From an uncultured virus (IMG/VR IMGVR_UViG_3300017763_003721) (taxonomy: Duplodnaviria; Heunggongvirae; Uroviricota; Caudoviricetes), in IMG/VR virus record IMGVR_UViG_3300017763_003721: 64,000 nucleotides of DNA; one strand, given 5' to 3'. The notes below the pieces were generated by a model, which ran no database searches, had not been told where the DNA came from, and saw only the letters and a program-made list of their open reading frames with translations. The translations under genes were made by a program, and so were the position numbers. This document shows, piece after piece, positions 1 through 64,000 of the stretch (positions within the stretch are counted from its first letter, which is position 1; the number at the start of each line of letters is the position of its first letter).

Positions 1-627
1 AAAGTTACATACACCGTGACTAAGAAAAGCGAGCTTGGGCAACGCATAGCGGCCTCACAAGTTGGTGTCGTAGCACATACTACATATGAAACTTTTGGGA
101 GTAAAGATAGCACACCTATTAAAGATGTAAGTATTTTTAATAATAGAGATGTTGTTGTGCTAGGACAAACATATGTAACACATCAACCCAAGGTTGATAC
201 AAAACAAACAGATGCTATACGTAAAAAAGCAAATGCAAGTGCAAAAGTAATTGATCAGTTTCTTGCACCACAAAAAGGTCTAAGTGATATGAAGAATATC
301 ATTTATACATATGTCAATCATATGACACGCACACAACAGCTAAAAAATATAGAATCAGGATTCTTTGAATGGCTAAGTACTAGTAAGGTAAGTGCAAACA
401 AGCAAGCAAAAATTAAAGGTATGCATGATGCTTCACCAAAAGCATTAGCAAGTATATTTGGACTTATCAAAACAATAATGACTGTAAAGGACAATATCAT
501 AGATCAATTAGATTCCGCAGATGCAGACGTTAAGGCAACTACAGCAGGCGAAAAAGGCGGCGAAGGTTATGTCGCACAAAAATCAAAAGTAAAACTTGTA
601 CCTCGTACAAGATGGCAACCAAACTAA
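1..627 (+). CDS. Conserved T4-like phage hypothetical protein, C-terminal part (DUF6267-like); 5'-truncated by the window
   Basis: Frame is open back to base 1; C-terminal GGEGYV...KLVPR motif resembles a conserved myophage family. Confidence 0.5.
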   Translation, partial: KVTYTVTKKSELGQRIAASQVGVVAHTTYETFGSKDSTPIKDVSIFNNRDVVVLGQTYVTHQPKVDTKQTDAIRKKANASAKVIDQFLAPQKGLSDMKNIIYTYVNHMTRTQQLKNIESGFFEWLSTSKVSANKQAKIKGMHDASPKALASIFGLIKTIMTVKDNIIDQLDSADADVKATTAGEKGGEGYVAQKSKVKLVPRTRWQPN

Positions 628-637
628 GGAGTTAGAA

Positions 638-1102
638 ATGAAAGTACATGAAATTACAGAAGGTTACTACGATGCATCACCTTTTGCCCAAAAGATGGCA
701 AGGTTTGGTCGTACACTTCAACAACTAGGACAAGGCACAGGAGAGCCGGGAAGCCTAGCTAAAATGTCAGACGAAGAACTAGGCATGATGAATAAAATGG
801 GATCACTTGGGTCAGCACTAACTACTGTTGGTAACACCTTTGGAATCAAAGATCCATCAGAAGGCAGCGGCGATCCAAAGCAAAAGCTTGCTAAATTTTT
901 TAAAGATTTAGAATCTGCTTGTGGTTGTGACAAGCCAACTATTATGAAACTGCTTAAAAAAGCAGAAGAAAATGCTAGTATGAAAACTGATGTTGGTGTT
1001 AAAGACCCTGAGCCACAAGATGAGCCAGATGACGAACCAGAAGATAAAGCACCAAGTGATGACGAAATTGATCGCGACGCAAAAGACTTTGCAAGAGGCT
1101 AA
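638..1102 (+). CDS. Hypothetical protein with acidic C-terminus, possible head-internal protein
   Basis: AGGAG RBS before ATG 638; N-terminus MKVHEITEG. Confidence 0.6.
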   Translation: MKVHEITEGYYDASPFAQKMARFGRTLQQLGQGTGEPGSLAKMSDEELGMMNKMGSLGSALTTVGNTFGIKDPSEGSGDPKQKLAKFFKDLESACGCDKPTIMKLLKKAEENASMKTDVGVKDPEPQDEPDDEPEDKAPSDDEIDRDAKDFARG

Positions 1103-1108
1103 TATTTA

Positions 1109-2047
1109 ATGACTGATCGGTACACAGCAACTGAATGGGCAGCAATAGAAGGAGGCCATACTATGGATACTTCTAAAGAAGAAGCATTCTCATTCATTAA
1201 GGACTTGCACGAAGCACGTATGACAAAAGATAATGGAAGTTCAAAAAAGCTAACATTCTCAGATTGTTGTGAGAGATTGTACCTAACACTATTAATATTA
1301 GAAACTATGCGTAAGTATCCCGATTTTAAAAACATAGTGCAAAAATACGCTAAAAAGACTGTGGGCTTTGAAACTTATAGATATTATAGAATCATGGGTA
1401 CAGATCTTTATAACTTTATATATTTTATAGTAGGAGGTGATTCTGCACAAAATAAGTTAAAAGATCCTAAGTCAGCTAAAGAAATGAAAAGAAACTCACG
1501 TATTCCTGTACTTGATATTAATAGATATATTCGAGCATTAGCTAACGGTAGTGAAGTTAATCCTAGTTCTTTGTTTATTAAACTCGAATCTGCTTTGAGA
1601 ATTACTAACTCCGATTACAAAGCAGTTCGTAGAAGTATACTGAACTGGGATAAACAAACTAGATCAGATAAGCGTTTAGTTGCTACACGGTTAATATTTG
1701 CGACAAGGGCAAAGCTTAGAAGCTCAGACTTAATTGATGACTTTGAAAAGTGGGCTGCAATTAAAAACATGGAGAAAGCTAGTGTCACTGATCCAGAGCC
1801 TACAGTATCAAAACCAGACCTAGCTGGCTCACAACAAAATCTAGCATTGTATAGATATCTAGTTGGATCTAAGAATCTAGCACTAACTAAACGTTTCCTA
1901 CAGCAAGCGAGCAATGGACAAGCGGCTAGTAGTGGTATGGTGCAAGCATATATGCCTGCAATAGAAATGCTTGATGATATAGTGCAAGCAGGACCGGCAT
2001 ACGTAAATAACCTACGTGCATTACATAAACGAGCCAAAAAGAGCTAA
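1109..2047 (+). CDS. Hypothetical phage protein
   Basis: 312-aa ORF in operon context. Confidence 0.7.
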   Translation: MTDRYTATEWAAIEGGHTMDTSKEEAFSFIKDLHEARMTKDNGSSKKLTFSDCCERLYLTLLILETMRKYPDFKNIVQKYAKKTVGFETYRYYRIMGTDLYNFIYFIVGGDSAQNKLKDPKSAKEMKRNSRIPVLDINRYIRALANGSEVNPSSLFIKLESALRITNSDYKAVRRSILNWDKQTRSDKRLVATRLIFATRAKLRSSDLIDDFEKWAAIKNMEKASVTDPEPTVSKPDLAGSQQNLALYRYLVGSKNLALTKRFLQQASNGQAASSGMVQAYMPAIEMLDDIVQAGPAYVNNLRALHKRAKKS

Positions 2048-2140
2048 AACACCCCATATTTTCCCTAATAGATGATAAATAAAAGTATACAAAGAAGAAG
2101 AGGTCTTCTTTAGTCATTAGAGAATATAGGAGAATATAAA

Positions 2141-2470
2141 ATGGCAGCAGTAACAAGAGTAAACGGATTAGGTCATGCACACGCAACGATCTATTCAACA
2201 GCAAACTTAGGTTTCGCAGTTGTAGCATGTGGTGCTTCAGTAGCAGCTAAAGGTGGAATTGGTTCCACTATTGAAGCTATTGCACAGCAACTACAGCCAA
2301 TTGCAATCAACAGTGAAGGCACAGCTGGTTTGATTAACATCGTATATGATGCTTCACAAACTAACGCAGCTGGTCTACAAGTTGGCTTACAAGCACTAGG
2401 TACAGTTGATTCAATCGACCTATCATCCGCAACAGTAACTGAAGGCGGACAGTTTATCGTAAGTGCATAA
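2141..2470 (+). CDS. Small Ala/Gly/Thr-rich putative virion structural (decoration-like) protein
   Basis: Own ATAAATA late-type promoter near 2075, AGGAG RBS, followed by a terminator; composition typical of structural proteins. Confidence 0.5.
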   Translation: MAAVTRVNGLGHAHATIYSTANLGFAVVACGASVAAKGGIGSTIEAIAQQLQPIAINSEGTAGLINIVYDASQTNAAGLQVGLQALGTVDSIDLSSATVTEGGQFIVSA

Positions 2471-2507
2471 TTTACGTAACTAAAAATAAAATCTACCTTA
2501 GGATTTT

Positions 2508-2538
2508 GAGAGCTCACATTTATGTGGGCTCTTTTTTT
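2508..2538 (+). terminator. Rho-independent terminator
   Basis: GAGAGCTCACAT-TT-ATGTGGGCTCT stem followed by a T run. Confidence 0.8.
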
Positions 2539-2555
2539 ATGTCTGTAAATACTGT

Positions 2556-2954
2556 ATGGACAAGTTTAGACTTACTACACTAGTAGACATTACTGAAACA
2601 GGAGCAAGGCGTGGAGAAGATCCTCTTGCATACAGACAACAGCAAAACTTTCTCACAGTGCTACAGACGATAGGTTTGAGAACAAATATTGAATATACTA
2701 GTGGTCCAACATGTATTACAGCAGTTCCTAAGGAAAAAAGTTTAGGAAGTGACTACAAAGGACAACAAACTATATGGCAGTTTGAGTTTACATCTCCAGC
2801 ACCAGATTCATTAACGCTAGACATGTTAAACAATGATTTTAATTTAATTCCTATAATTACTGAGTTAGCTGAAACAGTAAAATTTAAAAATTCAGTTTTT
2901 ATCACACAAAAACCTAAAATAAGCAATACCAATTTTGAATTATTAGATAAATAA
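2556..2954 (+). CDS. Hypothetical phage protein, probably leaderless
   Basis: 132-aa ORF; TAAATA 4 nt before the ATG, no RBS. Confidence 0.65.
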   Translation: MDKFRLTTLVDITETGARRGEDPLAYRQQQNFLTVLQTIGLRTNIEYTSGPTCITAVPKEKSLGSDYKGQQTIWQFEFTSPAPDSLTLDMLNNDFNLIPIITELAETVKFKNSVFITQKPKISNTNFELLDK

Positions 2955-3057
2955 TATTGTAGCACAAAAACTACCAGGCATCTAAAGACACAATTAAGGC
3001 CCAACTAAGAGTTTACTTAATCAAGCTTACTGAGCGTAAGCACTACGGAGTTTAAAG

Positions 3058-3291
3058 ATGGCTGGTGCCACAGAATTAGAAAAAGAAAACCTTGAAGCAC
3101 ACGTTGATCTATGTCAACAACGCTACGAAGCTTTAGAGGGCAGACTAACCAAAATCGAATCAAAAGTAGACAGCATACATAAAGATGTTGTTGAAGGCCA
3201 AAAAAGTATGACTAAAGTCATTATTGGCGCTGCAGGCACAATTACAGCCGGCCTGCTATCTACCATCATAGTTCTAGTAATGAACCTATAA
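3058..3291 (+). CDS. Coiled-coil protein with C-terminal TM helix (holin/XhlA-like)
   Basis: Heptad N-terminal region, hydrophobic C-terminus VIIGAAGTITAGLLSTIIVLVM. Confidence 0.5.
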   Translation: MAGATELEKENLEAHVDLCQQRYEALEGRLTKIESKVDSIHKDVVEGQKSMTKVIIGAAGTITAGLLSTIIVLVMNL

Positions 3292-3309
3292 ATTACGCTA
3301 AATAACTAT

Positions 3310-3726
3310 ATGTTATTACGCGAGCTATACATACCACCTAAAGACGCAGTTGAAATAGAAAATCCTAAAACAGGGTTCTCTTACAAAGTTGACAAGAAAA
3401 AAGCTGTGGCTTTAGTTAAAAAAGGTTGGAAGATAGTTCAAGTTCATCATGAGGAAGATGACTTAGACGAAGGTCCTACTTGGGCTAGATCTGGTAAGAA
3501 AGTTGTACGTAAGTATAGATGTTCAGCTGGTCCACGCAAAAATAGAATTGTGTCTAAGTTACAACAATGCTTTGCTGCACCAAATGTAAAAAAGCGTATT
3601 GCATTAAAAAGGGTTAAAGCTAGATTAGGTTCTAGAATTGCTAGGAAAGCAAAAAGGACAAAACGTATTAATCCTGCATCAATTAGAGTACAGCGTCTGA
3701 ATAAAGCAACAAGTAGAAGGCGATAA
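3310..3726 (+). CDS. Highly basic hypothetical protein (paralogue of 3728-4042)
   Basis: GKKVVRKYRCSAGPRKNRIV motif; Lys/Arg-rich. Confidence 0.65.
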   Translation: MLLRELYIPPKDAVEIENPKTGFSYKVDKKKAVALVKKGWKIVQVHHEEDDLDEGPTWARSGKKVVRKYRCSAGPRKNRIVSKLQQCFAAPNVKKRIALKRVKARLGSRIARKAKRTKRINPASIRVQRLNKATSRRR

Positions 3727-3727
3727 T

Positions 3728-4042
3728 ATGTTTGTACGTGAGATAATAGAAGGTGCAACACCTATATTTGGTAAGACAGGTAACAAAGTCGTACGCAAGT
3801 ATAGATGTACTAGTGGCTCACGTAAGGGACGTATTGTTGCTAAACCAGGAACATGTACAGCACCTAAAAATGTAAAAGCAATGACTACAATGAAAAAGAC
3901 TAGGCGTAGCAAAGGTGCAACAGTTAGTATAAAATCTAATAGAACAAAACGTACTAGCCCAGCTAGTCAAAAGCTTAAAAGGTTAAATGTTGGTTCACGT
4001 AGAACACTTCGACCTAGAAAGAGAAGGGGAAGCAAACGATGA
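3728..4042 (+). CDS. Highly basic hypothetical protein (paralogue of 3310-3726)
   Basis: GNKVVRKYRCTSGSRKGRIV motif. Confidence 0.65.
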   Translation: MFVREIIEGATPIFGKTGNKVVRKYRCTSGSRKGRIVAKPGTCTAPKNVKAMTTMKKTRRSKGATVSIKSNRTKRTSPASQKLKRLNVGSRRTLRPRKRRGSKR

Positions 4043-4266
4043 AGATAATGGAACTTGTAGGCACTCCTGCAGATCAGCAAGGTAGAGCTGACGCTCTACC
4101 CGGTGTTAGTAATATGGATCAAGCAAAACAGCAAATGGGTACAGAAGAAAATCCAGCAGTTGCAGCGAAGCAAAAGCAAGAACAAAAGAAAGTAATACAA
4201 GATCAAATTCGTGCTACCCGCGAACAGCTTAAACAACTACAGACACAACTAGCGGCAATAAAATGA
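4039..4266 (+). CDS. Gln-rich coiled-coil hypothetical protein
   Basis: ATGA overlaps with both neighbours. Confidence 0.6.
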   Translation: MKIMELVGTPADQQGRADALPGVSNMDQAKQQMGTEENPAVAAKQKQEQKKVIQDQIRATREQLKQLQTQLAAIK

Positions 4267-4472
4267 AGTTAAACGAACTCATTAAAAGCTTCGAAGTATT
4301 CTTGACCAATGAAGAAGAAGAATTATTAGAAACTTTGGGCAATCAAACAAAGCCGCTGTCATCATTCACAGAACATGATCAAGTCATAATTAACAACTTA
4401 ATACGTAAAAGTGTGGTAAGTAAAATAATGCTCGACAAACGCTCTGTAATGGTGACAAAAAATGATTTCTGA
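4263..4472 (+). CDS. Hypothetical protein
   Basis: Coupled ORF starting MKLNELI. Confidence 0.6.
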   Translation: MKLNELIKSFEVFLTNEEEELLETLGNQTKPLSSFTEHDQVIINNLIRKSVVSKIMLDKRSVMVTKNDF

Positions 4473-4890
4473 CAATCTGATATATGACCTTGAAGATATT
4501 GTTGATAAAGGACTAGAAGATACTACAATACCAATTGCCAAAGGTAATAGTGTTCGTATTAAACAATATGTAGTAAGGAAGAGTAAAGTAGGCTATCTTG
4601 TTTATGACAGTTCTTGTAATAAACAGCTACATAAAACACAATTTAAGTCAATAGCTATTGCAATAGCTAAGAATCTTGCTGAAAATAAGAGTCATATGTT
4701 CGATAAGATAATAGATATAGAAAATAATTTAGCAAAACACTATAATGATGCAGTATTTTATAAGCATATGATAAGAAAAAGTAAATGTGACCAAGCAAGA
4801 CAGACTAGAGAAACAAGATTAGAAATTTCTCTAGTAGAAGCACAAAAAGTACGAGACAGTTTAGACAGATTAATTTTGTCTAAAGTATAA
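4462..4890 (+). CDS. Hypothetical protein
   Basis: 142-aa ORF overlapping the upstream gene. Confidence 0.6.
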   Translation: MISDNLIYDLEDIVDKGLEDTTIPIAKGNSVRIKQYVVRKSKVGYLVYDSSCNKQLHKTQFKSIAIAIAKNLAENKSHMFDKIIDIENNLAKHYNDAVFYKHMIRKSKCDQARQTRETRLEISLVEAQKVRDSLDRLILSKV

Positions 4891-4923
4891 ATACATATAT
4901 AAAAAAGTTCAAGGAACGTTGCA

Positions 4924-5688
4924 ATGAATATTAGAGAATTTACAAGACCAGCCAGTGCTAAAAAGTTAAATGAAAGTTTAGCTAAAAAGTTTGGTTCTAA
5001 AATTGATATTGATCAGTTTACTACTGAGCAGTTACAAGATGCTAGAAACAAGCTTAGAACCTCATTAAGTCAAGTGGAAACAAATGAAGCATTTGATTCT
5101 GTACAAGACAAAACATATCAGAAGAGTAAGTTATTCCTTGACGTACTTAACACAGCAATCGAAGAACGCAACGACACGATTGTAGATGCTATTGACGAAG
5201 CAGTACAGCAAGTTAATGAAGGCGAAGAAGATAAAGCAGAACTAGTAATGGCAGCTAAAGATATGGTTGACAGACTAACTGGATGGATGGAAGATACAGC
5301 AGAAATGCAAACCGAATCTATGTTAGAGCTAGCAGATGCAATCCGTGATGAAATGGGTAGTGAAGCAAGTGAAGCATTTACTAGTCTTGTAAAGCCAGCA
5401 CTTGAATCAATGTATGGTGTAATGGAAACAACACGTGGTACACTAACACAGGGTGTAGGACAGCTTACTGGTGAAGCTGAGCCTATGGATACTATGGGTG
5501 CAGATGATATGGACCCGGATGCAGATCCAGACATGGAACCAGTTGACGACGAAATGGACGATGCATTAGATACTGTTGGTACCGATGATGACGACTTTGG
5601 TGCATCTGATGCAGAAGCAGGTGGCGAAGACCTAGGCGGCAGAGAAAAGCGTGAGTCTGTAGAGCGTCCAAAAAAAAAGCTAAAATAG
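4924..5688 (+). CDS. Acidic helical protein, prohead core/scaffold-like
   Basis: TATAAATA at 4886; very acidic and helical with several [ILV]-x-E motifs; ends just after an A9-G slippery run. Confidence 0.5.
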   Translation: MNIREFTRPASAKKLNESLAKKFGSKIDIDQFTTEQLQDARNKLRTSLSQVETNEAFDSVQDKTYQKSKLFLDVLNTAIEERNDTIVDAIDEAVQQVNEGEEDKAELVMAAKDMVDRLTGWMEDTAEMQTESMLELADAIRDEMGSEASEAFTSLVKPALESMYGVMETTRGTLTQGVGQLTGEAEPMDTMGADDMDPDADPDMEPVDDEMDDALDTVGTDDDDFGASDAEAGGEDLGGREKRESVERPKKKLK

Positions 5689-6008
5689 AAGAAAATGTAG
5701 ACAGTACGTCTATATTCCAAATCCTAGATCATTTAAAACAATCTGATAGAACTGTAATTAGCATAAAGAAACTTGACAAGTTTATGCAGAATACAGGACG
5801 TAATCAGTTTTCATATGATGTATTCAAAGCTGCATATGACAGCGATCCCAAAATCCAAAAAATTGTTAAAAACTTTGACAAAGACAAAATAGAACTTAAA
5901 ACTTCTGAAGTTGACGATGTTGAAGACTTGCCAGGAAATCCAGGACGTCCCGGAGATGAAGTTTCCAAAATGGCGAAAAATGCAACTGACGTTGGTAAAG
6001 ATCTCTAA
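5670..6008 (+). CDS. Open -1 frame; probable frameshift extension of 4924-5688 (first in-frame ATG only at 5784)
   Basis: Frame open from 5655 to 6008; no ATG/GTG/TTG before 5784. Confidence 0.5.
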   Translation, partial: KKKAKIEENVDSTSIFQILDHLKQSDRTVISIKKLDKFMQNTGRNQFSYDVFKAAYDSDPKIQKIVKNFDKDKIELKTSEVDDVEDLPGNPGRPGDEVSKMAKNATDVGKDL

Positions 6009-6015
6009 ATAATAC

Positions 6016-6044
6016 TTGACAAATTGATACTTTGATGCTATAAT
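6016..6044 (+). promoter_or_regulatory. Sigma70-type promoter
   Basis: TTGACA-N17-TATAAT with TG extended -10. Confidence 0.85.
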
Positions 6045-6055
6045 ATAAGTTATAC

Positions 6056-6409
6056 ATGGGAAAAGTAATGGATAATAAAGAGCAATATGACAGAATTGTT
6101 ACTAATATAAAACAAACCCTAGAAAATTACGTTGCACCAGCAGTAGCTGGACATGGCGGTGTAGTAAACTTTGTAGACTTTCAAGAAGGAACATTAACAC
6201 TTGAAATGAGCGGAGCATGTTCTGGATGTGCAATGTCCGCAATGACCCTCCAACAAGGCATAGAAGGTATTATGATATCTATGGTTCCAGAAGTTAAAAC
6301 TATTGTAGGAGTTGACGATCCGAATTCAAGTGTTGATCCATTTATGCGTCATAACTATGACTATAACCCAGATGATTACTGGGACGATGACGTAATAGCC
6401 AAAGATTAA
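6056..6409 (+). CDS. nfuA: NifU/NfuA-type Fe-S cluster carrier
   Basis: VAPAVAGHGG...GACSGC...TLQQGIE Nfu domain. Confidence 0.85.
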   Translation: MGKVMDNKEQYDRIVTNIKQTLENYVAPAVAGHGGVVNFVDFQEGTLTLEMSGACSGCAMSAMTLQQGIEGIMISMVPEVKTIVGVDDPNSSVDPFMRHNYDYNPDDYWDDDVIAKD

Positions 6410-6420
6410 AAAGAGAACTT

Positions 6421-7101
6421 ATGAGCCTTATCACTGAGAAGTACAAGTACGAACGATTACAAAGAGTTGAAGTAGACGGAAAGCGTAGGTATGCAGCTCC
6501 AGGTCACCCTCCAGTAGCAAGTGTAACAACTATCCTTAGCGGCACCAAAGATATGTCGCACCTTATTGCATGGAAAAAGCGAGTAGGTGAAAAGAAAGCA
6601 CAAGAGATTGTAACTGAAGCGTCTGGCGTAGGTACTAGAATGCACAAGTATCTAGAGGACTACATAGAGTTTGGCGAATGGCCGACAGCAGGTAGCAATC
6701 CATATGCACAGCAAGCACATATGATGGCAACAAAAGTGCGTGATAATGCAATGGTTGATGTAGATGAAATATGGGGCAGTGAAGTCCCTCTATATGTTCC
6801 TGGCATTTATGCTGGTACAACTGACTTAGTAGGTCAGTACAAAGGTAATCCTTGCATAATGGACTTTAAACAAACCAACAAGCCTAAAAAACTAGAATGG
6901 GTTGAAGATTATTTCTTACAACTTACAGCATATGCAATAGGTCATAATGAAGTGCATGGTACTGATATACGTCAAGGACATATTTTTATGTGTAGTCGTG
7001 CTGGTGAGTATCAGCAGTTTGACTTATGGCCGGATGAGTTTGATGACTGGTCTCAAGAATGGTGGAAACGGTGTGAGCAGTATTACGAGAAGCATGGATG
7101 A
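6421..7101 (+). CDS. PD-(D/E)XK exonuclease (T4-like phage exonuclease, Cas4-related fold)
   Basis: SVTTIL, GTRMH, AGTTDL, IMDFKQ, QLTAYA motifs. Confidence 0.8.
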   Translation: MSLITEKYKYERLQRVEVDGKRRYAAPGHPPVASVTTILSGTKDMSHLIAWKKRVGEKKAQEIVTEASGVGTRMHKYLEDYIEFGEWPTAGSNPYAQQAHMMATKVRDNAMVDVDEIWGSEVPLYVPGIYAGTTDLVGQYKGNPCIMDFKQTNKPKKLEWVEDYFLQLTAYAIGHNEVHGTDIRQGHIFMCSRAGEYQQFDLWPDEFDDWSQEWWKRCEQYYEKHG

Positions 7102-7652
7102 TTAGATTATTAAGTATAATTCTTTGCTTACTTTCCACCCAAGTTTATGCAACTACTAATGAAACTTCTTTATGGGTAAAAAATATTGGACAAAATGCAG
7201 TATCAATTGATAAAGAAGCTCCATTGCAAGAAATTTTTGTTAACAATTTAGATATTAAAAGAATATCATTGTTTGTTTTAGGACCATACAGGAGAAGCTT
7301 AGATAGCAATAATTCTGAACAATACTTACAGTCTATAGAAAAATTTATTTCAGTAGTTTATGCAAAAAGACTTTTGTCATATCCTTCCGGTGAAATACAA
7401 ATTATAAAAAATGAGGATAAAGGAAAGAGAGGAACTATAGTTTATTCCTTAGTACAATTTGAAGATAGGCCTAAACCTATATCAGTAGATTGGTGGGTAA
7501 TAAAAAATAAATCTAATGTGAATAAAGTTTTCGATATAAGAGTATCTGGTATTTGGATGGCACAAGAACAAAGATCAACATTTACAAGTTTTTTAAGTAA
7601 AAACAACGGCGATATAAATCAACTTATACAACGATTAAATTCAAGTAAATAA
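7098..7652 (+). CDS. mlaC: MlaC/Ttg2D-family periplasmic phospholipid-binding protein
   Basis: Signal peptide; FVLGPY, KVFDIRVSGIWMAQEQRSTF...NNGDINQLI typical of the MlaC C-terminus. Confidence 0.7.
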   Translation: MIRLLSIILCLLSTQVYATTNETSLWVKNIGQNAVSIDKEAPLQEIFVNNLDIKRISLFVLGPYRRSLDSNNSEQYLQSIEKFISVVYAKRLLSYPSGEIQIIKNEDKGKRGTIVYSLVQFEDRPKPISVDWWVIKNKSNVNKVFDIRVSGIWMAQEQRSTFTSFLSKNNGDINQLIQRLNSSK

Positions 7653-7714
7653 TAGAAAATACAGCAGATTTACGGTGGTATCATGTGCTGACATAAGCAA
7701 GTAAGGAGTCTGCT

Positions 7715-9313
7715 ATGTTTTTTGATATCTGTAACACCCTTTTCCTCTACGGAATTTTATCAACTTGGTGCGGTACTGAAATACCAACACATCCAGAACA
7801 AGGCACTGTCCTTAGTACATCGTGTTCTGGCACTATTCTAATAGAAAAAATTGCTGACGGTAACGGCGGCGCCATAGAAAGTTTAACTGGTAACTCAGAA
7901 CAGTGTGGTTATACACCTCCTGTTACAGCAGTGGGTACATTAATACGCGAAGGTTGTTCACAAGGCTATCCTGGTGTAAAATGGTTTCTGTATGCTGATG
8001 GTGAAGGCGGAACCTATTCTGAAAAGGATAATCAGTCAGTTGAGTGTGGTTGGGAACCACCCACTCTTGTACTAGAGCTCGAAAAAGCAGAAGGTGATAG
8101 ATTTAAACCAGCTGTTATAAATGTTATCTACACAGACTTCTTAGGACGAGAAGAGAATTGGGGGATAGTTCATGCTTCAACGACACTAGGACACATAGAA
8201 CGTCGAGGTAACGATATACTTGTTTATGGTACAGGTGAAACAGGAGAAGGTATTGTTACACTCGGACGTCAAGAGATACAATTTACAATTGTTGAAGAAC
8301 CTAGATGTGGTAAAGCCAGCACTGGCTATGCACCAGATTGTCAAGGCTATGCCTACAGTGGACCCACACAAGGATATATCTACTACGGAGATGATGACGA
8401 TCAAATTGTGGAATGGGAACTTGCATACTTTATTTACGATCGCGAAGAATCTTTAGATGAGAATTATCATAATTCTCATATCACGGAACTGTTCGAAAAA
8501 GGATCTAAGGAATGGAACAAAGTTCAAAAAACTGTAGATATCTATAACAACGCTTATGAGAGATCAGGTATACACATTCGTTATGTACTCAAGGAAGGTA
8601 ACATAGGTCGTATGCATTATCACGGTAACGCAGGTTTAAAATCTGTTATCCAAAATAATACTAACGCAGACGTTGGATTAGGAACAGGATCTACGTGTCC
8701 TAACACATGCGGGTGTGCATATGTTAACACATATTTTCAAGAAAACTCTAACAGAACTCCTGTAAGTAGATCTGTTTGCGGTGCTTATACTGATCTACAT
8801 GAAATAGGACACTCAGTAGGATTAGCACATGGTCCTGAGAATAGAGCTTATGCTCAAAGCGGATACATTTGGAGTGCGTTTGGTCATGGATGGGAATCAC
8901 TGTGCGGTAGAACTTTTCCAGACATTATGTCATATGATTCAGGTGAAAGAGGCCATCATAATTCTAGACTTACTTGTGGTGAGATGTACGGTGATCTTAT
9001 ACGGGGAAATAATCCTAAATCGTGGGCGCCTTGGGACGATCCAGCAGGATATCGTGACTATGCAGATGCCGCATATCATTTAAATCGTATAAGGTATGAC
9101 GTTAGCTTAATTAATTGTGAGGATAGTATATGTGCTGATGCCCCAAGATCTAGGCTAGCAGAGCAGGATTTTTATATAGAAGGCATAGGCGAGCCTCTAG
9201 AACTTATAGAAGATTATATCTATGACTTTGAAGACGGTGAACAACAGCAACAGAACGAATTAGAACGATTAAAAGGTTTTGATCGTTTGAGACAACAAAG
9301 ACAACTTCCTTAA
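7715..9313 (+). CDS. Secreted metzincin (reprolysin-like) zinc metalloprotease with N-terminal Cys repeats
   Basis: HEIGHSVGLAH zinc motif plus Met-turn DIMSY; two C...ADG.GG......S..CG repeats. Confidence 0.75.
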   Translation: MFFDICNTLFLYGILSTWCGTEIPTHPEQGTVLSTSCSGTILIEKIADGNGGAIESLTGNSEQCGYTPPVTAVGTLIREGCSQGYPGVKWFLYADGEGGTYSEKDNQSVECGWEPPTLVLELEKAEGDRFKPAVINVIYTDFLGREENWGIVHASTTLGHIERRGNDILVYGTGETGEGIVTLGRQEIQFTIVEEPRCGKASTGYAPDCQGYAYSGPTQGYIYYGDDDDQIVEWELAYFIYDREESLDENYHNSHITELFEKGSKEWNKVQKTVDIYNNAYERSGIHIRYVLKEGNIGRMHYHGNAGLKSVIQNNTNADVGLGTGSTCPNTCGCAYVNTYFQENSNRTPVSRSVCGAYTDLHEIGHSVGLAHGPENRAYAQSGYIWSAFGHGWESLCGRTFPDIMSYDSGERGHHNSRLTCGEMYGDLIRGNNPKSWAPWDDPAGYRDYADAAYHLNRIRYDVSLINCEDSICADAPRSRLAEQDFYIEGIGEPLELIEDYIYDFEDGEQQQQNELERLKGFDRLRQQRQLP

Positions 9314-9351
9314 TTGAATAAATACATATAATTATAATGTAGGAGACACAC

Positions 9352-10968
9352 GTGGCTGTAGTATCAATTTCAAGAATACAAATTCGTAGAGGACGCAAAA
9401 ACCAAGGTTCTGGACTACCTCAATTGGCAAGTGGAGAACTAGGTTGGGCGACTGATGCACAAGAATTATGGATAGGTAATGGCGCTGTAGCAGAAGGCTC
9501 TCCATTTGTGGGTAACACAAGAATATTAAGTGAGCATGATGATTTATTTGCATATGCTAAAACTTATTCGTACAAAAGTGTAAGCAGTAACTACCAAACA
9601 GGAGCATCAGTTAACACTCCTGTACAAAGAACATTACAAGCAATATTAGATGACAGAGTAAGCATTAAGAGTTTTGGTGCTAACGGTGATGGTACAGACC
9701 AAACAGCAGCAATTCAACGAGCAGTCGACCAACTCTATTTGAATGCAGCTAGTAAACTTACTGCTCCTAGCAGAGTTGTATTATATTTCGAAGCTGGTGA
9801 TTACACAATATCGTCAACAATTAAACTACCTCCTTACTGTACTATAAAAGGAGCAGGTATAGATAAAACTATTTTTAACTGTACAAGCACAACACAACCA
9901 GCATTTGATACAGTTAATGATATTAGTACACCTGGAAGTTATGCAGGAGACGCGACTAGTACTACGCTTAACCAACCAAGAAATATTTTGATAAGCGATT
10001 GCACAATTCAAGTTGTTAGTTCACAAGCATTAAAACTTACTTCCTGTAAGGACAGTCATTTTGAAAATATTAAACTTAAAGGTCCTTGGGAAAATAATTC
10101 TTCAGTAGGAAGTACTAATGGCATATGGCTAGTTAGTCTAAGCACAGCAGTAAATTGTACAAACAATTATTTTAACAATGTGCATATGCAAGGATTTACA
10201 ACCGGAATCAAATCAGACTTTGATATCTCAAAGAATGTATGGAACAACTGTAGACTGAATACTTGCATGTTAGGTATTGACTTTGGTGGCGGAACAATAT
10301 TAGGTACTAGTGGACAATTAACAGGTCCTGTTAATAATATTATTACAAATACCCACTTTGATCAAATATCTCAGCATGCTATCGCTATCACAACAGGTAG
10401 TAATAATGTAAGTCAGCTTAATAAATTTTATGACGTAGGTAACAACATGGCCGATTCGTCCAGTGCGACACATTCAGTTATAAAATTTTTAGCATATAAA
10501 AATGAATCAGTTGATGATTGGTTCAAAAGAACAGAAGATCTAGGTTATGATCCTGCTTATCAAGTAGGGATTAAATATGTTCCTGAAATAGAAGGCAGTG
10601 CAATTGCATCATTAGGAACAACTTATAGACTAGCACTAACACAATTTTCAGAATATTCAAAACTATTTAGGCTTCCAGCAGATACAACTAGAGCTTTTGA
10701 AATTGATTACATTTATAAAAGTAGTGCAGTAAATGCTCAACGTACTGGCAAAATGGAAGTAATAGTAAATCCAACAAATAACATTGTTGATCTTGTAGAC
10801 TCTTATGATTACGTAGGTGATGCAAGTTTAGCAGAAAATTTAAAATTTAAGGCTCAAACTTTTGATGAAAATTCCAACTCTTCGGTTGACACAATAGCCA
10901 TTATGGTGTTAAACTCTACTAGTAGTGATAATGCAGAATTAACATACACAGTAAAGACTAAATCATAA
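9352..10968 (+). CDS. Tail spike/fibre protein with pectate-lyase-like beta-helix
   Basis: GTG start after AGGAG; RIQIRRG...LASGELGW N-terminal tail domain; SIKSFGANGDGTDQTAAIQRA and YFEAGDY beta-helix start. Confidence 0.75.
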   Translation: MAVVSISRIQIRRGRKNQGSGLPQLASGELGWATDAQELWIGNGAVAEGSPFVGNTRILSEHDDLFAYAKTYSYKSVSSNYQTGASVNTPVQRTLQAILDDRVSIKSFGANGDGTDQTAAIQRAVDQLYLNAASKLTAPSRVVLYFEAGDYTISSTIKLPPYCTIKGAGIDKTIFNCTSTTQPAFDTVNDISTPGSYAGDATSTTLNQPRNILISDCTIQVVSSQALKLTSCKDSHFENIKLKGPWENNSSVGSTNGIWLVSLSTAVNCTNNYFNNVHMQGFTTGIKSDFDISKNVWNNCRLNTCMLGIDFGGGTILGTSGQLTGPVNNIITNTHFDQISQHAIAITTGSNNVSQLNKFYDVGNNMADSSSATHSVIKFLAYKNESVDDWFKRTEDLGYDPAYQVGIKYVPEIEGSAIASLGTTYRLALTQFSEYSKLFRLPADTTRAFEIDYIYKSSAVNAQRTGKMEVIVNPTNNIVDLVDSYDYVGDASLAENLKFKAQTFDENSNSSVDTIAIMVLNSTSSDNAELTYTVKTKS

Positions 10969-10977
10969 CGGTAGGAA

Positions 10978-11403
10978 ATGTACGACAAGCAATACGAAGA
11001 CAGATTAGCATCATGGGCAGAATTTAGATCCACACTAGAAACTTCACACGACCCAATCCAAGATACTATAGATTTTTTTAGTCATGCTCCGTTAGTTAAT
11101 ATACAGACAGATCCTTACACGCCAAGCTCGTGGCCTGATCCTTGGGAATTAATTAAGGAAAATATTTATTGTCCCTTCGTTAAGATTCTTGCAATTTGTT
11201 ACACCTTGCAGTTAACTGACATTTTATCAGGGGAAAGTTTTGAGATACATATTACACACGACCAGGAAAAGTCATCAACGTATTATCTACTATATGTCGG
11301 GGATCGTGTCATAGGCTACACAGAAGGTACACATGTTCAAATTAATCAACTTCCAAACAGTATTATTTCGCATCATGAGTATCCCATGCCGGCCCTAAAC
11401 TAA
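10978..11403 (+). CDS. Hypothetical phage protein
   Basis: 141-aa ORF with WPDPWELI motif. Confidence 0.6.
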   Translation: MYDKQYEDRLASWAEFRSTLETSHDPIQDTIDFFSHAPLVNIQTDPYTPSSWPDPWELIKENIYCPFVKILAICYTLQLTDILSGESFEIHITHDQEKSSTYYLLYVGDRVIGYTEGTHVQINQLPNSIISHHEYPMPALN

Positions 11404-11427
11404 ATATTGAAAACAACAGGAGAGAAC

Positions 11428-13746
11428 ATGAGTAATGGCATAATGATCGTCAAACGTGACGGTACAAAAGAAAATCTAAACATTGATAAAATACATTTCG
11501 TAGTAGAGGAAGCATGTAAAGACCTTGCTGGTGTTAGCTCTAGTCAAATTGAAATGAATGCCAACTTACAGTTTTATGATGGTATGACTACAGAAGAAAT
11601 TCAAGAGATTTTAATACGTAGCGCCAACGATCTTATTTCATTAGAAAATCCTAATTACCAAACAGCGGCAGCAAGACTGTTGAGTTATACAGTTAACAAG
11701 CAAGTGTTTGGTGAGTTCAAACCTATTCCATTAAAAGAAATGATTAACCTAAACATTGAGCGTGGTGTTTATGATCCTGAGTTTTTAAATTATTATACAG
11801 AAGAAGAAATTGCCAAACTTGACAGTTACATTTGTCACCCTCGTGATGAACACTTTACCTATGCAGGTATGCGTCAAGTAGTTGACAAGTATCTTTGTCA
11901 AGATAGAAGCAACAATCAATTGTTTGAAACTCCGCAATTTATGTATATGATGATTGCGGCAACATTGTTTTCACAGTACCCAAAAGAAACACGTTTACAG
12001 TATGTAAGGAGATACTATAATGCGACATCGCTTTTCAAGATCAACATTCCGACGCCAGTCATGGCAGGAGTTAGAACCCCAGTTAGACAGTTTGCGAGTT
12101 GTGTTCTCGTTGACAGCAATGATACTCTTGACAGCATCTTTGCTAGTGATATGGCCATTGGTAGATACACAGCCCAACGTGCAGGTATTGGAATTAACGC
12201 TGGACGGATCCGTGGAGTCAACTCTAAAATTAGGGGAGGAGAAGTAGCACACACTGGCATCATTCCGTTCCTAAAAAAGTTCGAATCAACTGTAAGATGT
12301 TGTACACAAAATGGTGTACGTGGCGGTTCAGCTACTACACACTTTCCTTTTTGGCATCAAGAAATTGAAGACATCCTTGTACTTAAGAACAACAAAGGTA
12401 CAGAAGACAACCGTGTACGCAAACTAGATTATTCAATTCAACTAAACAAAACAATGTATGAAAGGTTGTTGTCCGGCGGAGACATAACTCTTTTCTCACC
12501 ACATGACGTACCAGGACTGTACGAAGCATATTTTGGTGATGCAGACGAGTTTAAAGAGATGTACGAAAAGTATGAACGTGCTACTAGTGTTAAAAAGAAA
12601 AAGATATCAGCAATGGACTTGTTTTCAGCACTAATAAAAGAACGTGCAGAAACAGGACGTATCTATATTATGAATGTTGATCACTGTAATACACACAGTT
12701 CATTTAAAGACAAAGTTTATATGAGCAACTTATGCCAAGAGATTACACTACCAACCAAGCCACTAGAACATATTGATGATCCTGAAGGCGAAATTGCTCT
12801 TTGCATATTAAGTGCTATTAACGTAGGTACTCTAAGAGAATTAAATGAACTAGAAGAACTATGTGAACTAGCTGTGAGAGCGTTAGAAGAAATCATTGAC
12901 TATCAGCGTTATCCTATTGCGGCAGCTGAAAAGTCTACTAAGGCCAGGCGATCACTAGGCGTAGGTTATATTGGTCTAGCACATTACCTAGCACACAATC
13001 ATGTTAAGTATGAAGATAAAGAAGCATGGCAGTTAGTGCATGATCTATCAGAAGCTTTCCAATTCTATCTGCTTAAAGCTTCAAACAAACTTGCACAAGA
13101 ACGTGGTGCATGTGAGTACTATGACCGCACTAAATACAGTGAAGGCATATTACCAATTGACACATACAAAGAAGAATTAGATAATATTGTTGGTAAAAAA
13201 TTAAAGTATGATTGGAATAGTTTACGTAAGAGCATTGGAGAACACGGGCTTCGACATAGCACGTTGTCCGCTCAGATGCCATCAGAAAGCAGTTCCGTTG
13301 TGTCGAACGCGACTAACGGAATCGAACCACCACGCGGATACCTGTCCGTTAAGAAGTCCAAGAAAGGGCCTCTTAAGCAGATTGTTCCGCAGTATCAAAA
13401 GCTAAAGAATCAATACACACTATTATGGGAAATGCCTAGCAATGAAGGCTACATTAATATTGTAGCAGTAATGCAAAAATTCTTTGACCAAGCTATAAGT
13501 GGTAACTGGTCATACAATCCAACACAGTTTCCTAACAACGAAGTTCCGATGAGTGTAATGATGAAAGACTTATTAACTACGTATAAAATGGGTTGGAAAA
13601 CAAGCTATTATCAAAACACATATGATTATAAAACAGATCCTAGTGAAATTGACGACGAGCCAACTATTGAAGCACCACTAACTACACAAAATCCTTATGT
13701 AACTCCAGAAGAAAATGAGGAAGAATGTGAAGCTTGTGCAATTTAA
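11428..13746 (+). CDS. nrdA: Class Ia ribonucleotide reductase alpha subunit
   Basis: ATP cone VKRDG; PTPVM, QFASC, SNLCQEI, MPSESSS, C-terminal CEAC. Confidence 0.97.
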   Translation: MSNGIMIVKRDGTKENLNIDKIHFVVEEACKDLAGVSSSQIEMNANLQFYDGMTTEEIQEILIRSANDLISLENPNYQTAAARLLSYTVNKQVFGEFKPIPLKEMINLNIERGVYDPEFLNYYTEEEIAKLDSYICHPRDEHFTYAGMRQVVDKYLCQDRSNNQLFETPQFMYMMIAATLFSQYPKETRLQYVRRYYNATSLFKINIPTPVMAGVRTPVRQFASCVLVDSNDTLDSIFASDMAIGRYTAQRAGIGINAGRIRGVNSKIRGGEVAHTGIIPFLKKFESTVRCCTQNGVRGGSATTHFPFWHQEIEDILVLKNNKGTEDNRVRKLDYSIQLNKTMYERLLSGGDITLFSPHDVPGLYEAYFGDADEFKEMYEKYERATSVKKKKISAMDLFSALIKERAETGRIYIMNVDHCNTHSSFKDKVYMSNLCQEITLPTKPLEHIDDPEGEIALCILSAINVGTLRELNELEELCELAVRALEEIIDYQRYPIAAAEKSTKARRSLGVGYIGLAHYLAHNHVKYEDKEAWQLVHDLSEAFQFYLLKASNKLAQERGACEYYDRTKYSEGILPIDTYKEELDNIVGKKLKYDWNSLRKSIGEHGLRHSTLSAQMPSESSSVVSNATNGIEPPRGYLSVKKSKKGPLKQIVPQYQKLKNQYTLLWEMPSNEGYINIVAVMQKFFDQAISGNWSYNPTQFPNNEVPMSVMMKDLLTTYKMGWKTSYYQNTYDYKTDPSEIDDEPTIEAPLTTQNPYVTPEENEEECEACAI

Positions 13747-13749
13747 TAC

Positions 13750-13778
13750 TTGACAATTTGTTAAATATAGTATAAACT
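13750..13778 (+). promoter_or_regulatory. Sigma70-type promoter for nrdB
   Basis: TTGACA-N17-TAAACT. Confidence 0.6.
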
Positions 13779-13814
13779 AAAAGAGCATAGACAATAAGAG
13801 GAAGTAGGGCCACT

Positions 13815-14918
13815 ATGGCAAAATCAGTATTCAATCAAGAAAAAGTAGATTTTACTAAAGAGCATATGTTCTTTGGTGCAGATCAAAACACACAGCGTTA
13901 TGACGTTTTTAGACACCCTGTGTTCGATAAATTAAATCAAACAATGCTAGGGTACTTTTGGCGTCCTGAAGAAGTAAGTCTACAGAAGGATCGTGCTGAC
14001 TTTCAAAACTTCCGTCCTGAACAAAAGCATATTTTTACAAGTAATTTAAAATATCAAACTTTGTTAGACAGTGTCCAAGGTCGTGGTCCATGCTTGGCAT
14101 TCTTACCGCATGTTTCACTTCCTGAACTAGAAGGATGTATTGTTACTTGGGATTTCTTTGAAACAATTCATTCACGTAGCTACACACATATTATGAAGAA
14201 CGTGTATCCTGACCCTGCAGAAGTATTTGATACTATACTTGATGATAAGAAAATCATTGCAAGAGCAACTAGCGTTACTAAAAACTATGACGCATTTACA
14301 GAAGCAGCAGATGCTTACACACATCATAAAAAAGGATCAATGCGAGATGTAAAGAAGAAACTGTATCTTGCAATGCATAATGTAAACATACTAGAAGGAC
14401 TACGGTTTTATGTTAGTTTCGCATGTACGTTTGCATTTGGTGAGCTGAAACTAATGGAAGGTAGTGCTAAGATTATTAGTCTTATTGCTAGAGATGAAAG
14501 CCAACATTTAGCACTTAGCACACACGTATTAAAACTATGGTCGCAAGGTAAAGACGATCCTGAAATGGTAGACATTGCTAAAGAGTGCCAAGAAGAAGTA
14601 CTAGACATGTGGCGTGAATGTGTTGCAGAAGAAAAGGACTGGGCAGAGTATCTATTCAAAGATGGATCTATGATTGGTTTGAATGAAACATTACTACACA
14701 AGTATGTAGAATATATTGCTAACCGCAGACTTAAAGCACTAGGCTTGCCATTAATATTTGAACAATCAACTACACAAAATCCATTACCGTGGACACAGCA
14801 TTGGTTAAGTAGCTCTGGGCTACAAGTTGCACCGCAAGAAACAGAAGTTGAGTCTTATGTTATCGGCGGGATCAAGCAAGACGTTGACGAAGATGCGTTA
14901 AAAGGTTTCTCACTATGA
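13815..14918 (+). CDS. nrdB: Class Ia ribonucleotide reductase beta subunit
   Basis: FWRPEE, LLDSVQGR, ETIHSRSY, EGLRFYVSF, RDESQH, APQETE. Confidence 0.97.
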   Translation: MAKSVFNQEKVDFTKEHMFFGADQNTQRYDVFRHPVFDKLNQTMLGYFWRPEEVSLQKDRADFQNFRPEQKHIFTSNLKYQTLLDSVQGRGPCLAFLPHVSLPELEGCIVTWDFFETIHSRSYTHIMKNVYPDPAEVFDTILDDKKIIARATSVTKNYDAFTEAADAYTHHKKGSMRDVKKKLYLAMHNVNILEGLRFYVSFACTFAFGELKLMEGSAKIISLIARDESQHLALSTHVLKLWSQGKDDPEMVDIAKECQEEVLDMWRECVAEEKDWAEYLFKDGSMIGLNETLLHKYVEYIANRRLKALGLPLIFEQSTTQNPLPWTQHWLSSSGLQVAPQETEVESYVIGGIKQDVDEDALKGFSL

Positions 14919-15178
14919 GTTCCCCAAATGTTGTTGTATTATCAAAACCAATGTGTCCGTACTGTGATAAAGCAAAAGCTTTATTAGACAGAATGGATAT
15001 AAAGTACACTACAAGAACATTAGGTGACGATTTGACTAGAGAAGAATTGCTAGAAATAGCACCATCTGCCCGAACAATGCCACAAATTATTATCAATAGT
15101 GAAGTAATTGGCGGTTATAATCAGTTAAATACATATATAGAAAACACAGGATTTAATGGAACGGGGTACACATTATAA
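14915..15178 (+). CDS. nrdC: Glutaredoxin
   Basis: CPYC, TMPQI, IGGY. Confidence 0.9.
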   Translation: MSSPNVVVLSKPMCPYCDKAKALLDRMDIKYTTRTLGDDLTREELLEIAPSARTMPQIIINSEVIGGYNQLNTYIENTGFNGTGYTL

Positions 15179-15477
15179 TGGCACTATTACAAACAACAGT
15201 AGAAGCAGACGATATAATTACTATTAGAACAGTTCAGGGTGTTGAAATTGTTGCTAAATTTATATCTGAATCTGCGTCTTCAATCAAAGTTAATAAACCT
15301 CTTGTTATTAACGGAACAACATCAGTAGCTGATACAGGAATTACAAAAGCCCTGTTTGGTCCACTGTCATCTACAATGGCAACATTAAGCAATGTTGAAA
15401 TAAACAGTGTAAATATTCTTTGCGCCAATGCAACAGACGAAGATGTAGCGACACAGTATGCATCACAGGTGAGCTAG
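15178..15477 (+). CDS. Small Sm-like beta-barrel phage protein
   Basis: DIITIRTVQGVEIVAKF...VNKPL pattern. Confidence 0.4.
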   Translation: MALLQTTVEADDIITIRTVQGVEIVAKFISESASSIKVNKPLVINGTTSVADTGITKALFGPLSSTMATLSNVEINSVNILCANATDEDVATQYASQVS

Positions 15478-15478
15478 T

Positions 15479-16609
15479 ATGGCCGCTAACACTACTCCAT
15501 CAACTCCTAATACAGAAGAATCAGGACATCCTGGCAACACTATGCAGCACACGGCCATCGACCGAGACGATGGTGATATCAGTGATTCCGTTGAAGGTGA
15601 ACACAGTCATTTACATTTTGACGATGGTTACAAATTACATTTTGGTGAAATAGCTAGCTTGTTTGAAGACATTCAAGCTGATATGAGAATTATTACTAAT
15701 AGGGCTACAGATTATAAAAAAGGTAATTATACAAGAACAGCAGATACTAACGCACCTACTCCTGAAGCTAGAATATTACAAGCGGCAAAAGAACTTAATT
15801 TCGAAGAAGCTGATGTGTTAGCACATATTAATGCTGAACTTGCAAGACCAAGTAATTTTGATGATTTACATGAAAAGAATTTTGCTAGTATAAGAGCTGG
15901 CGGCAAATATACAAGTTATTCAGGAGGGCTAACGTCACGAGGTCCTGACGGGAAACCTGTTGGATATGCTAAATCAGATGAAATTAAAACGCCAGAGATT
16001 GATCCTCCACCGTATGGCGACGGCTCTCCAATATTTAAATCACCAAATGATATTTCATTAGAAGATCTAAAAGCTTCAGGCTTGTCACCAACCGGTGGCG
16101 GCAGTGGAATTGTAAAATATGCTAATCAAGGTAAGATTAGAAATAGACCTATACAAGATGCATTAATGAATATAATTAAATCAGCTGCAGGTGGTGCCGG
16201 AGTAAATGCTGCAATCTTTTCAGGTGGACAACTACGATACGTAGACGGCGGTATCAAAAACGTATCAAGAACAGGATCAAACAGGCATGACTTAGGGTAT
16301 GGCGCAGATGTCTATCTTTATCATGATAAATTTAAAAAGGCACTAAATGCCCAATCAAAAGCAGATTTTCGAGTAATGATTAATTTTGTAGAATTGGCTA
16401 AAGGTGCAGGAGCAACAGCTGCAGGATTTGGTAATACCTATATGAACGACACAGGAATACATATTGATATTGCACTTACAGGACAAGCGGCAGGCGATCT
16501 TACAGGAATTAAGCCAGGCAATTGTTGGGGAGGTAGAGATCCTTCTAGAAAGTATGCTCCAACATTTGCTCTTGCTCCAGTAGCTCTTCAAGATGTTTGG
16601 AAAGCATAA
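15479..16609 (+). CDS. Putative virion protein with C-terminal M15-like zinc peptidase
   Basis: RH-x6-D (RHDLGYGAD) and IHID motifs. Confidence 0.5.
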   Translation: MAANTTPSTPNTEESGHPGNTMQHTAIDRDDGDISDSVEGEHSHLHFDDGYKLHFGEIASLFEDIQADMRIITNRATDYKKGNYTRTADTNAPTPEARILQAAKELNFEEADVLAHINAELARPSNFDDLHEKNFASIRAGGKYTSYSGGLTSRGPDGKPVGYAKSDEIKTPEIDPPPYGDGSPIFKSPNDISLEDLKASGLSPTGGGSGIVKYANQGKIRNRPIQDALMNIIKSAAGGAGVNAAIFSGGQLRYVDGGIKNVSRTGSNRHDLGYGADVYLYHDKFKKALNAQSKADFRVMINFVELAKGAGATAAGFGNTYMNDTGIHIDIALTGQAAGDLTGIKPGNCWGGRDPSRKYAPTFALAPVALQDVWKA

Positions 16610-17481
16610 TGCCATCAGTTGATTTTACACATACAGATTATACAGACGAGCTTAATAGAATTATTGTAGCTCTCACAGGCATACGTGATGATGTAAGACT
16701 GCTTAGAAAAGTAATGGAAGATCCGAACCAAGGTGCAGTTACAAGTCATGTAATGAACGACATACAGAAAGCCTTACTTGCAGTGGCTATCAGTAATAAT
16801 GGCGCTGCTAATGCAGAAGCAATAAGAAAGCAAATTAAAGAAGTTGGTGTTGGCGAAGTCATGAATACTAAGGTAGGCAAAGACGGTGACGGCACAACAC
16901 AAGAAAATATTGACAAAATTGTTATTGGTCCACCTGTTCCTGACGATGAGGTTGTAGATCCTAGCATTAGTGACAAACGCTGGCCACCAGTTAGATCAAG
17001 AGAAAAACTAGCATTACCAAATGCCAATTCATCTTCAGATATATTCAATCCAGCAACGGGAATAATTAACCCATTAACTAAGGATGCTCAAAAAATAGCT
17101 ATGCAACAATCCGGAAATAAAGGTGTTACACCTCCAGCTGCAGCCGGAAGCAAAACTATTGTAAATCAAACCGAAAGACATGCTATATTAGTTAAACTTA
17201 ATATTCCTACTGATGACGAAGCATTGATGAAAAAAGTATTGATTAGAGTAAGTGGGAAGTATTATTGGGAAAAAGAAGGAGCAGATAGTGAAGACGATGG
17301 ACGCTTTGGAACATTCCCAGTAATAGAAAAATATGCGATAGATAGAGCATTAGGTGATCCATTAGGATATCAATCTAAGACGGGATCCGCAGGTGAAGAT
17401 GGTAAAAATTACGTGCATGATGCAGAAGCACGATCCTCTTTAGGGGCTGTAGCTGATCCAAGAGCAACTGGCCCTCAATAG
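16609..17481 (+). CDS. Hypothetical, probably structural, protein
   Basis: TAATG-coupled start; N-terminal helix resembles that of the upstream gene. Confidence 0.55.
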   Translation: MPSVDFTHTDYTDELNRIIVALTGIRDDVRLLRKVMEDPNQGAVTSHVMNDIQKALLAVAISNNGAANAEAIRKQIKEVGVGEVMNTKVGKDGDGTTQENIDKIVIGPPVPDDEVVDPSISDKRWPPVRSREKLALPNANSSSDIFNPATGIINPLTKDAQKIAMQQSGNKGVTPPAAAGSKTIVNQTERHAILVKLNIPTDDEALMKKVLIRVSGKYYWEKEGADSEDDGRFGTFPVIEKYAIDRALGDPLGYQSKTGSAGEDGKNYVHDAEARSSLGAVADPRATGPQ

Positions 17482-17499
17482 TTTTAATTAGGAGTTATA

Positions 17500-18291
17500 A
17501 TGCCAAAAGCACATAGAGTTGGAGATTTTGATACAGGCGAAAATATGTCTGTTACAGGGTCAGATGATGTCTATATCAATGGTGGTCCGATTATTGGTGG
17601 AACACTTTCGGATGCATTAGGATTTGAAGATCTTCAAGGCATTAGTGAAGACCAAGGAAGAGCAATATTATCAGATCTATCTGCCGAAATGGCCGCGGGC
17701 GGTGATATGGATATAAATGAGCCTTTAGAGCAATTTGATCCAGGTAGTGGAAAAGGATTTAATCCTGTAAACGGCTTTACCGGAATATTAGGAGCGCCTG
17801 GCTCAGCTGCGGCTGGAACTGGTCCTAGCTTTTCACAACATCCAAGAGGCAATGATTTAGATGCAACAACGCCGTTTCAAGATGATCAAAGACAATCAGA
17901 TTGGATAATACCAGAACCTCAAGTCAGTACAGCAGTTACTGAAGGTGCATGGAAACAACTAGAAGGCCTTGCAAAAACATTTGGCAGACCATTACAAATA
18001 AACAGTGCATTTAGACCGTTACAATATAATCGAGAAATTGGAGGAGCCAAAAAGAGCAAGCATACAGAGGGGATTGCTTTTGATATTCGATGGCCAGTTG
18101 GAACATTTAGTGAACGCATAGAATTTATCCAAATGGCTTGTGATGCTGGATTTACAGGAATAGGTGTATATAATGGGTTTATACATTGTGATACAGGAGC
18201 CAAACGATGTTGGGGGCCAGACGGCGGAAGAAGCAGTGTTTTTAGCCAATATCAAACAGTACTACAATCAAATGGATTTAGTACTCCATAA
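17500..18291 (+). CDS. PAAR-like N-terminus fused to a peptidase M15 (D-Ala-D-Ala carboxypeptidase-like) domain
   Basis: MPKAHRVGD...GSDDVYING; INSAFR...SKHTEGIAFDI...GIGVY..FIHCD. Confidence 0.7.
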   Translation: MPKAHRVGDFDTGENMSVTGSDDVYINGGPIIGGTLSDALGFEDLQGISEDQGRAILSDLSAEMAAGGDMDINEPLEQFDPGSGKGFNPVNGFTGILGAPGSAAAGTGPSFSQHPRGNDLDATTPFQDDQRQSDWIIPEPQVSTAVTEGAWKQLEGLAKTFGRPLQINSAFRPLQYNREIGGAKKSKHTEGIAFDIRWPVGTFSERIEFIQMACDAGFTGIGVYNGFIHCDTGAKRCWGPDGGRSSVFSQYQTVLQSNGFSTP

Positions 18292-18296
18292 AAGAC

Positions 18297-18325
18297 TTGA
18301 CAACTATCACATTTGGTGCTATAAT
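18297..18325 (+). promoter_or_regulatory. Sigma70-type promoter
   Basis: TTGACA-N17-TATAAT with TG extended -10. Confidence 0.85.
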
Positions 18326-18357
18326 AGCATTATAAACTAAAATAAAGATAGGCAAGT

Positions 18358-18969
18358 ATGAAAAATAAGGCTCAAAAACTAATATTAACAGATGCAGACG
18401 GTGTGCTACTTAATTGGGAGTACGCATTTAGCTGTTGGATGGAACAACAAGGTTACGAAAAGCAACCTGGTGCAAATTTCCAATATGATATATCCAAAAG
18501 CTTTAATGTTGAATCCAATAATAAAGGACATAAACTTGTAAAGCAGTTTAACGAAAGTGCCGCAATGGGCTTTCTACCAGCACTAAGAGATAGTGTGCAT
18601 TATGTAAAGAAACTACACGAAGAAAAAGGTTATGAGTTTCATTGTATAACATCAATGAGCACAGATACCTATGCATATAAACTTCGTAGAATGAATTTAG
18701 AAAAGCTTTTTGGAACATCAGCTTTTACAAAACTTATATGTTTAGCAACAGGCGCACCAAAAGATGAAGCCCTTGCTGAATATAAGGACTCTAACTGTTT
18801 CTGGATTGAAGATAAGTTAGAAAATGCAGAGGCAGGCCTTAAGCAGGGCTTGCGTCCAATATTGGTCGAACACGGCCACAATATGAATGAAGAACTTGCT
18901 AATGGCATACATAAAGTAGTAAATTGGAAAGAAATTTATTCTTATATTACAGGAGAAGAGAATGAGTGA
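18358..18969 (+). CDS. HAD-superfamily phosphatase/5'-nucleotidase-like (T4 gp30.2-like)
   Basis: LTDADGVLLNW and WIEDK motifs. Confidence 0.75.
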   Translation: MKNKAQKLILTDADGVLLNWEYAFSCWMEQQGYEKQPGANFQYDISKSFNVESNNKGHKLVKQFNESAAMGFLPALRDSVHYVKKLHEEKGYEFHCITSMSTDTYAYKLRRMNLEKLFGTSAFTKLICLATGAPKDEALAEYKDSNCFWIEDKLENAEAGLKQGLRPILVEHGHNMNEELANGIHKVVNWKEIYSYITGEENE

Positions 18970-19147
18970 ATTATCACAACACGAACAAATTGTTCAAGCG
19001 TTTAATCAATACCTTGCAGAAGCTGAAACTTTTGATGAAAAAGGTGTAAAGGCTGCGGCTGCTAGAGCCAGAAAAGCCCTTGGAGATCTCGGCAAATTGT
19101 CTAAGTCAAGACGTGCTGAAATTCAAGAAAAGAAGAACAACATGTAA
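18962..19147 (+). CDS. Histone H1-like (Hc1 N-terminal-like) small protein
   Basis: KGVKAAAARARKAL..L.K....R motif. Confidence 0.55.
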   Translation: MSELSQHEQIVQAFNQYLAEAETFDEKGVKAAAARARKALGDLGKLSKSRRAEIQEKKNNM

Positions 19148-19356
19148 TGAGTGGTCAGCGAAAATGGCTTAGAACATGGGCAAGAACAGTTGGAATGCCA
19201 ATAGGCTTAACTGACGATGACAAACCTGAGTTTTTACCTATATCGCAGACTAGTGTTAAACGTGCATTGGCGGCCAGAACATTCTGGATCGTCTTGCACG
19301 TTGTTACATGTTGTATGATTATAGCAGGAAACACAAAGTTATTATTTTTTACTTAG
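19147..19356 (+). CDS. Small membrane protein
   Basis: Coupled start; C-terminal hydrophobic helix. Confidence 0.55.
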   Translation: MSGQRKWLRTWARTVGMPIGLTDDDKPEFLPISQTSVKRALAARTFWIVLHVVTCCMIIAGNTKLLFFT

Positions 19357-19364
19357 GAGGCTAT

Positions 19365-19745
19365 ATGAAAAAATTTAAAGTAATTATATGTTTGGTAGTT
19401 ATTGCACTTGCTGTATTTTTAGCAGTACCTGCAAAAGCAGATCATAGGTATAATAATTATTATAATAATAACAATTATAATTATGGTGGATATTATAACA
19501 ATAATTATAATAGATGGCACGATCCTAGAGGATACCACAATCGTAGATACGGACATAGACCTTATTATGGTAGACACCATAGACGTAACAATGATATAGC
19601 AGGTATTATTATTGGTGGAATTATTATTAACGAAATCTTTAGAAACAGTAATCGTAGACACAATAATGTTTGTAGAGACGTAAGACGTTCTAGATACGAC
19701 CATTATGGCAATCAAGTCATTTACTACGAAAGGATCTGTAACTAG
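19365..19745 (+). CDS. Exported low-complexity Tyr/Asn/Arg/His-rich protein
   Basis: AGGAGG RBS; signal peptide ending PAKA; YNN repeats; IAGIIIGGIII segment. Confidence 0.65.
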   Translation: MKKFKVIICLVVIALAVFLAVPAKADHRYNNYYNNNNYNYGGYYNNNYNRWHDPRGYHNRRYGHRPYYGRHHRRNNDIAGIIIGGIIINEIFRNSNRRHNNVCRDVRRSRYDHYGNQVIYYERICN

Positions 19746-19753
19746 TTTATAGA

Positions 19754-19829
19754 GCCGGCGTAGCTCAGTTGGTAGAGCAACTGATTTGTAATCAGTAGGT
19801 CCCGAGTTCGAATCTTGGCACCGGCACCA
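19754..19829 (+). tRNA. trnT: tRNA-Thr (TGT)
   Basis: Cloverleaf, anticodon arm ACTGA-TT-TGT-AA-TCAGT, TTCGA loop, encoded CCA; one C-A mismatch in the acceptor stem. Confidence 0.93.
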
Positions 19830-19853
19830 TAAATATAATATAAGGAGAATATT

Positions 19854-19946
19854 ATGAACAAACCAGTAGACCCAGTACCACCTGTTCCACCATCACCAGT
19901 AGAACCACCAGTTTCACCGCATCCAGCACCACCGAGTTCAGATTAG
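19854..19946 (+). CDS. 30-aa proline-rich peptide MNKPVDPVPPVPPSPVEPPVSPHPAPPSSD
   Basis: TAAGGAG RBS and ATAAATA upstream; below the ORF-track cutoff. Confidence 0.6.
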   Translation: MNKPVDPVPPVPPSPVEPPVSPHPAPPSSD

Positions 19947-20034
19947 AAGTAAATTAAGCTAAAATTTACGCCTATTCTTGTGATAAGCGTAAATTTACAC
20001 TAAATATACACATATACACAAGAGGACGCATCAT

Positions 20035-20409
20035 ATGGCGTATTCAGATAAAGTGTTGGACCATTACGAAAATCCCCGTAATGTTGGAAAGTGGGATCCT
20101 TCAGTAGATGGGATCGGAACTGGAATGGTAGGTGCTCCGGCTTGCGGAGATGTTATGCGTTTACAAATAAAAGTAAAAGATGGCATAATAGAAGATGCTA
20201 AGTTTAAAACATACGGATGCGGAAGTGCTATTGCAAGCAGTAGTTTGCTTACAGAATGGGTTAAAGGCATGTCTTTAGAAGATGCAGGATCAATAAAGAA
20301 TGTTGATCTAGCTAACGAACTTGCACTTCCTCCAGTAAAAATACATTGCTCAGTACTAGCTGAGGATGCAATTAAAGCAGCAATACAAGACTACAAGGAT
20401 AAAAATTAA
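20035..20409 (+). CDS. iscU: Fe-S cluster scaffold IscU
   Basis: MAYSDKVLDHYENPRNVG, GAPACGD, YGCGSAIAS, LPPVKIHC. Confidence 0.96.
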   Translation: MAYSDKVLDHYENPRNVGKWDPSVDGIGTGMVGAPACGDVMRLQIKVKDGIIEDAKFKTYGCGSAIASSSLLTEWVKGMSLEDAGSIKNVDLANELALPPVKIHCSVLAEDAIKAAIQDYKDKN

Positions 20410-20846
20410 TGAAATTTTATAGTTGTTTTCCAACAAGAACTTTATTGTTTATTGTAATTAGTATAATGTTATTTGCACTCGTTGGCTGTATGGATAGTGT
20501 CGATGCTCGACCACTAACCGCAGCACAAAAGAACGAAATTCAAAATCGTATAACACCCTTTTCAATAGTAAGTGTTAAAGGTGAAGGAATTGTACAGGTT
20601 GCGTCAATTGAAGATCTTCCTGGCAAAGCAAAATATGCTGTTTGCTCTGCATGTCATGGTGCCACTGGCGGTGGCGGCATGGGTCCGGCACTTGCAGGAC
20701 AGACTGTAGAGTATATCACAGGTCGTTTGCGTAGTTACAAAGCAGGAGAAACTGTAGGAGCAAAAAGTGGAATGATGTGGGGACAGGCTGCAAATTTATC
20801 TGAAACTGACATCCAAGATTTAGCAGAGTATGTAAGAATTTTGTAA
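20409..20846 (+). CDS. Membrane-anchored/periplasmic c-type cytochrome (c5/c553-like)
   Basis: N-terminal hydrophobic/lipoprotein signal; CSACH; PALAGQ; distal Met; DIQDLAEY. Confidence 0.85.
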   Translation: MKFYSCFPTRTLLFIVISIMLFALVGCMDSVDARPLTAAQKNEIQNRITPFSIVSVKGEGIVQVASIEDLPGKAKYAVCSACHGATGGGGMGPALAGQTVEYITGRLRSYKAGETVGAKSGMMWGQAANLSETDIQDLAEYVRIL

Positions 20847-20977
20847 AGTCCAAAATAAAGGTTGACTTTGTTTGCAAACGAAGTTATACTGTATAAACAA
20901 TGAGGCTAAGAGAATAGCTTCTTGGTAAAGCGGAGTAAGGTTACTCCATTTTTATTAACTTTTGAAAGAGGTAAATT

Positions 20978-21229
20978 ATGGCTTTTACAACCATTAAAAC
21001 TAACCAGAAGACTTTCTTAGAAAACTATCTAAGAGGTACTGGTAAAACTTTGACTGCGGCAGATGCCAATGCAAGGTTTGGCATTCAAAAACTAGCAGCT
21101 CGAATGAGTGAATTGAAAGCAGCTGGCTTGAATGTAAAAACTTCAGTTGCCACATCAGGCAAAGTGAAGTATGGCATCACTGCACGTGACGTGAACGGCA
21201 GTAGAGCTAAGGTATTCGCTTCTTCTTAA
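20978..21229 (+). CDS. Small basic winged-HTH-like protein
   Basis: LT...A.ARFGI..L.AR.SEL...G pattern; own promoter near 20862 and a terminator. Confidence 0.5.
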   Translation: MAFTTIKTNQKTFLENYLRGTGKTLTAADANARFGIQKLAARMSELKAAGLNVKTSVATSGKVKYGITARDVNGSRAKVFASS

Positions 21230-21246
21230 TTTAGAAGCGACACTAT

Positions 21247-21273
21247 AAAAAGGCGTCTTCGGACGCCTTTTTT
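21247..21273 (+). terminator. Rho-independent terminator
   Basis: AAAAAGGCGTC-TTCG-GACGCCTTTTTT. Confidence 0.85.
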
Positions 21274-21299
21274 CTTGACAACAACAGAAGGAGATCAAT

Positions 21300-21368
21300 A
21301 TGACTAAATTCGAAATAATTGAATTTATAATTGGAGTATCTTGTTTAGGACTTCTCGTTACAATATAA
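21300..21368 (+). CDS. 22-aa single-TM peptide MTKFEIIEFIIGVSCLGLLVTI
   Basis: AGGAG RBS; hydrophobic. Confidence 0.45.
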   Translation: MTKFEIIEFIIGVSCLGLLVTI

Positions 21369-21481
21369 ACGAATTGTCATAAACTGTGCGTTGATCGCTT
21401 TGGGCTGGTTTATTGAAGAAGATCCAGAACTCTGCAGATTCCATAAGAGAGGCGAGCAATCCTCTGTGATTGAAATCGAGG

Positions 21482-21510
21482 TTGACATATAACAATTTCT
21501 GTGTTATAAA
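21482..21510 (+). promoter_or_regulatory. Promoter for tmRNA (sigma70-type, overlapping a TATAAATA late-type motif)
   Basis: TTGACA-N17-TATAAA. Confidence 0.75.
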
Positions 21511-21516
21511 TATATT

Positions 21517-21827
21517 TGTAACGTTGAAGCAATTCAAACGCTAGACAGGACCCGGGGGCGGTACCCGGCGACTCCACCATAAGCACATGAGAGTAGATAC
21601 ACCTGCTTTTCTGTGTATAGGACAAGACCTCGAAAGGGTGCAAGTCGTGTGTTTATGATGGGGTCGAAATAGGATCGACTGTTAGTTAATAGGAGAGTGG
21701 AGTTGCCCGGATGTAAGCTCGGTTAACGCGAACGAAACTTATAATTGCAAATGACAATTATGCGCCAGAGATGGCATTAGCGGCTTAGGCTGTTACGGGG
21801 TAGTTATACCTTGTTACCAAAAATAGC
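21517..21827 (+). ncRNA. ssrA: Circularly permuted two-piece tmRNA (acceptor piece ends 21579; IVS 21580-21659; coding piece starts 21660; outer ends approximate)
   Basis: CGACTCCACCA precedes GGGGTCGAAATAGGATCGAC; acceptor stem has G3-U70; tag 21747-21788 = ANDNYAPEMALAA*. Confidence 0.93.
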
Positions 21828-21831
21828 ACTA

Positions 21832-21865
21832 AAGAGTGTGTTGCAGAGATGCCACACTCTTTTTT
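21832..21865 (+). terminator. Rho-independent terminator after tmRNA
   Basis: AAAGAGTGTG...CACACTCTTTTTT. Confidence 0.8.
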
Positions 21866-21971
21866 AATGGTAACCTTATCTATACAAAGGTTCAATAATA
21901 TAGATAACTACTATGTGAGCAATAAAATTCCCCCCAACGCTCACCTATTAAAGAGTAACAAAGGAAAATCA

Positions 21972-22349
21972 ATGCGTACAATCGTAATCGCAGCAGTAGC
22001 CGCAATGGTTGCAACTTCAGCGTCAGCTATGGACCTAGGATATGGGTTGACAATGAATACAGATGTAGTAGCAGAACACAAGTTCGATGCAGGTGCTACA
22101 ACAATGATCATTAATCCAGAACTAGGATACATGACTGGTCAAGCAGAATGGACTGTTGGCACAACATTAAATATTTGGGACGATACAAATTCATTTACAC
22201 TAGATGATGAATTTGATCATGCACCAACATTAGACTTTGGAGTTGTATATCCTGTAATGAGTAATTTAGAATTTGAAGCAGGCACAACTTATGATTTCGA
22301 AGCAGAAGAGCGTGGAGAGCTATCAGCTAAATTCACATTCAGCTTCTAA
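21972..22349 (+). CDS. Small outer-membrane beta-barrel (porin-like) protein
   Basis: Signal peptide ending ASA; alternating beta strands; C-terminal KFTFSF BamA-type signal. Confidence 0.65.
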   Translation: MRTIVIAAVAAMVATSASAMDLGYGLTMNTDVVAEHKFDAGATTMIINPELGYMTGQAEWTVGTTLNIWDDTNSFTLDDEFDHAPTLDFGVVYPVMSNLEFEAGTTYDFEAEERGELSAKFTFSF

Positions 22350-22431
22350 TACATAGTGGAGTATAAATTAAGGCCGCCTTGTGTGGCCTTTTTTTATGAC
22401 TAAATATTATGTTAGTATAGAAAGGAAGCAG

Positions 22432-22629
22432 ATGGTAAAAAATCTAAAAGATTTAATCATATGCGTTTTGGTTGCAGGAGTTCTAGTTTTACTAGGTATT
22501 GTTATTATAGGAGATTACTATGTTGCTTTACAAGAAAATAGACCAGTTGACGAAAGCGTAATTACATTAATGAAAATGAGTTTAACAGGAATGATTGGTA
22601 TCATAGCTGGATATATAGGGAGCAGATAA
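22432..22629 (+). CDS. Two-TM membrane protein
   Basis: Two hydrophobic helices. Confidence 0.6.
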   Translation: MVKNLKDLIICVLVAGVLVLLGIVIIGDYYVALQENRPVDESVITLMKMSLTGMIGIIAGYIGSR

Positions 22630-23081
22630 TGTATGAATACAGATGTAAAGTAGTAAAGGTAATAGATGGTGACACGGTTGATGTTGATATTGATCTAGGT
22701 TTTGGTATCTGGCAAATGGACGAACGTGTTAGAATTATGGGAATTGATACCCCAGAAAGTAGAACACGTGATAAAGTTGAAAAGAAATTTGGATTAGCTG
22801 CAAAGGCCAAACTAAAAGAATTACTTAAAGGCACTCCTACTTTAAAAACACAAATTAACAAACACGGCGAAGATATGAAAGGCAAGTTTGGAAGAATACT
22901 CGGCGACTTTATTGTTGAAGATGGTTATGGTGGATACAAAAATGGATCTCTAGTAACTGAAATAATGATTGCTGAAGGACATGCAGTTCATTACACTGGC
23001 GGTTCCAAAGAAGAAATCCAAGAAATGCATTTAAAAAACCGTGAAAGACTGATATCAGAAGGCATCGTTACTATTGATTGA
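22629..23081 (+). CDS. Thermonuclease (SNase-like) family nuclease
   Basis: VIDGDTVD, RVRIMGIDTPES, GKFGRILG. Confidence 0.88.
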   Translation: MYEYRCKVVKVIDGDTVDVDIDLGFGIWQMDERVRIMGIDTPESRTRDKVEKKFGLAAKAKLKELLKGTPTLKTQINKHGEDMKGKFGRILGDFIVEDGYGGYKNGSLVTEIMIAEGHAVHYTGGSKEEIQEMHLKNRERLISEGIVTID

Positions 23082-23253
23082 TTTTGGTGTTGTATATTTT
23101 GTTCTATTGATAAAAAATATGGGTGAAGAAATAGCTGATAGAGTTTACTTTGCTAAGTTAGCAGATTGTACACATATGGCAACAGAACTTAATTTCAACT
23201 ACCTAGGCACTCCACTCAAAGCCTATTGTATACCAGAAGTATCCAAAGAATAA
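23074..23253 (+). CDS. Small hypothetical protein (59 aa, TTG start)
   Basis: Fills the gap before the next promoter; two Cys, ending AYCIP. Confidence 0.4.
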   Translation: MIDFGVVYFVLLIKNMGEEIADRVYFAKLADCTHMATELNFNYLGTPLKAYCIPEVSKE

Positions 23254-23313
23254 GGTTGACATATACTTTAGTACATGTTATAATAAATGATATTTGTAAC
23301 ATGGAGAATGTAT

Positions 23314-23739
23314 ATGACTATGAGTTTGGCAAGAGGGCTAACTACTCTCAATACAAAAAAGCGTAAGCCTAAGAAATTTACTCTTAAACAACAAGAGAGA
23401 AATGAAGTTGATCGTAGGGCTTATAACAAGCGTATGAAGCGTCTTGGCTTACACCAGCAACAAATGTCCTCACAAGAATATGAACAGTATCTTCTTGGCA
23501 ACTACAAGTCGAAGCCTAAGAAAAAGTTCGAATCTTATGTTGCTCCAAAAAATTCTTATTATAGGGAAACTCCAAACATTCCTAGCAATGGTGATGGCAT
23601 AGGTAATTGTTATAAAAAAGAAAATAACACCTATACAGGCACTTTAATTACAGGTATTGCTACAATGCACAAGAGTAATGCAGTTCCAGTAACTAATCAA
23701 AAACAAGCAATCGACATAGCAAATATGCGTAGAAACTAA
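23314..23739 (+). CDS. Conserved basic myophage hypothetical protein
   Basis: Promoter TTGACA-N17-TATAAT at 23256; C-terminal YTGT...GIATMHKSNAVPV motif. Confidence 0.65.
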   Translation: MTMSLARGLTTLNTKKRKPKKFTLKQQERNEVDRRAYNKRMKRLGLHQQQMSSQEYEQYLLGNYKSKPKKKFESYVAPKNSYYRETPNIPSNGDGIGNCYKKENNTYTGTLITGIATMHKSNAVPVTNQKQAIDIANMRRN

Positions 23740-23793
23740 AATACGCACTTAAAAATGAGCAAAATCCCACTTAAATACAACATGAGGAATATA

Positions 23794-24363
23794 ATGAAAC
23801 ATATATCTCGAGTTGCGACTATTACTATTATAGGCGTACTGTCTAATTTTGGTCTTGCGGTAGCAGGTTCAACAATTGGAATTAATGAACTATATGCGGA
23901 AGAAGATCGTCCGCAAGAATACTGCCTTGCACTAAACATGTATTTTGAATCACGTGGTAGTAGTGTAGCAGATATGGCAGGAGTAAGTGACGTGGTACTA
24001 AATAGGGTTAAGGATTCAAGATATCCAGATACTATTTGTGAAGTGATACGTCAAGGACCTGTGAGAGAAAGTTGGAAAACTAAAAAGGATCCCGACTTGC
24101 CATTATCAGAAAGGGTTTATAATCCTATTAGACACAAGTGTCAATTTAGTTGGTACTGTGATGGCAAACACGATTTACCACAGAATCAAGACCTTTGGCA
24201 CTTAGTACAAAATATGGCATACTTGATGATTTGGGAAAAGAAGTATGTTGGAATTACAGAAGGATCAACACATTATCATGCCGAATACGTAAATCCTCGC
24301 TGGGCGAGTGGTTTACATTTAACGGGTAGAATCGGCAAACACATATTCTACCGTTGGGAATAG
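23794..24363 (+). CDS. Cell-wall hydrolase SleB (Hydrolase_2)
   Basis: CLALNMYFESRG, VVLNRV, YPDTICEVI, CQFSWYCDG, HYHAEYVNPRW, IGKHIFY. Confidence 0.9.
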   Translation: MKHISRVATITIIGVLSNFGLAVAGSTIGINELYAEEDRPQEYCLALNMYFESRGSSVADMAGVSDVVLNRVKDSRYPDTICEVIRQGPVRESWKTKKDPDLPLSERVYNPIRHKCQFSWYCDGKHDLPQNQDLWHLVQNMAYLMIWEKKYVGITEGSTHYHAEYVNPRWASGLHLTGRIGKHIFYRWE

Positions 24364-24373
24364 GAGAAATCAC

Positions 24374-26323
24374 ATGTTATTAGGGTTACTTGTTTTACTT
24401 ACGGCTCTGACCATCTCTACTGTAGCTATCTATTATAGTGTAGTAGGATTGGTTGCAATCTTTGCCGCGGCAGCATTGCCAATTATGATTATGGGCGGAG
24501 TACTTGAAGTAGGTAAGCTAGTGACCGCGGTATGGTTACATAGGTACTGGAAAGAAACAGTATGGTGGCTAAAGTCTTACTTGTCTTTTGCTGTTATACT
24601 GTTAATGTTTATTACAAGCATGGGTATCTTTGGATTCTTATCCAAAGCACACATAGAACAAACAAGTGCAGGTGAAGAAAGTATTGCACAAGTTGAACGC
24701 ATTACCACTGAAATTGCTAGACAAGAAGCAATTATTGTTAGAGCAGAAGCACAGATAACAAAAGCAGAGTCTAGTACAAACACCCAAGACAATACTATTC
24801 AAGAACAAATTGACAGAGAGCAAGCAAGAATAGATAGTGCATACTCAAGAATACAGCCTGCTATTAATGAGCAACTAGAAGTTATTTCTCTTGAAGAAAC
24901 TAAAATACAAAAGAGATTAGAACCTTATCAAAATCAAGTAGATGCAATAGCCGCATCTTTAGCACAACTAGAATCTTATGTAAACGCAGGAGATAGAGAT
25001 AGTATTAAGAAAGCACAGGGTCTTATTGGAGCAAGTGCTGACGGTAGCTATGGTAGAAGAACTGCGGCAAAGGTACAAGAGTTTAGAGATCAAAAGAATC
25101 AAGAACGTATTGACTTACTCAATAAAATGGATGAACTACAGTCTTTAGAATCACCTGTTGTCACTGCCGCTAGAGCAGAAATTATAAGACAGCGTGGATT
25201 AGCAGAAACAGAAATAGCAAACAGTAATGAACTAATATCAAGATTACGTGAACAAATTGGTAGGGTGGAATCTAATGCTGAAGATATTGATGCAATCGTT
25301 GATGAGCAGACTGCAAGAATAAGAAATGCAAATACAGAGTTAGATGAATTAACAGAAGAGAAGTATGCACTTGAAGCAGAGTATAGAAAGCTAGAAGCTG
25401 AAGTAGGTCCTATTAAATATATCGCTGAATTTGTATACGGAGAAGAAGCAGATCAAAACTTACTTGAAGAAGCAGTACGTTGGGTAATTCTACTAATAAT
25501 ATTCGTATTTGATCCGTTAGCAGTTTTACTTTTAATTGCAAGTCAATATACTTTTGAAAATCTAAGAAAACAAAAAGAAAAAAAGAAAGACGTTTTCGAC
25601 TGGGATGACTATGAACATAAAAGGGCACAAGCTATAGTTAATAATCCTGGACCAGAGGGAGAAAAAGATGTCAATGACAATGAAGCACCTGATAGTGTCG
25701 ATGATGAATCTACACAGCCAGCCGCCGCAGAAACAGATAATCAAAAACAAGAACAAACAGATGTCGAAGAAGACACCGGCTCTGACAGTAGACGAGCTGA
25801 GATCGATGCTGGGGGACAGCCTGGAACCACGCTTTTGGGAGACGATGTAGTTTACGAAATAGCTAAGACTACTCCTTCAATAAAAGTAGATGAAGACCAA
25901 GTAAAAGAACAAATGGAAGCAGAAGAATTAGTTCCACCAAAATTTGATCTTACTGAAGAATTAAAAGCAGAAGAATTAGTTCCAAAAGAAATTCAGCCAG
26001 CTATCAATATGCAGATTGATGAAGAATGGCAAGAAAGAGAGAAACCAGAAACTAAAAAAAAAGTAGAATCATCGGAACGTTTAAAGGATCTTGAAGAAAA
26101 AGAAAATGATGCCGATCATGTTGCCGCAAGGACACATTGGAAAGCTGAAAATCCTTCGTTAACTCTTAAACACTACAAGAACTTGTACACAAAAGGTGTA
26201 ATAGATTCACTACCTTGGGAAGAAAAAGAGTTTATTGATAAGTACCAAGCAGTATCTGAACAAGGCTATACACAAAACAGTGAACAAGACGGTGACACTT
26301 TGTTTAACAAACTTAAAAAATAG
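24374..26323 (+). CDS. Inner-membrane protein with long coiled coil and peptidoglycan-binding-like motif
   Basis: Three N-terminal TMs, coiled coil, AQGLIGASADGSYGRRTAAKV, further TM IIFVFDPLAVLLLIA, acidic tail. Confidence 0.7.
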   Translation: MLLGLLVLLTALTISTVAIYYSVVGLVAIFAAAALPIMIMGGVLEVGKLVTAVWLHRYWKETVWWLKSYLSFAVILLMFITSMGIFGFLSKAHIEQTSAGEESIAQVERITTEIARQEAIIVRAEAQITKAESSTNTQDNTIQEQIDREQARIDSAYSRIQPAINEQLEVISLEETKIQKRLEPYQNQVDAIAASLAQLESYVNAGDRDSIKKAQGLIGASADGSYGRRTAAKVQEFRDQKNQERIDLLNKMDELQSLESPVVTAARAEIIRQRGLAETEIANSNELISRLREQIGRVESNAEDIDAIVDEQTARIRNANTELDELTEEKYALEAEYRKLEAEVGPIKYIAEFVYGEEADQNLLEEAVRWVILLIIFVFDPLAVLLLIASQYTFENLRKQKEKKKDVFDWDDYEHKRAQAIVNNPGPEGEKDVNDNEAPDSVDDESTQPAAAETDNQKQEQTDVEEDTGSDSRRAEIDAGGQPGTTLLGDDVVYEIAKTTPSIKVDEDQVKEQMEAEELVPPKFDLTEELKAEELVPKEIQPAINMQIDEEWQEREKPETKKKVESSERLKDLEEKENDADHVAARTHWKAENPSLTLKHYKNLYTKGVIDSLPWEEKEFIDKYQAVSEQGYTQNSEQDGDTLFNKLKK

Positions 26324-26330
26324 GTTCTAA

Positions 26331-26732
26331 TTGAAAAACATTAATATAATTACTCCACCTGATGTGTTATATCACGATGCAGTTGAAGTCTTATTGTTAT
26401 GTACATCTGATGATGTAAAAAATAAAGTTCAAGAATCTCTTGTAGACATTGACGCTGATATTAATATATATGTTTATGAAGCAAACGAACATCTGACCGA
26501 TGAAGACTTAGATTGGATGTTAACTATTTTCCAAAAAAGCCAAATCACTGTTATAGAAGTAGATAATGTACCACCAGTATTACAACCAATCCTAAGTTAT
26601 ATGATTGCTAAGCCAAAAACTTTCTGGTTGACAAATGGTGAGAATAGAGTGTATAATAAACTAAGTATTAATAAGATACAAAACTTTGAGTTTTTAACTA
26701 GTCTAGGAGGACAATTTGAGAAGGAACAATAA
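26331..26732 (+). CDS. Hypothetical protein
   Basis: TTG-start 133-aa ORF, IITPPD motif. Confidence 0.55.
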   Translation: MKNINIITPPDVLYHDAVEVLLLCTSDDVKNKVQESLVDIDADINIYVYEANEHLTDEDLDWMLTIFQKSQITVIEVDNVPPVLQPILSYMIAKPKTFWLTNGENRVYNKLSINKIQNFEFLTSLGGQFEKEQ

Positions 26733-27012
26733 CAGTGGGTATCGGCCACAGAAGCCTAAAGAGTATGGATCTGATAAGAAGCACGGCCTAACTGTTGAGG
26801 TACGTAACAACGATATTAATAAAGCATTAAGAAAATTTAAGAAAAAAGTACAGGAAGACGGCTTACTACAGGAAGTAAGAGAACGGCAGTTCTATACAAA
26901 GCCAAGCGAAAAACGCAAGAGAGCAAAGGCAGCAGGACGGGCTAGATGGCTTAAAAAACTACAGAAGTCATTAGAGCTAGACATTGGATACCAAGGCAAA
27001 AAGAGAAAGTAA
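26716..27012 (+). CDS. rpsU: Ribosomal protein bS21 with N-terminal extension
   Basis: VEVRNNDINKALRKFKKKVQEDGLLQEVRERQFYTKPSEKRKRAK; AGGAGG RBS. Confidence 0.9.
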   Translation: MRRNNNSGYRPQKPKEYGSDKKHGLTVEVRNNDINKALRKFKKKVQEDGLLQEVRERQFYTKPSEKRKRAKAAGRARWLKKLQKSLELDIGYQGKKRK

Positions 27013-27018
27013 ATTTTT

Positions 27019-28158
27019 ATGCGTATTGAAGAAGACGTAAAACTTGACTACAAGGACGTTCTTATTCGTCCAAAGCGTAGCACATTAGGAAGCCGTAAAG
27101 AAGTAGACTTATCAAGAGGCTTCACATTTCGAAATTATATTCAACCAGAAGATGAACAAAAAGAGTATAGGCACTATCGTGGCGTTCCTATAATGGCATC
27201 TAATATGGATGGTGTTGGAACATTTGAGATAGCAGACACTCTTGCAAGACAAGATATGTTTACCTGCTTGGTTAAAACTTATAATGTAGATGAATTAGTT
27301 GAATATTTTCAATACAAGCAAGTTGAATCATTTAGAACAAAAAATGTTGCTATGAGTATTGGCATCACTGACAATGATTTGAATAAATTTGCTGATGTTT
27401 ATTCACAAGTAGGTACAAATTTAAAGTATGTGTGTATTGATGTGGCAAATGGATATTCAGAACGCTTTGGAAATTTTGTAAGAAAGTTTAGGAAAGCATA
27501 TCCTAATGTAGTAATTATTGCAGGTAATGTAGTTACAGGAGAGATGACAGAGGAGTTGATCTTAAATGGAGCAGATATTGTTAAAGTTGGCATTGGGCCT
27601 GGTAGTGTTTGCACTACTCGTATACAAACTGGAGTGGGATACCCTCAGCTTTCCGCTGTCATCGAGTGTGCTGATGCGGCTCATGGACTTGGCGGTCATA
27701 TCATCGCTGATGGTGGTTGTACTACTCCTGGTGACGTAGCTAAAGCATTTGCAGGAGGTGCAGATTTTGTAATGCTTGGAGGTATGCTTGCCGGTCACGA
27801 TGAAGGCGGAGGCGAAGTTGTTACGAAAACATATGTAACAAATGAACTTATGCATGACGGTGTAAACTTTGTGCAAGAAGAAAAAAGTTTTGTACAGTTC
27901 TACGGAATGAGTAGCAAAAGTGCAAATGAAAAACATTTTGGAGGACTAAAAGATTATCGTTCTTCAGAAGGAAGAACAGTATTAGTGCCATACAAAGGCA
28001 CTATTAGAAATACTGTACAAGATATATTGGGCGGTGTACGTTCAACTTGTACGTATGCAGGTGCAATTAGATTAAAGCACCTAAATCGTTGTACAACATT
28101 TGTTCGTTGTACACAAACCCATAATTCCGTGTTCGAGAGTGCTACAACGGGGAATTAA
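27019..28158 (+). CDS. guaC: GMP reductase
   Basis: [54 protein letters not shown]. Confidence 0.95.
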
Positions 28159-28174
28159 CTGGGATAAATAAAAG

Positions 28175-28259
28175 TGTAAGGCAATGTATGCTTTACATTA
28201 ACCGAGCGCCGTAAGGGCTCACAACATAAATCTTGCTTTTTATAAGGAGAAAACAAATG
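28175..28259 (+). promoter_or_regulatory. ROSE-like RNA thermometer in the Hsp20 5' UTR
   Basis: Three hairpins; the last pairs TCTTGCTT (28231-28238) with the SD AAGGAGA (28244-28250). Confidence 0.6.
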
Positions 28260-28718
28260 ACAAGACTTACAACCCTAGACCTACCCAACTTTCACAGAGC
28301 AACTATCGGATTTGATCGAATCTTCGAACAAATGGAAAGACAGTTTGCTAACAGTCCAAACGGACAAGGGTATCCCCCATATAACATTGCACAAATCAAC
28401 GAAGATGAGTTTATGATCTCTCTTGCAGTTGCTGGCTTTGGTATGGATAATCTTTCAATTGAGAAAGATGGAGACCAACTGAAAGTTGAAGGCACGGCTC
28501 CTAAGGGAGACGAAGAAGTAAACTACCTACACAAAGGTATTGGTGGACGTAACTTCCGCAGAGAGTTTACACTTGCTGATCACGTTGAGGTGGAAAATGC
28601 ACAACTTGAATTAGGAATGCTTAATATTCATCTAAAACGTAATATCCCAGAAGAATTACAACCTAAGAAAATTAAAATTAACGAAGGTGTAACAATCGAA
28701 GGTAAAAAAGGCAAGTAA
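28257..28718 (+). CDS. ibpA: Small heat-shock protein Hsp20 (IbpA-like)
   Basis: IGFDRIF, YPPYNI, AVAGF, YLHKGI, F.REFTLAD. Confidence 0.93.
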   Translation: MTRLTTLDLPNFHRATIGFDRIFEQMERQFANSPNGQGYPPYNIAQINEDEFMISLAVAGFGMDNLSIEKDGDQLKVEGTAPKGDEEVNYLHKGIGGRNFRREFTLADHVEVENAQLELGMLNIHLKRNIPEELQPKKIKINEGVTIEGKKGK

Positions 28719-28764
28719 TTGTCTAGGGGGAGTGAAACATCTCCCCCAACTTTAGGAGAAAAAA

Positions 28765-29079
28765 ATGAGTAATACTGATATTGAACTCGATATACAACTT
28801 GATACAAAAATTAATGATTTAATTACTGAGCCAGGTTTATATAATGTTATTTTTTTAAATGATGATGCAACTCCTATGGAATGGGTAGTTGATTTATTAG
28901 TTAGAATTTTTAAGCACACTCAATCTTCCGCTGAGAACTTGACAATGGAGATACATACTAATGGTAGTGCAATTGTTGGAACATACAGTTACGAAATTGC
29001 AGAGCATAAAACTATCGAAGCTACTTCTCTTAGTAGAGAAAATGGCTTTCCATTACAAGTAAAGCTGGAAGCGGAATGA
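28765..29079 (+). CDS. clpS: ClpAP adaptor ClpS
   Basis: YNVIFLNDDATPMEWVV, IHTNGSAIVGTY, FPLQV. Confidence 0.92.
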   Translation: MSNTDIELDIQLDTKINDLITEPGLYNVIFLNDDATPMEWVVDLLVRIFKHTQSSAENLTMEIHTNGSAIVGTYSYEIAEHKTIEATSLSRENGFPLQVKLEAE

Positions 29080-29622
29080 ATGAGTAATTTAAAAGAGTTA
29101 ACTTGGGAACACCATAAAAATGCAGAAAGACAGGAGTTTGTAAAAGAACTTATGTCAGGGAAAATTACAAAAGAACGTTACGCAACCCTTTTATTTAATT
29201 TACATCCACAATATAATATATTAGAAACTTTTGCTAGAATGTATGATCTAGTTGATGTTAGACAAGCACCTAGAATCCATGCTGACTATCATGAACTTTG
29301 GGATGAAACACAACAATTTCAGCCAGAAGTATTACCTGTTGTAAAAGAATACATGGATCACATTATGTCGATTCAACAAGATCCAGATAAACTAATGGCT
29401 CACATATATGTAAGGCACATGGGCGACCTTAGTGGCGGACAAATGATTGCTAAAAAAGTTCCTGGTTCGGGATTAATGTATCAATTCGAAGAAGATGTAA
29501 ATACCTTAAAAGAAAAAATACGAGCAAGATTAGATGATAGTATGGCTGACGAAGCCAAAATAGCTTTTGACTTTGCTACAAAATTATTTAAACAGATGCA
29601 GGAGACAACAATCAATGCCTGA
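29080..29622 (+). CDS. hemO: Heme oxygenase
   Basis: LKELTWEHHKNAE, AHIYVRHMGDLSGGQMI, EAKIAF. Confidence 0.9.
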   Translation: MSNLKELTWEHHKNAERQEFVKELMSGKITKERYATLLFNLHPQYNILETFARMYDLVDVRQAPRIHADYHELWDETQQFQPEVLPVVKEYMDHIMSIQQDPDKLMAHIYVRHMGDLSGGQMIAKKVPGSGLMYQFEEDVNTLKEKIRARLDDSMADEAKIAFDFATKLFKQMQETTINA

Positions 29623-30682
29623 AGATATTTTACTCAACAAAGGGCCGACAGAACGCGGTCATAATGAATTTAAACGTACTCGTGGTAGGGTTGGAAGTAC
29701 CACACTTCTTGCAAACCAAAAAACTTCCGTACGATTTGGTGGCGCACAAATCTCAATCACACATAAAATATCAGAAAATGTTGAAACACTTAAACGTGCT
29801 ATTGATTGGGCTGAAGAAAACAAAGTTGATTACTTAGTAACCCCAGAAGGTGCTTTAAGCGGGTACTACACTGAATATGCTGATACTGATGAACAAGTAC
29901 AAGAATTATTTGCTGCAGAAAAAGAAATAGTATCTTATGCGTCAAGTAAAAACATAGGACTGTGTCTAAGTACACTTTGGGTAGATCATGAACAATTAGG
30001 ACAATGTAAAAGAGATCAAACTCGTTATTATGATAGATTTGGAAAGTTTTTAGGTGCTTATAATAAAATTATGACAATATCCTCTGACCAAGTTGTTCCA
30101 GGAACATTCCACCCAGGCGGCATGGGCGTCTGTGACACTGAAGAGTTTGATGGGCATCCTAGTGTAAAACTATTTGCTCCTAATAATCCTGATGGAAAAT
30201 TTAAAGTAGGAACTCTGATCTGTAATGACATGTATGGAGAAGATGCCTATGGTACATCTATTGCTAGACGTGCATTGTTCAGTTTACAAAATAGAAGGCA
30301 ACCTTCAGAATTAGTTATACATCCGACATACGGGTTTAGAGGAAAAGAAGTCGACGAGGCCCTTGATCCAGAAAGGTTACAAGCTATAAGAGATTGGCAC
30401 AAAAATCATGTAGCACAACTATCGTGGTATACAATATCTACTATACTCGTAGTTGACTCTGCATCAAACTTTGGCGGCATGAAATCAAAATATGATACTG
30501 CAACCCCTAGTGGCGTATGCCAAGAGGGCAAATGGGTCATAACAGTACCTTCGCATGGAGAACATTTTTTCCATTACGATTTTAACTTACCGTTAATTGA
30601 TAATGATACTGGTATCACACCAAATCTAGATTCTTTAAGTATGCTAGCAGCAAATAATCCTAAACCAGTAGAGGAATTATAA
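29615..30682 (+). CDS. Carbon-nitrogen hydrolase (nitrilase superfamily)
   Basis: Glu-Lys-Cys triad context: VTPEGALSGY, YNK, LICND; AGGAG RBS inside hemO. Confidence 0.75.
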   Translation: MPEDILLNKGPTERGHNEFKRTRGRVGSTTLLANQKTSVRFGGAQISITHKISENVETLKRAIDWAEENKVDYLVTPEGALSGYYTEYADTDEQVQELFAAEKEIVSYASSKNIGLCLSTLWVDHEQLGQCKRDQTRYYDRFGKFLGAYNKIMTISSDQVVPGTFHPGGMGVCDTEEFDGHPSVKLFAPNNPDGKFKVGTLICNDMYGEDAYGTSIARRALFSLQNRRQPSELVIHPTYGFRGKEVDEALDPERLQAIRDWHKNHVAQLSWYTISTILVVDSASNFGGMKSKYDTATPSGVCQEGKWVITVPSHGEHFFHYDFNLPLIDNDTGITPNLDSLSMLAANNPKPVEEL

Positions 30683-31395
30683 TGTTTACATTTGAACCTG
30701 CACCAACTTCGGAAATATGGGACAAGCTAATACAATGTCAAGACAACATTATTCAGATGTTTGATAGATACGCAGAAGAGTTTGAAGAACCTGGATTAGA
30801 TCATTTCAATCGTGCTGATGGTAGTTGGATCAACAGAGTTTGGAAAAATAAACACGTTCGAAGAGCCCATATTGATGTTGTTGATGCTAGAGCAAGTAAA
30901 GGCCTTTGGATGATGCATGTGTGTTGTTTTCCAGATATTAATAATGATGGTCCTATATACGGCTTTGATGTTATTGCAGGCAAGAATAAAATTACAGGAG
31001 CATTTCATGACTTTTCACCTAGTAGTAGTTTAGAGCATGATATGATAGATGGATACAAAGAATCAGTAGAACATTTTATTCCTAAGAAGCAACGTGAATT
31101 ACCTCAATGGGCTAAGAACATTTTTACTGATAAAATGCTTGCCGCTAGTAATGTTAAAGCAGATGAAGCTGACGAAATTATTCGTATAGCATTAACAAAT
31201 CTACACGAATATTTGCATCTAATTGGTAACTCTGCAGGCGCAGGCGATAGAGATCAAGTAGCTGCCGCACAGGACTATTACTGTCATAATCAGCAACAAA
31301 ATCCACATACACCTAATGTAATGAAAAGCCTAGGACTAGATGAAGCTGATGTAGAGAAGTTCTGCACAGACATGTTGTTCCCCAAAATCGTATAA
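30682..31395 (+). CDS. pcyX: Ferredoxin-dependent bilin reductase (PcyX/PcyA-like)
   Basis: RRAHIDVV, MMHVCCFP, PIYGFDVI, FHDFSP, RELPQWA, Q..YC.NQQQNPHT; next to hemO. Confidence 0.8.
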   Translation: MFTFEPAPTSEIWDKLIQCQDNIIQMFDRYAEEFEEPGLDHFNRADGSWINRVWKNKHVRRAHIDVVDARASKGLWMMHVCCFPDINNDGPIYGFDVIAGKNKITGAFHDFSPSSSLEHDMIDGYKESVEHFIPKKQRELPQWAKNIFTDKMLAASNVKADEADEIIRIALTNLHEYLHLIGNSAGAGDRDQVAAAQDYYCHNQQQNPHTPNVMKSLGLDEADVEKFCTDMLFPKIV

Positions 31396-31402
31396 ATACT
31401 TT

Positions 31403-32791
31403 ATGCGTTATACAGAATTCAAACACAGCTTAAACGAAGGAGCGTTATCTCCCGGCAACTTAGCTAAAGACGGCCCAGATAGTCCTCGAATGGTTGCATT
31501 TGTAGATAAGTTAACCAACAGTAGCCCATTCGAATTGAACGCCGGAGGCACCGTAGTACTTGCTAGGCCAGACGAGAATGATGGACATAATCAAAAAGTA
31601 ATTGATAAATTAAAACAGATGATGTCTCCCGGACCGCTTATGAAAGCTGACGGTGAGCTAATGGCATTTGGCGCACTTAAAAAGACTACTGAGTTCGGTG
31701 GGCAAACAGCCGCAGCTGGAGAAGTAAAAACTAATATTGCTAATCGAGGAAATGTTATGGAAGGTGTACTAGGTGCAGCTACTACAGCAAGGCTAATGAA
31801 GCGTCCTGGACAAGATATTAGTGTTGCTGATATTATAGATGTTATTAAAAAAATGCCTCCCACAAGTGGTAAAGTAACATTTCCAGCATCTAGTGAAAAC
31901 AATATAACAGATAAATTCGAACTTACTGTAATGTTAGATGCCGCACATTACGAAGATTTTATTGATACAGATTTATTACAAACAGATAAAAAGATGTCAA
32001 AGTATCTTGTTCAAGTAGCAAATTATTGTAACCAAGCTGCGACTGTAGACAGATACGCAAACTTTTTTGAAAATAATTCACGACCTGATTCAGTTGCAAT
32101 TGTTGCAGACGGGATATCTGATAATAAAGGTCAAAAAACTGATATCGTTATGCAGTATGATGATAATAAAGGTCAAAGACAATTAGTGCATTTTGATATA
32201 AGTTTGAAAGCAGGCACAACTCCACAGTTTGGCCAAGCAGGAGGAGGCTCAGGAATAGCTCCACCTAGCGATGAAAACTTTACAAAACTTAATACTATGT
32301 TTGATGCATTTGGTGTAGATATAGCAGATGTTCGTGAAAAATACTTAGAGCAAAAAACATTTAACGAAGCTTATGTAGTAGGATATAACCGTGCAGCTGA
32401 GATAATCAATGACTTTTTAAGCGGTGCAGACGAAGATAAAGAAACAAAGTTTATGCAAAAGTTTATTAACGGTATTAAATATCATGGCACAAGAAATGTC
32501 GATTCTGTAAAACTTTTACAATTTGAAGAAAATAAATTTTATCTATTAGATTTTAAAAAGTTAGAAAAATTGTATGATAAGAATAATATCGATCTAGCTG
32601 CTAAAGCAGATATGCAAGGCAACGGACTACCGGTACTTGCAATTTATAATAAATCATTATCAAAACAAAATGTATTCATAAGCATACGTCCTAAGCCGGA
32701 TAATAATAAAACTAAAACTATAAGAAACCTTATACAAAAAGGTCCAGAGCTTAAAAGACTTACAGTAGTTCGTTCTACCAAAAAGAAGTAA
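31403..32791 (+). CDS. Late hypothetical protein, possible head-internal protein with a degenerate PD-(D/E)XK-like motif
   Basis: TATAAATA 4 nt before ATG; MRYTEF...LNE N-terminus; KTDIV...ISLK. Confidence 0.5.
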   Translation: MRYTEFKHSLNEGALSPGNLAKDGPDSPRMVAFVDKLTNSSPFELNAGGTVVLARPDENDGHNQKVIDKLKQMMSPGPLMKADGELMAFGALKKTTEFGGQTAAAGEVKTNIANRGNVMEGVLGAATTARLMKRPGQDISVADIIDVIKKMPPTSGKVTFPASSENNITDKFELTVMLDAAHYEDFIDTDLLQTDKKMSKYLVQVANYCNQAATVDRYANFFENNSRPDSVAIVADGISDNKGQKTDIVMQYDDNKGQRQLVHFDISLKAGTTPQFGQAGGGSGIAPPSDENFTKLNTMFDAFGVDIADVREKYLEQKTFNEAYVVGYNRAAEIINDFLSGADEDKETKFMQKFINGIKYHGTRNVDSVKLLQFEENKFYLLDFKKLEKLYDKNNIDLAAKADMQGNGLPVLAIYNKSLSKQNVFISIRPKPDNNKTKTIRNLIQKGPELKRLTVVRSTKKK

Positions 32792-32814
32792 CCCCATTTA
32801 AACACTGTTAAAAC

Positions 32815-32865
32815 ACCGTCAAAATTTTGACGGTTTCTGACCGTCAAATTTACCTGACAAATTTT
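32815..32865. repeat. Perfect 20-bp palindrome plus two degenerate half-site copies
   Basis: ACCGTCAAAATTTTGACGGT (32815-32834), ACCGTCAAATTT (32840), ACCTGACAAATTTT (32852). Confidence 0.75.
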
Positions 32866-32949
32866 CGTTGCAATTCGTTACATTAAAGTGACAACATGAT
32901 AAATACATGTGAGCAGAGCGTGAGGGCTTTGACATAGGATTGAATTACA

Positions 32950-34119
32950 ATGCGGAAGATCAAAATAAGAGCCGTGGCTGTGGCAGTCACACTGGGTGTC
33001 CTTGCATCAACAAGTTTAGCACAGGTAGCTAATGATGCAGACGGATTATATGATAGCACTAGCTTAGTAGATACTAACAATGATACCACATCAACAAGCA
33101 CAGTAACTAGCACCAACACGAATACTAATAATACGACTATTAATAGTACCAATGCTAACACGAACACCAATACGAACACCAACACAAATACAAATACTAG
33201 CACGAACACCAATACGAACACCAACACTAGCACTAACACGAATAATAATACGAATAATAGTACTATAAACAGTACAAATACAAACACAAATAATAATGTT
33301 CTCAGCGGTGGCACAAACAATACCAATGTTAATACTAATACAAATAATAGCACTATAAACAGCACAAGCACTAGTACAAACACCAATACGAATAATAACA
33401 CGAACGTTAATACTAGTACTTCTAACAATACAAATACCAATAATAGTACCATAAACAGCAGTTCTAACAACACGAATAACAACACAAATACCAATAATAG
33501 CACAGTAAATCAAACAGTAAATCAAACTAGTAATAGCACAGTAGATCAAACAGTGAATAGCACTAGTAATAATACTAATACGAATAGTAATACGAATAGT
33601 AATACGAATAATAACACGAATACAAACACTAACAATACATCTGTAGATAGTACAAGTAACAATAACAACGTCAACACTAACAATAGCAATATCAAACAAG
33701 AAATTATTAGCCCTCCCCCGACTGCTATTGCTCCTACTGTTAATGCTGGCGGCATTGATACTTGTACAACTAGTGTTAGTGGCGCGGTACAAACACAAAT
33801 ACTAGGTATTTCAGGTGGTACACACATACGTGATCTTAATTGTGAACGTTTAAAAAATTCTAAAACCCTTTACAATATGGGTATGAAGGTTGCGGCTGTG
33901 GCACTGATGTGCCAAGATCCAGGAGTCTTTCAAGCTATGAAAATGGCAGGTACACCTTGCCCATTTAACGGTACGATCGGTCCAGAAGCACAGGAACAAT
34001 GGGATGCCAATCCTGAAATGACGCCTGTGGAAAAAGAAGTGGAGACAAGACGCAATGATAAAATCGACGGCGCCATTATGGGCATTGGCGGTGTTGGTCT
34101 GCTGTTACTTCTTCTCTAG
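32950..34119 (+). CDS. Exported Asn/Thr-rich low-complexity protein with Cys-rich C-terminal domain and TM anchor
   Basis: Signal peptide; about 200 aa of NT repeats; PPTAIAP...C...DLNCERLK...MC...AGTPCP. Confidence 0.75.
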   Translation: MRKIKIRAVAVAVTLGVLASTSLAQVANDADGLYDSTSLVDTNNDTTSTSTVTSTNTNTNNTTINSTNANTNTNTNTNTNTNTSTNTNTNTNTSTNTNNNTNNSTINSTNTNTNNNVLSGGTNNTNVNTNTNNSTINSTSTSTNTNTNNNTNVNTSTSNNTNTNNSTINSSSNNTNNNTNTNNSTVNQTVNQTSNSTVDQTVNSTSNNTNTNSNTNSNTNNNTNTNTNNTSVDSTSNNNNVNTNNSNIKQEIISPPPTAIAPTVNAGGIDTCTTSVSGAVQTQILGISGGTHIRDLNCERLKNSKTLYNMGMKVAAVALMCQDPGVFQAMKMAGTPCPFNGTIGPEAQEQWDANPEMTPVEKEVETRRNDKIDGAIMGIGGVGLLLLLL

Positions 34120-36637
34120 TACAGCATACGCACAAACGACCAATCCCAATAACTGTCCTAACACGTATACAGGTACAGTAAAAACCTATGGCAATTATGA
34201 TTCAACCGATTATTCTACTACAGTAATATGTAATTCAATTGAATTAAAAAACATTATTGATAGTACTATTCATACGTATACTGTTCCTACCGATGCAAAT
34301 GGTAATCCAATTGGCGTTTACAATCCACTTACTGATGAATTTACGTTTTCTAATAATACAGCATCAGCAGTTACAGCAACAGCAAGCTTTGCTATAAATG
34401 CCGCACTACAAGCTGCTGGTATAGGATTAGAGTTTAGAGGAATGAAGTATGAATGGGAAATATATAAACCTACTGCTAGTAGTGAACTTAAAGTTACTGT
34501 AAGAATAAAATCAAATGGCGTAGGCGGACATTCATCTGGTTTAATTTACCAATCAACACATAATTATACAGGCACAGCATTTGCAAACTGGACTGCACAA
34601 GATGATGGCGGAAATGCCAAGCCACCATTTGCATTTGTTGTAGAAGATGAATGGACAGTTGAAACTGCCGTACAGGGCGACACACAAGGCGACGGTATAA
34701 GAAAAGTAAAATATACATTTTCATATGCACCAAAAATAGGACATGAAGATGACTTTGATCCAAACTATGTATATCCAGGACAGGAACAAGAAGATACAAC
34801 ATCACAACAAGAAGAAGATCAGCAAACAAGTTTTGAAGAACAATGCGAAATTAATCCACAGTTTAGTCCAGGTTGTGCTGATTATCAAGATCCTAATATA
34901 GATGACGGTATTGATGATGACTTTGATCCTGTGACAGGAATACTAGATGATGACGATCTACAAGAAGAACTAGCTAACGCAGGATTAGATAATATGATCA
35001 GTGACTCTGCACTACAGACAGGAACTAACGCAGATGGTTCACTTAGCTCAGCGATTGTTGACACAGGTGCAGACATACAAGATGGCGGACATGGTGGAAG
35101 ACATGATGGGCAAATAGACGGAACAATGCCAGACATGCCTGAGGATACTATTGCAGTTATAATGATAGTTGATGAAACAGGAGGTCCTTTAAATGACGAA
35201 CAGCTGATGGAGTTAGACGAAATAATGATAGACACATTAAACGACTTACCAGCAGGAATTGATCCAACATCAGATTTAGTTCAAGATGCACTTCAAGATG
35301 CACTAGACGAGATAGGCGGATCAATCGAAGTTATAGAATTACCGTCAATTGAGGCAGAGCTAATAGCTATAGACGAACAGCTCCAAGAACTATCAGGACC
35401 TGATCCGATGGATACTACTTCAGGCGGACCTTTAATGCATGAAGATGGTCAAATGAAAGGTCCTGAATCAGAGCCATTACCGATTGAGGTAGAAGGTGAC
35501 ATTAGCAGTGAAATATCAGAAAGTGGAGAAGTTGCAATAGAGGTAGACGGCACACTTAGTAATATTCCAGATGAACCTCAAATGGAAGAACGTGAAGAAA
35601 TTATAGAAATTGATCCTATAGACGCAGCAATTGACAGTCCTATAGAAGAAGCTACAGTAGTTTCAGAAACAGGAACAATATCAGAAACAGCAACAGTATC
35701 AGTTGCAAAACCAAGTTTAAGTGTTACACAAAAGAGAGCATTAAGTGTAGCATCAGCAACTACAGCTGCGGCTATAGAAGTAGCAGGACAACAAGCATTT
35801 GCAAGTACAACAAGTGGTATTGAACAATCACAAAGTGGATCAAGTTTAGATGCACAAGGCGGCAGTAGTACAGGTAGTAATGCAGACGGCACACCATCTA
35901 CAGGTAGTAACAGCGGTATGAGTTTTGGTAATACAGGTAGTTCAAGTGGCATAGATACAGGCGGAGCAAATACTACATCAAATAACAATAATTCAGGCAA
36001 CTTTAACATTGAACAAAATAACGATACAGGCCCGCAAACAGCATTAGGACAAAGCACATCATCTACAGGTAATGTAGAGATTGCTAGCATTATAGCAGAC
36101 TCTACAATAAGTTCACTTAACCAAAGTGGCCCAACTGGCGTGTTTGAAAGTGAAGACCTTGGGCAAGTTGAAAAAGATGCTGAATTAGCACTAGGCGGAG
36201 CAGTAACATATGAGGAAACAAACGAAACAATGTTTGGTACTATTGTTATTCCACAGTTGGACTTTACAGTACGTGAAATGATAGATGCTGTAATTAGAAA
36301 AACACTAGTTGATGCAGGTATGGAGAGTGAATTTCTTTCACTTGACGAAGTATCAGAAGAGGATTTAAAAGCACAACAGGACTTAGAGGACAAACTAGTA
36401 GAAGAAGCAATAGCAGGAAGTACTAGCGAAGATGCAAATGCCGCATACTTAGGGTACAATCCTACGTTTAGAGACTATGTTGTACCACAAGTATATGGCG
36501 GAGGCGTACAAAGCTTTTATGCACCAAAAACTATATACCCAAACAATACAAATTATGATCACCCTAACCAAAGATTTTTTAATGGGGCAAGTGATGTAAA
36601 ACATCGAGCATTAGTGAGAATGCAGTATGAAAATTAA
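34055..36637 (+). CDS. Large exported acidic protein
   Basis: Signal peptide; C.INPQFSPGC motif; Asp/Glu-rich; 860 aa. Confidence 0.7.
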   Translation: MIKSTAPLWALAVLVCCYFFSSTAYAQTTNPNNCPNTYTGTVKTYGNYDSTDYSTTVICNSIELKNIIDSTIHTYTVPTDANGNPIGVYNPLTDEFTFSNNTASAVTATASFAINAALQAAGIGLEFRGMKYEWEIYKPTASSELKVTVRIKSNGVGGHSSGLIYQSTHNYTGTAFANWTAQDDGGNAKPPFAFVVEDEWTVETAVQGDTQGDGIRKVKYTFSYAPKIGHEDDFDPNYVYPGQEQEDTTSQQEEDQQTSFEEQCEINPQFSPGCADYQDPNIDDGIDDDFDPVTGILDDDDLQEELANAGLDNMISDSALQTGTNADGSLSSAIVDTGADIQDGGHGGRHDGQIDGTMPDMPEDTIAVIMIVDETGGPLNDEQLMELDEIMIDTLNDLPAGIDPTSDLVQDALQDALDEIGGSIEVIELPSIEAELIAIDEQLQELSGPDPMDTTSGGPLMHEDGQMKGPESEPLPIEVEGDISSEISESGEVAIEVDGTLSNIPDEPQMEEREEIIEIDPIDAAIDSPIEEATVVSETGTISETATVSVAKPSLSVTQKRALSVASATTAAAIEVAGQQAFASTTSGIEQSQSGSSLDAQGGSSTGSNADGTPSTGSNSGMSFGNTGSSSGIDTGGANTTSNNNNSGNFNIEQNNDTGPQTALGQSTSSTGNVEIASIIADSTISSLNQSGPTGVFESEDLGQVEKDAELALGGAVTYEETNETMFGTIVIPQLDFTVREMIDAVIRKTLVDAGMESEFLSLDEVSEEDLKAQQDLEDKLVEEAIAGSTSEDANAAYLGYNPTFRDYVVPQVYGGGVQSFYAPKTIYPNNTNYDHPNQRFFNGASDVKHRALVRMQYEN

Positions 36638-36648
36638 AGGAGAAAAAA

Positions 36649-37140
36649 ATGGCAGAATTTGAATTCGCAGGAGCAAAGTTCCGTGGAGGAAAACTTGTAA
36701 CAGTTCTAACTGCACTATCGATGCTAGGTGGTGCAGCTTGGGGAGGTTTTGAGTTTTATAACGACTATAGAATGATGAAGGCTAAGATAGACAGATACGT
36801 AGCACCAGACCTAAGTAGTATTAATGAACGTATTAGTGTTATGGAAGAGCAAGTGGTTAATGCTGTAGACAATACACGCACAATTAAACTTGATCTAAAA
36901 AGAGATATTCAAAATATAGAAACACAAGTTGATAGAGTTGAAAAAATTGTTAAAACAACACAAGACTCTATAGACGACACACTACGTGAAGTTGAAATTG
37001 TAAGCAGAGAATCTGAAAAAGATACTAGAGACAGAATGCGTGAAACCGAAGATCGTATTGACGCATCCATGACTAAGCTTGAAAAGAAGATTAGTGAACA
37101 GATCCAAGAGGCATTAGATAATCCACTAGCACAAAAATAA
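36649..37140 (+). CDS. Membrane-anchored coiled-coil protein
   Basis: AGGAG RBS; one TM, heptads, C-terminal ALDNPL. Confidence 0.7.
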   Translation: MAEFEFAGAKFRGGKLVTVLTALSMLGGAAWGGFEFYNDYRMMKAKIDRYVAPDLSSINERISVMEEQVVNAVDNTRTIKLDLKRDIQNIETQVDRVEKIVKTTQDSIDDTLREVEIVSRESEKDTRDRMRETEDRIDASMTKLEKKISEQIQEALDNPLAQK

Positions 37141-37154
37141 ATACTTGTGGTAAA

Positions 37155-37373
37155 ATGATCTACAGATGTAAAAATGCAATTCTAGAATTGCGAGATAAAG
37201 GAAGAAGTTCTGCCTTTTATTTAAAGGGCAAACTCATGTTTGTTGGTTCTAGCACAGTAGCAATGAAATTCTTTGTTGAACATTGTGAAGAAGATCTAGA
37301 TAATAAAACTTTGAGAGAGTTTAGAAATCGTTTAGAACTGCAAGGTAGTTATAAAAACAGAGCAGTAAAATAA
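37155..37373 (+). CDS. Hypothetical protein
   Basis: 72-aa ORF after TAAATA. Confidence 0.45.
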   Translation: MIYRCKNAILELRDKGRSSAFYLKGKLMFVGSSTVAMKFFVEHCEEDLDNKTLREFRNRLELQGSYKNRAVK

Positions 37374-37375
37374 GT

Positions 37376-37858
37376 TTACCAAGCGCCGTTGGCTCTACCA
37401 ATTACCCAGATGATTCCAAAAAGTATACCGCCGCCAATGCCGGCCGCTGTTAACCCTACTATCCACTCTATAATTAATTGTTTACGTTCTTCAGCAGCAT
37501 AAACTTCACGAGCACGTTCCTTACGCATTTGTCCTTCAATGCGTACAATTTCATCCCAAGCTGACGGACCGTAGTAAAAGCTGATGTGCGTTTTCATTTC
37601 TTCACGCATTTCTTTTGCTTTTTGCTTATGTCCCCAAATTTCTAGAGCGTTTTGTTCTATCTGACTTGCGCCAAACAGTTTCTTAAACATTGGTGGATTT
37701 TGTGCTTGCTTGTGTGAAAAGTCTAAATCACTCATTGCAGTTGACCACTGAGATAGTGTGCCTGCCATATCGTGTAGTTCTTTTCCTGTGTCTATCGCTG
37801 ATTTAATACCACGGTATGCCGCGGTTGCCATTCCTATGGCAGAAATCGGATCTATCAA
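37376..37858 (-). CDS. Hypothetical protein with C-terminal TM
   Basis: MIDPISAIGMATAAY N-terminus; minus-strand TAAATA near 37902. Confidence 0.65.
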   Translation of the reverse strand: MIDPISAIGMATAAYRGIKSAIDTGKELHDMAGTLSQWSTAMSDLDFSHKQAQNPPMFKKLFGASQIEQNALEIWGHKQKAKEMREEMKTHISFYYGPSAWDEIVRIEGQMRKERAREVYAAEERKQLIIEWIVGLTAAGIGGGILFGIIWVIGRANGAW

Positions 37859-37976
37859 TATGCCCTGTCTTTCTGTAACGAATAATAGTTACCCCTACTT
37901 GTATTTATTGTATTTTATTAAAATGCAATCAATAAATAGTTGACAAGAATACTAAAACGTGTTATATTGTAAACAA

Positions 37977-38594
37977 ATGAATTTTAAATTACCTATAAGA
38001 AAGCATACTCACGTAGTTGTTATACACGGCGCCAACGCGAGCCCGAAAAGTTTCAATTATATATTAGAAAATACAAATCTAACAGATGTAACGAAAGTTA
38101 GGTATTTTAGCGGCGATGGGTTCTATAATAATTTAGAAAAAATTAAAATACAATTACAAGACATTGGCCCTTGTTTTGTAATAGCACATAGTCTAGGTGG
38201 CATTTACACTTTACATTTATTAGATCACCTCAACATAGTTGGAGTTGTTAGCATAGCCACACCTTTTGGCGGAAGCATGACTGCTGACTGGGTAAAATAC
38301 TTAATTCCTAAAAGACTATATTCTGAAATAGGAGTTGCTAGTTCACCTATCACAAATGGTCATAAGATTCCAATAAACATTCCTTGGACACAGGTAGTAA
38401 CAACTGAAGGGGCAATACCTGTACATTTTTCTAAGAATGATGGTGTAGTTACATATAAGAGTATGACTCATAGGAATGATATGAAGTTTAAAGAGATAGC
38501 GTACAATCACTATGAGATTATGAATGCACCCGAAGTTGTAAATACTATTAATAAGAAGTTGAAATCAAACTTCATATATTTTGGTGATACATGA
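37977..38594 (+). CDS. Alpha/beta-hydrolase (lipase/esterase-like)
   Basis: IHG, AHSLGG nucleophile elbow, TPFGG, NDGVV, NH; sigma70 promoter at 37940. Confidence 0.8.
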   Translation: MNFKLPIRKHTHVVVIHGANASPKSFNYILENTNLTDVTKVRYFSGDGFYNNLEKIKIQLQDIGPCFVIAHSLGGIYTLHLLDHLNIVGVVSIATPFGGSMTADWVKYLIPKRLYSEIGVASSPITNGHKIPINIPWTQVVTTEGAIPVHFSKNDGVVTYKSMTHRNDMKFKEIAYNHYEIMNAPEVVNTINKKLKSNFIYFGDT

Positions 38595-39670
38595 ATTTAA
38601 AAAAACTGTTAAAACAAGCAGAAATAGATGCTAAAAAAGATTTAAAAAATATTAATTTGTGCTTGTCAAACAGATGTAATGCAACGTGTATATGGTGCCC
38701 ATCAACAAGAGGCACTAATCATAACTATGACATGCCTTGGTCTACTGCTAAAAAAATAATTGATGAATTAGCAGATCCAGCTTATCCGTTTGAAACAAAA
38801 ATGATACATTTATCAGAAAATGGCGAAGCCATATATAATCCAGACTTTTTAAAAATATGTAGATATATTAAAGAAAAATTACCTAATACAGCAGTAAACT
38901 TACTAAGTAATTTTGGTATGATGACAAGTAAATTATCTAAAATACTATTAGAAGAAAACTTGCTGTCTTCATTACAAGTTAATATTGATGGGCATGATGC
39001 AGAAAGCTATACAGCAGTGAAAGGTATTCCATATCATTCTGTAATTTCAAATGTAATTCATTTTGTAAATCATATGAAAGATATAAACCCAAAATTTGAT
39101 TTTTGTATAAATGTAATGCCTGCGTTTGAATATGCTGTAACAGTAGCATCAGTATTTAAAAGACCTCCTGAACAAGTAGACGGCGAAGTTCCTTACAGTG
39201 ATTTTGACCTTGTAGAAAAAAGTTTACGTAATTTTTTACCAGATGAAATAAGAATAAGGCATTCTAAAGCTGGACTTTGGGCAGAACGTAGACAAGTAGC
39301 TAATGGACTAGCACCAAGACATCCTGACACTAGTAAACTTGACTGCCCTATGATAGAACGAGTAGAAGAAGAGGCGTTCATTGCACCTAATGGCGATTGG
39401 TATCCGTGTTGCTTAGATGACAATCAAGATATAGTATTAGGTAATGTTATTAAAAATACGTTGCTAGAAATTTTTAATAACGATACACGCAAAAAGTTTA
39501 TCAAACTCTTAAAAACAAGACAATGGGAAGAAATTGGATATCCTTGTAATACTGTTGAGTGTTGTCAAATTATAACACTACCAAAAGAGATATATACTAG
39601 AGAGTATGGAAATTATACGGCTGGAAGTAAAATTATTCTTAATCAGCCAAGAGATAGTGTGGCGACTTAA
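38591..39670 (+). CDS. Radical SAM protein with SPASM/twitch domain
   Basis: CNATCIWC; C-x-...GDWYPCC...LGNV. Confidence 0.88.
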   Translation: MNLKKLLKQAEIDAKKDLKNINLCLSNRCNATCIWCPSTRGTNHNYDMPWSTAKKIIDELADPAYPFETKMIHLSENGEAIYNPDFLKICRYIKEKLPNTAVNLLSNFGMMTSKLSKILLEENLLSSLQVNIDGHDAESYTAVKGIPYHSVISNVIHFVNHMKDINPKFDFCINVMPAFEYAVTVASVFKRPPEQVDGEVPYSDFDLVEKSLRNFLPDEIRIRHSKAGLWAERRQVANGLAPRHPDTSKLDCPMIERVEEEAFIAPNGDWYPCCLDDNQDIVLGNVIKNTLLEIFNNDTRKKFIKLLKTRQWEEIGYPCNTVECCQIITLPKEIYTREYGNYTAGSKIILNQPRDSVAT

Positions 39671-39691
39671 TACGCCCGCCGGGGATCACGG

Positions 39692-40111
39692 TTAATCCCC
39701 AATTATATATATTTCGGGTGTTTTAGGATTATTTACAGTAACTTCTATAAACTGTGATAGAAATGTAAAATGTTTAGCTAACGACTCAAATAATTTACCG
39801 TTCATGTAGTCTGCCGCTACAGAATAACTTCCAATACCAATATCTTGATAGTACTGTTTGTTAATACCATGCTTTTTGCCGTAGTCAGGAAATACGCCAG
39901 TTACAAATAAACATGTATCGCCTAGTTCTTTAGGGCTTCTATTGTTCATGTAACTTTCAGCAAATGTGCCTTTAGGTAAAAAGTCAGGTTGATCGACTTT
40001 AGATGCTAACAGCATAACAACGTAAGCTTCTATGTGGTTTGGAAGAGTGTAACCAGTATGCTCTTGGGTTTCTTTAACAACGCTATAAAAAGCGTTAGTA
40101 TAATAGTCCAT
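39692..40111 (-). CDS. Hypothetical protein
   Basis: KELGDTCLFVTGVFP; minus-strand TAAATA near 40140. Confidence 0.6.
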   Translation of the reverse strand: MDYYTNAFYSVVKETQEHTGYTLPNHIEAYVVMLLASKVDQPDFLPKGTFAESYMNNRSPKELGDTCLFVTGVFPDYGKKHGINKQYYQDIGIGSYSVAADYMNGKLFESLAKHFTFLSQFIEVTVNNPKTPEIYIIGD

Positions 40112-40187
40112 TATTAATAGCCTTCTTTAGTTTGTATAGTATTTATTCGGTTGCAATATTCTACAATTGTGCTATAATAAGTACTAT

Positions 40188-41303
40188 ATGAATATAGATA
40201 AACTACATAATATTTGGTCGATAGAATCCAAACACATAGTAGCTGACGAATTTACAGGCTATGAATCCGTATACAATCAATTAGATACATTTACAAAAGA
40301 CGTATACGATAAAGATCCTGAAGGTACTATCGATCGTGTGTTCGATATCTATCGAACTATTGGATTAGTTCCAATAGTATATTATACTGAACAAGGCGTC
40401 AAAGATGCTATTAAAAAGTTTAAGCATCAAAGCTACAATTCAGTGTCTGATAATCGTATTGGCTTAGGAAACAATCAAGGCCAAACAATTAATAGATTTA
40501 TGTTTCCTAACATGATGACAGCAGAACCAAAAGGTCGTGGGTCAAATAGCTTACGAGATAGGTTTTGGAATGATGCTAAACTTCGTCGTGCTATCCGTAT
40601 ATGCTTTGAGTTTCGCGATGGCAATAATCTTGTATATCCTACTGCACTACGCCGTAGTCTCGAACTTGTTACTGGTGAAAATATACAAAACTTTAAAGCT
40701 CAAAACGCACGAGCCATTGTTGAACATTTGTGTCCTGTTATGTTTGGTAATGTATATGATTACAGTATGGGGTACGGTGGTAGACTTCTTGGAATAACTT
40801 CTAGCAACATGCGATACAATTACACTGGTATTGACCCCAATACCGAAACAATTGAAGGATTAAAATACTTAAATACATTGTTGGACAATCCTGGAACACT
40901 AGTCCAAAATGTCAGTGAAGAATATCAGCCTACTGACATTGATCTAGCGTTTAGTAGTCCACCTTATTTTAATTTAGAGAAATATAGCGAAGAAGAAACA
41001 CAATGTATGGTAAGGTATACAACATTAGATGAATGGTTTAGCGGATATGTATCTCCTACTATGGACCGAATACGTGAAGGACTTAACTCGGACGGAGTCT
41101 TTGCTACCAATATCGCAGACTACAAAAGTTACGGAAACAAGGAATACCAAGTTGTGGATCGCTGGATCCAAATGGCTGAGAATAAAGGTTTCGAACATAC
41201 TAGCACAATTAAGATGATGCTAAACACAAGACCAGGAGTTGGCAATGATAAACTATCTGGACGAGAAAAGTTCGAAGGCGTGTATGTATTTAGGAGAAAA
41301 TGA
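40188..41303 (+). CDS. SAM-dependent DNA amino-methyltransferase (SPPY type)
   Basis: YDYSMGYGGRLLG motif I and FSSPPYFNLE motif IV. Confidence 0.8.
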   Translation: MNIDKLHNIWSIESKHIVADEFTGYESVYNQLDTFTKDVYDKDPEGTIDRVFDIYRTIGLVPIVYYTEQGVKDAIKKFKHQSYNSVSDNRIGLGNNQGQTINRFMFPNMMTAEPKGRGSNSLRDRFWNDAKLRRAIRICFEFRDGNNLVYPTALRRSLELVTGENIQNFKAQNARAIVEHLCPVMFGNVYDYSMGYGGRLLGITSSNMRYNYTGIDPNTETIEGLKYLNTLLDNPGTLVQNVSEEYQPTDIDLAFSSPPYFNLEKYSEEETQCMVRYTTLDEWFSGYVSPTMDRIREGLNSDGVFATNIADYKSYGNKEYQVVDRWIQMAENKGFEHTSTIKMMLNTRPGVGNDKLSGREKFEGVYVFRRK

Positions 41304-41515
41304 TGACAATTGAATCAATTTATAAGAAAGAAGATATCTTTAAAAATGTCAATGAAGAGGAAGGTACAGTTGACATGATTATTCCAGACGATGTCAAAAC
41401 TAGAATGGGATGGAAACCCGGCGATATTTTAGTGTTCAAAGTTTTGGAAAACGGAGGTTTGGAAATTACCAAAAAACCTATGTTCGAAAAAGATGTTGAC
41501 GAAACAGAAAAATAA
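41300..41515 (+). CDS. AbrB/MazE-type DNA-binding protein
   Basis: IPDDVKTRMGWKPGDIL. Confidence 0.65.
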   Translation: MMTIESIYKKEDIFKNVNEEEGTVDMIIPDDVKTRMGWKPGDILVFKVLENGGLEITKKPMFEKDVDETEK

Positions 41516-41557
41516 TGTTATAATAAATTATAGTTATATGCACATAGGATAATATTA

Positions 41558-42040
41558 ATGGAAGTTATTATTAAAGGTGGATCAGCAACACAAAGAAAGT
41601 ATGCTGAGAGTATCACATATTTTGTGTGTAAAAAATTGATGCCACGTATGAAAAATATTGTTATTAATATTCATATCAAAAACTTTGGTAAAGATGATAC
41701 CCTTGGTTATTGCTTACCCGATGACTGTGCGGACGAACAACGTCCAAGAGAATTTAATATTGAAATTAACAAATCTACGAGACTACGTAGAATGCTAGAA
41801 ACTGTAGCACATGAACTAGTGCATGCAAAGCAGTTTGCTAGGGGTGAATTGTATTGGAGTTGCGTTAAAGGTCAAAACCGTTGGCAGGGTGAATGGCTCA
41901 GCAATACTAAAAAAGCAGTAAAAGACTATTGGGATAATCCTTGGGAAATTGAAGCACATGGTCGCGAGTGTGGATTATTTGTACGTTGGGCCCAACAAGA
42001 AAAGCTTTCCAGTCGAAAATGGGCAAAGGATTTGAATTAA
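41558..42040 (+). CDS. Zinc metallopeptidase-like (HExxH) phage protein
   Basis: TVAHELVHAKQ and Y...PWEIEA. Confidence 0.7.
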   Translation: MEVIIKGGSATQRKYAESITYFVCKKLMPRMKNIVINIHIKNFGKDDTLGYCLPDDCADEQRPREFNIEINKSTRLRRMLETVAHELVHAKQFARGELYWSCVKGQNRWQGEWLSNTKKAVKDYWDNPWEIEAHGRECGLFVRWAQQEKLSSRKWAKDLN

Positions 42041-42624
42041 TGGGCTCTTTGCCATTAATAGAATATATTGATATTTTTCCTTTACTAGTTACCAAACAAG
42101 ATATTAGTAATTACAAAGAAGAAGATGAAGTTATAAAAGAAATACTTACATCATCTAAACTAAGCACACACGATTTAATCGAAAAAGGCAGTAGAGCTTA
42201 TACTAATAATTTTTTAGAAAAATATCCTGACCTTATGTCCCGTATACAAGGTGCAGTAGATAATTATGCTGATAAAGTTGGACTACAAAGACCTTTAGTA
42301 AAACAATCTTGGTATATAGTTTATAATGATGAAGGCAAAATTGATCGGCATAATCATAGTGGCAGTGTAGTAAGTGGTGCATACTATCCTTATATTGAAA
42401 AAGGATATACTGAAATTGTACTCGAAAATCCTACAATGGTACTAAGGTCTACTGATCCTATTATTTCACCTAATAACTACTCAACGCAAGCTAAAACAAT
42501 AACAGTGAAAGCTGGAACACTTATATTATTTCCTAGCTATATGTATCACTGGACAACCCCAAATAAAAATGGTAAAAGATGTGTTGTAAGTTTTAATTCA
42601 TTTATTGACCCCATTTTAGATTGA
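42040..42624 (+). CDS. 2OG-Fe(II) oxygenase (TIGR02466-like)
   Basis: HNH...SGAYY...LILFPSYMYH...R...SFN. Confidence 0.8.
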   Translation: MGSLPLIEYIDIFPLLVTKQDISNYKEEDEVIKEILTSSKLSTHDLIEKGSRAYTNNFLEKYPDLMSRIQGAVDNYADKVGLQRPLVKQSWYIVYNDEGKIDRHNHSGSVVSGAYYPYIEKGYTEIVLENPTMVLRSTDPIISPNNYSTQAKTITVKAGTLILFPSYMYHWTTPNKNGKRCVVSFNSFIDPILD

Positions 42625-42717
42625 CATCTAAACTAAAGATGTTATTATATAAGTGTAGCTAGTATTTCGATACACACTACACTAACGCAAAATTAAAGTA
42701 GCGAACCGGAGAATAAA

Positions 42718-43824
42718 ATGAAAACCAAAGTATACAACCGTCAGGTTGAAATCAACAAGTATCTCAAAAAATTCAAAACACCTTTCGAAATGAAAGACGA
42801 TGCTATTGACACCCGCACAATGGCAGAAAACTATCACAATGGTATTATACCATTAGAGGACATTGCAGGTGCAATAAGCATAGCACTAGGTCCTAACAAG
42901 AAACCAATTCCAACACCAGATCCATACGACCCTGCAATAGGCATTGTAAAGTTTGGCTATGTACAGTGGAGTAGTATGTATCTTTGGCCACGTTTCCAAC
43001 GTGATGTAGCGCCTAACCATTTGTATAAGATCGAACAAGACTTCGATCACACTTGTGTAATTGTACCAACTGCTATTAAGATAGACGACAAGTATATGTT
43101 ATGGGACGGACATCATACTGCACAAAGTATGAAGCGTCAAAACTATACACAATTTCCTGTTTGGTATATTGATACTGCTATGATTACAGACGAGCAAGTG
43201 CAAGAAGCAGGATTTGACGATAAAACCGAATATGCAGTTTGGCTTGCTGGACAAAATATGATACGTATTAATAGTCGTAACAAACGAAAGCTACATGCAT
43301 ATGACGAGTTTATGATACTACTAGAAACAAAAGATGCTGATAGTGTAAAAATGTATAACATAATGACGTCAGCAGGCTTTACTCCTAAACGTAATCCAAA
43401 CTCACATAATGCATTTAGTCAGATTAAAAGTGGACAAAGCATTTATGAAATGGCAGATGACTACGGTGTAACTGGTAAGTATTTCAAACGTGCTCTACAG
43501 TTTCACAAACGTACTTGGGATCTTGCACCAGCAGAGCTTGAGGTTTGGAGACCACTAGCATTATTGTACAAAATGGCAGAAGTAGAAGGATTTGCTATAG
43601 ACGAAGAGTTTGATATAGAGCTTGGCAAATTATTCAAAAAGAAATTTGGTGATCCTACATCAACACAACTTGCACTCAAGGATAATTACTACAAAGTGCT
43701 AGAGAAGAAAGGCTTTACACAACCCAGAGATCATGATCAATGGCGTGTGTATGACGCACTAATTAACTTGTATAATAAGTCAATTGGACGTATTCAATTG
43801 CCAACTGCACAGTGCCGGTGGTAA
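42718..43824 (+). CDS. ParB/Srx-like domain protein
   Basis: FQRD and LWDGHHT motifs; own promoter at 42622. Confidence 0.55.
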   Translation: MKTKVYNRQVEINKYLKKFKTPFEMKDDAIDTRTMAENYHNGIIPLEDIAGAISIALGPNKKPIPTPDPYDPAIGIVKFGYVQWSSMYLWPRFQRDVAPNHLYKIEQDFDHTCVIVPTAIKIDDKYMLWDGHHTAQSMKRQNYTQFPVWYIDTAMITDEQVQEAGFDDKTEYAVWLAGQNMIRINSRNKRKLHAYDEFMILLETKDADSVKMYNIMTSAGFTPKRNPNSHNAFSQIKSGQSIYEMADDYGVTGKYFKRALQFHKRTWDLAPAELEVWRPLALLYKMAEVEGFAIDEEFDIELGKLFKKKFGDPTSTQLALKDNYYKVLEKKGFTQPRDHDQWRVYDALINLYNKSIGRIQLPTAQCRW

Positions 43825-43825
43825 T

Positions 43826-44215
43826 ATGAAACTGCTATATATGATGCGTGATCCGTTTGGTAAAGGTGGTGTCAAGATTGGCATCACTGGATCCAAAAAA
43901 GCTAAAATAAGACTAGGAGTATATCAAAATAGTTTTCCAGGTAAGAGCCATTTAGCGACATTTAATAAACTGTGGTACGGAAAGAACACGGCTATTAGTG
44001 AACTTGAAAGAGTACTTAAAAACCAATTTGACTATGCTATTGAACTAGATGGACGTGGATTTACAGAATGGGTATATGAAGACGAAACCGTAATCCAAAG
44101 TGCTATAGAAAAGACTATTGAAGGATACGGATTTCATGTTTTTCCGGTTGACACTGACGGAGAAACAGTGTATACTATAGAAGTATTAATAGGAAAACTA
44201 GAGGGGCAAAGATGA
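43826..44215 (+). CDS. GIY-YIG (T5orf172-like) nuclease
   Basis: LYMM...KIGIT...RL...YQ...LE...TEW. Confidence 0.6.
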   Translation: MKLLYMMRDPFGKGGVKIGITGSKKAKIRLGVYQNSFPGKSHLATFNKLWYGKNTAISELERVLKNQFDYAIELDGRGFTEWVYEDETVIQSAIEKTIEGYGFHVFPVDTDGETVYTIEVLIGKLEGQR

Positions 44216-44895
44216 AAGCAGGAATTGAACATGTTAAAACATCTGAAGTACTTGCCGTTGCATCAGCAGCTTATCGTATTAACAATTTTGAGTATATTAA
44301 GGATACTCGACGTTTTAGTACAGAAGAAAACAAAACACAGTTTTCAAACAAGGACATAGTAAAGATGTATTTTGGTCCATATCGTCCAGAGGATTTTGTT
44401 CTTTTTACTCCTAAAGAACAAGACTACGAAGCCGCTGAAGAAATACGTAAATGGATGAAGCGATATGTATTACTTGGATTAGGAGACCTTCCTAGTTTTA
44501 AACGTGATATGATTGAAGCTGCATCACAAGATGAAATTCCACTTAATAAGCTGGGTATCCTAGCTTTTATTCCTGAGTTTGTAAAACGTGACAAACACGA
44601 AACTGGACTAACAAAAGAAATTCGTGTTGAGTATCGTGATAGTAAATATCTTGGTAAAGAAAAAGATAATGTCGAAGGTGTAATTAAAATACTCGACGGT
44701 CGCTATAGTACACATTGGGAAAGCTACAACTATACGGCTGTCATGGATGGCAATTTAGTTAGCTTCATGAATAAGTACAAGCACGAAAACGGTACTATGA
44801 AACGTATCAAAGCTAAAGTAAAAGCACTTACAGAAAATCGACTGTTTGGTGCTGACGAAACTCGTCTTAACTATGTTAAGCTATTTAAGGTGTAA
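44212..44895 (+). CDS. Hypothetical protein with C-terminal OB-fold-like domain
   Basis: IKAKVK...ETRLNYVK. Confidence 0.55.
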   Translation: MKAGIEHVKTSEVLAVASAAYRINNFEYIKDTRRFSTEENKTQFSNKDIVKMYFGPYRPEDFVLFTPKEQDYEAAEEIRKWMKRYVLLGLGDLPSFKRDMIEAASQDEIPLNKLGILAFIPEFVKRDKHETGLTKEIRVEYRDSKYLGKEKDNVEGVIKILDGRYSTHWESYNYTAVMDGNLVSFMNKYKHENGTMKRIKAKVKALTENRLFGADETRLNYVKLFKV

Positions 44896-44898
44896 ATT

Positions 44899-45111
44899 AT
44901 GGAATTTTTTAGTGCAAATGTTTTGTGGTTGCTACTTGCTTATGTAACAGGAAGTGTGTTCACTGGTTATATATTTTATAAGTCTGGTACTAGATTTGGT
45001 ATTGAAAATACTATTGATAGTTTAATTGAACAAGGATTTTTGCGTCACAAAAAGACAGATGGTGAAATAGAGATCATCAAATGGAATGATCACTCAAATC
45101 AAGAAGGTTAA
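44899..45111 (+). CDS. Small membrane-anchored protein
   Basis: N-terminal TM. Confidence 0.55.
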   Translation: MEFFSANVLWLLLAYVTGSVFTGYIFYKSGTRFGIENTIDSLIEQGFLRHKKTDGEIEIIKWNDHSNQEG

Positions 45112-45148
45112 ATACAGTATGCAGAATAATTTAACCAAGGAGAATCTA

Positions 45149-45382
45149 ATGTCACACAAAGAATACAAATTTGATAACAATAAAAAAACTTTAGCAGCAC
45201 ACTTAGAATCAGACGACTATGGTTTGATTGTATCCAAAGATGGAGAATTAAAGGGCATTTGGATACCCGACTCAGCAGAAGATAAAGATATTTTCCCGCA
45301 AGAAATTGCACAATTATGTATCGATCATTTTGGATTAGATCCTAATGCTGATGAGGAATACGCAGGAGCAACGTTACACTAA
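45149..45382 (+). CDS. Hypothetical protein
   Basis: AGGAG RBS before ATG 45149. Confidence 0.55.
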   Translation: MSHKEYKFDNNKKTLAAHLESDDYGLIVSKDGELKGIWIPDSAEDKDIFPQEIAQLCIDHFGLDPNADEEYAGATLH

Positions 45383-45633
45383 TGGATGAACAACAAACAA
45401 CTATACACCAATTAGCCGCCCTTGCCAAAGAAGGAGCAGTAAAAGATCCAATTGATTGGGCTGAACTATCAGTTGAAGAAGATCAAGCATTCCTTATGAT
45501 GGCTTCGCAAGTATTTGAGCAAATGGAAGGCTGTCCTGAAGATCAAAGAGCAGTAGTTGCTATGGCAACTATGACTAAATTATTAGTTGAAAACTTTGTA
45601 CTAAATCTTAGATTAGAAGGAAAGGTAAAATGA
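45382..45633 (+). CDS. Hypothetical protein
   Basis: Coupled ORF. Confidence 0.55.
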   Translation: MDEQQTTIHQLAALAKEGAVKDPIDWAELSVEEDQAFLMMASQVFEQMEGCPEDQRAVVAMATMTKLLVENFVLNLRLEGKVK

Positions 45634-45851
45634 CAACTGAAGAAAATGTTCGGAGAATTGTTGACGAGTTTCTTGAACCTGCTAAAGGTTGGAGTCTAAC
45701 TTCTTCATTTGCTGATCTAGGCAGTGATTCACTTGCTATGATGGAACTAATAATGGAAGTTGAAGATTCCTTTGGTATTGAAGTATCAGATGAAATTGTT
45801 GAAACTCTACAAACCCCAAAAGATTTAATTAACTTTTTAGATAAGGAATAA
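45630..45851 (+). CDS. acpP: Acyl carrier protein
   Basis: DLGSDSLAMMELIMEVEDSFGIEV phosphopantetheine site. Confidence 0.88.
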   Translation: MTTEENVRRIVDEFLEPAKGWSLTSSFADLGSDSLAMMELIMEVEDSFGIEVSDEIVETLQTPKDLINFLDKE

Positions 45852-45853
45852 TT

Positions 45854-46078
45854 ATGAATAACAAGCCCATTTATGCTCAAGAAGTAGAAGTTACTTGTAC
45901 AGGCAATGACAGAGTAGTCACTGCTGAATTTGACAATTTTAGGCTTAATGAATCAATTACTACATTCATTGCTACTAATAAAATTCCTATGAAATGGAAT
46001 GGTAGAGTATATGTAGGCAATGCACATGGTATGGAATTTACAACTCCAGGTCCAAAAGAACTATCAAGGAGACGTTGA
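45854..46078 (+). CDS. Hypothetical protein
   Basis: 74-aa ORF with RBS. Confidence 0.55.
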   Translation: MNNKPIYAQEVEVTCTGNDRVVTAEFDNFRLNESITTFIATNKIPMKWNGRVYVGNAHGMEFTTPGPKELSRRR

Positions 46079-46263
46079 TGCCAATACCCGAAAAAATTTT
46101 TATTCCGGCAGGTAAAGATCCCGGACAGTTTCATTTTTATGTAAGTCTAGTTAAAAGTGCAATAAGAATTGGAGCTGGTATAGCATTGATAATGGGCAGT
46201 TTACTTTGGGCAGGCGCATTATTAATTGCGGCAGAAGTATTAGGAATAGTGGAGGAACTATGA
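46075..46263 (+). CDS. Small membrane protein
   Basis: HFYVSLVKSAIRI...AEVLGIVEEL. Confidence 0.55.
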   Translation: MMPIPEKIFIPAGKDPGQFHFYVSLVKSAIRIGAGIALIMGSLLWAGALLIAAEVLGIVEEL

Positions 46264-46571
46264 ATATAGTAAAAGACAAAGTAGCTGAACTTAAAGGTAT
46301 TCCAACCCGCGATGCTCTAATGGAGAAGTTAGAAAACGAAGTGCTAGAGGTTACTTTCCTAAAAATTAATGGCGACAAACGGATTATGACTTGTACATTA
46401 AAAGATGATATTAAGCCAAAAGCAACCAAAACAGATCCAATGAGCCAAAAGGCTGTTCGAACAGTATCGGATAAGGTGTGTTCGGTATGGGATATTAATG
46501 CTAAGGGATGGCGCAGTTTCCGTTACGACAATGTCCAAGAGATAAAAACGGTTGACAATCCTATCTTATAG
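46260..46571 (+). CDS. WYL_2/SH3-like beta-barrel protein
   Basis: VTFLKINGDKRIMTCTL...VWD...GWRSFR. Confidence 0.7.
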   Translation: MNIVKDKVAELKGIPTRDALMEKLENEVLEVTFLKINGDKRIMTCTLKDDIKPKATKTDPMSQKAVRTVSDKVCSVWDINAKGWRSFRYDNVQEIKTVDNPIL

Positions 46572-46616
46572 TGCTATAATAAGTGTGTAAGTTAAATTAA
46601 TTAAGGGAGAAATGAA

Positions 46617-47156
46617 ATGATTAGATTACTTTTTAGTATTGTACTTGCATCCGCAGTTATGAGTTTTGCATCAGGAGCAAGTGCTGCCGCATTTGTTGTA
46701 CAAGGAACAGTAACTGAGGTTGTTCCAAATACAGTACAAGTCCAAATTCCTGACCATACTGAACAATGTCAAACTATTGATGTTCCAATTTATGGACAAA
46801 GATCAGGCAATGGTGATCCAGTTGTTGGAAATATTCTTGGAGCAATTGTTGGTGGCGTAGTTGGTAATCAGTTTGGCGGGGGAAATGGTAACAAAGCCGC
46901 AACAGCCGCAGGTGCTGCAATTGGTGCAATTACAGGCGGAAACATTGCAAAGAATCAAGGTTCACAACAAGGTAATGTTGTAGGTTATCGTAGAGAAACA
47001 GTTTGTAATATGGTAGAACGTTTCCGATACGAAGAAAAAATTAGAGACTACACTGTAAAATATGAATGGAATGGATATTATGGTGCAGTAGTTACTTACA
47101 ATCAATTCAATGTAGGTGACACAATTAATCTTGATATGGATTTAAGAGCAAAATAA
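46617..47156 (+). CDS. Glycine-zipper 2TM domain exported protein
   Basis: GAIVGGVVGNQFGGGNG..AATAAGAAIGAITG; promoter at 46552. Confidence 0.85.
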   Translation: MIRLLFSIVLASAVMSFASGASAAAFVVQGTVTEVVPNTVQVQIPDHTEQCQTIDVPIYGQRSGNGDPVVGNILGAIVGGVVGNQFGGGNGNKAATAAGAAIGAITGGNIAKNQGSQQGNVVGYRRETVCNMVERFRYEEKIRDYTVKYEWNGYYGAVVTYNQFNVGDTINLDMDLRAK

Positions 47157-47167
47157 AGGAGGAGTTA

Positions 47168-47308
47168 TTGGCGAAAAGACTATTACCGGGTAAGACCCGG
47201 AAATCAAAAGGTAAAACAGTTTCACACAGACCTCAAAGAGCAATGAATGCTTTCTGGGACGAAACTGACCATAAGTGGTATAGCAGAAAGGATGTTGCTA
47301 ATGATTGA
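47168..47308 (+). CDS. 46-aa basic peptide (TTG start)
   Basis: AGGAGGAG RBS; stop overlaps the start of the pseudoazurin gene. Confidence 0.45.
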   Translation: MAKRLLPGKTRKSKGKTVSHRPQRAMNAFWDETDHKWYSRKDVAND

Positions 47309-47747
47309 AAACTACTTAATTAAAATTGTATCTGTATTTGCATTTATGACAATTGGAACATTTGCATTTGGCGGAGACATAGAAGTTGACATGCTCAACA
47401 AACGAGATGACGGAGCAAAGATGGTCTACAGTTTAGACATTATCGATGCTAAAGCTGGTCAAAATATTACTTGGCTTCCGACATCAAAAGGACACAATGT
47501 AGAATTTATTGCAGGACCTGATTCTGCTGAACTACCAAAGAAAAGTAAACTAGGCAAGGAAGTTACACTTTCATTTGATGTACCAGGAGTATATCTTTAT
47601 CAATGCACTCCGCATAAGTCAATGGGTATGATTGGTCTAGTTGTAATTGATGGCAATACTAACAACAAAGACGCTATTGCCGCCAATAAGAAAGTAAAAG
47701 GTAAGAGTAAAAAGAAACTAGAAAAATTAATCTCAGAATTAAACTAA
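47301..47747 (+). CDS. Pseudoazurin (type I blue copper protein)
   Basis: Signal peptide; MLNK...MVY, GHNVE, YQCTPHKSMGM copper ligands. Confidence 0.88.
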   Translation: MIENYLIKIVSVFAFMTIGTFAFGGDIEVDMLNKRDDGAKMVYSLDIIDAKAGQNITWLPTSKGHNVEFIAGPDSAELPKKSKLGKEVTLSFDVPGVYLYQCTPHKSMGMIGLVVIDGNTNNKDAIAANKKVKGKSKKKLEKLISELN

Positions 47748-47756
47748 GGATCTGTT

Positions 47757-48014
47757 ATGCTAACTACCGCTTTAAACAACGCCATAAAGGTGATTGTTAT
47801 ATTACTTGGGATATTATGGACTATTGCCGCAATACCTCCAGTAATTAATACCTACTATTATTTGGACGATTTGACTTGTACAGATGATGGTTGTTCAAAC
47901 TATGAAATTTGGACAGACGAAGAAGAAATACTAGATCTAGAACAAGAGATAAACGAATTAGAAAGACGTTTGGACACTTGTAATTCATTAGTCCAAGATA
48001 ATGTAAAAAAATAG
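47757..48014 (+). CDS. Small membrane-anchored protein
   Basis: N-terminal TM, coiled-coil tail. Confidence 0.5.
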   Translation: MLTTALNNAIKVIVILLGILWTIAAIPPVINTYYYLDDLTCTDDGCSNYEIWTDEEEILDLEQEINELERRLDTCNSLVQDNVKK

Positions 48015-48080
48015 GTTGACAAATGCCCTTTGTGGTGCTATTATAGTAGTATAGTTAATAGAAACACAGAGGGCTTCACA

Positions 48081-48602
48081 ATGTCAGATATATGGGTTAT
48101 AAGCGATACTCATTTTAATCACGACGCAATCCTTACTTTCAAAGATTACGCAGGTAAGCCACCTAGAGGCGGATTTACTGATGTTAATCATATGAACGAA
48201 ACTATGTTGGATAACTGGACTAGTGTTGTAAAGCCTAATGATACTGTTATTCACTGTGGAGATGTATTGTTTGGACACAACAAGGTTGATTGGTTATTAG
48301 CAAACTTTGCAAAGTTGCCTGGTAAGAAAAGGCTTGTCCTTGGAAACCACGACAACTTAAAGTTTCTTAGTCCATTCTTCAAAGATGTTCAGATGTGGAT
48401 TGATATGAGCGACATAGGTTTGTTGTTTACTCACACCCCGCAACATGCAAGTACACTTTCTGAATCACATAGGTTTGGTAAAGGTCCTATATTGAACGTG
48501 CATGGACACATACACAGTAACCCTTCACCAGAAGGACCTTACAAGTGTGTTTGTGTTGAACAAATCAACTACACTCCACTTAACATTGAGGAGTTAGTAT
48601 GA
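48081..48602 (+). CDS. Calcineurin-like metallophosphoesterase
   Basis: SDTH, GD, GNHD, HGHIH; promoter at 48016. Confidence 0.88.
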   Translation: MSDIWVISDTHFNHDAILTFKDYAGKPPRGGFTDVNHMNETMLDNWTSVVKPNDTVIHCGDVLFGHNKVDWLLANFAKLPGKKRLVLGNHDNLKFLSPFFKDVQMWIDMSDIGLLFTHTPQHASTLSESHRFGKGPILNVHGHIHSNPSPEGPYKCVCVEQINYTPLNIEELV

Positions 48603-48823
48603 GCAAGTTCAAAGCAAGATATTTGGTACCTACCATCTTTAAGCCGAAAGGACATTGGATGGTAGGTACTGTTTGGCCTGTAAAAGGTTCTAAAGATAAC
48701 GAGTATAGTGTAGAACTACACGACAAGGGATTTGATTGTGATTGTCCAGGATTTACATTTAGGGGTTCCTGCAAACACAGTCAAGCAATTTTGAACAAAG
48801 TAGAGGGAGTAATGAAATGGTAA
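48599..48823 (+). CDS. SWIM zinc-finger protein
   Basis: CDCPGFTFRGSCKH. Confidence 0.8.
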   Translation: MSKFKARYLVPTIFKPKGHWMVGTVWPVKGSKDNEYSVELHDKGFDCDCPGFTFRGSCKHSQAILNKVEGVMKW

Positions 48824-50139
48824 GAACACAACCACAAGTAATCATCGAACGATTAGAAGCAGACAATTCACGTCTAGCTAAAGAAGCAGTAATACTAGAA
48901 GCAATGGAAGAAGGACTAGACGAGTTCTTTGAAGGTGTGCGTATGGCACTTGATCCGCTTATTACATTTGGTGTAAAGCAAGTACCAGAGCGGTCGGACG
49001 TTCTTACAGGACAGGGGTTAGCTTGGGAAACATTTGTTGAACTTGCAATGAATCTTGCAGGACGTAAGCTAACTGGACATGCGGCACGTGATGCAATTGA
49101 ACTTGCAATGAGTGTTGCTACTACTGAACAGTGGAATATGTTTTATCGTAGAATCCTTATTAAAGATCTACGTTGTGGTTGTAGTGAAAAGACAGTAAAC
49201 AAAGTAGCTAAGAAATTCCCACAATATGCTATTCCTACATTTACTTGCCAGCTTGCACATGACTCAGCTAATCATGAAAAGAAAATGGTTGGACCAAAGC
49301 AAATTGAAATTAAGCTAGATGGTGTTCGAGTTGTTACTATTATACGTGATGACAAAGTAGAAATGTTTAGTCGTAATGGCAAACAGTTTCATAACTTTGG
49401 ACATATTATTGCAGAGATTGAAGCTGTCATTAAAGACAACCCTGCTCCGTATCCGCTAGTATTAGATGGCGAAGTAATGAGTGCTAACTTCCAAGACCTT
49501 ATGAAGCAAGTACATCGTAAAGATGGTAAGCAGTCTACTGATGCTGTACTACACTTATTTGATATGCTTCCTCTTAGTAATTTTAGAGATGGTAGCTGGG
49601 ATAAACCACAAAACTTTAGAAGTCAAGCAGTTAAAGCTTGGGTAGAGCAACATGCAAGCGTCTTAGAGCACGTACAAGCACTAGACTGGGAAGATGTAGA
49701 CTTGAGTACTGCTGAAGGTGAAAAACGCTTTGTAGAGCTTAATAAAGCGGCTGTAGACGGTGGTTATGAAGGTGTAATGATAAAAGACATTGATGCACCA
49801 TATGAATGCAAGCGAAGTCATGCTTGGCTCAAAGCAAAACCATTTATAGAAGTAACATTGGAGGTGATTGATGTTGAAGAAGGAACAGGACGAAACGAAG
49901 GGCGTTTGGGGGCTGTGGTATGCTCTGGGACAGATGACGGCAAAGATATACGTGTCAATGTTGGCAGTGGCTTTACGGATGATAACAGAACCAGTTTTTG
50001 GACTGATCGCGATGCTCTTGTTGGTCAGCTTGTTGAAGTTAGGGCAGATGCAGTAACGCAAAATCAAGACGGAACTTACAGTTTACGTTTTCCACGTTTT
50101 AAAACTTTTAGAGGCTTTGAGCCAGGCGAAAAATTATGA
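48817..50139 (+). CDS. lig: ATP-dependent DNA ligase
   Basis: KLDGVR, LDGEV, EGVMIK, WLKAK, VGSGF, SLRFPRF. Confidence 0.95.
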   Translation: MVRTQPQVIIERLEADNSRLAKEAVILEAMEEGLDEFFEGVRMALDPLITFGVKQVPERSDVLTGQGLAWETFVELAMNLAGRKLTGHAARDAIELAMSVATTEQWNMFYRRILIKDLRCGCSEKTVNKVAKKFPQYAIPTFTCQLAHDSANHEKKMVGPKQIEIKLDGVRVVTIIRDDKVEMFSRNGKQFHNFGHIIAEIEAVIKDNPAPYPLVLDGEVMSANFQDLMKQVHRKDGKQSTDAVLHLFDMLPLSNFRDGSWDKPQNFRSQAVKAWVEQHASVLEHVQALDWEDVDLSTAEGEKRFVELNKAAVDGGYEGVMIKDIDAPYECKRSHAWLKAKPFIEVTLEVIDVEEGTGRNEGRLGAVVCSGTDDGKDIRVNVGSGFTDDNRTSFWTDRDALVGQLVEVRADAVTQNQDGTYSLRFPRFKTFRGFEPGEKL

Positions 50140-50486
50140 AGAAGATAGGTTTTTGGATTTATGATACGTACAATTTCTTTTTTAATCTTAAATACAATCC
50201 ATTACGTCATATACCTAATGCATTTACACAGTTTATACTGATGTTTTATCTAAGCGTGATGTGGACAGTAGTGTTTACCATCTGGACCGGATATACAATT
50301 TACTTTGGTATAGGCAGTGTAGGCGGGCATTTGCTTGTAATTGGTGCGTTCTTTATTACTGCACTTACATTTGAAGATGCAGAAAAGAACGGACACTTAT
50401 GGGTAAAAAGACAACCTAAATCGAAGACAACGTATTATGAAGCAGATAAAAATAAGTGTGTATGGGACTTAGAAAAAGAAGGATAA
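50136..50486 (+). CDS. Membrane protein (paralogue of the C-terminal part of 51252-51695)
   Basis: NPLRHIP...MW...H...IT..TFE motif. Confidence 0.6.
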   Translation: MKKIGFWIYDTYNFFFNLKYNPLRHIPNAFTQFILMFYLSVMWTVVFTIWTGYTIYFGIGSVGGHLLVIGAFFITALTFEDAEKNGHLWVKRQPKSKTTYYEADKNKCVWDLEKEG

Positions 50487-50490
50487 TTTA

Positions 50491-50733
50491 ATGAAAAGAT
50501 TTTTGTATTTTATAAAATGGAATTTAACTGATATGCAACCGTATACAAAACGTATGTTTGCATATTTTGCACTAGGAATTATCGCAGAATTTATTATTAA
50601 TGGCGGTATGATTATTGCACCTGTTTTAATCTTTCTTGATATGACTGTTGACTTAATTAGGAGACAGTACAAAGAATTTAGAAAAGAGCAAACAGATATA
50701 CTAGAAGCTATTAAAACTAATAAGAAAGTATAA
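50491..50733 (+). CDS. Small membrane protein
   Basis: Hydrophobic centre. Confidence 0.5.
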   Translation: MKRFLYFIKWNLTDMQPYTKRMFAYFALGIIAEFIINGGMIIAPVLIFLDMTVDLIRRQYKEFRKEQTDILEAIKTNKKV

Positions 50734-50737
50734 AAAC

Positions 50738-50857
50738 ATGAATGAACAAGATGCAATGTGGCAAACATTCGACACAATGAAGCCAGAAGAAAGTTGGGTG
50801 CCTACTGCACATGAAAAATGGCTTATTGATAAAATTGCACAAGCACTAAAGTCATGA
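50738..50857 (+). CDS. 39-aa hypothetical peptide
   Basis: Fills the gap; ATGA-coupled to the next gene. Confidence 0.4.
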   Translation: MNEQDAMWQTFDTMKPEESWVPTAHEKWLIDKIAQALKS

Positions 50858-51264
50858 GAGATGACTTAATGGTGCAACAACAGGTATCATCTGTATGGCA
50901 ACATATGGTAGGTGTTATCTGTCTTAATCAAACAAGTAGACATCAAGTCAAACGTGTTCTTCCTGAACTGTTTGAACATTGTCCTACTCCACAACGTTTA
51001 CTAAAAACAGGACCAGCATTACTAAAAGCCATACTTAAACCACTTGGCATGGTAAATGTAAGAGAGAAACGTATTAGACAGATGTCCAAAGACTTTCTTA
51101 CATGGGACGGTAACGATGCTACTAACTTATATGGCATTGGAAAATACGGTAGCGACAGTTATAGACTATTTTATAAAAACGAAATCCCCGAAGATGTTGG
51201 CGACCACGAACTAAAAAGATATATAAATGAAGAACTGAAAGGAACAGCAGAGTGTTTAGAGTAA
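50854..51264 (+). CDS. HhH-GPD DNA glycosylase (MBD4-like)
   Basis: WQHMVGVICLNQT, LKPLG, LYGIGKYGSDSYRLF, DHEL. Confidence 0.8.
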   Translation: MRDDLMVQQQVSSVWQHMVGVICLNQTSRHQVKRVLPELFEHCPTPQRLLKTGPALLKAILKPLGMVNVREKRIRQMSKDFLTWDGNDATNLYGIGKYGSDSYRLFYKNEIPEDVGDHELKRYINEELKGTAECLE

Positions 51265-51695
51265 CAGCGATTTTTAAAACACACAAAATATCTAAACTAT
51301 TCGATAACGTATTTGACGCTATCGAGTTTAAAGAAGATGCAGAAGCATATTACCCAATTAAAGTAACATTCGAAAAAGGATACGCACCAATGAGAACATT
51401 TATTGTAAATAGCTGGAACAGTATAATGGATATGAATCATAATCCATTAAAAAACATTCCAGACTTACAAGTAAGGCACTTAATTATGCAAGTACTAGCA
51501 TGGATGTGGTGCATTGTATTTGCTATGCTAGTTGGCAGTTGGACTGTATTTGGTATTAGTGCTATTGCACATGTAATGCTACTAGGTGCTGTTGCGATTA
51601 CAGTTGGTACATTTGAAACAGCCAAACGTAAGCCAACAGCATTCACAGCATTTCAAAGTCGCAATGGTAGAGGCGCTGGCGGCGAACACGAATAA
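51252..51695 (+). CDS. Membrane protein (paralogue of 50136-50486); may start at 51390
   Basis: NPLKNIP...MW...H...ITVGTFE. Confidence 0.6.
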   Translation: MFRVTAIFKTHKISKLFDNVFDAIEFKEDAEAYYPIKVTFEKGYAPMRTFIVNSWNSIMDMNHNPLKNIPDLQVRHLIMQVLAWMWCIVFAMLVGSWTVFGISAIAHVMLLGAVAITVGTFETAKRKPTAFTAFQSRNGRGAGGEHE

Positions 51696-51766
51696 ATCAA
51701 AAAAACTTGACTTTTTAAACAAATGACTATATAGTAGATATAACAGTCATTAAAGAGGAACGGCAA

Positions 51767-53065
51767 ATGGTATCTATCAAAGGCGCACCGAAGAAGAAAA
51801 AAGCAAGAGCTTCTCGTATAACAAAATCTGCAAAGTCAATGGTCCCACAATGGGATGGCTGGGAAGAATGGGATGGTCAAAAATTCCATACCTTTAGACG
51901 TCATTCACATGATTGGTACTACCAAACTTTTAAAGCTACTGAACTACATGCTCATTTATTTCAGTGGATGCTAGCTCAAGATGAATATACTAAAAATGAT
52001 ATAACGTCACTTAAGGCATTGCCTAATTGGAAAATACAACATGGCCTGTGCATTAATGCTAAATTATTATTAGATGGTATGCCAGCATTTAATCCTAAAG
52101 AAGCTGAGTATTGGGAAAGCTTGCCCGGCACACAAGGAGTAATATCTCCGATTACAGATTATATGAAGGAAAGGATCGCTGAACTAGTTGAAGAAGGATC
52201 AAAAATTTCTGCAACTAAGAAAGTAGAAGAAAAAGCAAAATCTGATGTTTATGTTCCTAGCATACAAGAACGTATACGCGATCAAGCTTCTGAAGCATCG
52301 GAAGAAATTGATATTTGGTTAGATGAGTTTGTTACAAATAAAGACGGCTTTGATCCAAAAGGGTTTGACTTTAAGAAACACTTTCAAAAGAAAGGCGTTA
52401 CACAAGCTCATGCACGTAAGATTATTAAATTTTACGAGGGCGAACTAGAAGAGTTTCGCGAACTACAAAAGATGCCAACTGCTGGTCAATTATCTAAAAT
52501 GGATGAAAAAGATGCTGATTGGTGGGAACAGTTAAAAGAAGGTTACGCACATCTTAATAAAAAAGATGTACAAAAGTTTATCTCTGCACTAGAATCGCTT
52601 GTAGAAGCTTGTAACTACGTTATAGACACCAGTAAAGCTACACGTAAGCCACGTAAATCTAAACCACGTAGTGCTGATAAAGTTGTTGAAAAGTTAAAGT
52701 TTGCAAAAACAAACGACAAGTATAAACTAGCAAGTATTGTTCCTACTGAAATTGTTGGTGCTAATGAGCTTTGGGTGTTTAATACTAAAACACGTAAGAT
52801 TGGCAAATACGTTGCTAGCAGTATTGATCCAAAAGGATTAGGACGAGACGGAACTGGACTTAGTGTAAAAGGCACTACTATTATTGGCTTTGATGAAAAG
52901 TTAAGTATACAGAAAACCTTACGTAAGCCAGAAGATCAGTTAAAAGAGTTTAAAGGTGCAGGTAAAGTTGCACTAAGAAAGTACTTAGATGAAATTAAAA
53001 CTACTGATACAAAGCTCAATGGGCGTATTAATCTGGATACAATACTATTAAAGGTATCTGGATAA
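51767..53065 (+). CDS. Conserved myophage hypothetical protein
   Basis: 432 aa; SIQERI, IVGANELWVFNTKTRK, KTLRKP, NGRIN motifs. Confidence 0.65.
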   Translation: MVSIKGAPKKKKARASRITKSAKSMVPQWDGWEEWDGQKFHTFRRHSHDWYYQTFKATELHAHLFQWMLAQDEYTKNDITSLKALPNWKIQHGLCINAKLLLDGMPAFNPKEAEYWESLPGTQGVISPITDYMKERIAELVEEGSKISATKKVEEKAKSDVYVPSIQERIRDQASEASEEIDIWLDEFVTNKDGFDPKGFDFKKHFQKKGVTQAHARKIIKFYEGELEEFRELQKMPTAGQLSKMDEKDADWWEQLKEGYAHLNKKDVQKFISALESLVEACNYVIDTSKATRKPRKSKPRSADKVVEKLKFAKTNDKYKLASIVPTEIVGANELWVFNTKTRKIGKYVASSIDPKGLGRDGTGLSVKGTTIIGFDEKLSIQKTLRKPEDQLKEFKGAGKVALRKYLDEIKTTDTKLNGRINLDTILLKVSG

Positions 53066-53073
53066 ATATTAGT

Positions 53074-54177
53074 ATGAGCACAGATATTCAAAAAGTAACA
53101 GACAGTTTGTCATCACTAGCATCTGCTATACAAGATCTAGCAAATGATTCTGAAACTGAAATCGAAATTAATGATCGTAGTTTAAGCGGTAATAAAATAC
53201 ATGGCGGAATGATAACCAAATTCAAAAGCCAAGGTATCCGTGATGAAAGCACACACGATACTGTTTTAGTGAATGACTTAGGGTTACACGTTGATAACAT
53301 AACTGTAAATGAAATTTTAAGTCCAGTTGCTGTAAAAGGTGACTTAAATGTTGAAGGTAGTATCACTGCACAGAAACTGCATGTAAATGAACTGACTGCT
53401 GATATACGTAATGAGCGTTCTAGTCCATTAGAATTTATTCCAGAAGGAGATGCTGGAATATACGGTAAAGGACTACAGTGGCGAGATCACGGTCCAACAA
53501 AACAGTTTATTTATAGGGCAAATCCAGATCGAATATGGACTACAGAAAGTTTAGACCTAAACGATGGTTGTAGCCTATACATTGGAAATGTTCCTGTTGT
53601 AAGTCAAAACGAATTAGGTAGCACAGTTAGCAAAAGTAGTTTGTCTACAGTTGGTACACTTAATAATCTTAAAACATCTAATAATTTAACAATTGACGAT
53701 TGGATCTACTATGAAGCAGACTCAAATAGACTAGGTATTGGTACAGAAGCTCCAAATGCTCAACTTAGTGTTGTAAGTTTAGAATCTGAATTTATTGTAG
53801 ATTGCGAAGGCTCAACTACCAAAATTGGTAATTGGACTACTGACACATTGGATATTGTTACTGATAATACTCCAAGAATAAGCATAAATGCATACGGAGA
53901 TATTGTACTAGGAAGTCACAGTGAAAATAAAACTAAAATCACAGGTAAGTTGGGTATAAATGTTAATAATCCTTCTGTTGATATAGAAACAGGAGGTCCT
54001 GTAAAATTTCAGGGTAAAAAATTCGAAACTGGGTTAGATATTCCTTCTTCAGGATCCTACAATAAGGGCGACATAGTATGGAACGATAATCCTACATCTA
54101 GCGGATACGTTGGATGGATTTGTTTAACGGCAGGCACTCCAGGAAACTGGAAGGCTTTCGGCCAAATTTCAATTTAA
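53074..54177 (+). CDS. Tail-fibre-like structural protein
   Basis: TAAATA 5 nt before ATG; RLGIGTEAP repeats; C-terminal GDIVWN...GWIC...GTPGNWK.FG. Confidence 0.65.
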   Translation: MSTDIQKVTDSLSSLASAIQDLANDSETEIEINDRSLSGNKIHGGMITKFKSQGIRDESTHDTVLVNDLGLHVDNITVNEILSPVAVKGDLNVEGSITAQKLHVNELTADIRNERSSPLEFIPEGDAGIYGKGLQWRDHGPTKQFIYRANPDRIWTTESLDLNDGCSLYIGNVPVVSQNELGSTVSKSSLSTVGTLNNLKTSNNLTIDDWIYYEADSNRLGIGTEAPNAQLSVVSLESEFIVDCEGSTTKIGNWTTDTLDIVTDNTPRISINAYGDIVLGSHSENKTKITGKLGINVNNPSVDIETGGPVKFQGKKFETGLDIPSSGSYNKGDIVWNDNPTSSGYVGWICLTAGTPGNWKAFGQISI

Positions 54178-54195
54178 ATCAAAGGATTAAAGATA

Positions 54196-54519
54196 ATGGC
54201 TAATAAGCAGGTTCGCCGTCGGCAAAGCTATGTGAGGAAAAAGGTGCAACGTTGGGATATGTTTGCAAAAGCAGTTCCTGCACTAATTTTAATTCTTAAT
54301 TTTGTTCTTGTAGGATTCAACTATGTTGATTTTCATAATGCATTTTGGATTACGCTGATACTAGTTAGTAGTATTAGTTGTGCTTGGTGGATATGGACTG
54401 TAATGACAGTTAACTTAGTTTACAAAACACTAAAAGATACAGAAGATAACTTACTGGAAGTAAAACAAGATATAAAAGAAGTTGTAGATGATGTTAAAGG
54501 GTTTCGTGATCATCCATAG
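54196..54519 (+). CDS. Two-TM membrane protein with C-terminal coiled coil
   Basis: Hydrophobic helices. Confidence 0.55.
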   Translation: MANKQVRRRQSYVRKKVQRWDMFAKAVPALILILNFVLVGFNYVDFHNAFWITLILVSSISCAWWIWTVMTVNLVYKTLKDTEDNLLEVKQDIKEVVDDVKGFRDHP

Positions 54520-55930
54520 AATAAGTATTGTTTGGTAGTAAGTCATATCCCAAATATAAAAACAAATAACTACTCTGATCGAACATGCTATGTCCGTTAG
54601 TAGTAGCTTTCAATGTACTTCTATCAAATCTTTTGTTTGGATTAACATATAAATCTAGTGTATTTTTTTGTTCGTCAGTTAACTCTATTGAAGCAACGTC
54701 TTTCCAAAATTGACTATCAGTCCGCTTAGTCATTGTGTAGTGTAACTCTATGTAACTTGCAATAGCATCAACTGCAAGGTTATTAATTTCATTGAAACGT
54801 TTTATTTTATCTTTAGGTAAAATGTAATCATGCATAAGCATATTATACACAGTAGAAATTTGATGATGCATAGTTGATATTGCTGTGCTTTCAATTGGCT
54901 CTAAAAAGAAACTACTAAGCCCAATAGAAACAACATTATTCTTCCAACTTTCTCTACGAATACCTACACCGAAGTCTAATTTGCGGAATGATAGTTCTTC
55001 TTTGTTATATCCATACATTTCGTTGAGGTGTTTCTTAAACTCCATTCTAGCATCATCTTCGCTAGTATGTCTCGAGCTATAAACATATCCTGTTCCTATT
55101 CTTGTTTGTAATGGCACGTTCCATACCCAGCCATTTTGTAATGCATGGCAGTATGTAGTATTACGCATTTGAGTTTCTTTATCACGGTATGGTAATTGTA
55201 CTGCTAGAGCAGAATCAACAAATAATCTATCACTATAAGATGTATCCCATTTTGAATCTACAGCATTTGATAATAATGCTTTGAATCCGGTACAGTCTAT
55301 AAATAGATCAGCAGTAATTGTTTCTCTGTTGCTAAGTGTTAAACTAGAAATGCTTTGATCTTTAACAGCAATGTCAGTAACATGTGCGTCAATTAACGAT
55401 AAGTTAGATCGCTTAAGAGACTCTTCTTTTAGTAACTGTGCATACTTAGTAGCATCAATATGATAACCGACCATACCAAGGCGGCCATCTTCGTTTTGTC
55501 CTTCTGGTTGAACAAATGTTTGACTACGTATGTTTGGCAATATATAGTTGTCGTTAACGTAGTCAGGCTGTGATTCGTATATGTTTAACGGTATGTGAGA
55601 AGAACAAGTTTCAGCTGACATTATATTATCATTTGAGCCTGATACTAAGAATGGATGAATCCAAGTTTCTCCAATCCGATTAAAATCTGCAAATTCAATA
55701 CTAAATTTTAATGAGCCATCAACTTTGTTTATCCATTCAGGTGTATTGAATACATCTAATTCCATTTCTTTGTGTGTAATATTAATATAAGGAATTGTGC
55801 TTTCACCAACACCAATTGTAGGAATATCGCTTGGTTCAATTATAGTTACATTAAATTCTGAATTTTTTGAAAGAAAAGCTGCCGCACTCCACCCTGATGT
55901 GCCACCACCTACTATAACAATATTAGTCAT
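54494..55930 (-). CDS. Tryptophan halogenase-like flavin-dependent enzyme (PrnA family)
   Basis: GGGTSG, IGVGEST, FIDCTG, GWVWNVPL, FLEPIEST. Confidence 0.88.
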   Translation of the reverse strand: MTNIVIVGGGTSGWSAAAFLSKNSEFNVTIIEPSDIPTIGVGESTIPYINITHKEMELDVFNTPEWINKVDGSLKFSIEFADFNRIGETWIHPFLVSGSNDNIMSAETCSSHIPLNIYESQPDYVNDNYILPNIRSQTFVQPEGQNEDGRLGMVGYHIDATKYAQLLKEESLKRSNLSLIDAHVTDIAVKDQSISSLTLSNRETITADLFIDCTGFKALLSNAVDSKWDTSYSDRLFVDSALAVQLPYRDKETQMRNTTYCHALQNGWVWNVPLQTRIGTGYVYSSRHTSEDDARMEFKKHLNEMYGYNKEELSFRKLDFGVGIRRESWKNNVVSIGLSSFFLEPIESTAISTMHHQISTVYNMLMHDYILPKDKIKRFNEINNLAVDAIASYIELHYTMTKRTDSQFWKDVASIELTDEQKNTLDLYVNPNKRFDRSTLKATTNGHSMFDQSSYLFLYLGYDLLPNNTYSMDDHETL

Positions 55931-56303
55931 TTACAACATTTGATCTAGCTTGCATTCTCATAGCAATGATTTGATCGGGAATCTCTTTTCCAGTTTCCAT
56001 CTTTCTTACAACGTACCAATCAGTTTGTGCTAGTATTTTTCTTGCTTGATGATTTTGTGCCATACGTTTTGTAAGTTCTGTATCAACAACAATGCCACTT
56101 ATATGACGTTCTACTTCTGCTTCTTGTTCTTCAGTAAGTTTGTGCCGTTCTAATTGCCAAAATCTGCTACGTTCATTTTGAGTATATGTGAGAACATCAT
56201 AGTCGAAACTAAAAGTAGGAATAGTATTAGATCTTAATACTTGACCATCATTTGTTCTACCAGTTGTACCAAACTCATCAATTTGAAATGCTATAATAGT
56301 CAT
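55923..56303 (-). CDS. Phage tail-assembly-chaperone-like protein
   Basis: L.QTDWYVVR..ETGKEIP...R..AR. Confidence 0.6.
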   Translation of the reverse strand: MTIIAFQIDEFGTTGRTNDGQVLRSNTIPTFSFDYDVLTYTQNERSRFWQLERHKLTEEQEAEVERHISGIVVDTELTKRMAQNHQARKILAQTDWYVVRKMETGKEIPDQIIAMRMQARSNVVND

Positions 56304-56314
56304 ATTATTCTCCT

Positions 56315-56866
56315 TTAACCAAACCAGTCCCACACATCGTAATCTGTAGTAGTAGTTACCGTATCTATCTGTTCGTTATATACCGGATCTGGAGTAACAG
56401 TGTAATAGTATCCTGTTACAGTGTATATATCAAATACCCAGCCTGAGCAGTTAACACTTCCGACTTGAGTCCATTGTCGAGTATAGCCGCTAAAAGAACC
56501 ATCAGGCCACGTTGGCATTCCACAATTAGTAGCGTCAGCGCCTGGAAACCATCGATAGCCGCCGCCTTGATAGGTTCTACCAGTTTCTTGGTAAGCTTGA
56601 TAAGGATCAGGGTATGTATAATAAGAATTATCTACTTGACTAGTTGTTGTTACAGATGCACCGTTTGGTACAAACTTGGTACCGTGTAATGGCCAAATTC
56701 CTGATAGCTTGTTTATGTTATCTTGTAGATCAGCACTACGCATTTCCACACCCATAAAGCCACCATTTGAACGACCACGTATTACACCTTTGGCCGCTGT
56801 CCACATTCCACTTTGTGATGCATCACCTCGTTTTTTTCCTTTAAGTCCACCGTTGTGTCTATACAC
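56315..56866 (-). CDS. Putative tail-associated protein
   Basis: HNGG..G...SG.W N-terminus; Thr/Tyr/Gly-rich. Confidence 0.5.
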   Translation of the reverse strand: MYRHNGGLKGKKRGDASQSGMWTAAKGVIRGRSNGGFMGVEMRSADLQDNINKLSGIWPLHGTKFVPNGASVTTTSQVDNSYYTYPDPYQAYQETGRTYQGGGYRWFPGADATNCGMPTWPDGSFSGYTRQWTQVGSVNCSGWVFDIYTVTGYYYTVTPDPVYNEQIDTVTTTTDYDVWDWFG

Positions 56867-57252
56867 TAGAATATAACCTCATATGATAAAGTATACGTCA
56901 GTGTACTTACTACATTTGCATAGCCTGCAATATAACCACCTTCTTCAACATACACAGGATTATCACTGCTAACAATAACCATAGTAGACTTTGCAGGAAC
57001 TACAACATTCTGGCAAAGCGGAACTGAAATTGGTATACCTGGGCCTCCATTATCTTGAATATAATGGTATACAGTTGCTTCGTAGTCTGTTGTAGTACTT
57101 GTATTAACAGCAAGAATAGTGTTTACTTTTTTTATTCTGCCTGCTAGTTCAGGCCCTACAGTTAGATAACTTCCACTCGGTCCAGCATTAGATGGCTGCA
57201 CTTGCTGTGTAATACCCCAAATTGTTCCTGTGTTAACAATATTATGTGCCAT
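56866..57252 (-). CDS. Small tail-associated protein (paralogue of 57252-57656)
   Basis: MAHNIVN...K.N.I...N...VPAKST...YV.EG...SYEVI. Confidence 0.6.
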   Translation of the reverse strand: MAHNIVNTGTIWGITQQVQPSNAGPSGSYLTVGPELAGRIKKVNTILAVNTSTTTDYEATVYHYIQDNGGPGIPISVPLCQNVVVPAKSTMVIVSSDNPVYVEEGGYIAGYANVVSTLTYTLSYEVIF

Positions 57253-57656
57253 TAGCTTATCACCTCATAACTTGCCGTAAACGTTAGTGTAGAAGCTTGA
57301 TTTGTAACTGCTACAATACTATGACCTTCATTGAGATAAATGCTGGTTGATTTTCCTAGGATGGATATAGTAGCTTTTGGCGGAATATCTATTTGATATG
57401 CTAGATATCCATTGACACTACTAGTACCATATGGACCAGCTACGGTGGCGTTCCGCCATACCGATGCCCAAGCTGTTGTGCCTGTTGTAATATTAGATAT
57501 TGTTATAGAATTTATTTTATATACTTCATCATTTGGCACAATACTTAAACCAGCGCCTTGGAGCGGCGGTATCATCGTCCCGTTGGTTGTTCCGAGTGCA
57601 TATCCCATTGATTTACCGTTAATTGTGCTTACTTGTACTATATTTGGGTTTGCCAT
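57252..57656 (-). CDS. Small tail-associated protein (paralogue of 56866-57252)
   Basis: MANPNIVQV...YKINSI...IPPKAT...IYLNEG...SYEVIS. Confidence 0.6.
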   Translation of the reverse strand: MANPNIVQVSTINGKSMGYALGTTNGTMIPPLQGAGLSIVPNDEVYKINSITISNITTGTTAWASVWRNATVAGPYGTSSVNGYLAYQIDIPPKATISILGKSTSIYLNEGHSIVAVTNQASTLTFTASYEVIS

Positions 57657-57665
57657 TTATTATCC

Positions 57666-59408
57666 TTATCCGAATACTATCGTCATTGCAATAGCTCTAC
57701 CATTTGTAAAGTATTTATTGTTGGATCCTTCAGCTAAATCATCTGTTGTATTGTTAGCCATAACTAGTCTATTATTGATACCGTCAACAAGCAATGAACT
57801 GTCATCGCCAAATACTGAACCAGACATTGTACCAGTTAAATTTCCAGTAACTGTACCACTAAGATTTCCTGAAATAGTGTCGGTTGCTGTTATTGCGCCC
57901 TCCAATCTAATATTTGTAGGAGTCATCTTTATTTCGGTCCATTGGCTAGCCCCAACATCCTCACTGATGAAATTTAAATAGCCCCCACTTGATCTTTGAC
58001 GTATAGTAATTGTATCATCGTCACCAACGTTACTTTGTAAATATATACTTGTTCCGTCAATTGACAAACCTGATACTACTTGGGCAGTTCCGCCATCGTC
58101 ATCTATATTACCAAGTATAACAGTGTCCCCTAAACCCAATGGTGACAAACTTAAACCATTCCTCAATGTGTCTCTGGTGTTTCCTTTAATTAATCTCAAT
58201 CCTGCTTTTGTATGCGAATAACTAGTACCCGTCACAGGTGCCCAACTAGCTTCTAATGATTTTGAAGCAACCATAGCAGGAGAAGCTTCATAGCCTGCAC
58301 TAGACGCTCCACTTGCAAAGGCTGAAAGAACTAAAGCATCACGAACTGACACATCGTTATTTTGTGTGTAATCATTCTCTAATGCAGGAGCAAATCCGTG
58401 TATCTTAATACTTTCGGTTGCTGTTACTGTTCCTAAATTACCATGCAAAGTATTGCTTACACCGTCAACTAGTATCGTAGAGTCATCACCAAAAACACTA
58501 CCAGTTAGATCACCATCAACGCTGTCTGCTATAACACCACTTAGTGTACTAATATAAGCACCAGTTACTCTAGTGTCAATAGCACTATTAGCTCTTGTGT
58601 CTGTATAGTATAAATTTGTGCCTTCTGCTAAATCACTAGTTGATTTAAGTGCAAGTCTTGTATCAAATCTATTATCTACTCTTGTGTCAGTATAAAATAA
58701 ATTTGTGTTTTCTGTAATAACTGAAGTGTCAATAATTTGATCAACCCACTTTGTGCCATTATGATACAACACTTTGCCAATACTAGGACTTGTCAACAGT
58801 ACATCGCCCATGTCAACTAGATTTGTTGTTTGATACTCAGCTGTAGCAACGCCACCGCTGGTGTAAGCAGTAAAAGCTGTTCCGTCTAAACTAGCTGATA
58901 ACACTGCGTCTGTATAAAGAGCAAACGTATTACTAGTAAGAATATCCATAAAATATTCATTACCGTTGAGTTGCGTCATACCTACAATATCTGTAAGTGT
59001 TACAGGAGTTCCTTCAGTAAATCCGTGTGCGGTGTTAGTTGTAATAACAACTGGATTGGCAGCTGTAGCATCTGTAACTGTTTTACTATTTCCACCTACT
59101 GTAGAACTTAATACAAGTTCACTACTACTATTTCTAGTAATAGTAATGTTTGCACCAGCTGATAATGTAATATCTTTTTGATTAGCGTTTACATCTTGCA
59201 GGCGTAGAATACTTGTTCCAATAGGAACACTAAATGAATAGTCTACGTTCAAGTCTAGCGTGTCACTGCCTTCTGCGGAAGCACTAAGACTAAGTCCTTT
59301 ATTTGCGTCTGCATTGATAGTAAGTGCATCAGAAACACCATCTGCTAGTAATGTTATATTATCTGGTGTTAAAACTACGCTTCTAAACGTGTCAATATAT
59401 GCTGTCAT
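57666..59408 (-). CDS. Tail fibre protein with E1-FCCH-like domain and internal repeats
   Basis: TAANPVVITT..AHGF..G..V....I.GMTQLNG; two GSVFGDDS.LVDG repeats; three T.DL.EG.NLY(Y/F)T repeats; C-terminal AIAMTIVFG. Confidence 0.7.
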   Translation of the reverse strand: MTAYIDTFRSVVLTPDNITLLADGVSDALTINADANKGLSLSASAEGSDTLDLNVDYSFSVPIGTSILRLQDVNANQKDITLSAGANITITRNSSSELVLSSTVGGNSKTVTDATAANPVVITTNTAHGFTEGTPVTLTDIVGMTQLNGNEYFMDILTSNTFALYTDAVLSASLDGTAFTAYTSGGVATAEYQTTNLVDMGDVLLTSPSIGKVLYHNGTKWVDQIIDTSVITENTNLFYTDTRVDNRFDTRLALKSTSDLAEGTNLYYTDTRANSAIDTRVTGAYISTLSGVIADSVDGDLTGSVFGDDSTILVDGVSNTLHGNLGTVTATESIKIHGFAPALENDYTQNNDVSVRDALVLSAFASGASSAGYEASPAMVASKSLEASWAPVTGTSYSHTKAGLRLIKGNTRDTLRNGLSLSPLGLGDTVILGNIDDDGGTAQVVSGLSIDGTSIYLQSNVGDDDTITIRQRSSGGYLNFISEDVGASQWTEIKMTPTNIRLEGAITATDTISGNLSGTVTGNLTGTMSGSVFGDDSSLLVDGINNRLVMANNTTDDLAEGSNNKYFTNGRAIAMTIVFG

Positions 59409-59429
59409 TAGTTATCCTACCTGTTACAG

Positions 59430-59443
59430 TATTTATTTAAATA
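59430..59443. promoter_or_regulatory. Overlapping divergent late-type promoters
   Basis: TATTTATTTAAATA gives TAAATA on both strands between divergent genes. Confidence 0.55.
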
Positions 59444-59447
59444 CAAC

Positions 59448-60038
59448 ATGATACTAGTTGTAGGCAACGGTGAAAGTCGCAAAGATGTAAACATTAATAA
59501 TATACCTATGAAAAAAATTGGGTGTAATGCTATTTATCGAGATTATTATGTGGATCACTTAGTTTGTGTTGATAAAAGAATGTGTCAAGAAGCTATTAAC
59601 GCAGGATTTCAAAAGAATAGTAAAATATACACACGTCATGACTGGGTTGGATATTTTCAAAACAAAAGGAACTTAAGAACTGTTCCAGAACTGCCTTTTA
59701 CAGGTTACGAAAGATGGGACGTACCTTGGCATTGGGGAGCAGGACCATATGCAGTGTTATTAGCTACAAAACATAGTGACGAAATACACTTGTTAGGATT
59801 TGATTTATATAGTAAAGACCAGTTTACTAATAACATATACAAAGACACAGATAACTATAATGTAGCAACAAAACGAGCAGTTGATCCTAGTTACTGGATA
59901 CACCAAATAGGTCGAATATTTAAACACTTTTCAAATAAAGAGTTTATTATTCATCAAGATGAAGATTGGGTAATACCAAAAGAATGGAAAAATAGTAATG
60001 TAACGGTTGACAAATTAGCAAATCTACGCTATAATTAA
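59448..60038 (+). CDS. Conserved phage protein, glycosyltransferase-29/MptE-like fold
   Basis: VVGNGESR, IGCNAIYRD, LLGFD. Confidence 0.5.
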   Translation: MILVVGNGESRKDVNINNIPMKKIGCNAIYRDYYVDHLVCVDKRMCQEAINAGFQKNSKIYTRHDWVGYFQNKRNLRTVPELPFTGYERWDVPWHWGAGPYAVLLATKHSDEIHLLGFDLYSKDQFTNNIYKDTDNYNVATKRAVDPSYWIHQIGRIFKHFSNKEFIIHQDEDWVIPKEWKNSNVTVDKLANLRYN

Positions 60039-60062
60039 TAATACAATTAAAAGGTAATCTAT

Positions 60063-60542
60063 ATGGCATATTATTCAACTAAAACATACGGACACAACAT
60101 CGGACTATCAGCGGTGTTCCGTCAACCACATGCAGATCATTCACACTGTAGATTCTTGCATGGATATAGTTTGCAATTTAAATTTACATTTGGAGCAAGC
60201 GAATTAGATCATCGCAACTGGGCTGTTGACTTTGGCGGGCTAAAGCCTTTGAAAAAATGGTTAGAAGATACATTTGATCATCAAACAGTGATTGATGTGA
60301 ACGATCCTATGAAGGACGATTTGTTATTACTTGAAACAAAAGGACTAGCACAGATTACACAGCTTGATGGCGTAGGTGCAGAGAAGTTTGCTGAACATGC
60401 ATGGGCATTTGCAGACAAACTTATACGTGAAGGAACTGATAACCGTTGTTGGTGCGAGTCAGTTGAGTGTTCTGAACATGGTGCTAATAGTGCTATCTAT
60501 ACACCATACGAAGTTCAGAAGTTAAAATTTACAGATGGCTAA
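60063..60542 (+). CDS. queD: 6-carboxy-5,6,7,8-tetrahydropterin synthase (QueD/PTPS)
   Basis: HCRFLHGY, VDFGGLK, FDH; promoter TTGACA-N17-TATAAT at 60007. Confidence 0.85.
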   Translation: MAYYSTKTYGHNIGLSAVFRQPHADHSHCRFLHGYSLQFKFTFGASELDHRNWAVDFGGLKPLKKWLEDTFDHQTVIDVNDPMKDDLLLLETKGLAQITQLDGVGAEKFAEHAWAFADKLIREGTDNRCWCESVECSEHGANSAIYTPYEVQKLKFTDG

Positions 60543-61380
60543 AAAATATATTCCAGGCGAAACCAAAGCACAACGGAAGGCGAGGAAAAATGCTAGCAAG
60601 GGTATAACTCCAAGTGCCAACGCACCTCAGTCCGAAGCTCGAAAGCCTGAAATATATAATGAACCAGATCCTAATAAAAAATACTATGTAGTTTGTTTAA
60701 AATGGGGAGACAAATACGGCCCTGAATATGTAAACAAACTATATCATATGGTTCAGCGTAATTTAACTATCAATCATGAATTTATTTGCTTTACTGAACA
60801 ACCAGCTAATCTAGTTCCAGGTATTCGAGTAATAGATTTAGAACTAATGCCTGGAATAGAAGGATGGTGGTACAAGCCCATGTTCTTTAATCCTAATTTA
60901 GGATTAGACGGTGTTGTATTGTTTCTCGATCTTGATATGATAATTTTTAAAAACATTAATAAACTATTTTCATACAAGCCAAACGAATTTATAATCATAC
61001 AAGACTTTAATAGGCATGTTGTACGCAATTATGATAAATTTAATTCTAGTATTTTTAGACTAAACACTGGACAACATGCTCAAGTCTATCATGATTATAT
61101 GGCAGATAAAAATAATATCAGTAGAAGGTTCCAAGGAGATCAAGATTGGATACGGCATTCAATAAAAGATGAATATAATTATTGGCCTGTAGATTGGATA
61201 CAAAGTTATAAATGGGAAATGAGAGGAAAGCCTCAAATGACTGGAGGTCCAAGAGGTACTAGGGATTTTGTAACTAAAGGAGAACCTGCTCTCCTAGATG
61301 AAACATCTATTGCTGTCTTTCACGGAGATCCTAATCCACATTATTGTAAAGACGACTGGGTTCAAAGAAACTGGAAATAG
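60535..61380 (+). CDS. Glycosyltransferase (GT-A, GT8-like)
   Basis: CLKWGDKY, WWYK, FLDLD, NSS, GDQDWI, FHGDPNP. Confidence 0.75.
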   Translation: MAKKYIPGETKAQRKARKNASKGITPSANAPQSEARKPEIYNEPDPNKKYYVVCLKWGDKYGPEYVNKLYHMVQRNLTINHEFICFTEQPANLVPGIRVIDLELMPGIEGWWYKPMFFNPNLGLDGVVLFLDLDMIIFKNINKLFSYKPNEFIIIQDFNRHVVRNYDKFNSSIFRLNTGQHAQVYHDYMADKNNISRRFQGDQDWIRHSIKDEYNYWPVDWIQSYKWEMRGKPQMTGGPRGTRDFVTKGEPALLDETSIAVFHGDPNPHYCKDDWVQRNWK

Positions 61381-61383
61381 TGG

Positions 61384-61412
61384 TTGACAACGATAAATAG
61401 GTGTGTTATAGT
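61384..61412 (+). promoter_or_regulatory. Sigma70-type promoter of the leader/tRNA operon
   Basis: TTGACA-N17-TATAGT with TG extended -10. Confidence 0.8.
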
Positions 61413-61437
61413 AAATACACAATAAGGAATTAGAGTA

Positions 61438-61503
61438 ATGAAGAACACAAGACAAATAATATCTAATATATGGTGCCCACCTTTTGGGAGGGGTTTGTTT
61501 TGA
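61438..61503 (+). CDS. Putative attenuator leader peptide MKNTRQIISNIWCPPFGRGLF
   Basis: TAAGGA SD; contains ATA-TGG-TGC-CCA matching the downstream tRNAs; overlaps the antiterminator arm. Confidence 0.8.
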   Translation: MKNTRQIISNIWCPPFGRGLF

Positions 61504-61562
61504 TGTGATTTATTTACATTAAGTTTTAAACAAGCCCCAAGCGAAAGCAAGGGGCTTTTTTT
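61490..61562 (+). terminator. Conditional terminator (61532-61562) with competing antiterminator (61490-61538)
   Basis: AAGCCCC...GCGAAAGC...GGGGCTTTTTTT; GGGGTTTGTTT pairs with AAACAAGCCCC. Confidence 0.8.
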
Positions 61563-61564
61563 AT

Positions 61565-61638
61565 GGGTGTGAAGTGTTACGGTAGCACGGCGGTCTCCAA
61601 AACCGTAAGCTGGGGTTCGACTCCCTACACGCCCGCCA
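61565..61638 (+). tRNA. trnW: tRNA-Trp (CCA)
   Basis: Acceptor GGGTGTG/CACGCCC, G73, CT-CCA-AA loop, encoded CCA. Confidence 0.93.
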
Positions 61639-61715
61639 CGGAGCATAGCACAGCTTGGTAGTGCGCCTGGTTTGGGACCAGGAGGTCGTAGGTTCGAATC
61701 CTACTGCTCCGACCA
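61639..61715 (+). tRNA. trnP: tRNA-Pro (TGG)
   Basis: C1-G72 acceptor CGGAGCA/TGCTCCG, TT-TGG-GA loop, encoded CCA. Confidence 0.95.
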
Positions 61716-61722
61716 ATTTTAC

Positions 61723-61799
61723 GGGCTCTTAGCTTAGTTGGTTAAAGCTGTCCGCTCATAACGGATCGATCGTTGGTTCGAATCCAACAGGGCCCACCA
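61723..61799 (+). tRNA. trnI2: tRNA with CAT anticodon, most likely Ile2 (lysidine, reads AUA)
   Basis: GGGCTCT/AGGGCCC acceptor and CCGCTCATAACGG arm resemble bacterial Ile2; lacks the initiator C1:A72 mismatch and 3 G-C anticodon pairs. Confidence 0.8.
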
Positions 61800-61800
61800 G

Positions 61801-61874
61801 GAGGGTATGGCAGAATGGCTATGCATCGGATTGCAAATCCGCTTATCTCGGTTCGACTCCGGGTACCCTCTCCA
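61801..61874 (+). tRNA. trnC: tRNA-Cys (GCA)
   Basis: GAGGGTA/TACCCTC acceptor, U73, TT-GCA-AA loop, encoded CCA. Confidence 0.95.
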
Positions 61875-61938
61875 AGTTATTAGTTGACATATGAAACAAT
61901 AGATAGTATAATTATATGTAAGCTATGAGAGGATTCTG

Positions 61939-62556
61939 ATGTCAGAAGAATTAAAAATAACTGAAGTTACAGCTTTCCCTACATTGTTTTTAGGATTTGA
62001 TTTAAGAGAATTGTATGACAAAGACAAAGTAGTAGAAGGAGTAGACAAACTAATTACTCCTCATGGCTTAATAGAGAGCAAAAATGAAGGAGACGGTAGC
62101 ACATGGGGCTCTTCAAGTTATTTGGAAGAACATCCTGAACTGACGAATCTTATGCAGAGATGTGTGGATGCATATGTAGAGAAGTTGAAGTTAGAACCTC
62201 TTGGAATTTGGAATAGCTGGATTAACAAAGGAAGTCATGGTAGCAAAACAAATCCTCATCGGCATGAAGGCAGTGTAATCAGCGGTGCATTTTATCCTAA
62301 AATAGTAGGAGATAATCGAAATAGTCCACCTTTACAGCTTCATAGTCCACTAAAGCCTTATCATATGTCTACAATTTTTGTAGAACAAAACGAATATAAT
62401 TCATATGTACAAGAAGTACCTGCATGGGAAGGCATGCTATGGTTATTTCCTAGTTGGTGTGAACATAGTACAGCAATAAATTACACCGAAGCGAGATACT
62501 GTATTAGTTTTAATACCTATCCAAGAAAATTTGAATCGTTAAAAAAAGTTGACTAA
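61939..62556 (+). CDS. 2OG-Fe(II) oxygenase (TIGR02466-like)
   Basis: HRH...SGAFY...LFPSWCEH...R..ISFN; promoter at 61884. Confidence 0.8.
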   Translation: MSEELKITEVTAFPTLFLGFDLRELYDKDKVVEGVDKLITPHGLIESKNEGDGSTWGSSSYLEEHPELTNLMQRCVDAYVEKLKLEPLGIWNSWINKGSHGSKTNPHRHEGSVISGAFYPKIVGDNRNSPPLQLHSPLKPYHMSTIFVEQNEYNSYVQEVPAWEGMLWLFPSWCEHSTAINYTEARYCISFNTYPRKFESLKKVD

Positions 62557-62619
62557 TTTGAAAAAACGTGTTATACTATATAAACAATGGTAAAAGCAAC
62601 TACAACATGCGGAGATTAT

Positions 62620-63696
62620 ATGAATGCTACAAAACGCATAGGTTTTGCATGCAAGTACATGCATCCAGATCAAACACAGAAGAAGAAACTGCTAGAAGAA
62701 ATTCAGCGTCCGCTAAATACTCGTAGCACTACTGTTCAATGGTTGAATAGACAAACTGTAGATGTTGCTGAAGAACGCTTGTGGGATATTATGGTCCACA
62801 ATATTGCGTCATATGGAAGGCTAATTGAATATGTGGGATCTCTTACTCCAGAACTTAGAATGGTCCGATTGGGTAGCGATGTACTTCCTGTTTATACCCA
62901 GCCTGACTGGTCTTATTTTTGGCGCAAGCCTGATGTGGTGGCGTACTGTGAAAAACACTTCGCAGAAGTTGGTAGACGAGCAAGAGAGCTCGATGTTAGA
63001 CTCAGCATGCACCCAGGCCAATTTACAGTCCTTGCTTCAGATAGTGAAGAAATAGTTGAACGTAGTATAGAGGAGTTTGAATATCATGTGGATTGTATCA
63101 GATGGATGGGCTACGGCCAACAATTCCAAGACTTTAAGTGCAACGTACACATCTCAGGTCGCCAAGGTCCAGCCGGTATCAAAGCCGCCCTCAAGCGACT
63201 CTCGCAAGAGGCGAGAAACTGCATCACAATCGAAAATGACGAAAACAAATGGGGCATCGAACACAGCCTCGAACTTGCAGACGACCTCGCACTTGTACTT
63301 GACATACACCACCACTGGTGTCGTGAAGGAGAATACATCAGCCCAACCGACAATAGATTTGCTCGCGTAATAGATAGTTGGCGTGGTGTGCGTCCTGTAA
63401 TACATTACAGCTACAGTAGAAACGAGCATTTGCCCGAAGGCTATGCACACGATACAATGCCTAGTATGAGTAGGCTACTAGAAGCAGGACACAAGAAAGC
63501 TAAACTTAGAGCTCATAGTGATTACTATCCTAATCGTCTTGTAAATGATTATGCACTATCATTCTTAGACTATGCAGATATTATGTGCGAGAGCAAGTGT
63601 AAAAATCTTGCTAGTATCGAGCTACATAAATACTACACAGGAGAACAGTATGACATACTTGAACAAGATGTACGGTCGTTCAGCGCCGTCGCCTAA
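62620..63696 (+). CDS. uvsE: UV-damage endonuclease UvsE/UvdE
   Basis: RIGFACK, RLGSD, RLSMHPGQF, IENDE, LDIHHH, H.SYS, RAHSD, DIMCESK. Confidence 0.9.
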   Translation: MNATKRIGFACKYMHPDQTQKKKLLEEIQRPLNTRSTTVQWLNRQTVDVAEERLWDIMVHNIASYGRLIEYVGSLTPELRMVRLGSDVLPVYTQPDWSYFWRKPDVVAYCEKHFAEVGRRARELDVRLSMHPGQFTVLASDSEEIVERSIEEFEYHVDCIRWMGYGQQFQDFKCNVHISGRQGPAGIKAALKRLSQEARNCITIENDENKWGIEHSLELADDLALVLDIHHHWCREGEYISPTDNRFARVIDSWRGVRPVIHYSYSRNEHLPEGYAHDTMPSMSRLLEAGHKKAKLRAHSDYYPNRLVNDYALSFLDYADIMCESKCKNLASIELHKYYTGEQYDILEQDVRSFSAVA

Positions 63697-63931
63697 AGAA
63701 TCAAACAAAAATCCAAACAGAGTTGCAGGCGGTATTAGAGGTCAAGGGGCTGACACTATCGCAATGTTAGGCGAAGATGGAGTTGAAAGAATTTTGCCTA
63801 CACAAAAGTATGTCCAGGCGTTAGAAGAGCAAATTCGAAAGCAGCAGGCTGCTATTAATGTTCTCGAACGTAAGTTGAATAGGATTTCAACTGCTCAAGA
63901 TCAGCTGGCTACTAGAATTACTTCTTCTTAG
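63650..63931 (+). CDS. Coiled-coil hypothetical protein
   Basis: ATAAATA and AGGAG inside the 3' end of uvsE. Confidence 0.55.
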   Translation: MTYLNKMYGRSAPSPKESNKNPNRVAGGIRGQGADTIAMLGEDGVERILPTQKYVQALEEQIRKQQAAINVLERKLNRISTAQDQLATRITSS

Positions 63932-64000
63932 AATGTAAATCCTTAAATTCTTTAATCATATTGACTTTTGTTTTGCGTCTATCAAGTTCTACACCATGTG
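63918..64000 (-). CDS. 3' end of a minus-strand gene (...HGVELDRRKTKVNMIKEFKDLHSKKK*)
   Basis: Open frame runs off the window end. Confidence 0.45.
   Translation of the reverse strand, partial: HGVELDRRKTKVNMIKEFKDLHSKKK

Follow-up and report, generated by a model that had tools for sequence, protein, structure and literature searches.

The closest described relatives of the locus analyzed here are the ribosome-mediated attenuators that govern amino-acid operons (E. coli trpL, hisL, pheL, leuL, thrL, and ilv; S. meliloti trpL), in which a promoter-proximal short ORF contains regulatory codons, three helices overlap (1:2, 2:3, and 3:4, the last being an intrinsic terminator), and segment 2 is masked by a ribosome that terminates at the stop. 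Counterparts of these elements, with candidate 1:2 and 2:3 helices, can be recognized in a 64,000-nt window (the whole stretch of DNA that was analyzed) from a marine phage, where the leader would be multivalent, like those of thr and ilv. Unlike the amino-acid operon attenuators, this one is phage-borne, presents single sensor codons in place of codon runs, and would have as its output tRNAs rather than biosynthetic enzymes or synthetases; the genes under control being tRNA genes, the molecule that is sensed would also be the one that is produced. The scores of the phage leader against the Rfam leader models all remained below their gathering thresholds (Trp_leader, RF00513, 13.0 vs. 41; Thr_leader, 17.5 vs. 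55; Phe_leader, 14.9 vs. 55).

Two other kinds of systems invite comparison. In the pheST/pheM case, an aminoacyl-tRNA synthetase operon is placed under a leader peptide with Phe codons, and a component of the translation apparatus is thus likewise controlled by a cognate-codon leader, the output there being a synthetase and not a tRNA. Attenuator-like leaders at the E. coli tRNA-Phe genes were also considered, a candidate that was rejected for pheV, which has neither a leader nor a terminator upstream. T-box riboswitches are likewise transcription attenuators tuned to the charging of specific tRNAs, but they bind uncharged tRNA directly and without a ribosome, are longer than the phage leader, and control synthetase or amino-acid genes; no T-box match was found with Rfam, either at the gathering threshold or at E values up to 10.

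From the phage side, the array resembles the tRNA clusters of T4, T5, and others, in which a block of tRNAs is carried to supplement host decoding. Current ideas on why phages carry tRNAs, when they make them, and in what dose are compensation of codon usage and escape from tRNA-cleaving defences. The preliminary description of this DNA knew of no tRNA array governed by a leader peptide, and our literature search likewise found no description of such control for any phage tRNA cluster. Here, on the basis of the sequence and its predicted folds, we consider it likely that the locus acts as a transcription attenuator of the ribosome-mediated trp type, with the tRNA genes of the phage itself under its control.

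Anatomy of the leader and of the tRNA array

When rechecked base by base, the promoter, the Shine-Dalgarno sequence, the 21-codon ORF, its codon block, the terminator, the pairings, and the four tRNAs that had been claimed from the sequence were all found in place (table 1). The core of the putative sensor consists of leader codons 11-14, ATA-TGG-TGC-CCA (61468-61479); codons 7 and 8 are also ATA, and codon 15 is CCT. Given the codon usage of the 51 long ORFs of the window, we estimate at ~3 in 100,000 the chance that a 21-codon ORF would contain a run of four consecutive codons that match the four tRNAs.

Table 1. Coordinates of the leader, its predicted RNA segments, and the tRNA genes in the window.
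Feature	Position	Strand	Remarks
Sigma-70-type promoter, TTGACA-N17-TATAGT	61384..61412	+	11/12 matches; TG precedes the -10
Shine-Dalgarno sequence, AAGGAA	61424..61429	+	ATG 8 nt further on
Leader ORF, 21 codons + TGA, peptide MKNTRQIISNIWCPPFGRGLF	61438..61503	+	
Segment 1, ACACAAGACAAAU	61445..61457	+	Predicted partner of segment 2 in the ribosome-free leader (MFE folds)
Putative sensor codons, ATA ATA TCT AAT ATA TGG TGC CCA CCT	61456..61482	+	Co-variation with array anticodons
Segment 2, GGGGTTTGTTT (61490-61500) + stop codon	61490..61503	+	5' half of the antiterminator
Segment 3, AAACAAGCCCC	61528..61538	+	Common to the antiterminator and the terminator 5' arm (61532-61538)
Intrinsic terminator (segments 3:4), AAGCCCC/GGGGCTT, inner GC-GAAA-GC, T7	61532..61562	+	-15.3 kcal/mol
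tRNA-Trp (CCA), opening the array	61565..61638	+	ARAGORN, Rfam
tRNA-Pro (UGG)	61639..61715	+	ARAGORN, Rfam
CAT-anticodon tRNA (ARAGORN call: Met)	61723..61799	+	ARAGORN, Rfam
tRNA-Cys (GCA), closing the array	61801..61874	+	ARAGORN, Rfam

Segment 2 codes for the conserved C-terminal G-R-G-L-F of the leader peptide, and the stop codon lies within it. In the antiterminator stem, GGGGTTTGTTT would pair with AAACAAGCCCC, with TGATGTGA pairing with TTACATTA inside. The T-run of the terminator ends 2 nt before the start of tRNA-Trp; this terminator is missing from the list of the consensus scan because the scan only permits loops of 3-8 nt.

Rfam confirmed the four tRNAs of the array. The third one is probably an ATA-reading tRNA of the Ile2 type rather than the Met acceptor of the automatic call. 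Its G1 pairs with C72, hence it is not an initiator, and its sole E. coli match is annotated as tRNA-Ile. Moreover, among 70 distinct complete units of the family described below, an ATA codon is found in the leaders of 9/9 arrays with a CAT tRNA versus 16/61 without. The annotations of its BLAST relatives are a mixture of Met and Ile.

A family of related units and its predicted folding

Related units were collected with two patterns. A pattern on the promoter only, run on metagenome and viral contigs, retrieved 36 distinct units, every one of which comprises a Shine-Dalgarno sequence, a leader ORF (14-23 codons) in which a TGG stands in frame, a terminator, and a tRNA-Trp; a pattern on segment 2 and the terminator alone retrieved 120 viral loci. 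For truncated metagenome loci, the array could be read only where a related viral contig was among those retrieved by the second pattern. Pooled, they delineate a family of 169 units and ~85 distinct leader peptides on marine viral and metagenome contigs. The promoter is kept in 89 of the 102 distinct family units, an SD-like motif in 100, and an ATG or GTG start in 101, and the length of the leader ORF changes by whole codons, so that indels keep the frame. The scan of bacterial and archaeal genomes gave three matches, two of them due to chance and the third, a true one, on a MAG contig of 335 kb.

The surroundings of the window's own unit were also inspected. Only 2 of 80 loci related through the upstream flanking gene have a tRNA block, the relatives of the downstream flanking gene are all near-identical, and nothing in the nearest record (G001) matches the leader/tRNA stretch. 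Parts of the stretch are present among contigs from six RNA runs; in the four examined, neighbor genes and some tRNA sequence are covered and the leader (61378-61593) is uncovered, a pattern that speaks neither for nor against the proposed regulation.

The terminator is 94.4% paired across the family, with compensatory, two-sided changes in five pairs and 52 cells; out of 500 shuffles, none reached this cell count or the covariation score and three reached the pair count. The antiterminator is 84.6% paired, against at most 62.9% in slid controls, and its GGGG:CCCC core 98.6% paired (97 sequences); its compensatory covariation was not significant in the family. As for the 1:2 helix, the preliminary description had nominated a small hairpin at 61475-61494 as the protector, a choice that we replace, since in MFE folds segment 2 pairs better with segment 1. 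The resulting helix is present in the MFE fold of the window, and its family form, TCAAGAC/GTCTTGA, is 76.7% paired versus at most 45.9% when slid, with one covarying pair, a C-G to U-A change coupled to the replacement of TGA by TAA.

In the window, the antiterminator hairpin is predicted at -21.6 kcal/mol versus -15.3 for the terminator. When a ribosome was simulated by masking, the probability of the terminator was 0.02-0.09 as long as the A site lay within codons 2-14, apart from codon 10 (0.64), and 1.00 from codon 15 on, as it was in the ribosome-free leader. This switch between codons 14 and 15 fits the stop/stall geometry of the trp/his type that had been proposed, and the Trp/Cys/Pro block provides the final stall positions that leave segment 2 free in these folds.

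Beyond the window, the terminator is more stable at equilibrium than the antiterminator in ~92% of the family, whatever the stall position, which implies that the switch must be kinetic. Full-length equilibrium mask folds switch as expected only in the clade of the window, and for this reason truncated transcripts were used. In family transcripts ending before the 3' arm, sequestration of the terminator 5' arm is ~0.99 when the ribosome stalls no further than the Trp codon, and it has dropped below 0.1 by Trp+3 or +4. The switch point lies between Trp+0 and +3 across the family, and the last permissive stall codon is mostly CCA, UGG, or CCG. In a clade with a short spacer, a ribosome at the second Pro codon would partly cover segment 2. 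Without a ribosome, these truncated transcripts favor 2:3 at equilibrium, and termination in the untranslated state therefore needs the prior formation of 1:2.

Leader codons and the content of the arrays

The preliminary description had proposed to check, among related phages, whether the codons of the leader follow the anticodon content of the array. We made this comparison on the 70 distinct complete leader/array pairs, counting as array content the tRNAs within 1.2 kb, and the co-variation was there. A tRNA-Trp in the array and a TGG in the leader occur together in 69 of these 70 units, and no unit with this tRNA (69/69) lacks the codon. The same completeness holds for Cys, with a cognate codon in 34/34 leaders with the tRNA versus 24/36 without, for Pro (35/35 vs. 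30/35), for Tyr (8/8 vs. 29/62), for Ser(tga) (11/11 vs. 29/59), and for the ATA codon when a TAT or CAT tRNA is present (15/15 vs. 10/55). Overall, the leader of the same unit offers a cognate codon for 120 of the 136 non-Trp tRNAs, as compared with 88.5 ± 3.9 when arrays are permuted (maximum 104 in 5,000 permutations) and 45.2 ± 5.3 when random gene stretches stand in for leaders. Permuting the arrays only inside clades (distance of at most 0.15 on non-sensor sequence) left 115.2 ± 1.7 matches (P = 0.0026). In tree-independent pairs, the sum of seven traits gave ~17 concordant and ~2 opposite changes; none of the single traits was significant alone, the informative pairs being too few for each. 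The tRNAs that mostly go unmatched are Glu(ttc), Gly(tcc), and Arg(acg) (1/4 each), Arg(gcg) (0/4), and Ala (0/1), and the match of Gln was not significant.

Individual leaders illustrate this correspondence. Compared with the window, one relative (L002) has AAT changed to TAT beside the block and an added tRNA-Tyr. A leader with FYWYPP precedes a Trp-Tyr-Pro array, one with ITYWPLL a Trp-Tyr array, and KHIQQYCIRW, which is without Pro codons, a Trp-Ile-Lys-Gln-Cys array. Pro is mostly encoded by CCA in the family leaders (80 codons, followed by CCG with 27, CCT with 7, and CCC with 2); in the window's own genes, CCT and CCA are equally common. Thr codons are abundant in the leaders, but tRNA-Thr is found upstream of the attenuator, outside its control.

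The foremost alternative is that the ORF is the gene of a small, independently functioning protein, that the hairpin is an ordinary leaky terminator whose constitutive read-through yields the tRNAs, and that common descent or chance accounts for the codon match. Such a protein would account for the conservation of the family peptide (xTNTxYITCWPPxGGMS and variants) and for the one-directional nature of the match: many leaders have Cys, Pro, or Tyr codons without that tRNA in the array, and the MSQTNTTYITCWPPSGGMS leader precedes tRNA-Trp alone in nine records. It has, besides, a precedent in alphaproteobacterial trpL peptides, reported to be active in trans (PMC7298713). However, the order of residues is not kept (WC vs. 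CW; C replaced by N or Y) and composition follows the array instead, the co-variation holds inside close clades, the residues at the C-terminus are dictated by segment 2 and those at the N-terminus by segment 1, and the stop codon falls exactly within segment 2, all of which make us regard a small protein as unlikely.

We give slightly less credence still to a sensor based on nascent-peptide arrest, whether through Pro-Pro/EF-P or a small molecule as in TnaC, which would report the general state of translation or a metabolite rather than how much of particular tRNAs is on hand. WPP or CPP motifs are common in the family leaders, and diprolyl motifs are known stall sites. Yet in many members there is only one Pro (WPL, WCPT, WCPS) or none (WCLTL, CIRWF), neither a fixed peptide motif nor a spacing is kept, and the ATA, Tyr, Ser, and Cys codons that track array content would be left unexplained. 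The least probable account is that the ORF is incidental and that a protein or an RNA reads the leader as a switch, for example in a T-box-like tRNA sensor or through a repressor: the leader does fold well (z = -4.0), and a DNA palindrome across the -10, which reads TGTGT..ACACA in the window and TGTAT..ATACA in relatives, could bind a repressor, but a Shine-Dalgarno sequence, a start, and an in-frame stop are present in nearly all units with frame-preserving indels, no Rfam family reaches its gathering score, and about 145 nt is too short for a T-box.

Proposed mechanism and implications

Co-variation and geometry thus both support the trp/his-type attenuator with tRNA output that had been put forward at the outset. 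In this attenuator, the polymerase would initiate at the promoter and a ribosome would load on the leader. A ribosome reaching the stop codon would cover segment 2 and let the terminator form; if no ribosome is loaded, segment 1 would pair with segment 2, with the same outcome, and in both cases the transcript would end 2 nt short of tRNA-Trp. When a charged cognate tRNA is scarce, the ribosome would wait at ATA, TGG, TGC, or CCA, leaving segment 2 free to form the antiterminator with segment 3; the terminator would be blocked and the polymerase would continue into Trp-Pro-CAT-Cys, the tRNAs being freed from the read-through RNA by RNase P and other processing enzymes. Since a test ORF and a switchable terminator lie ahead of the tRNA genes, the tRNAs are probably made only when the matching codons are read slowly. 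More tRNA would then speed up decoding of the leader and shut the array off again, a negative feedback on tRNA supply. On this basis, we propose more tentatively that the circuit is a multi-input autogenous feedback, in which the leader measures the decoding speed of several codons and, upon slow decoding, switches on precisely the corresponding tRNA genes. That it answers anticodon-nuclease defences is, for its part, pure conjecture.

If this attenuator is genuine, the phage would gauge decoding speed directly and make tRNAs on demand, and could thereby respond when host tRNAs are depleted or cleaved in the course of infection. The textbook attenuation of amino-acid operons would gain a new output, namely the sensed molecule itself, and the availability of individual tRNAs could be followed with the leader as a compact natural sensor and a simple reporter as the readout. 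The ~85 leader variants with differing arrays would amount to a designed-looking natural experiment and a guide for mutagenesis.

With regard to its origin, the family may derive from a host trp attenuator, as the N-terminus of the window's leader resembles S. meliloti peTrpL (PMC7298713) and as the window encodes an alphaproteobacterial-type tmRNA (Rfam). Separately, at two other loci (L162 and L190), a 50-codon ORF and a terminator precede a Met-Val-Asp array, with the same type of promoter.

The tRNA unit of the window and its relatives

The promoter, Shine–Dalgarno (SD) sequence, leader ORF, sensor codons (those cognate to tRNAs of the array), terminator, and four tRNA genes that the preliminary description had placed in this region were all recovered from the sequence, ARAGORN, and Rfam at the coordinates first claimed (table of features). 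The leader folds at -39.6 kcal/mol (z = -4.0), beating 200/200 shuffles, and, as the gap between terminator and tRNA-Trp is too short for a promoter, every array transcript must pass this terminator. The palindrome across the -10 element differs on both arms between the window (TGTGT..ACACA) and relatives (TGTAT..ATACA) and could serve a dimeric repressor as its operator. Perfect promoters also lie ahead of the genes that flank the tRNA block, and this region resembles a series of early units, each with its own promoter.

Features of the window's unit, with side loci (window coordinates unless another locus is named)
Feature	Position	Detail
Promoter TTGACA-N17-TATAGT	61384-61412	11/12 consensus matches; TG ahead of -10
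DNA palindrome	61400-61424	across the -10
Shine–Dalgarno AAGGAA	61424-61429	8 nt 5' of leader ATG
Leader ORF MKNTRQIISNIWCPPFGRGLF	61438-61503	codons 11-14 ATA TGG TGC CCA (the block); ATA at codons 7 and 8; CCT at codon 15
Terminator hairpin AAGCCCC..GC-GAAA-GC..GGGGCTT plus seven T's	ends 61562	2 nt 5' of tRNA-Trp
tRNA array	61565-61874	Trp(cca), Pro(tgg), CAT tRNA, Cys(gca); ARAGORN and Rfam
Promoters TTGACA-N17-TATAAT	61884-61912; 60007-60035	12/12; ahead of genes flanking the tRNA block
tmRNA gene	21478-21879	permuted, alphaproteobacterial type; Rfam 106.6-106.9 bits; tag peptide ANDNYAPEMALAA
Ile(tat) tRNA, locus L113	1658-1751	94 nt; ARAGORN
manA RNA motif, locus L117	2135-2343, minus strand	near-threshold: 49.6 bits vs gathering 55.2, E = 5e-11

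A neighbour-gene search yielded one diverged relative (L002), with the promoter of the window, a 19-codon leader (MRQAIWLFYIWCPAQLGLS), a terminator, and the array Trp, Tyr, Pro, CAT, Cys; beside the block, AAT in the window corresponds to TAT in L002, and CCA is replaced by the synonymous CCG. The patterns used for the family search were built without sensor codons. A tRNA-Pro pattern was scanned against viral contigs and a promoter-only pattern against viral and metagenome contigs, while the pattern of segment 2 plus terminator alone gave 120 loci on viral contigs, from an estimated ~140 in the collection. The promoter scans gave 36 distinct units, all with an SD, a 14-23-codon ORF with in-frame TGG, a terminator, and tRNA-Trp; the other 80 of 116 distinct matches, which are not followed by tRNA-Trp, seem to be chance matches or promoters of other kinds. 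The pooled pipeline comprised 169 units with 88 distinct ORF calls, a few with mis-called starts, and seven more pattern matches had no in-frame start giving at least 12 codons, the stop there lying earlier or later. Among 102 distinct units, the promoter TTGAC[AT]-N16/17-TAnnnT is kept in 89, an SD-like motif in 100, and an ATG or GTG start in 101. The contigs are marine, some of them 187-357 kb long. When prokaryotes were scanned with each species represented by one genome, the element turned up a single time, on a 335-kb MAG contig, and two other matches were due to chance.

Many relatives carry further tRNA genes (Thr(tgt), Leu(tag), Glu(ttc), Gly(tcc), and Ser(gct)) directly upstream of the promoter, so that the attenuator would control just one part of a more extensive tRNA region. 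At two loci (L162 and L190), the same promoter type is followed by a 50-codon ORF, a terminator, and a Met(cat)-Val-Asp(-Ala-His) array, which may be a second kind of leader.

Leader codons and array anticodons

The expectation that leader codons follow array anticodons in related phages was examined in 70 distinct leader/array pairs with a complete array (at least 140 nt of sequence beyond the last tRNA), 40 of 161 units being left out as incomplete before duplicates were collapsed. The sensor was taken as codons 2 to n-5, which excludes the part fixed by segment 2. Co-variation was indeed found: for 120 of the 136 non-Trp tRNAs, the leader of the same unit contains a cognate codon, vs 88.5 ± 3.9 (maximum 104) when arrays were permuted among leaders 5000 times and 45.2 ± 5.3 for random stretches of window genes. 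Matching peaks at the second tRNA (56/58) and declines toward the distal end of the array. Gly(tcc) (1/4), Glu (1/4), Arg(acg) (1/4), Arg(gcg) (0/4), and Ala (0/1) showed no codon association in the 70 pairs. Proline codons in leaders are CCA (80), CCG (27), CCT (7), and CCC (2), when in the window's own genes CCT and CCA each account for 1.71% and CCG is rare (0.34%); this codon choice fits the array anticodons.

Leader codons according to presence of the cognate tRNA (70 pairs), and tree-independent pairs (supported branches; means over 200 pairings)
tRNA	Codon, with tRNA	Codon, without tRNA	p	Pairs	Same way	Opposite
Trp	69/69
Cys	34/34	24/36	1.7e-4	7	2.2	0
Pro	35/35	30/35	0.054	7	2.1	0
Tyr	8/8	29/62	0.0056	5	3.2	0
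Ser(tga)	11/11	29/59	0.0017	7	3.5	0
TAT or CAT (ATA codon)	15/15	10/55	4.5e-9	7	4.2	0
Gln	7/8	39/62	not significant	4	0.9	1.0
Gly				4	1.0	1.3

Because kinship inflates match counts, two controls for relatedness were run. When arrays were permuted within clades defined from non-sensor sequence (promoter and 5' UTR, post-stop region, tRNA-Trp), 18 clades gave 99.2 ± 3.1 and 31 clades 108.2 ± 2.8 matches, with 0/5000 permutations reaching 120 in either case, and 48 clades gave 115.2 ± 1.7 (p = 0.0026). Among tree-independent pairs, no single trait is significant; their informal sum is ~17 the same way vs ~2 opposite, pairs of different traits sharing rows. Array predictions had also been fixed for five leader types from truncated loci before any arrays were known, and three could be checked on the same or closely related leaders: ICIICWPP (three ATA codons) precedes Trp-Cys-Ile(tat) in an incomplete array, PIYWYPIL precedes Trp-Ile(tat)-Tyr-Pro without Cys, and NWCSPS precedes Trp-Lys-Pro-Ser(tga)-Gln-Cys. 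As counter-examples, leaders MSQTNTTYITCWPPSGGMS (9 records) and MSKTIRTQLCWPLRGMS (8 records) are followed by tRNA-Trp alone, and several leaders have a Cys codon and an array without tRNA-Cys, which in one case lies farther downstream. The rule is therefore one-directional: a core-set tRNA in the array implies its own codon in the leader, not the converse.

The CAT tRNA is likely of the ATA-reading Ile2 type. Its 1-72 end is paired, so it is not an initiator; its BLAST relatives have been labelled Met by some annotators and Ile by others, the sole E. coli match being annotated tRNA-Ile; ATA occurs in the leaders of 9/9 arrays with a CAT tRNA; and 8/9 of these tRNAs, as read from their sequences, have C4-G69, a TilS identity element of E. 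coli tRNA-Ile2. Unusual tRNAs occur elsewhere in the family. The 94-nt Ile(tat) tRNAs called by ARAGORN at L113 and at four other loci (L255, L259, L266, L284) carry a UAU anticodon on a type-II scaffold (long variable arm, A73-CCA end), which is unusual for tRNA-Ile, and co-occur with 3-4 ATA codons in the leader. Behind the attenuators of L152, L188/L191, and L232, tRNA-Trp(CCA) is 85-88 nt long, again with a long variable arm.

RNA structure and ribosome position

In an alignment of 97 distinct leaders, the terminator (segments 3:4) is 94.4% paired, with 5 pairs and 52 cells changed on both sides; 0 of 500 shuffles reach its cell count or covariation score and 3 its pair count. In the antiterminator (2:3), which encloses a central hairpin, segment 2 (GGGG..GTCTTGA) is joined to a stretch whose last bases are the CCCC of the terminator. 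Pairing amounts to 84.6% overall, vs at most 62.9% when slid, and to 98.6% in the GGGG:CCCC core; no significant compensatory change was detected in the antiterminator in this alignment. Segment 1 (TCAAGAC, codons 2-4) pairs with GTCTTGA, at 76.7% vs at most 45.9% when slid, and the 1:2 pair holding the stop codon's second base turns from C-G to U-A where TGA becomes TAA. In the window, the respective folds reach -23.6 (1:2 region), -21.6 (2:3), and -15.3 kcal/mol (3:4).

The preliminary description had likened the geometry to that of trp/his-type attenuators, in which stalling at the control codons frees segment 2 and a ribosome reaching the stop allows termination. Folds of the window's leader, masked as far as 13 nt beyond the A-site codon's first base, agreed with this, the switch falling between codons 14 and 15, at the end of the block: P(terminator) is 0.02-0.09 with the A site at codons 2-14 (codon 10 excepted, 0.64), and 1.00 at codon 15 or later as well as without a ribosome. 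The block thus comprises the last four stall positions that spare the antiterminator. Equilibrium folds of the family fail as a switch, the terminator winning in ~92% of members at any stall position; for the trp attenuator, too, switching is described as kinetic. Family transcripts were also folded cut ahead of the terminator 3' arm, and here sequestration of the 5' arm stays at ~0.99 as long as the stall lies no farther than the Trp codon, dropping to less than 0.1 by Trp+3 or +4. At offset 13, the last codon to permit it is CCA (43), UGG (32), or CCG (7), with a shift of about one codon at offsets 11 and 15. The cut RNA prefers 2:3 without a ribosome too, and termination of an untranslated leader therefore needs 1:2 to form first.

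Likely mechanism, origin, and genomic surroundings

In its components and their arrangement, the unit corresponds to a ribosome-mediated leader-peptide attenuator, except that its output consists of tRNA genes, with tRNA-Trp always first. Such an attenuator, with tRNAs as its output, is in our judgment the likeliest mechanism and a probable one, and the comparative evidence from leader and array sequences supports it. The leader might instead encode a small protein ahead of a leaky terminator, act as a peptide-arrest sensor, or be an RNA switch that is not translated, yet each of these leaves either the co-variation or the conserved frame unexplained. As for known counterparts of a ribosome-mediated attenuator, the element scores below the Rfam gathering thresholds for leader families (Trp_leader 13 bits vs 41, Thr_leader 17.5 vs 55, Phe_leader 14.9 vs 55), E. 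coli pheV has no leader, and a search of the main text of open-access articles found no description of a leader-peptide attenuator ahead of tRNA genes. In the S. meliloti trpL peptide sequence as given in PMC7298713, the first ten residues resemble the window's MKNTRQIISNIW, a similarity that might serve as a lead on origin, nothing more.

In 36/160 units, for example L117 (reverse strand), the terminator and tRNA-Trp are separated by a structured insert of 60-140 nt, in which a conserved closing stem, ACUACACU/AGUGUAGU, surrounds a variable interior (26 distinct versions). The insert has no Rfam match and might represent either a stable RNA of small size or a hairpin element that is mobile. 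The manA-like match of L117 sits among tRNA genes upstream of the attenuator. The window itself appears to belong to a large marine phage; its other genes include those for RNR, DNA ligase, and UvdE, together with PTPS/QueD-like and tryptophan halogenase-like genes, and its tmRNA gene hints at an alphaproteobacterial host.
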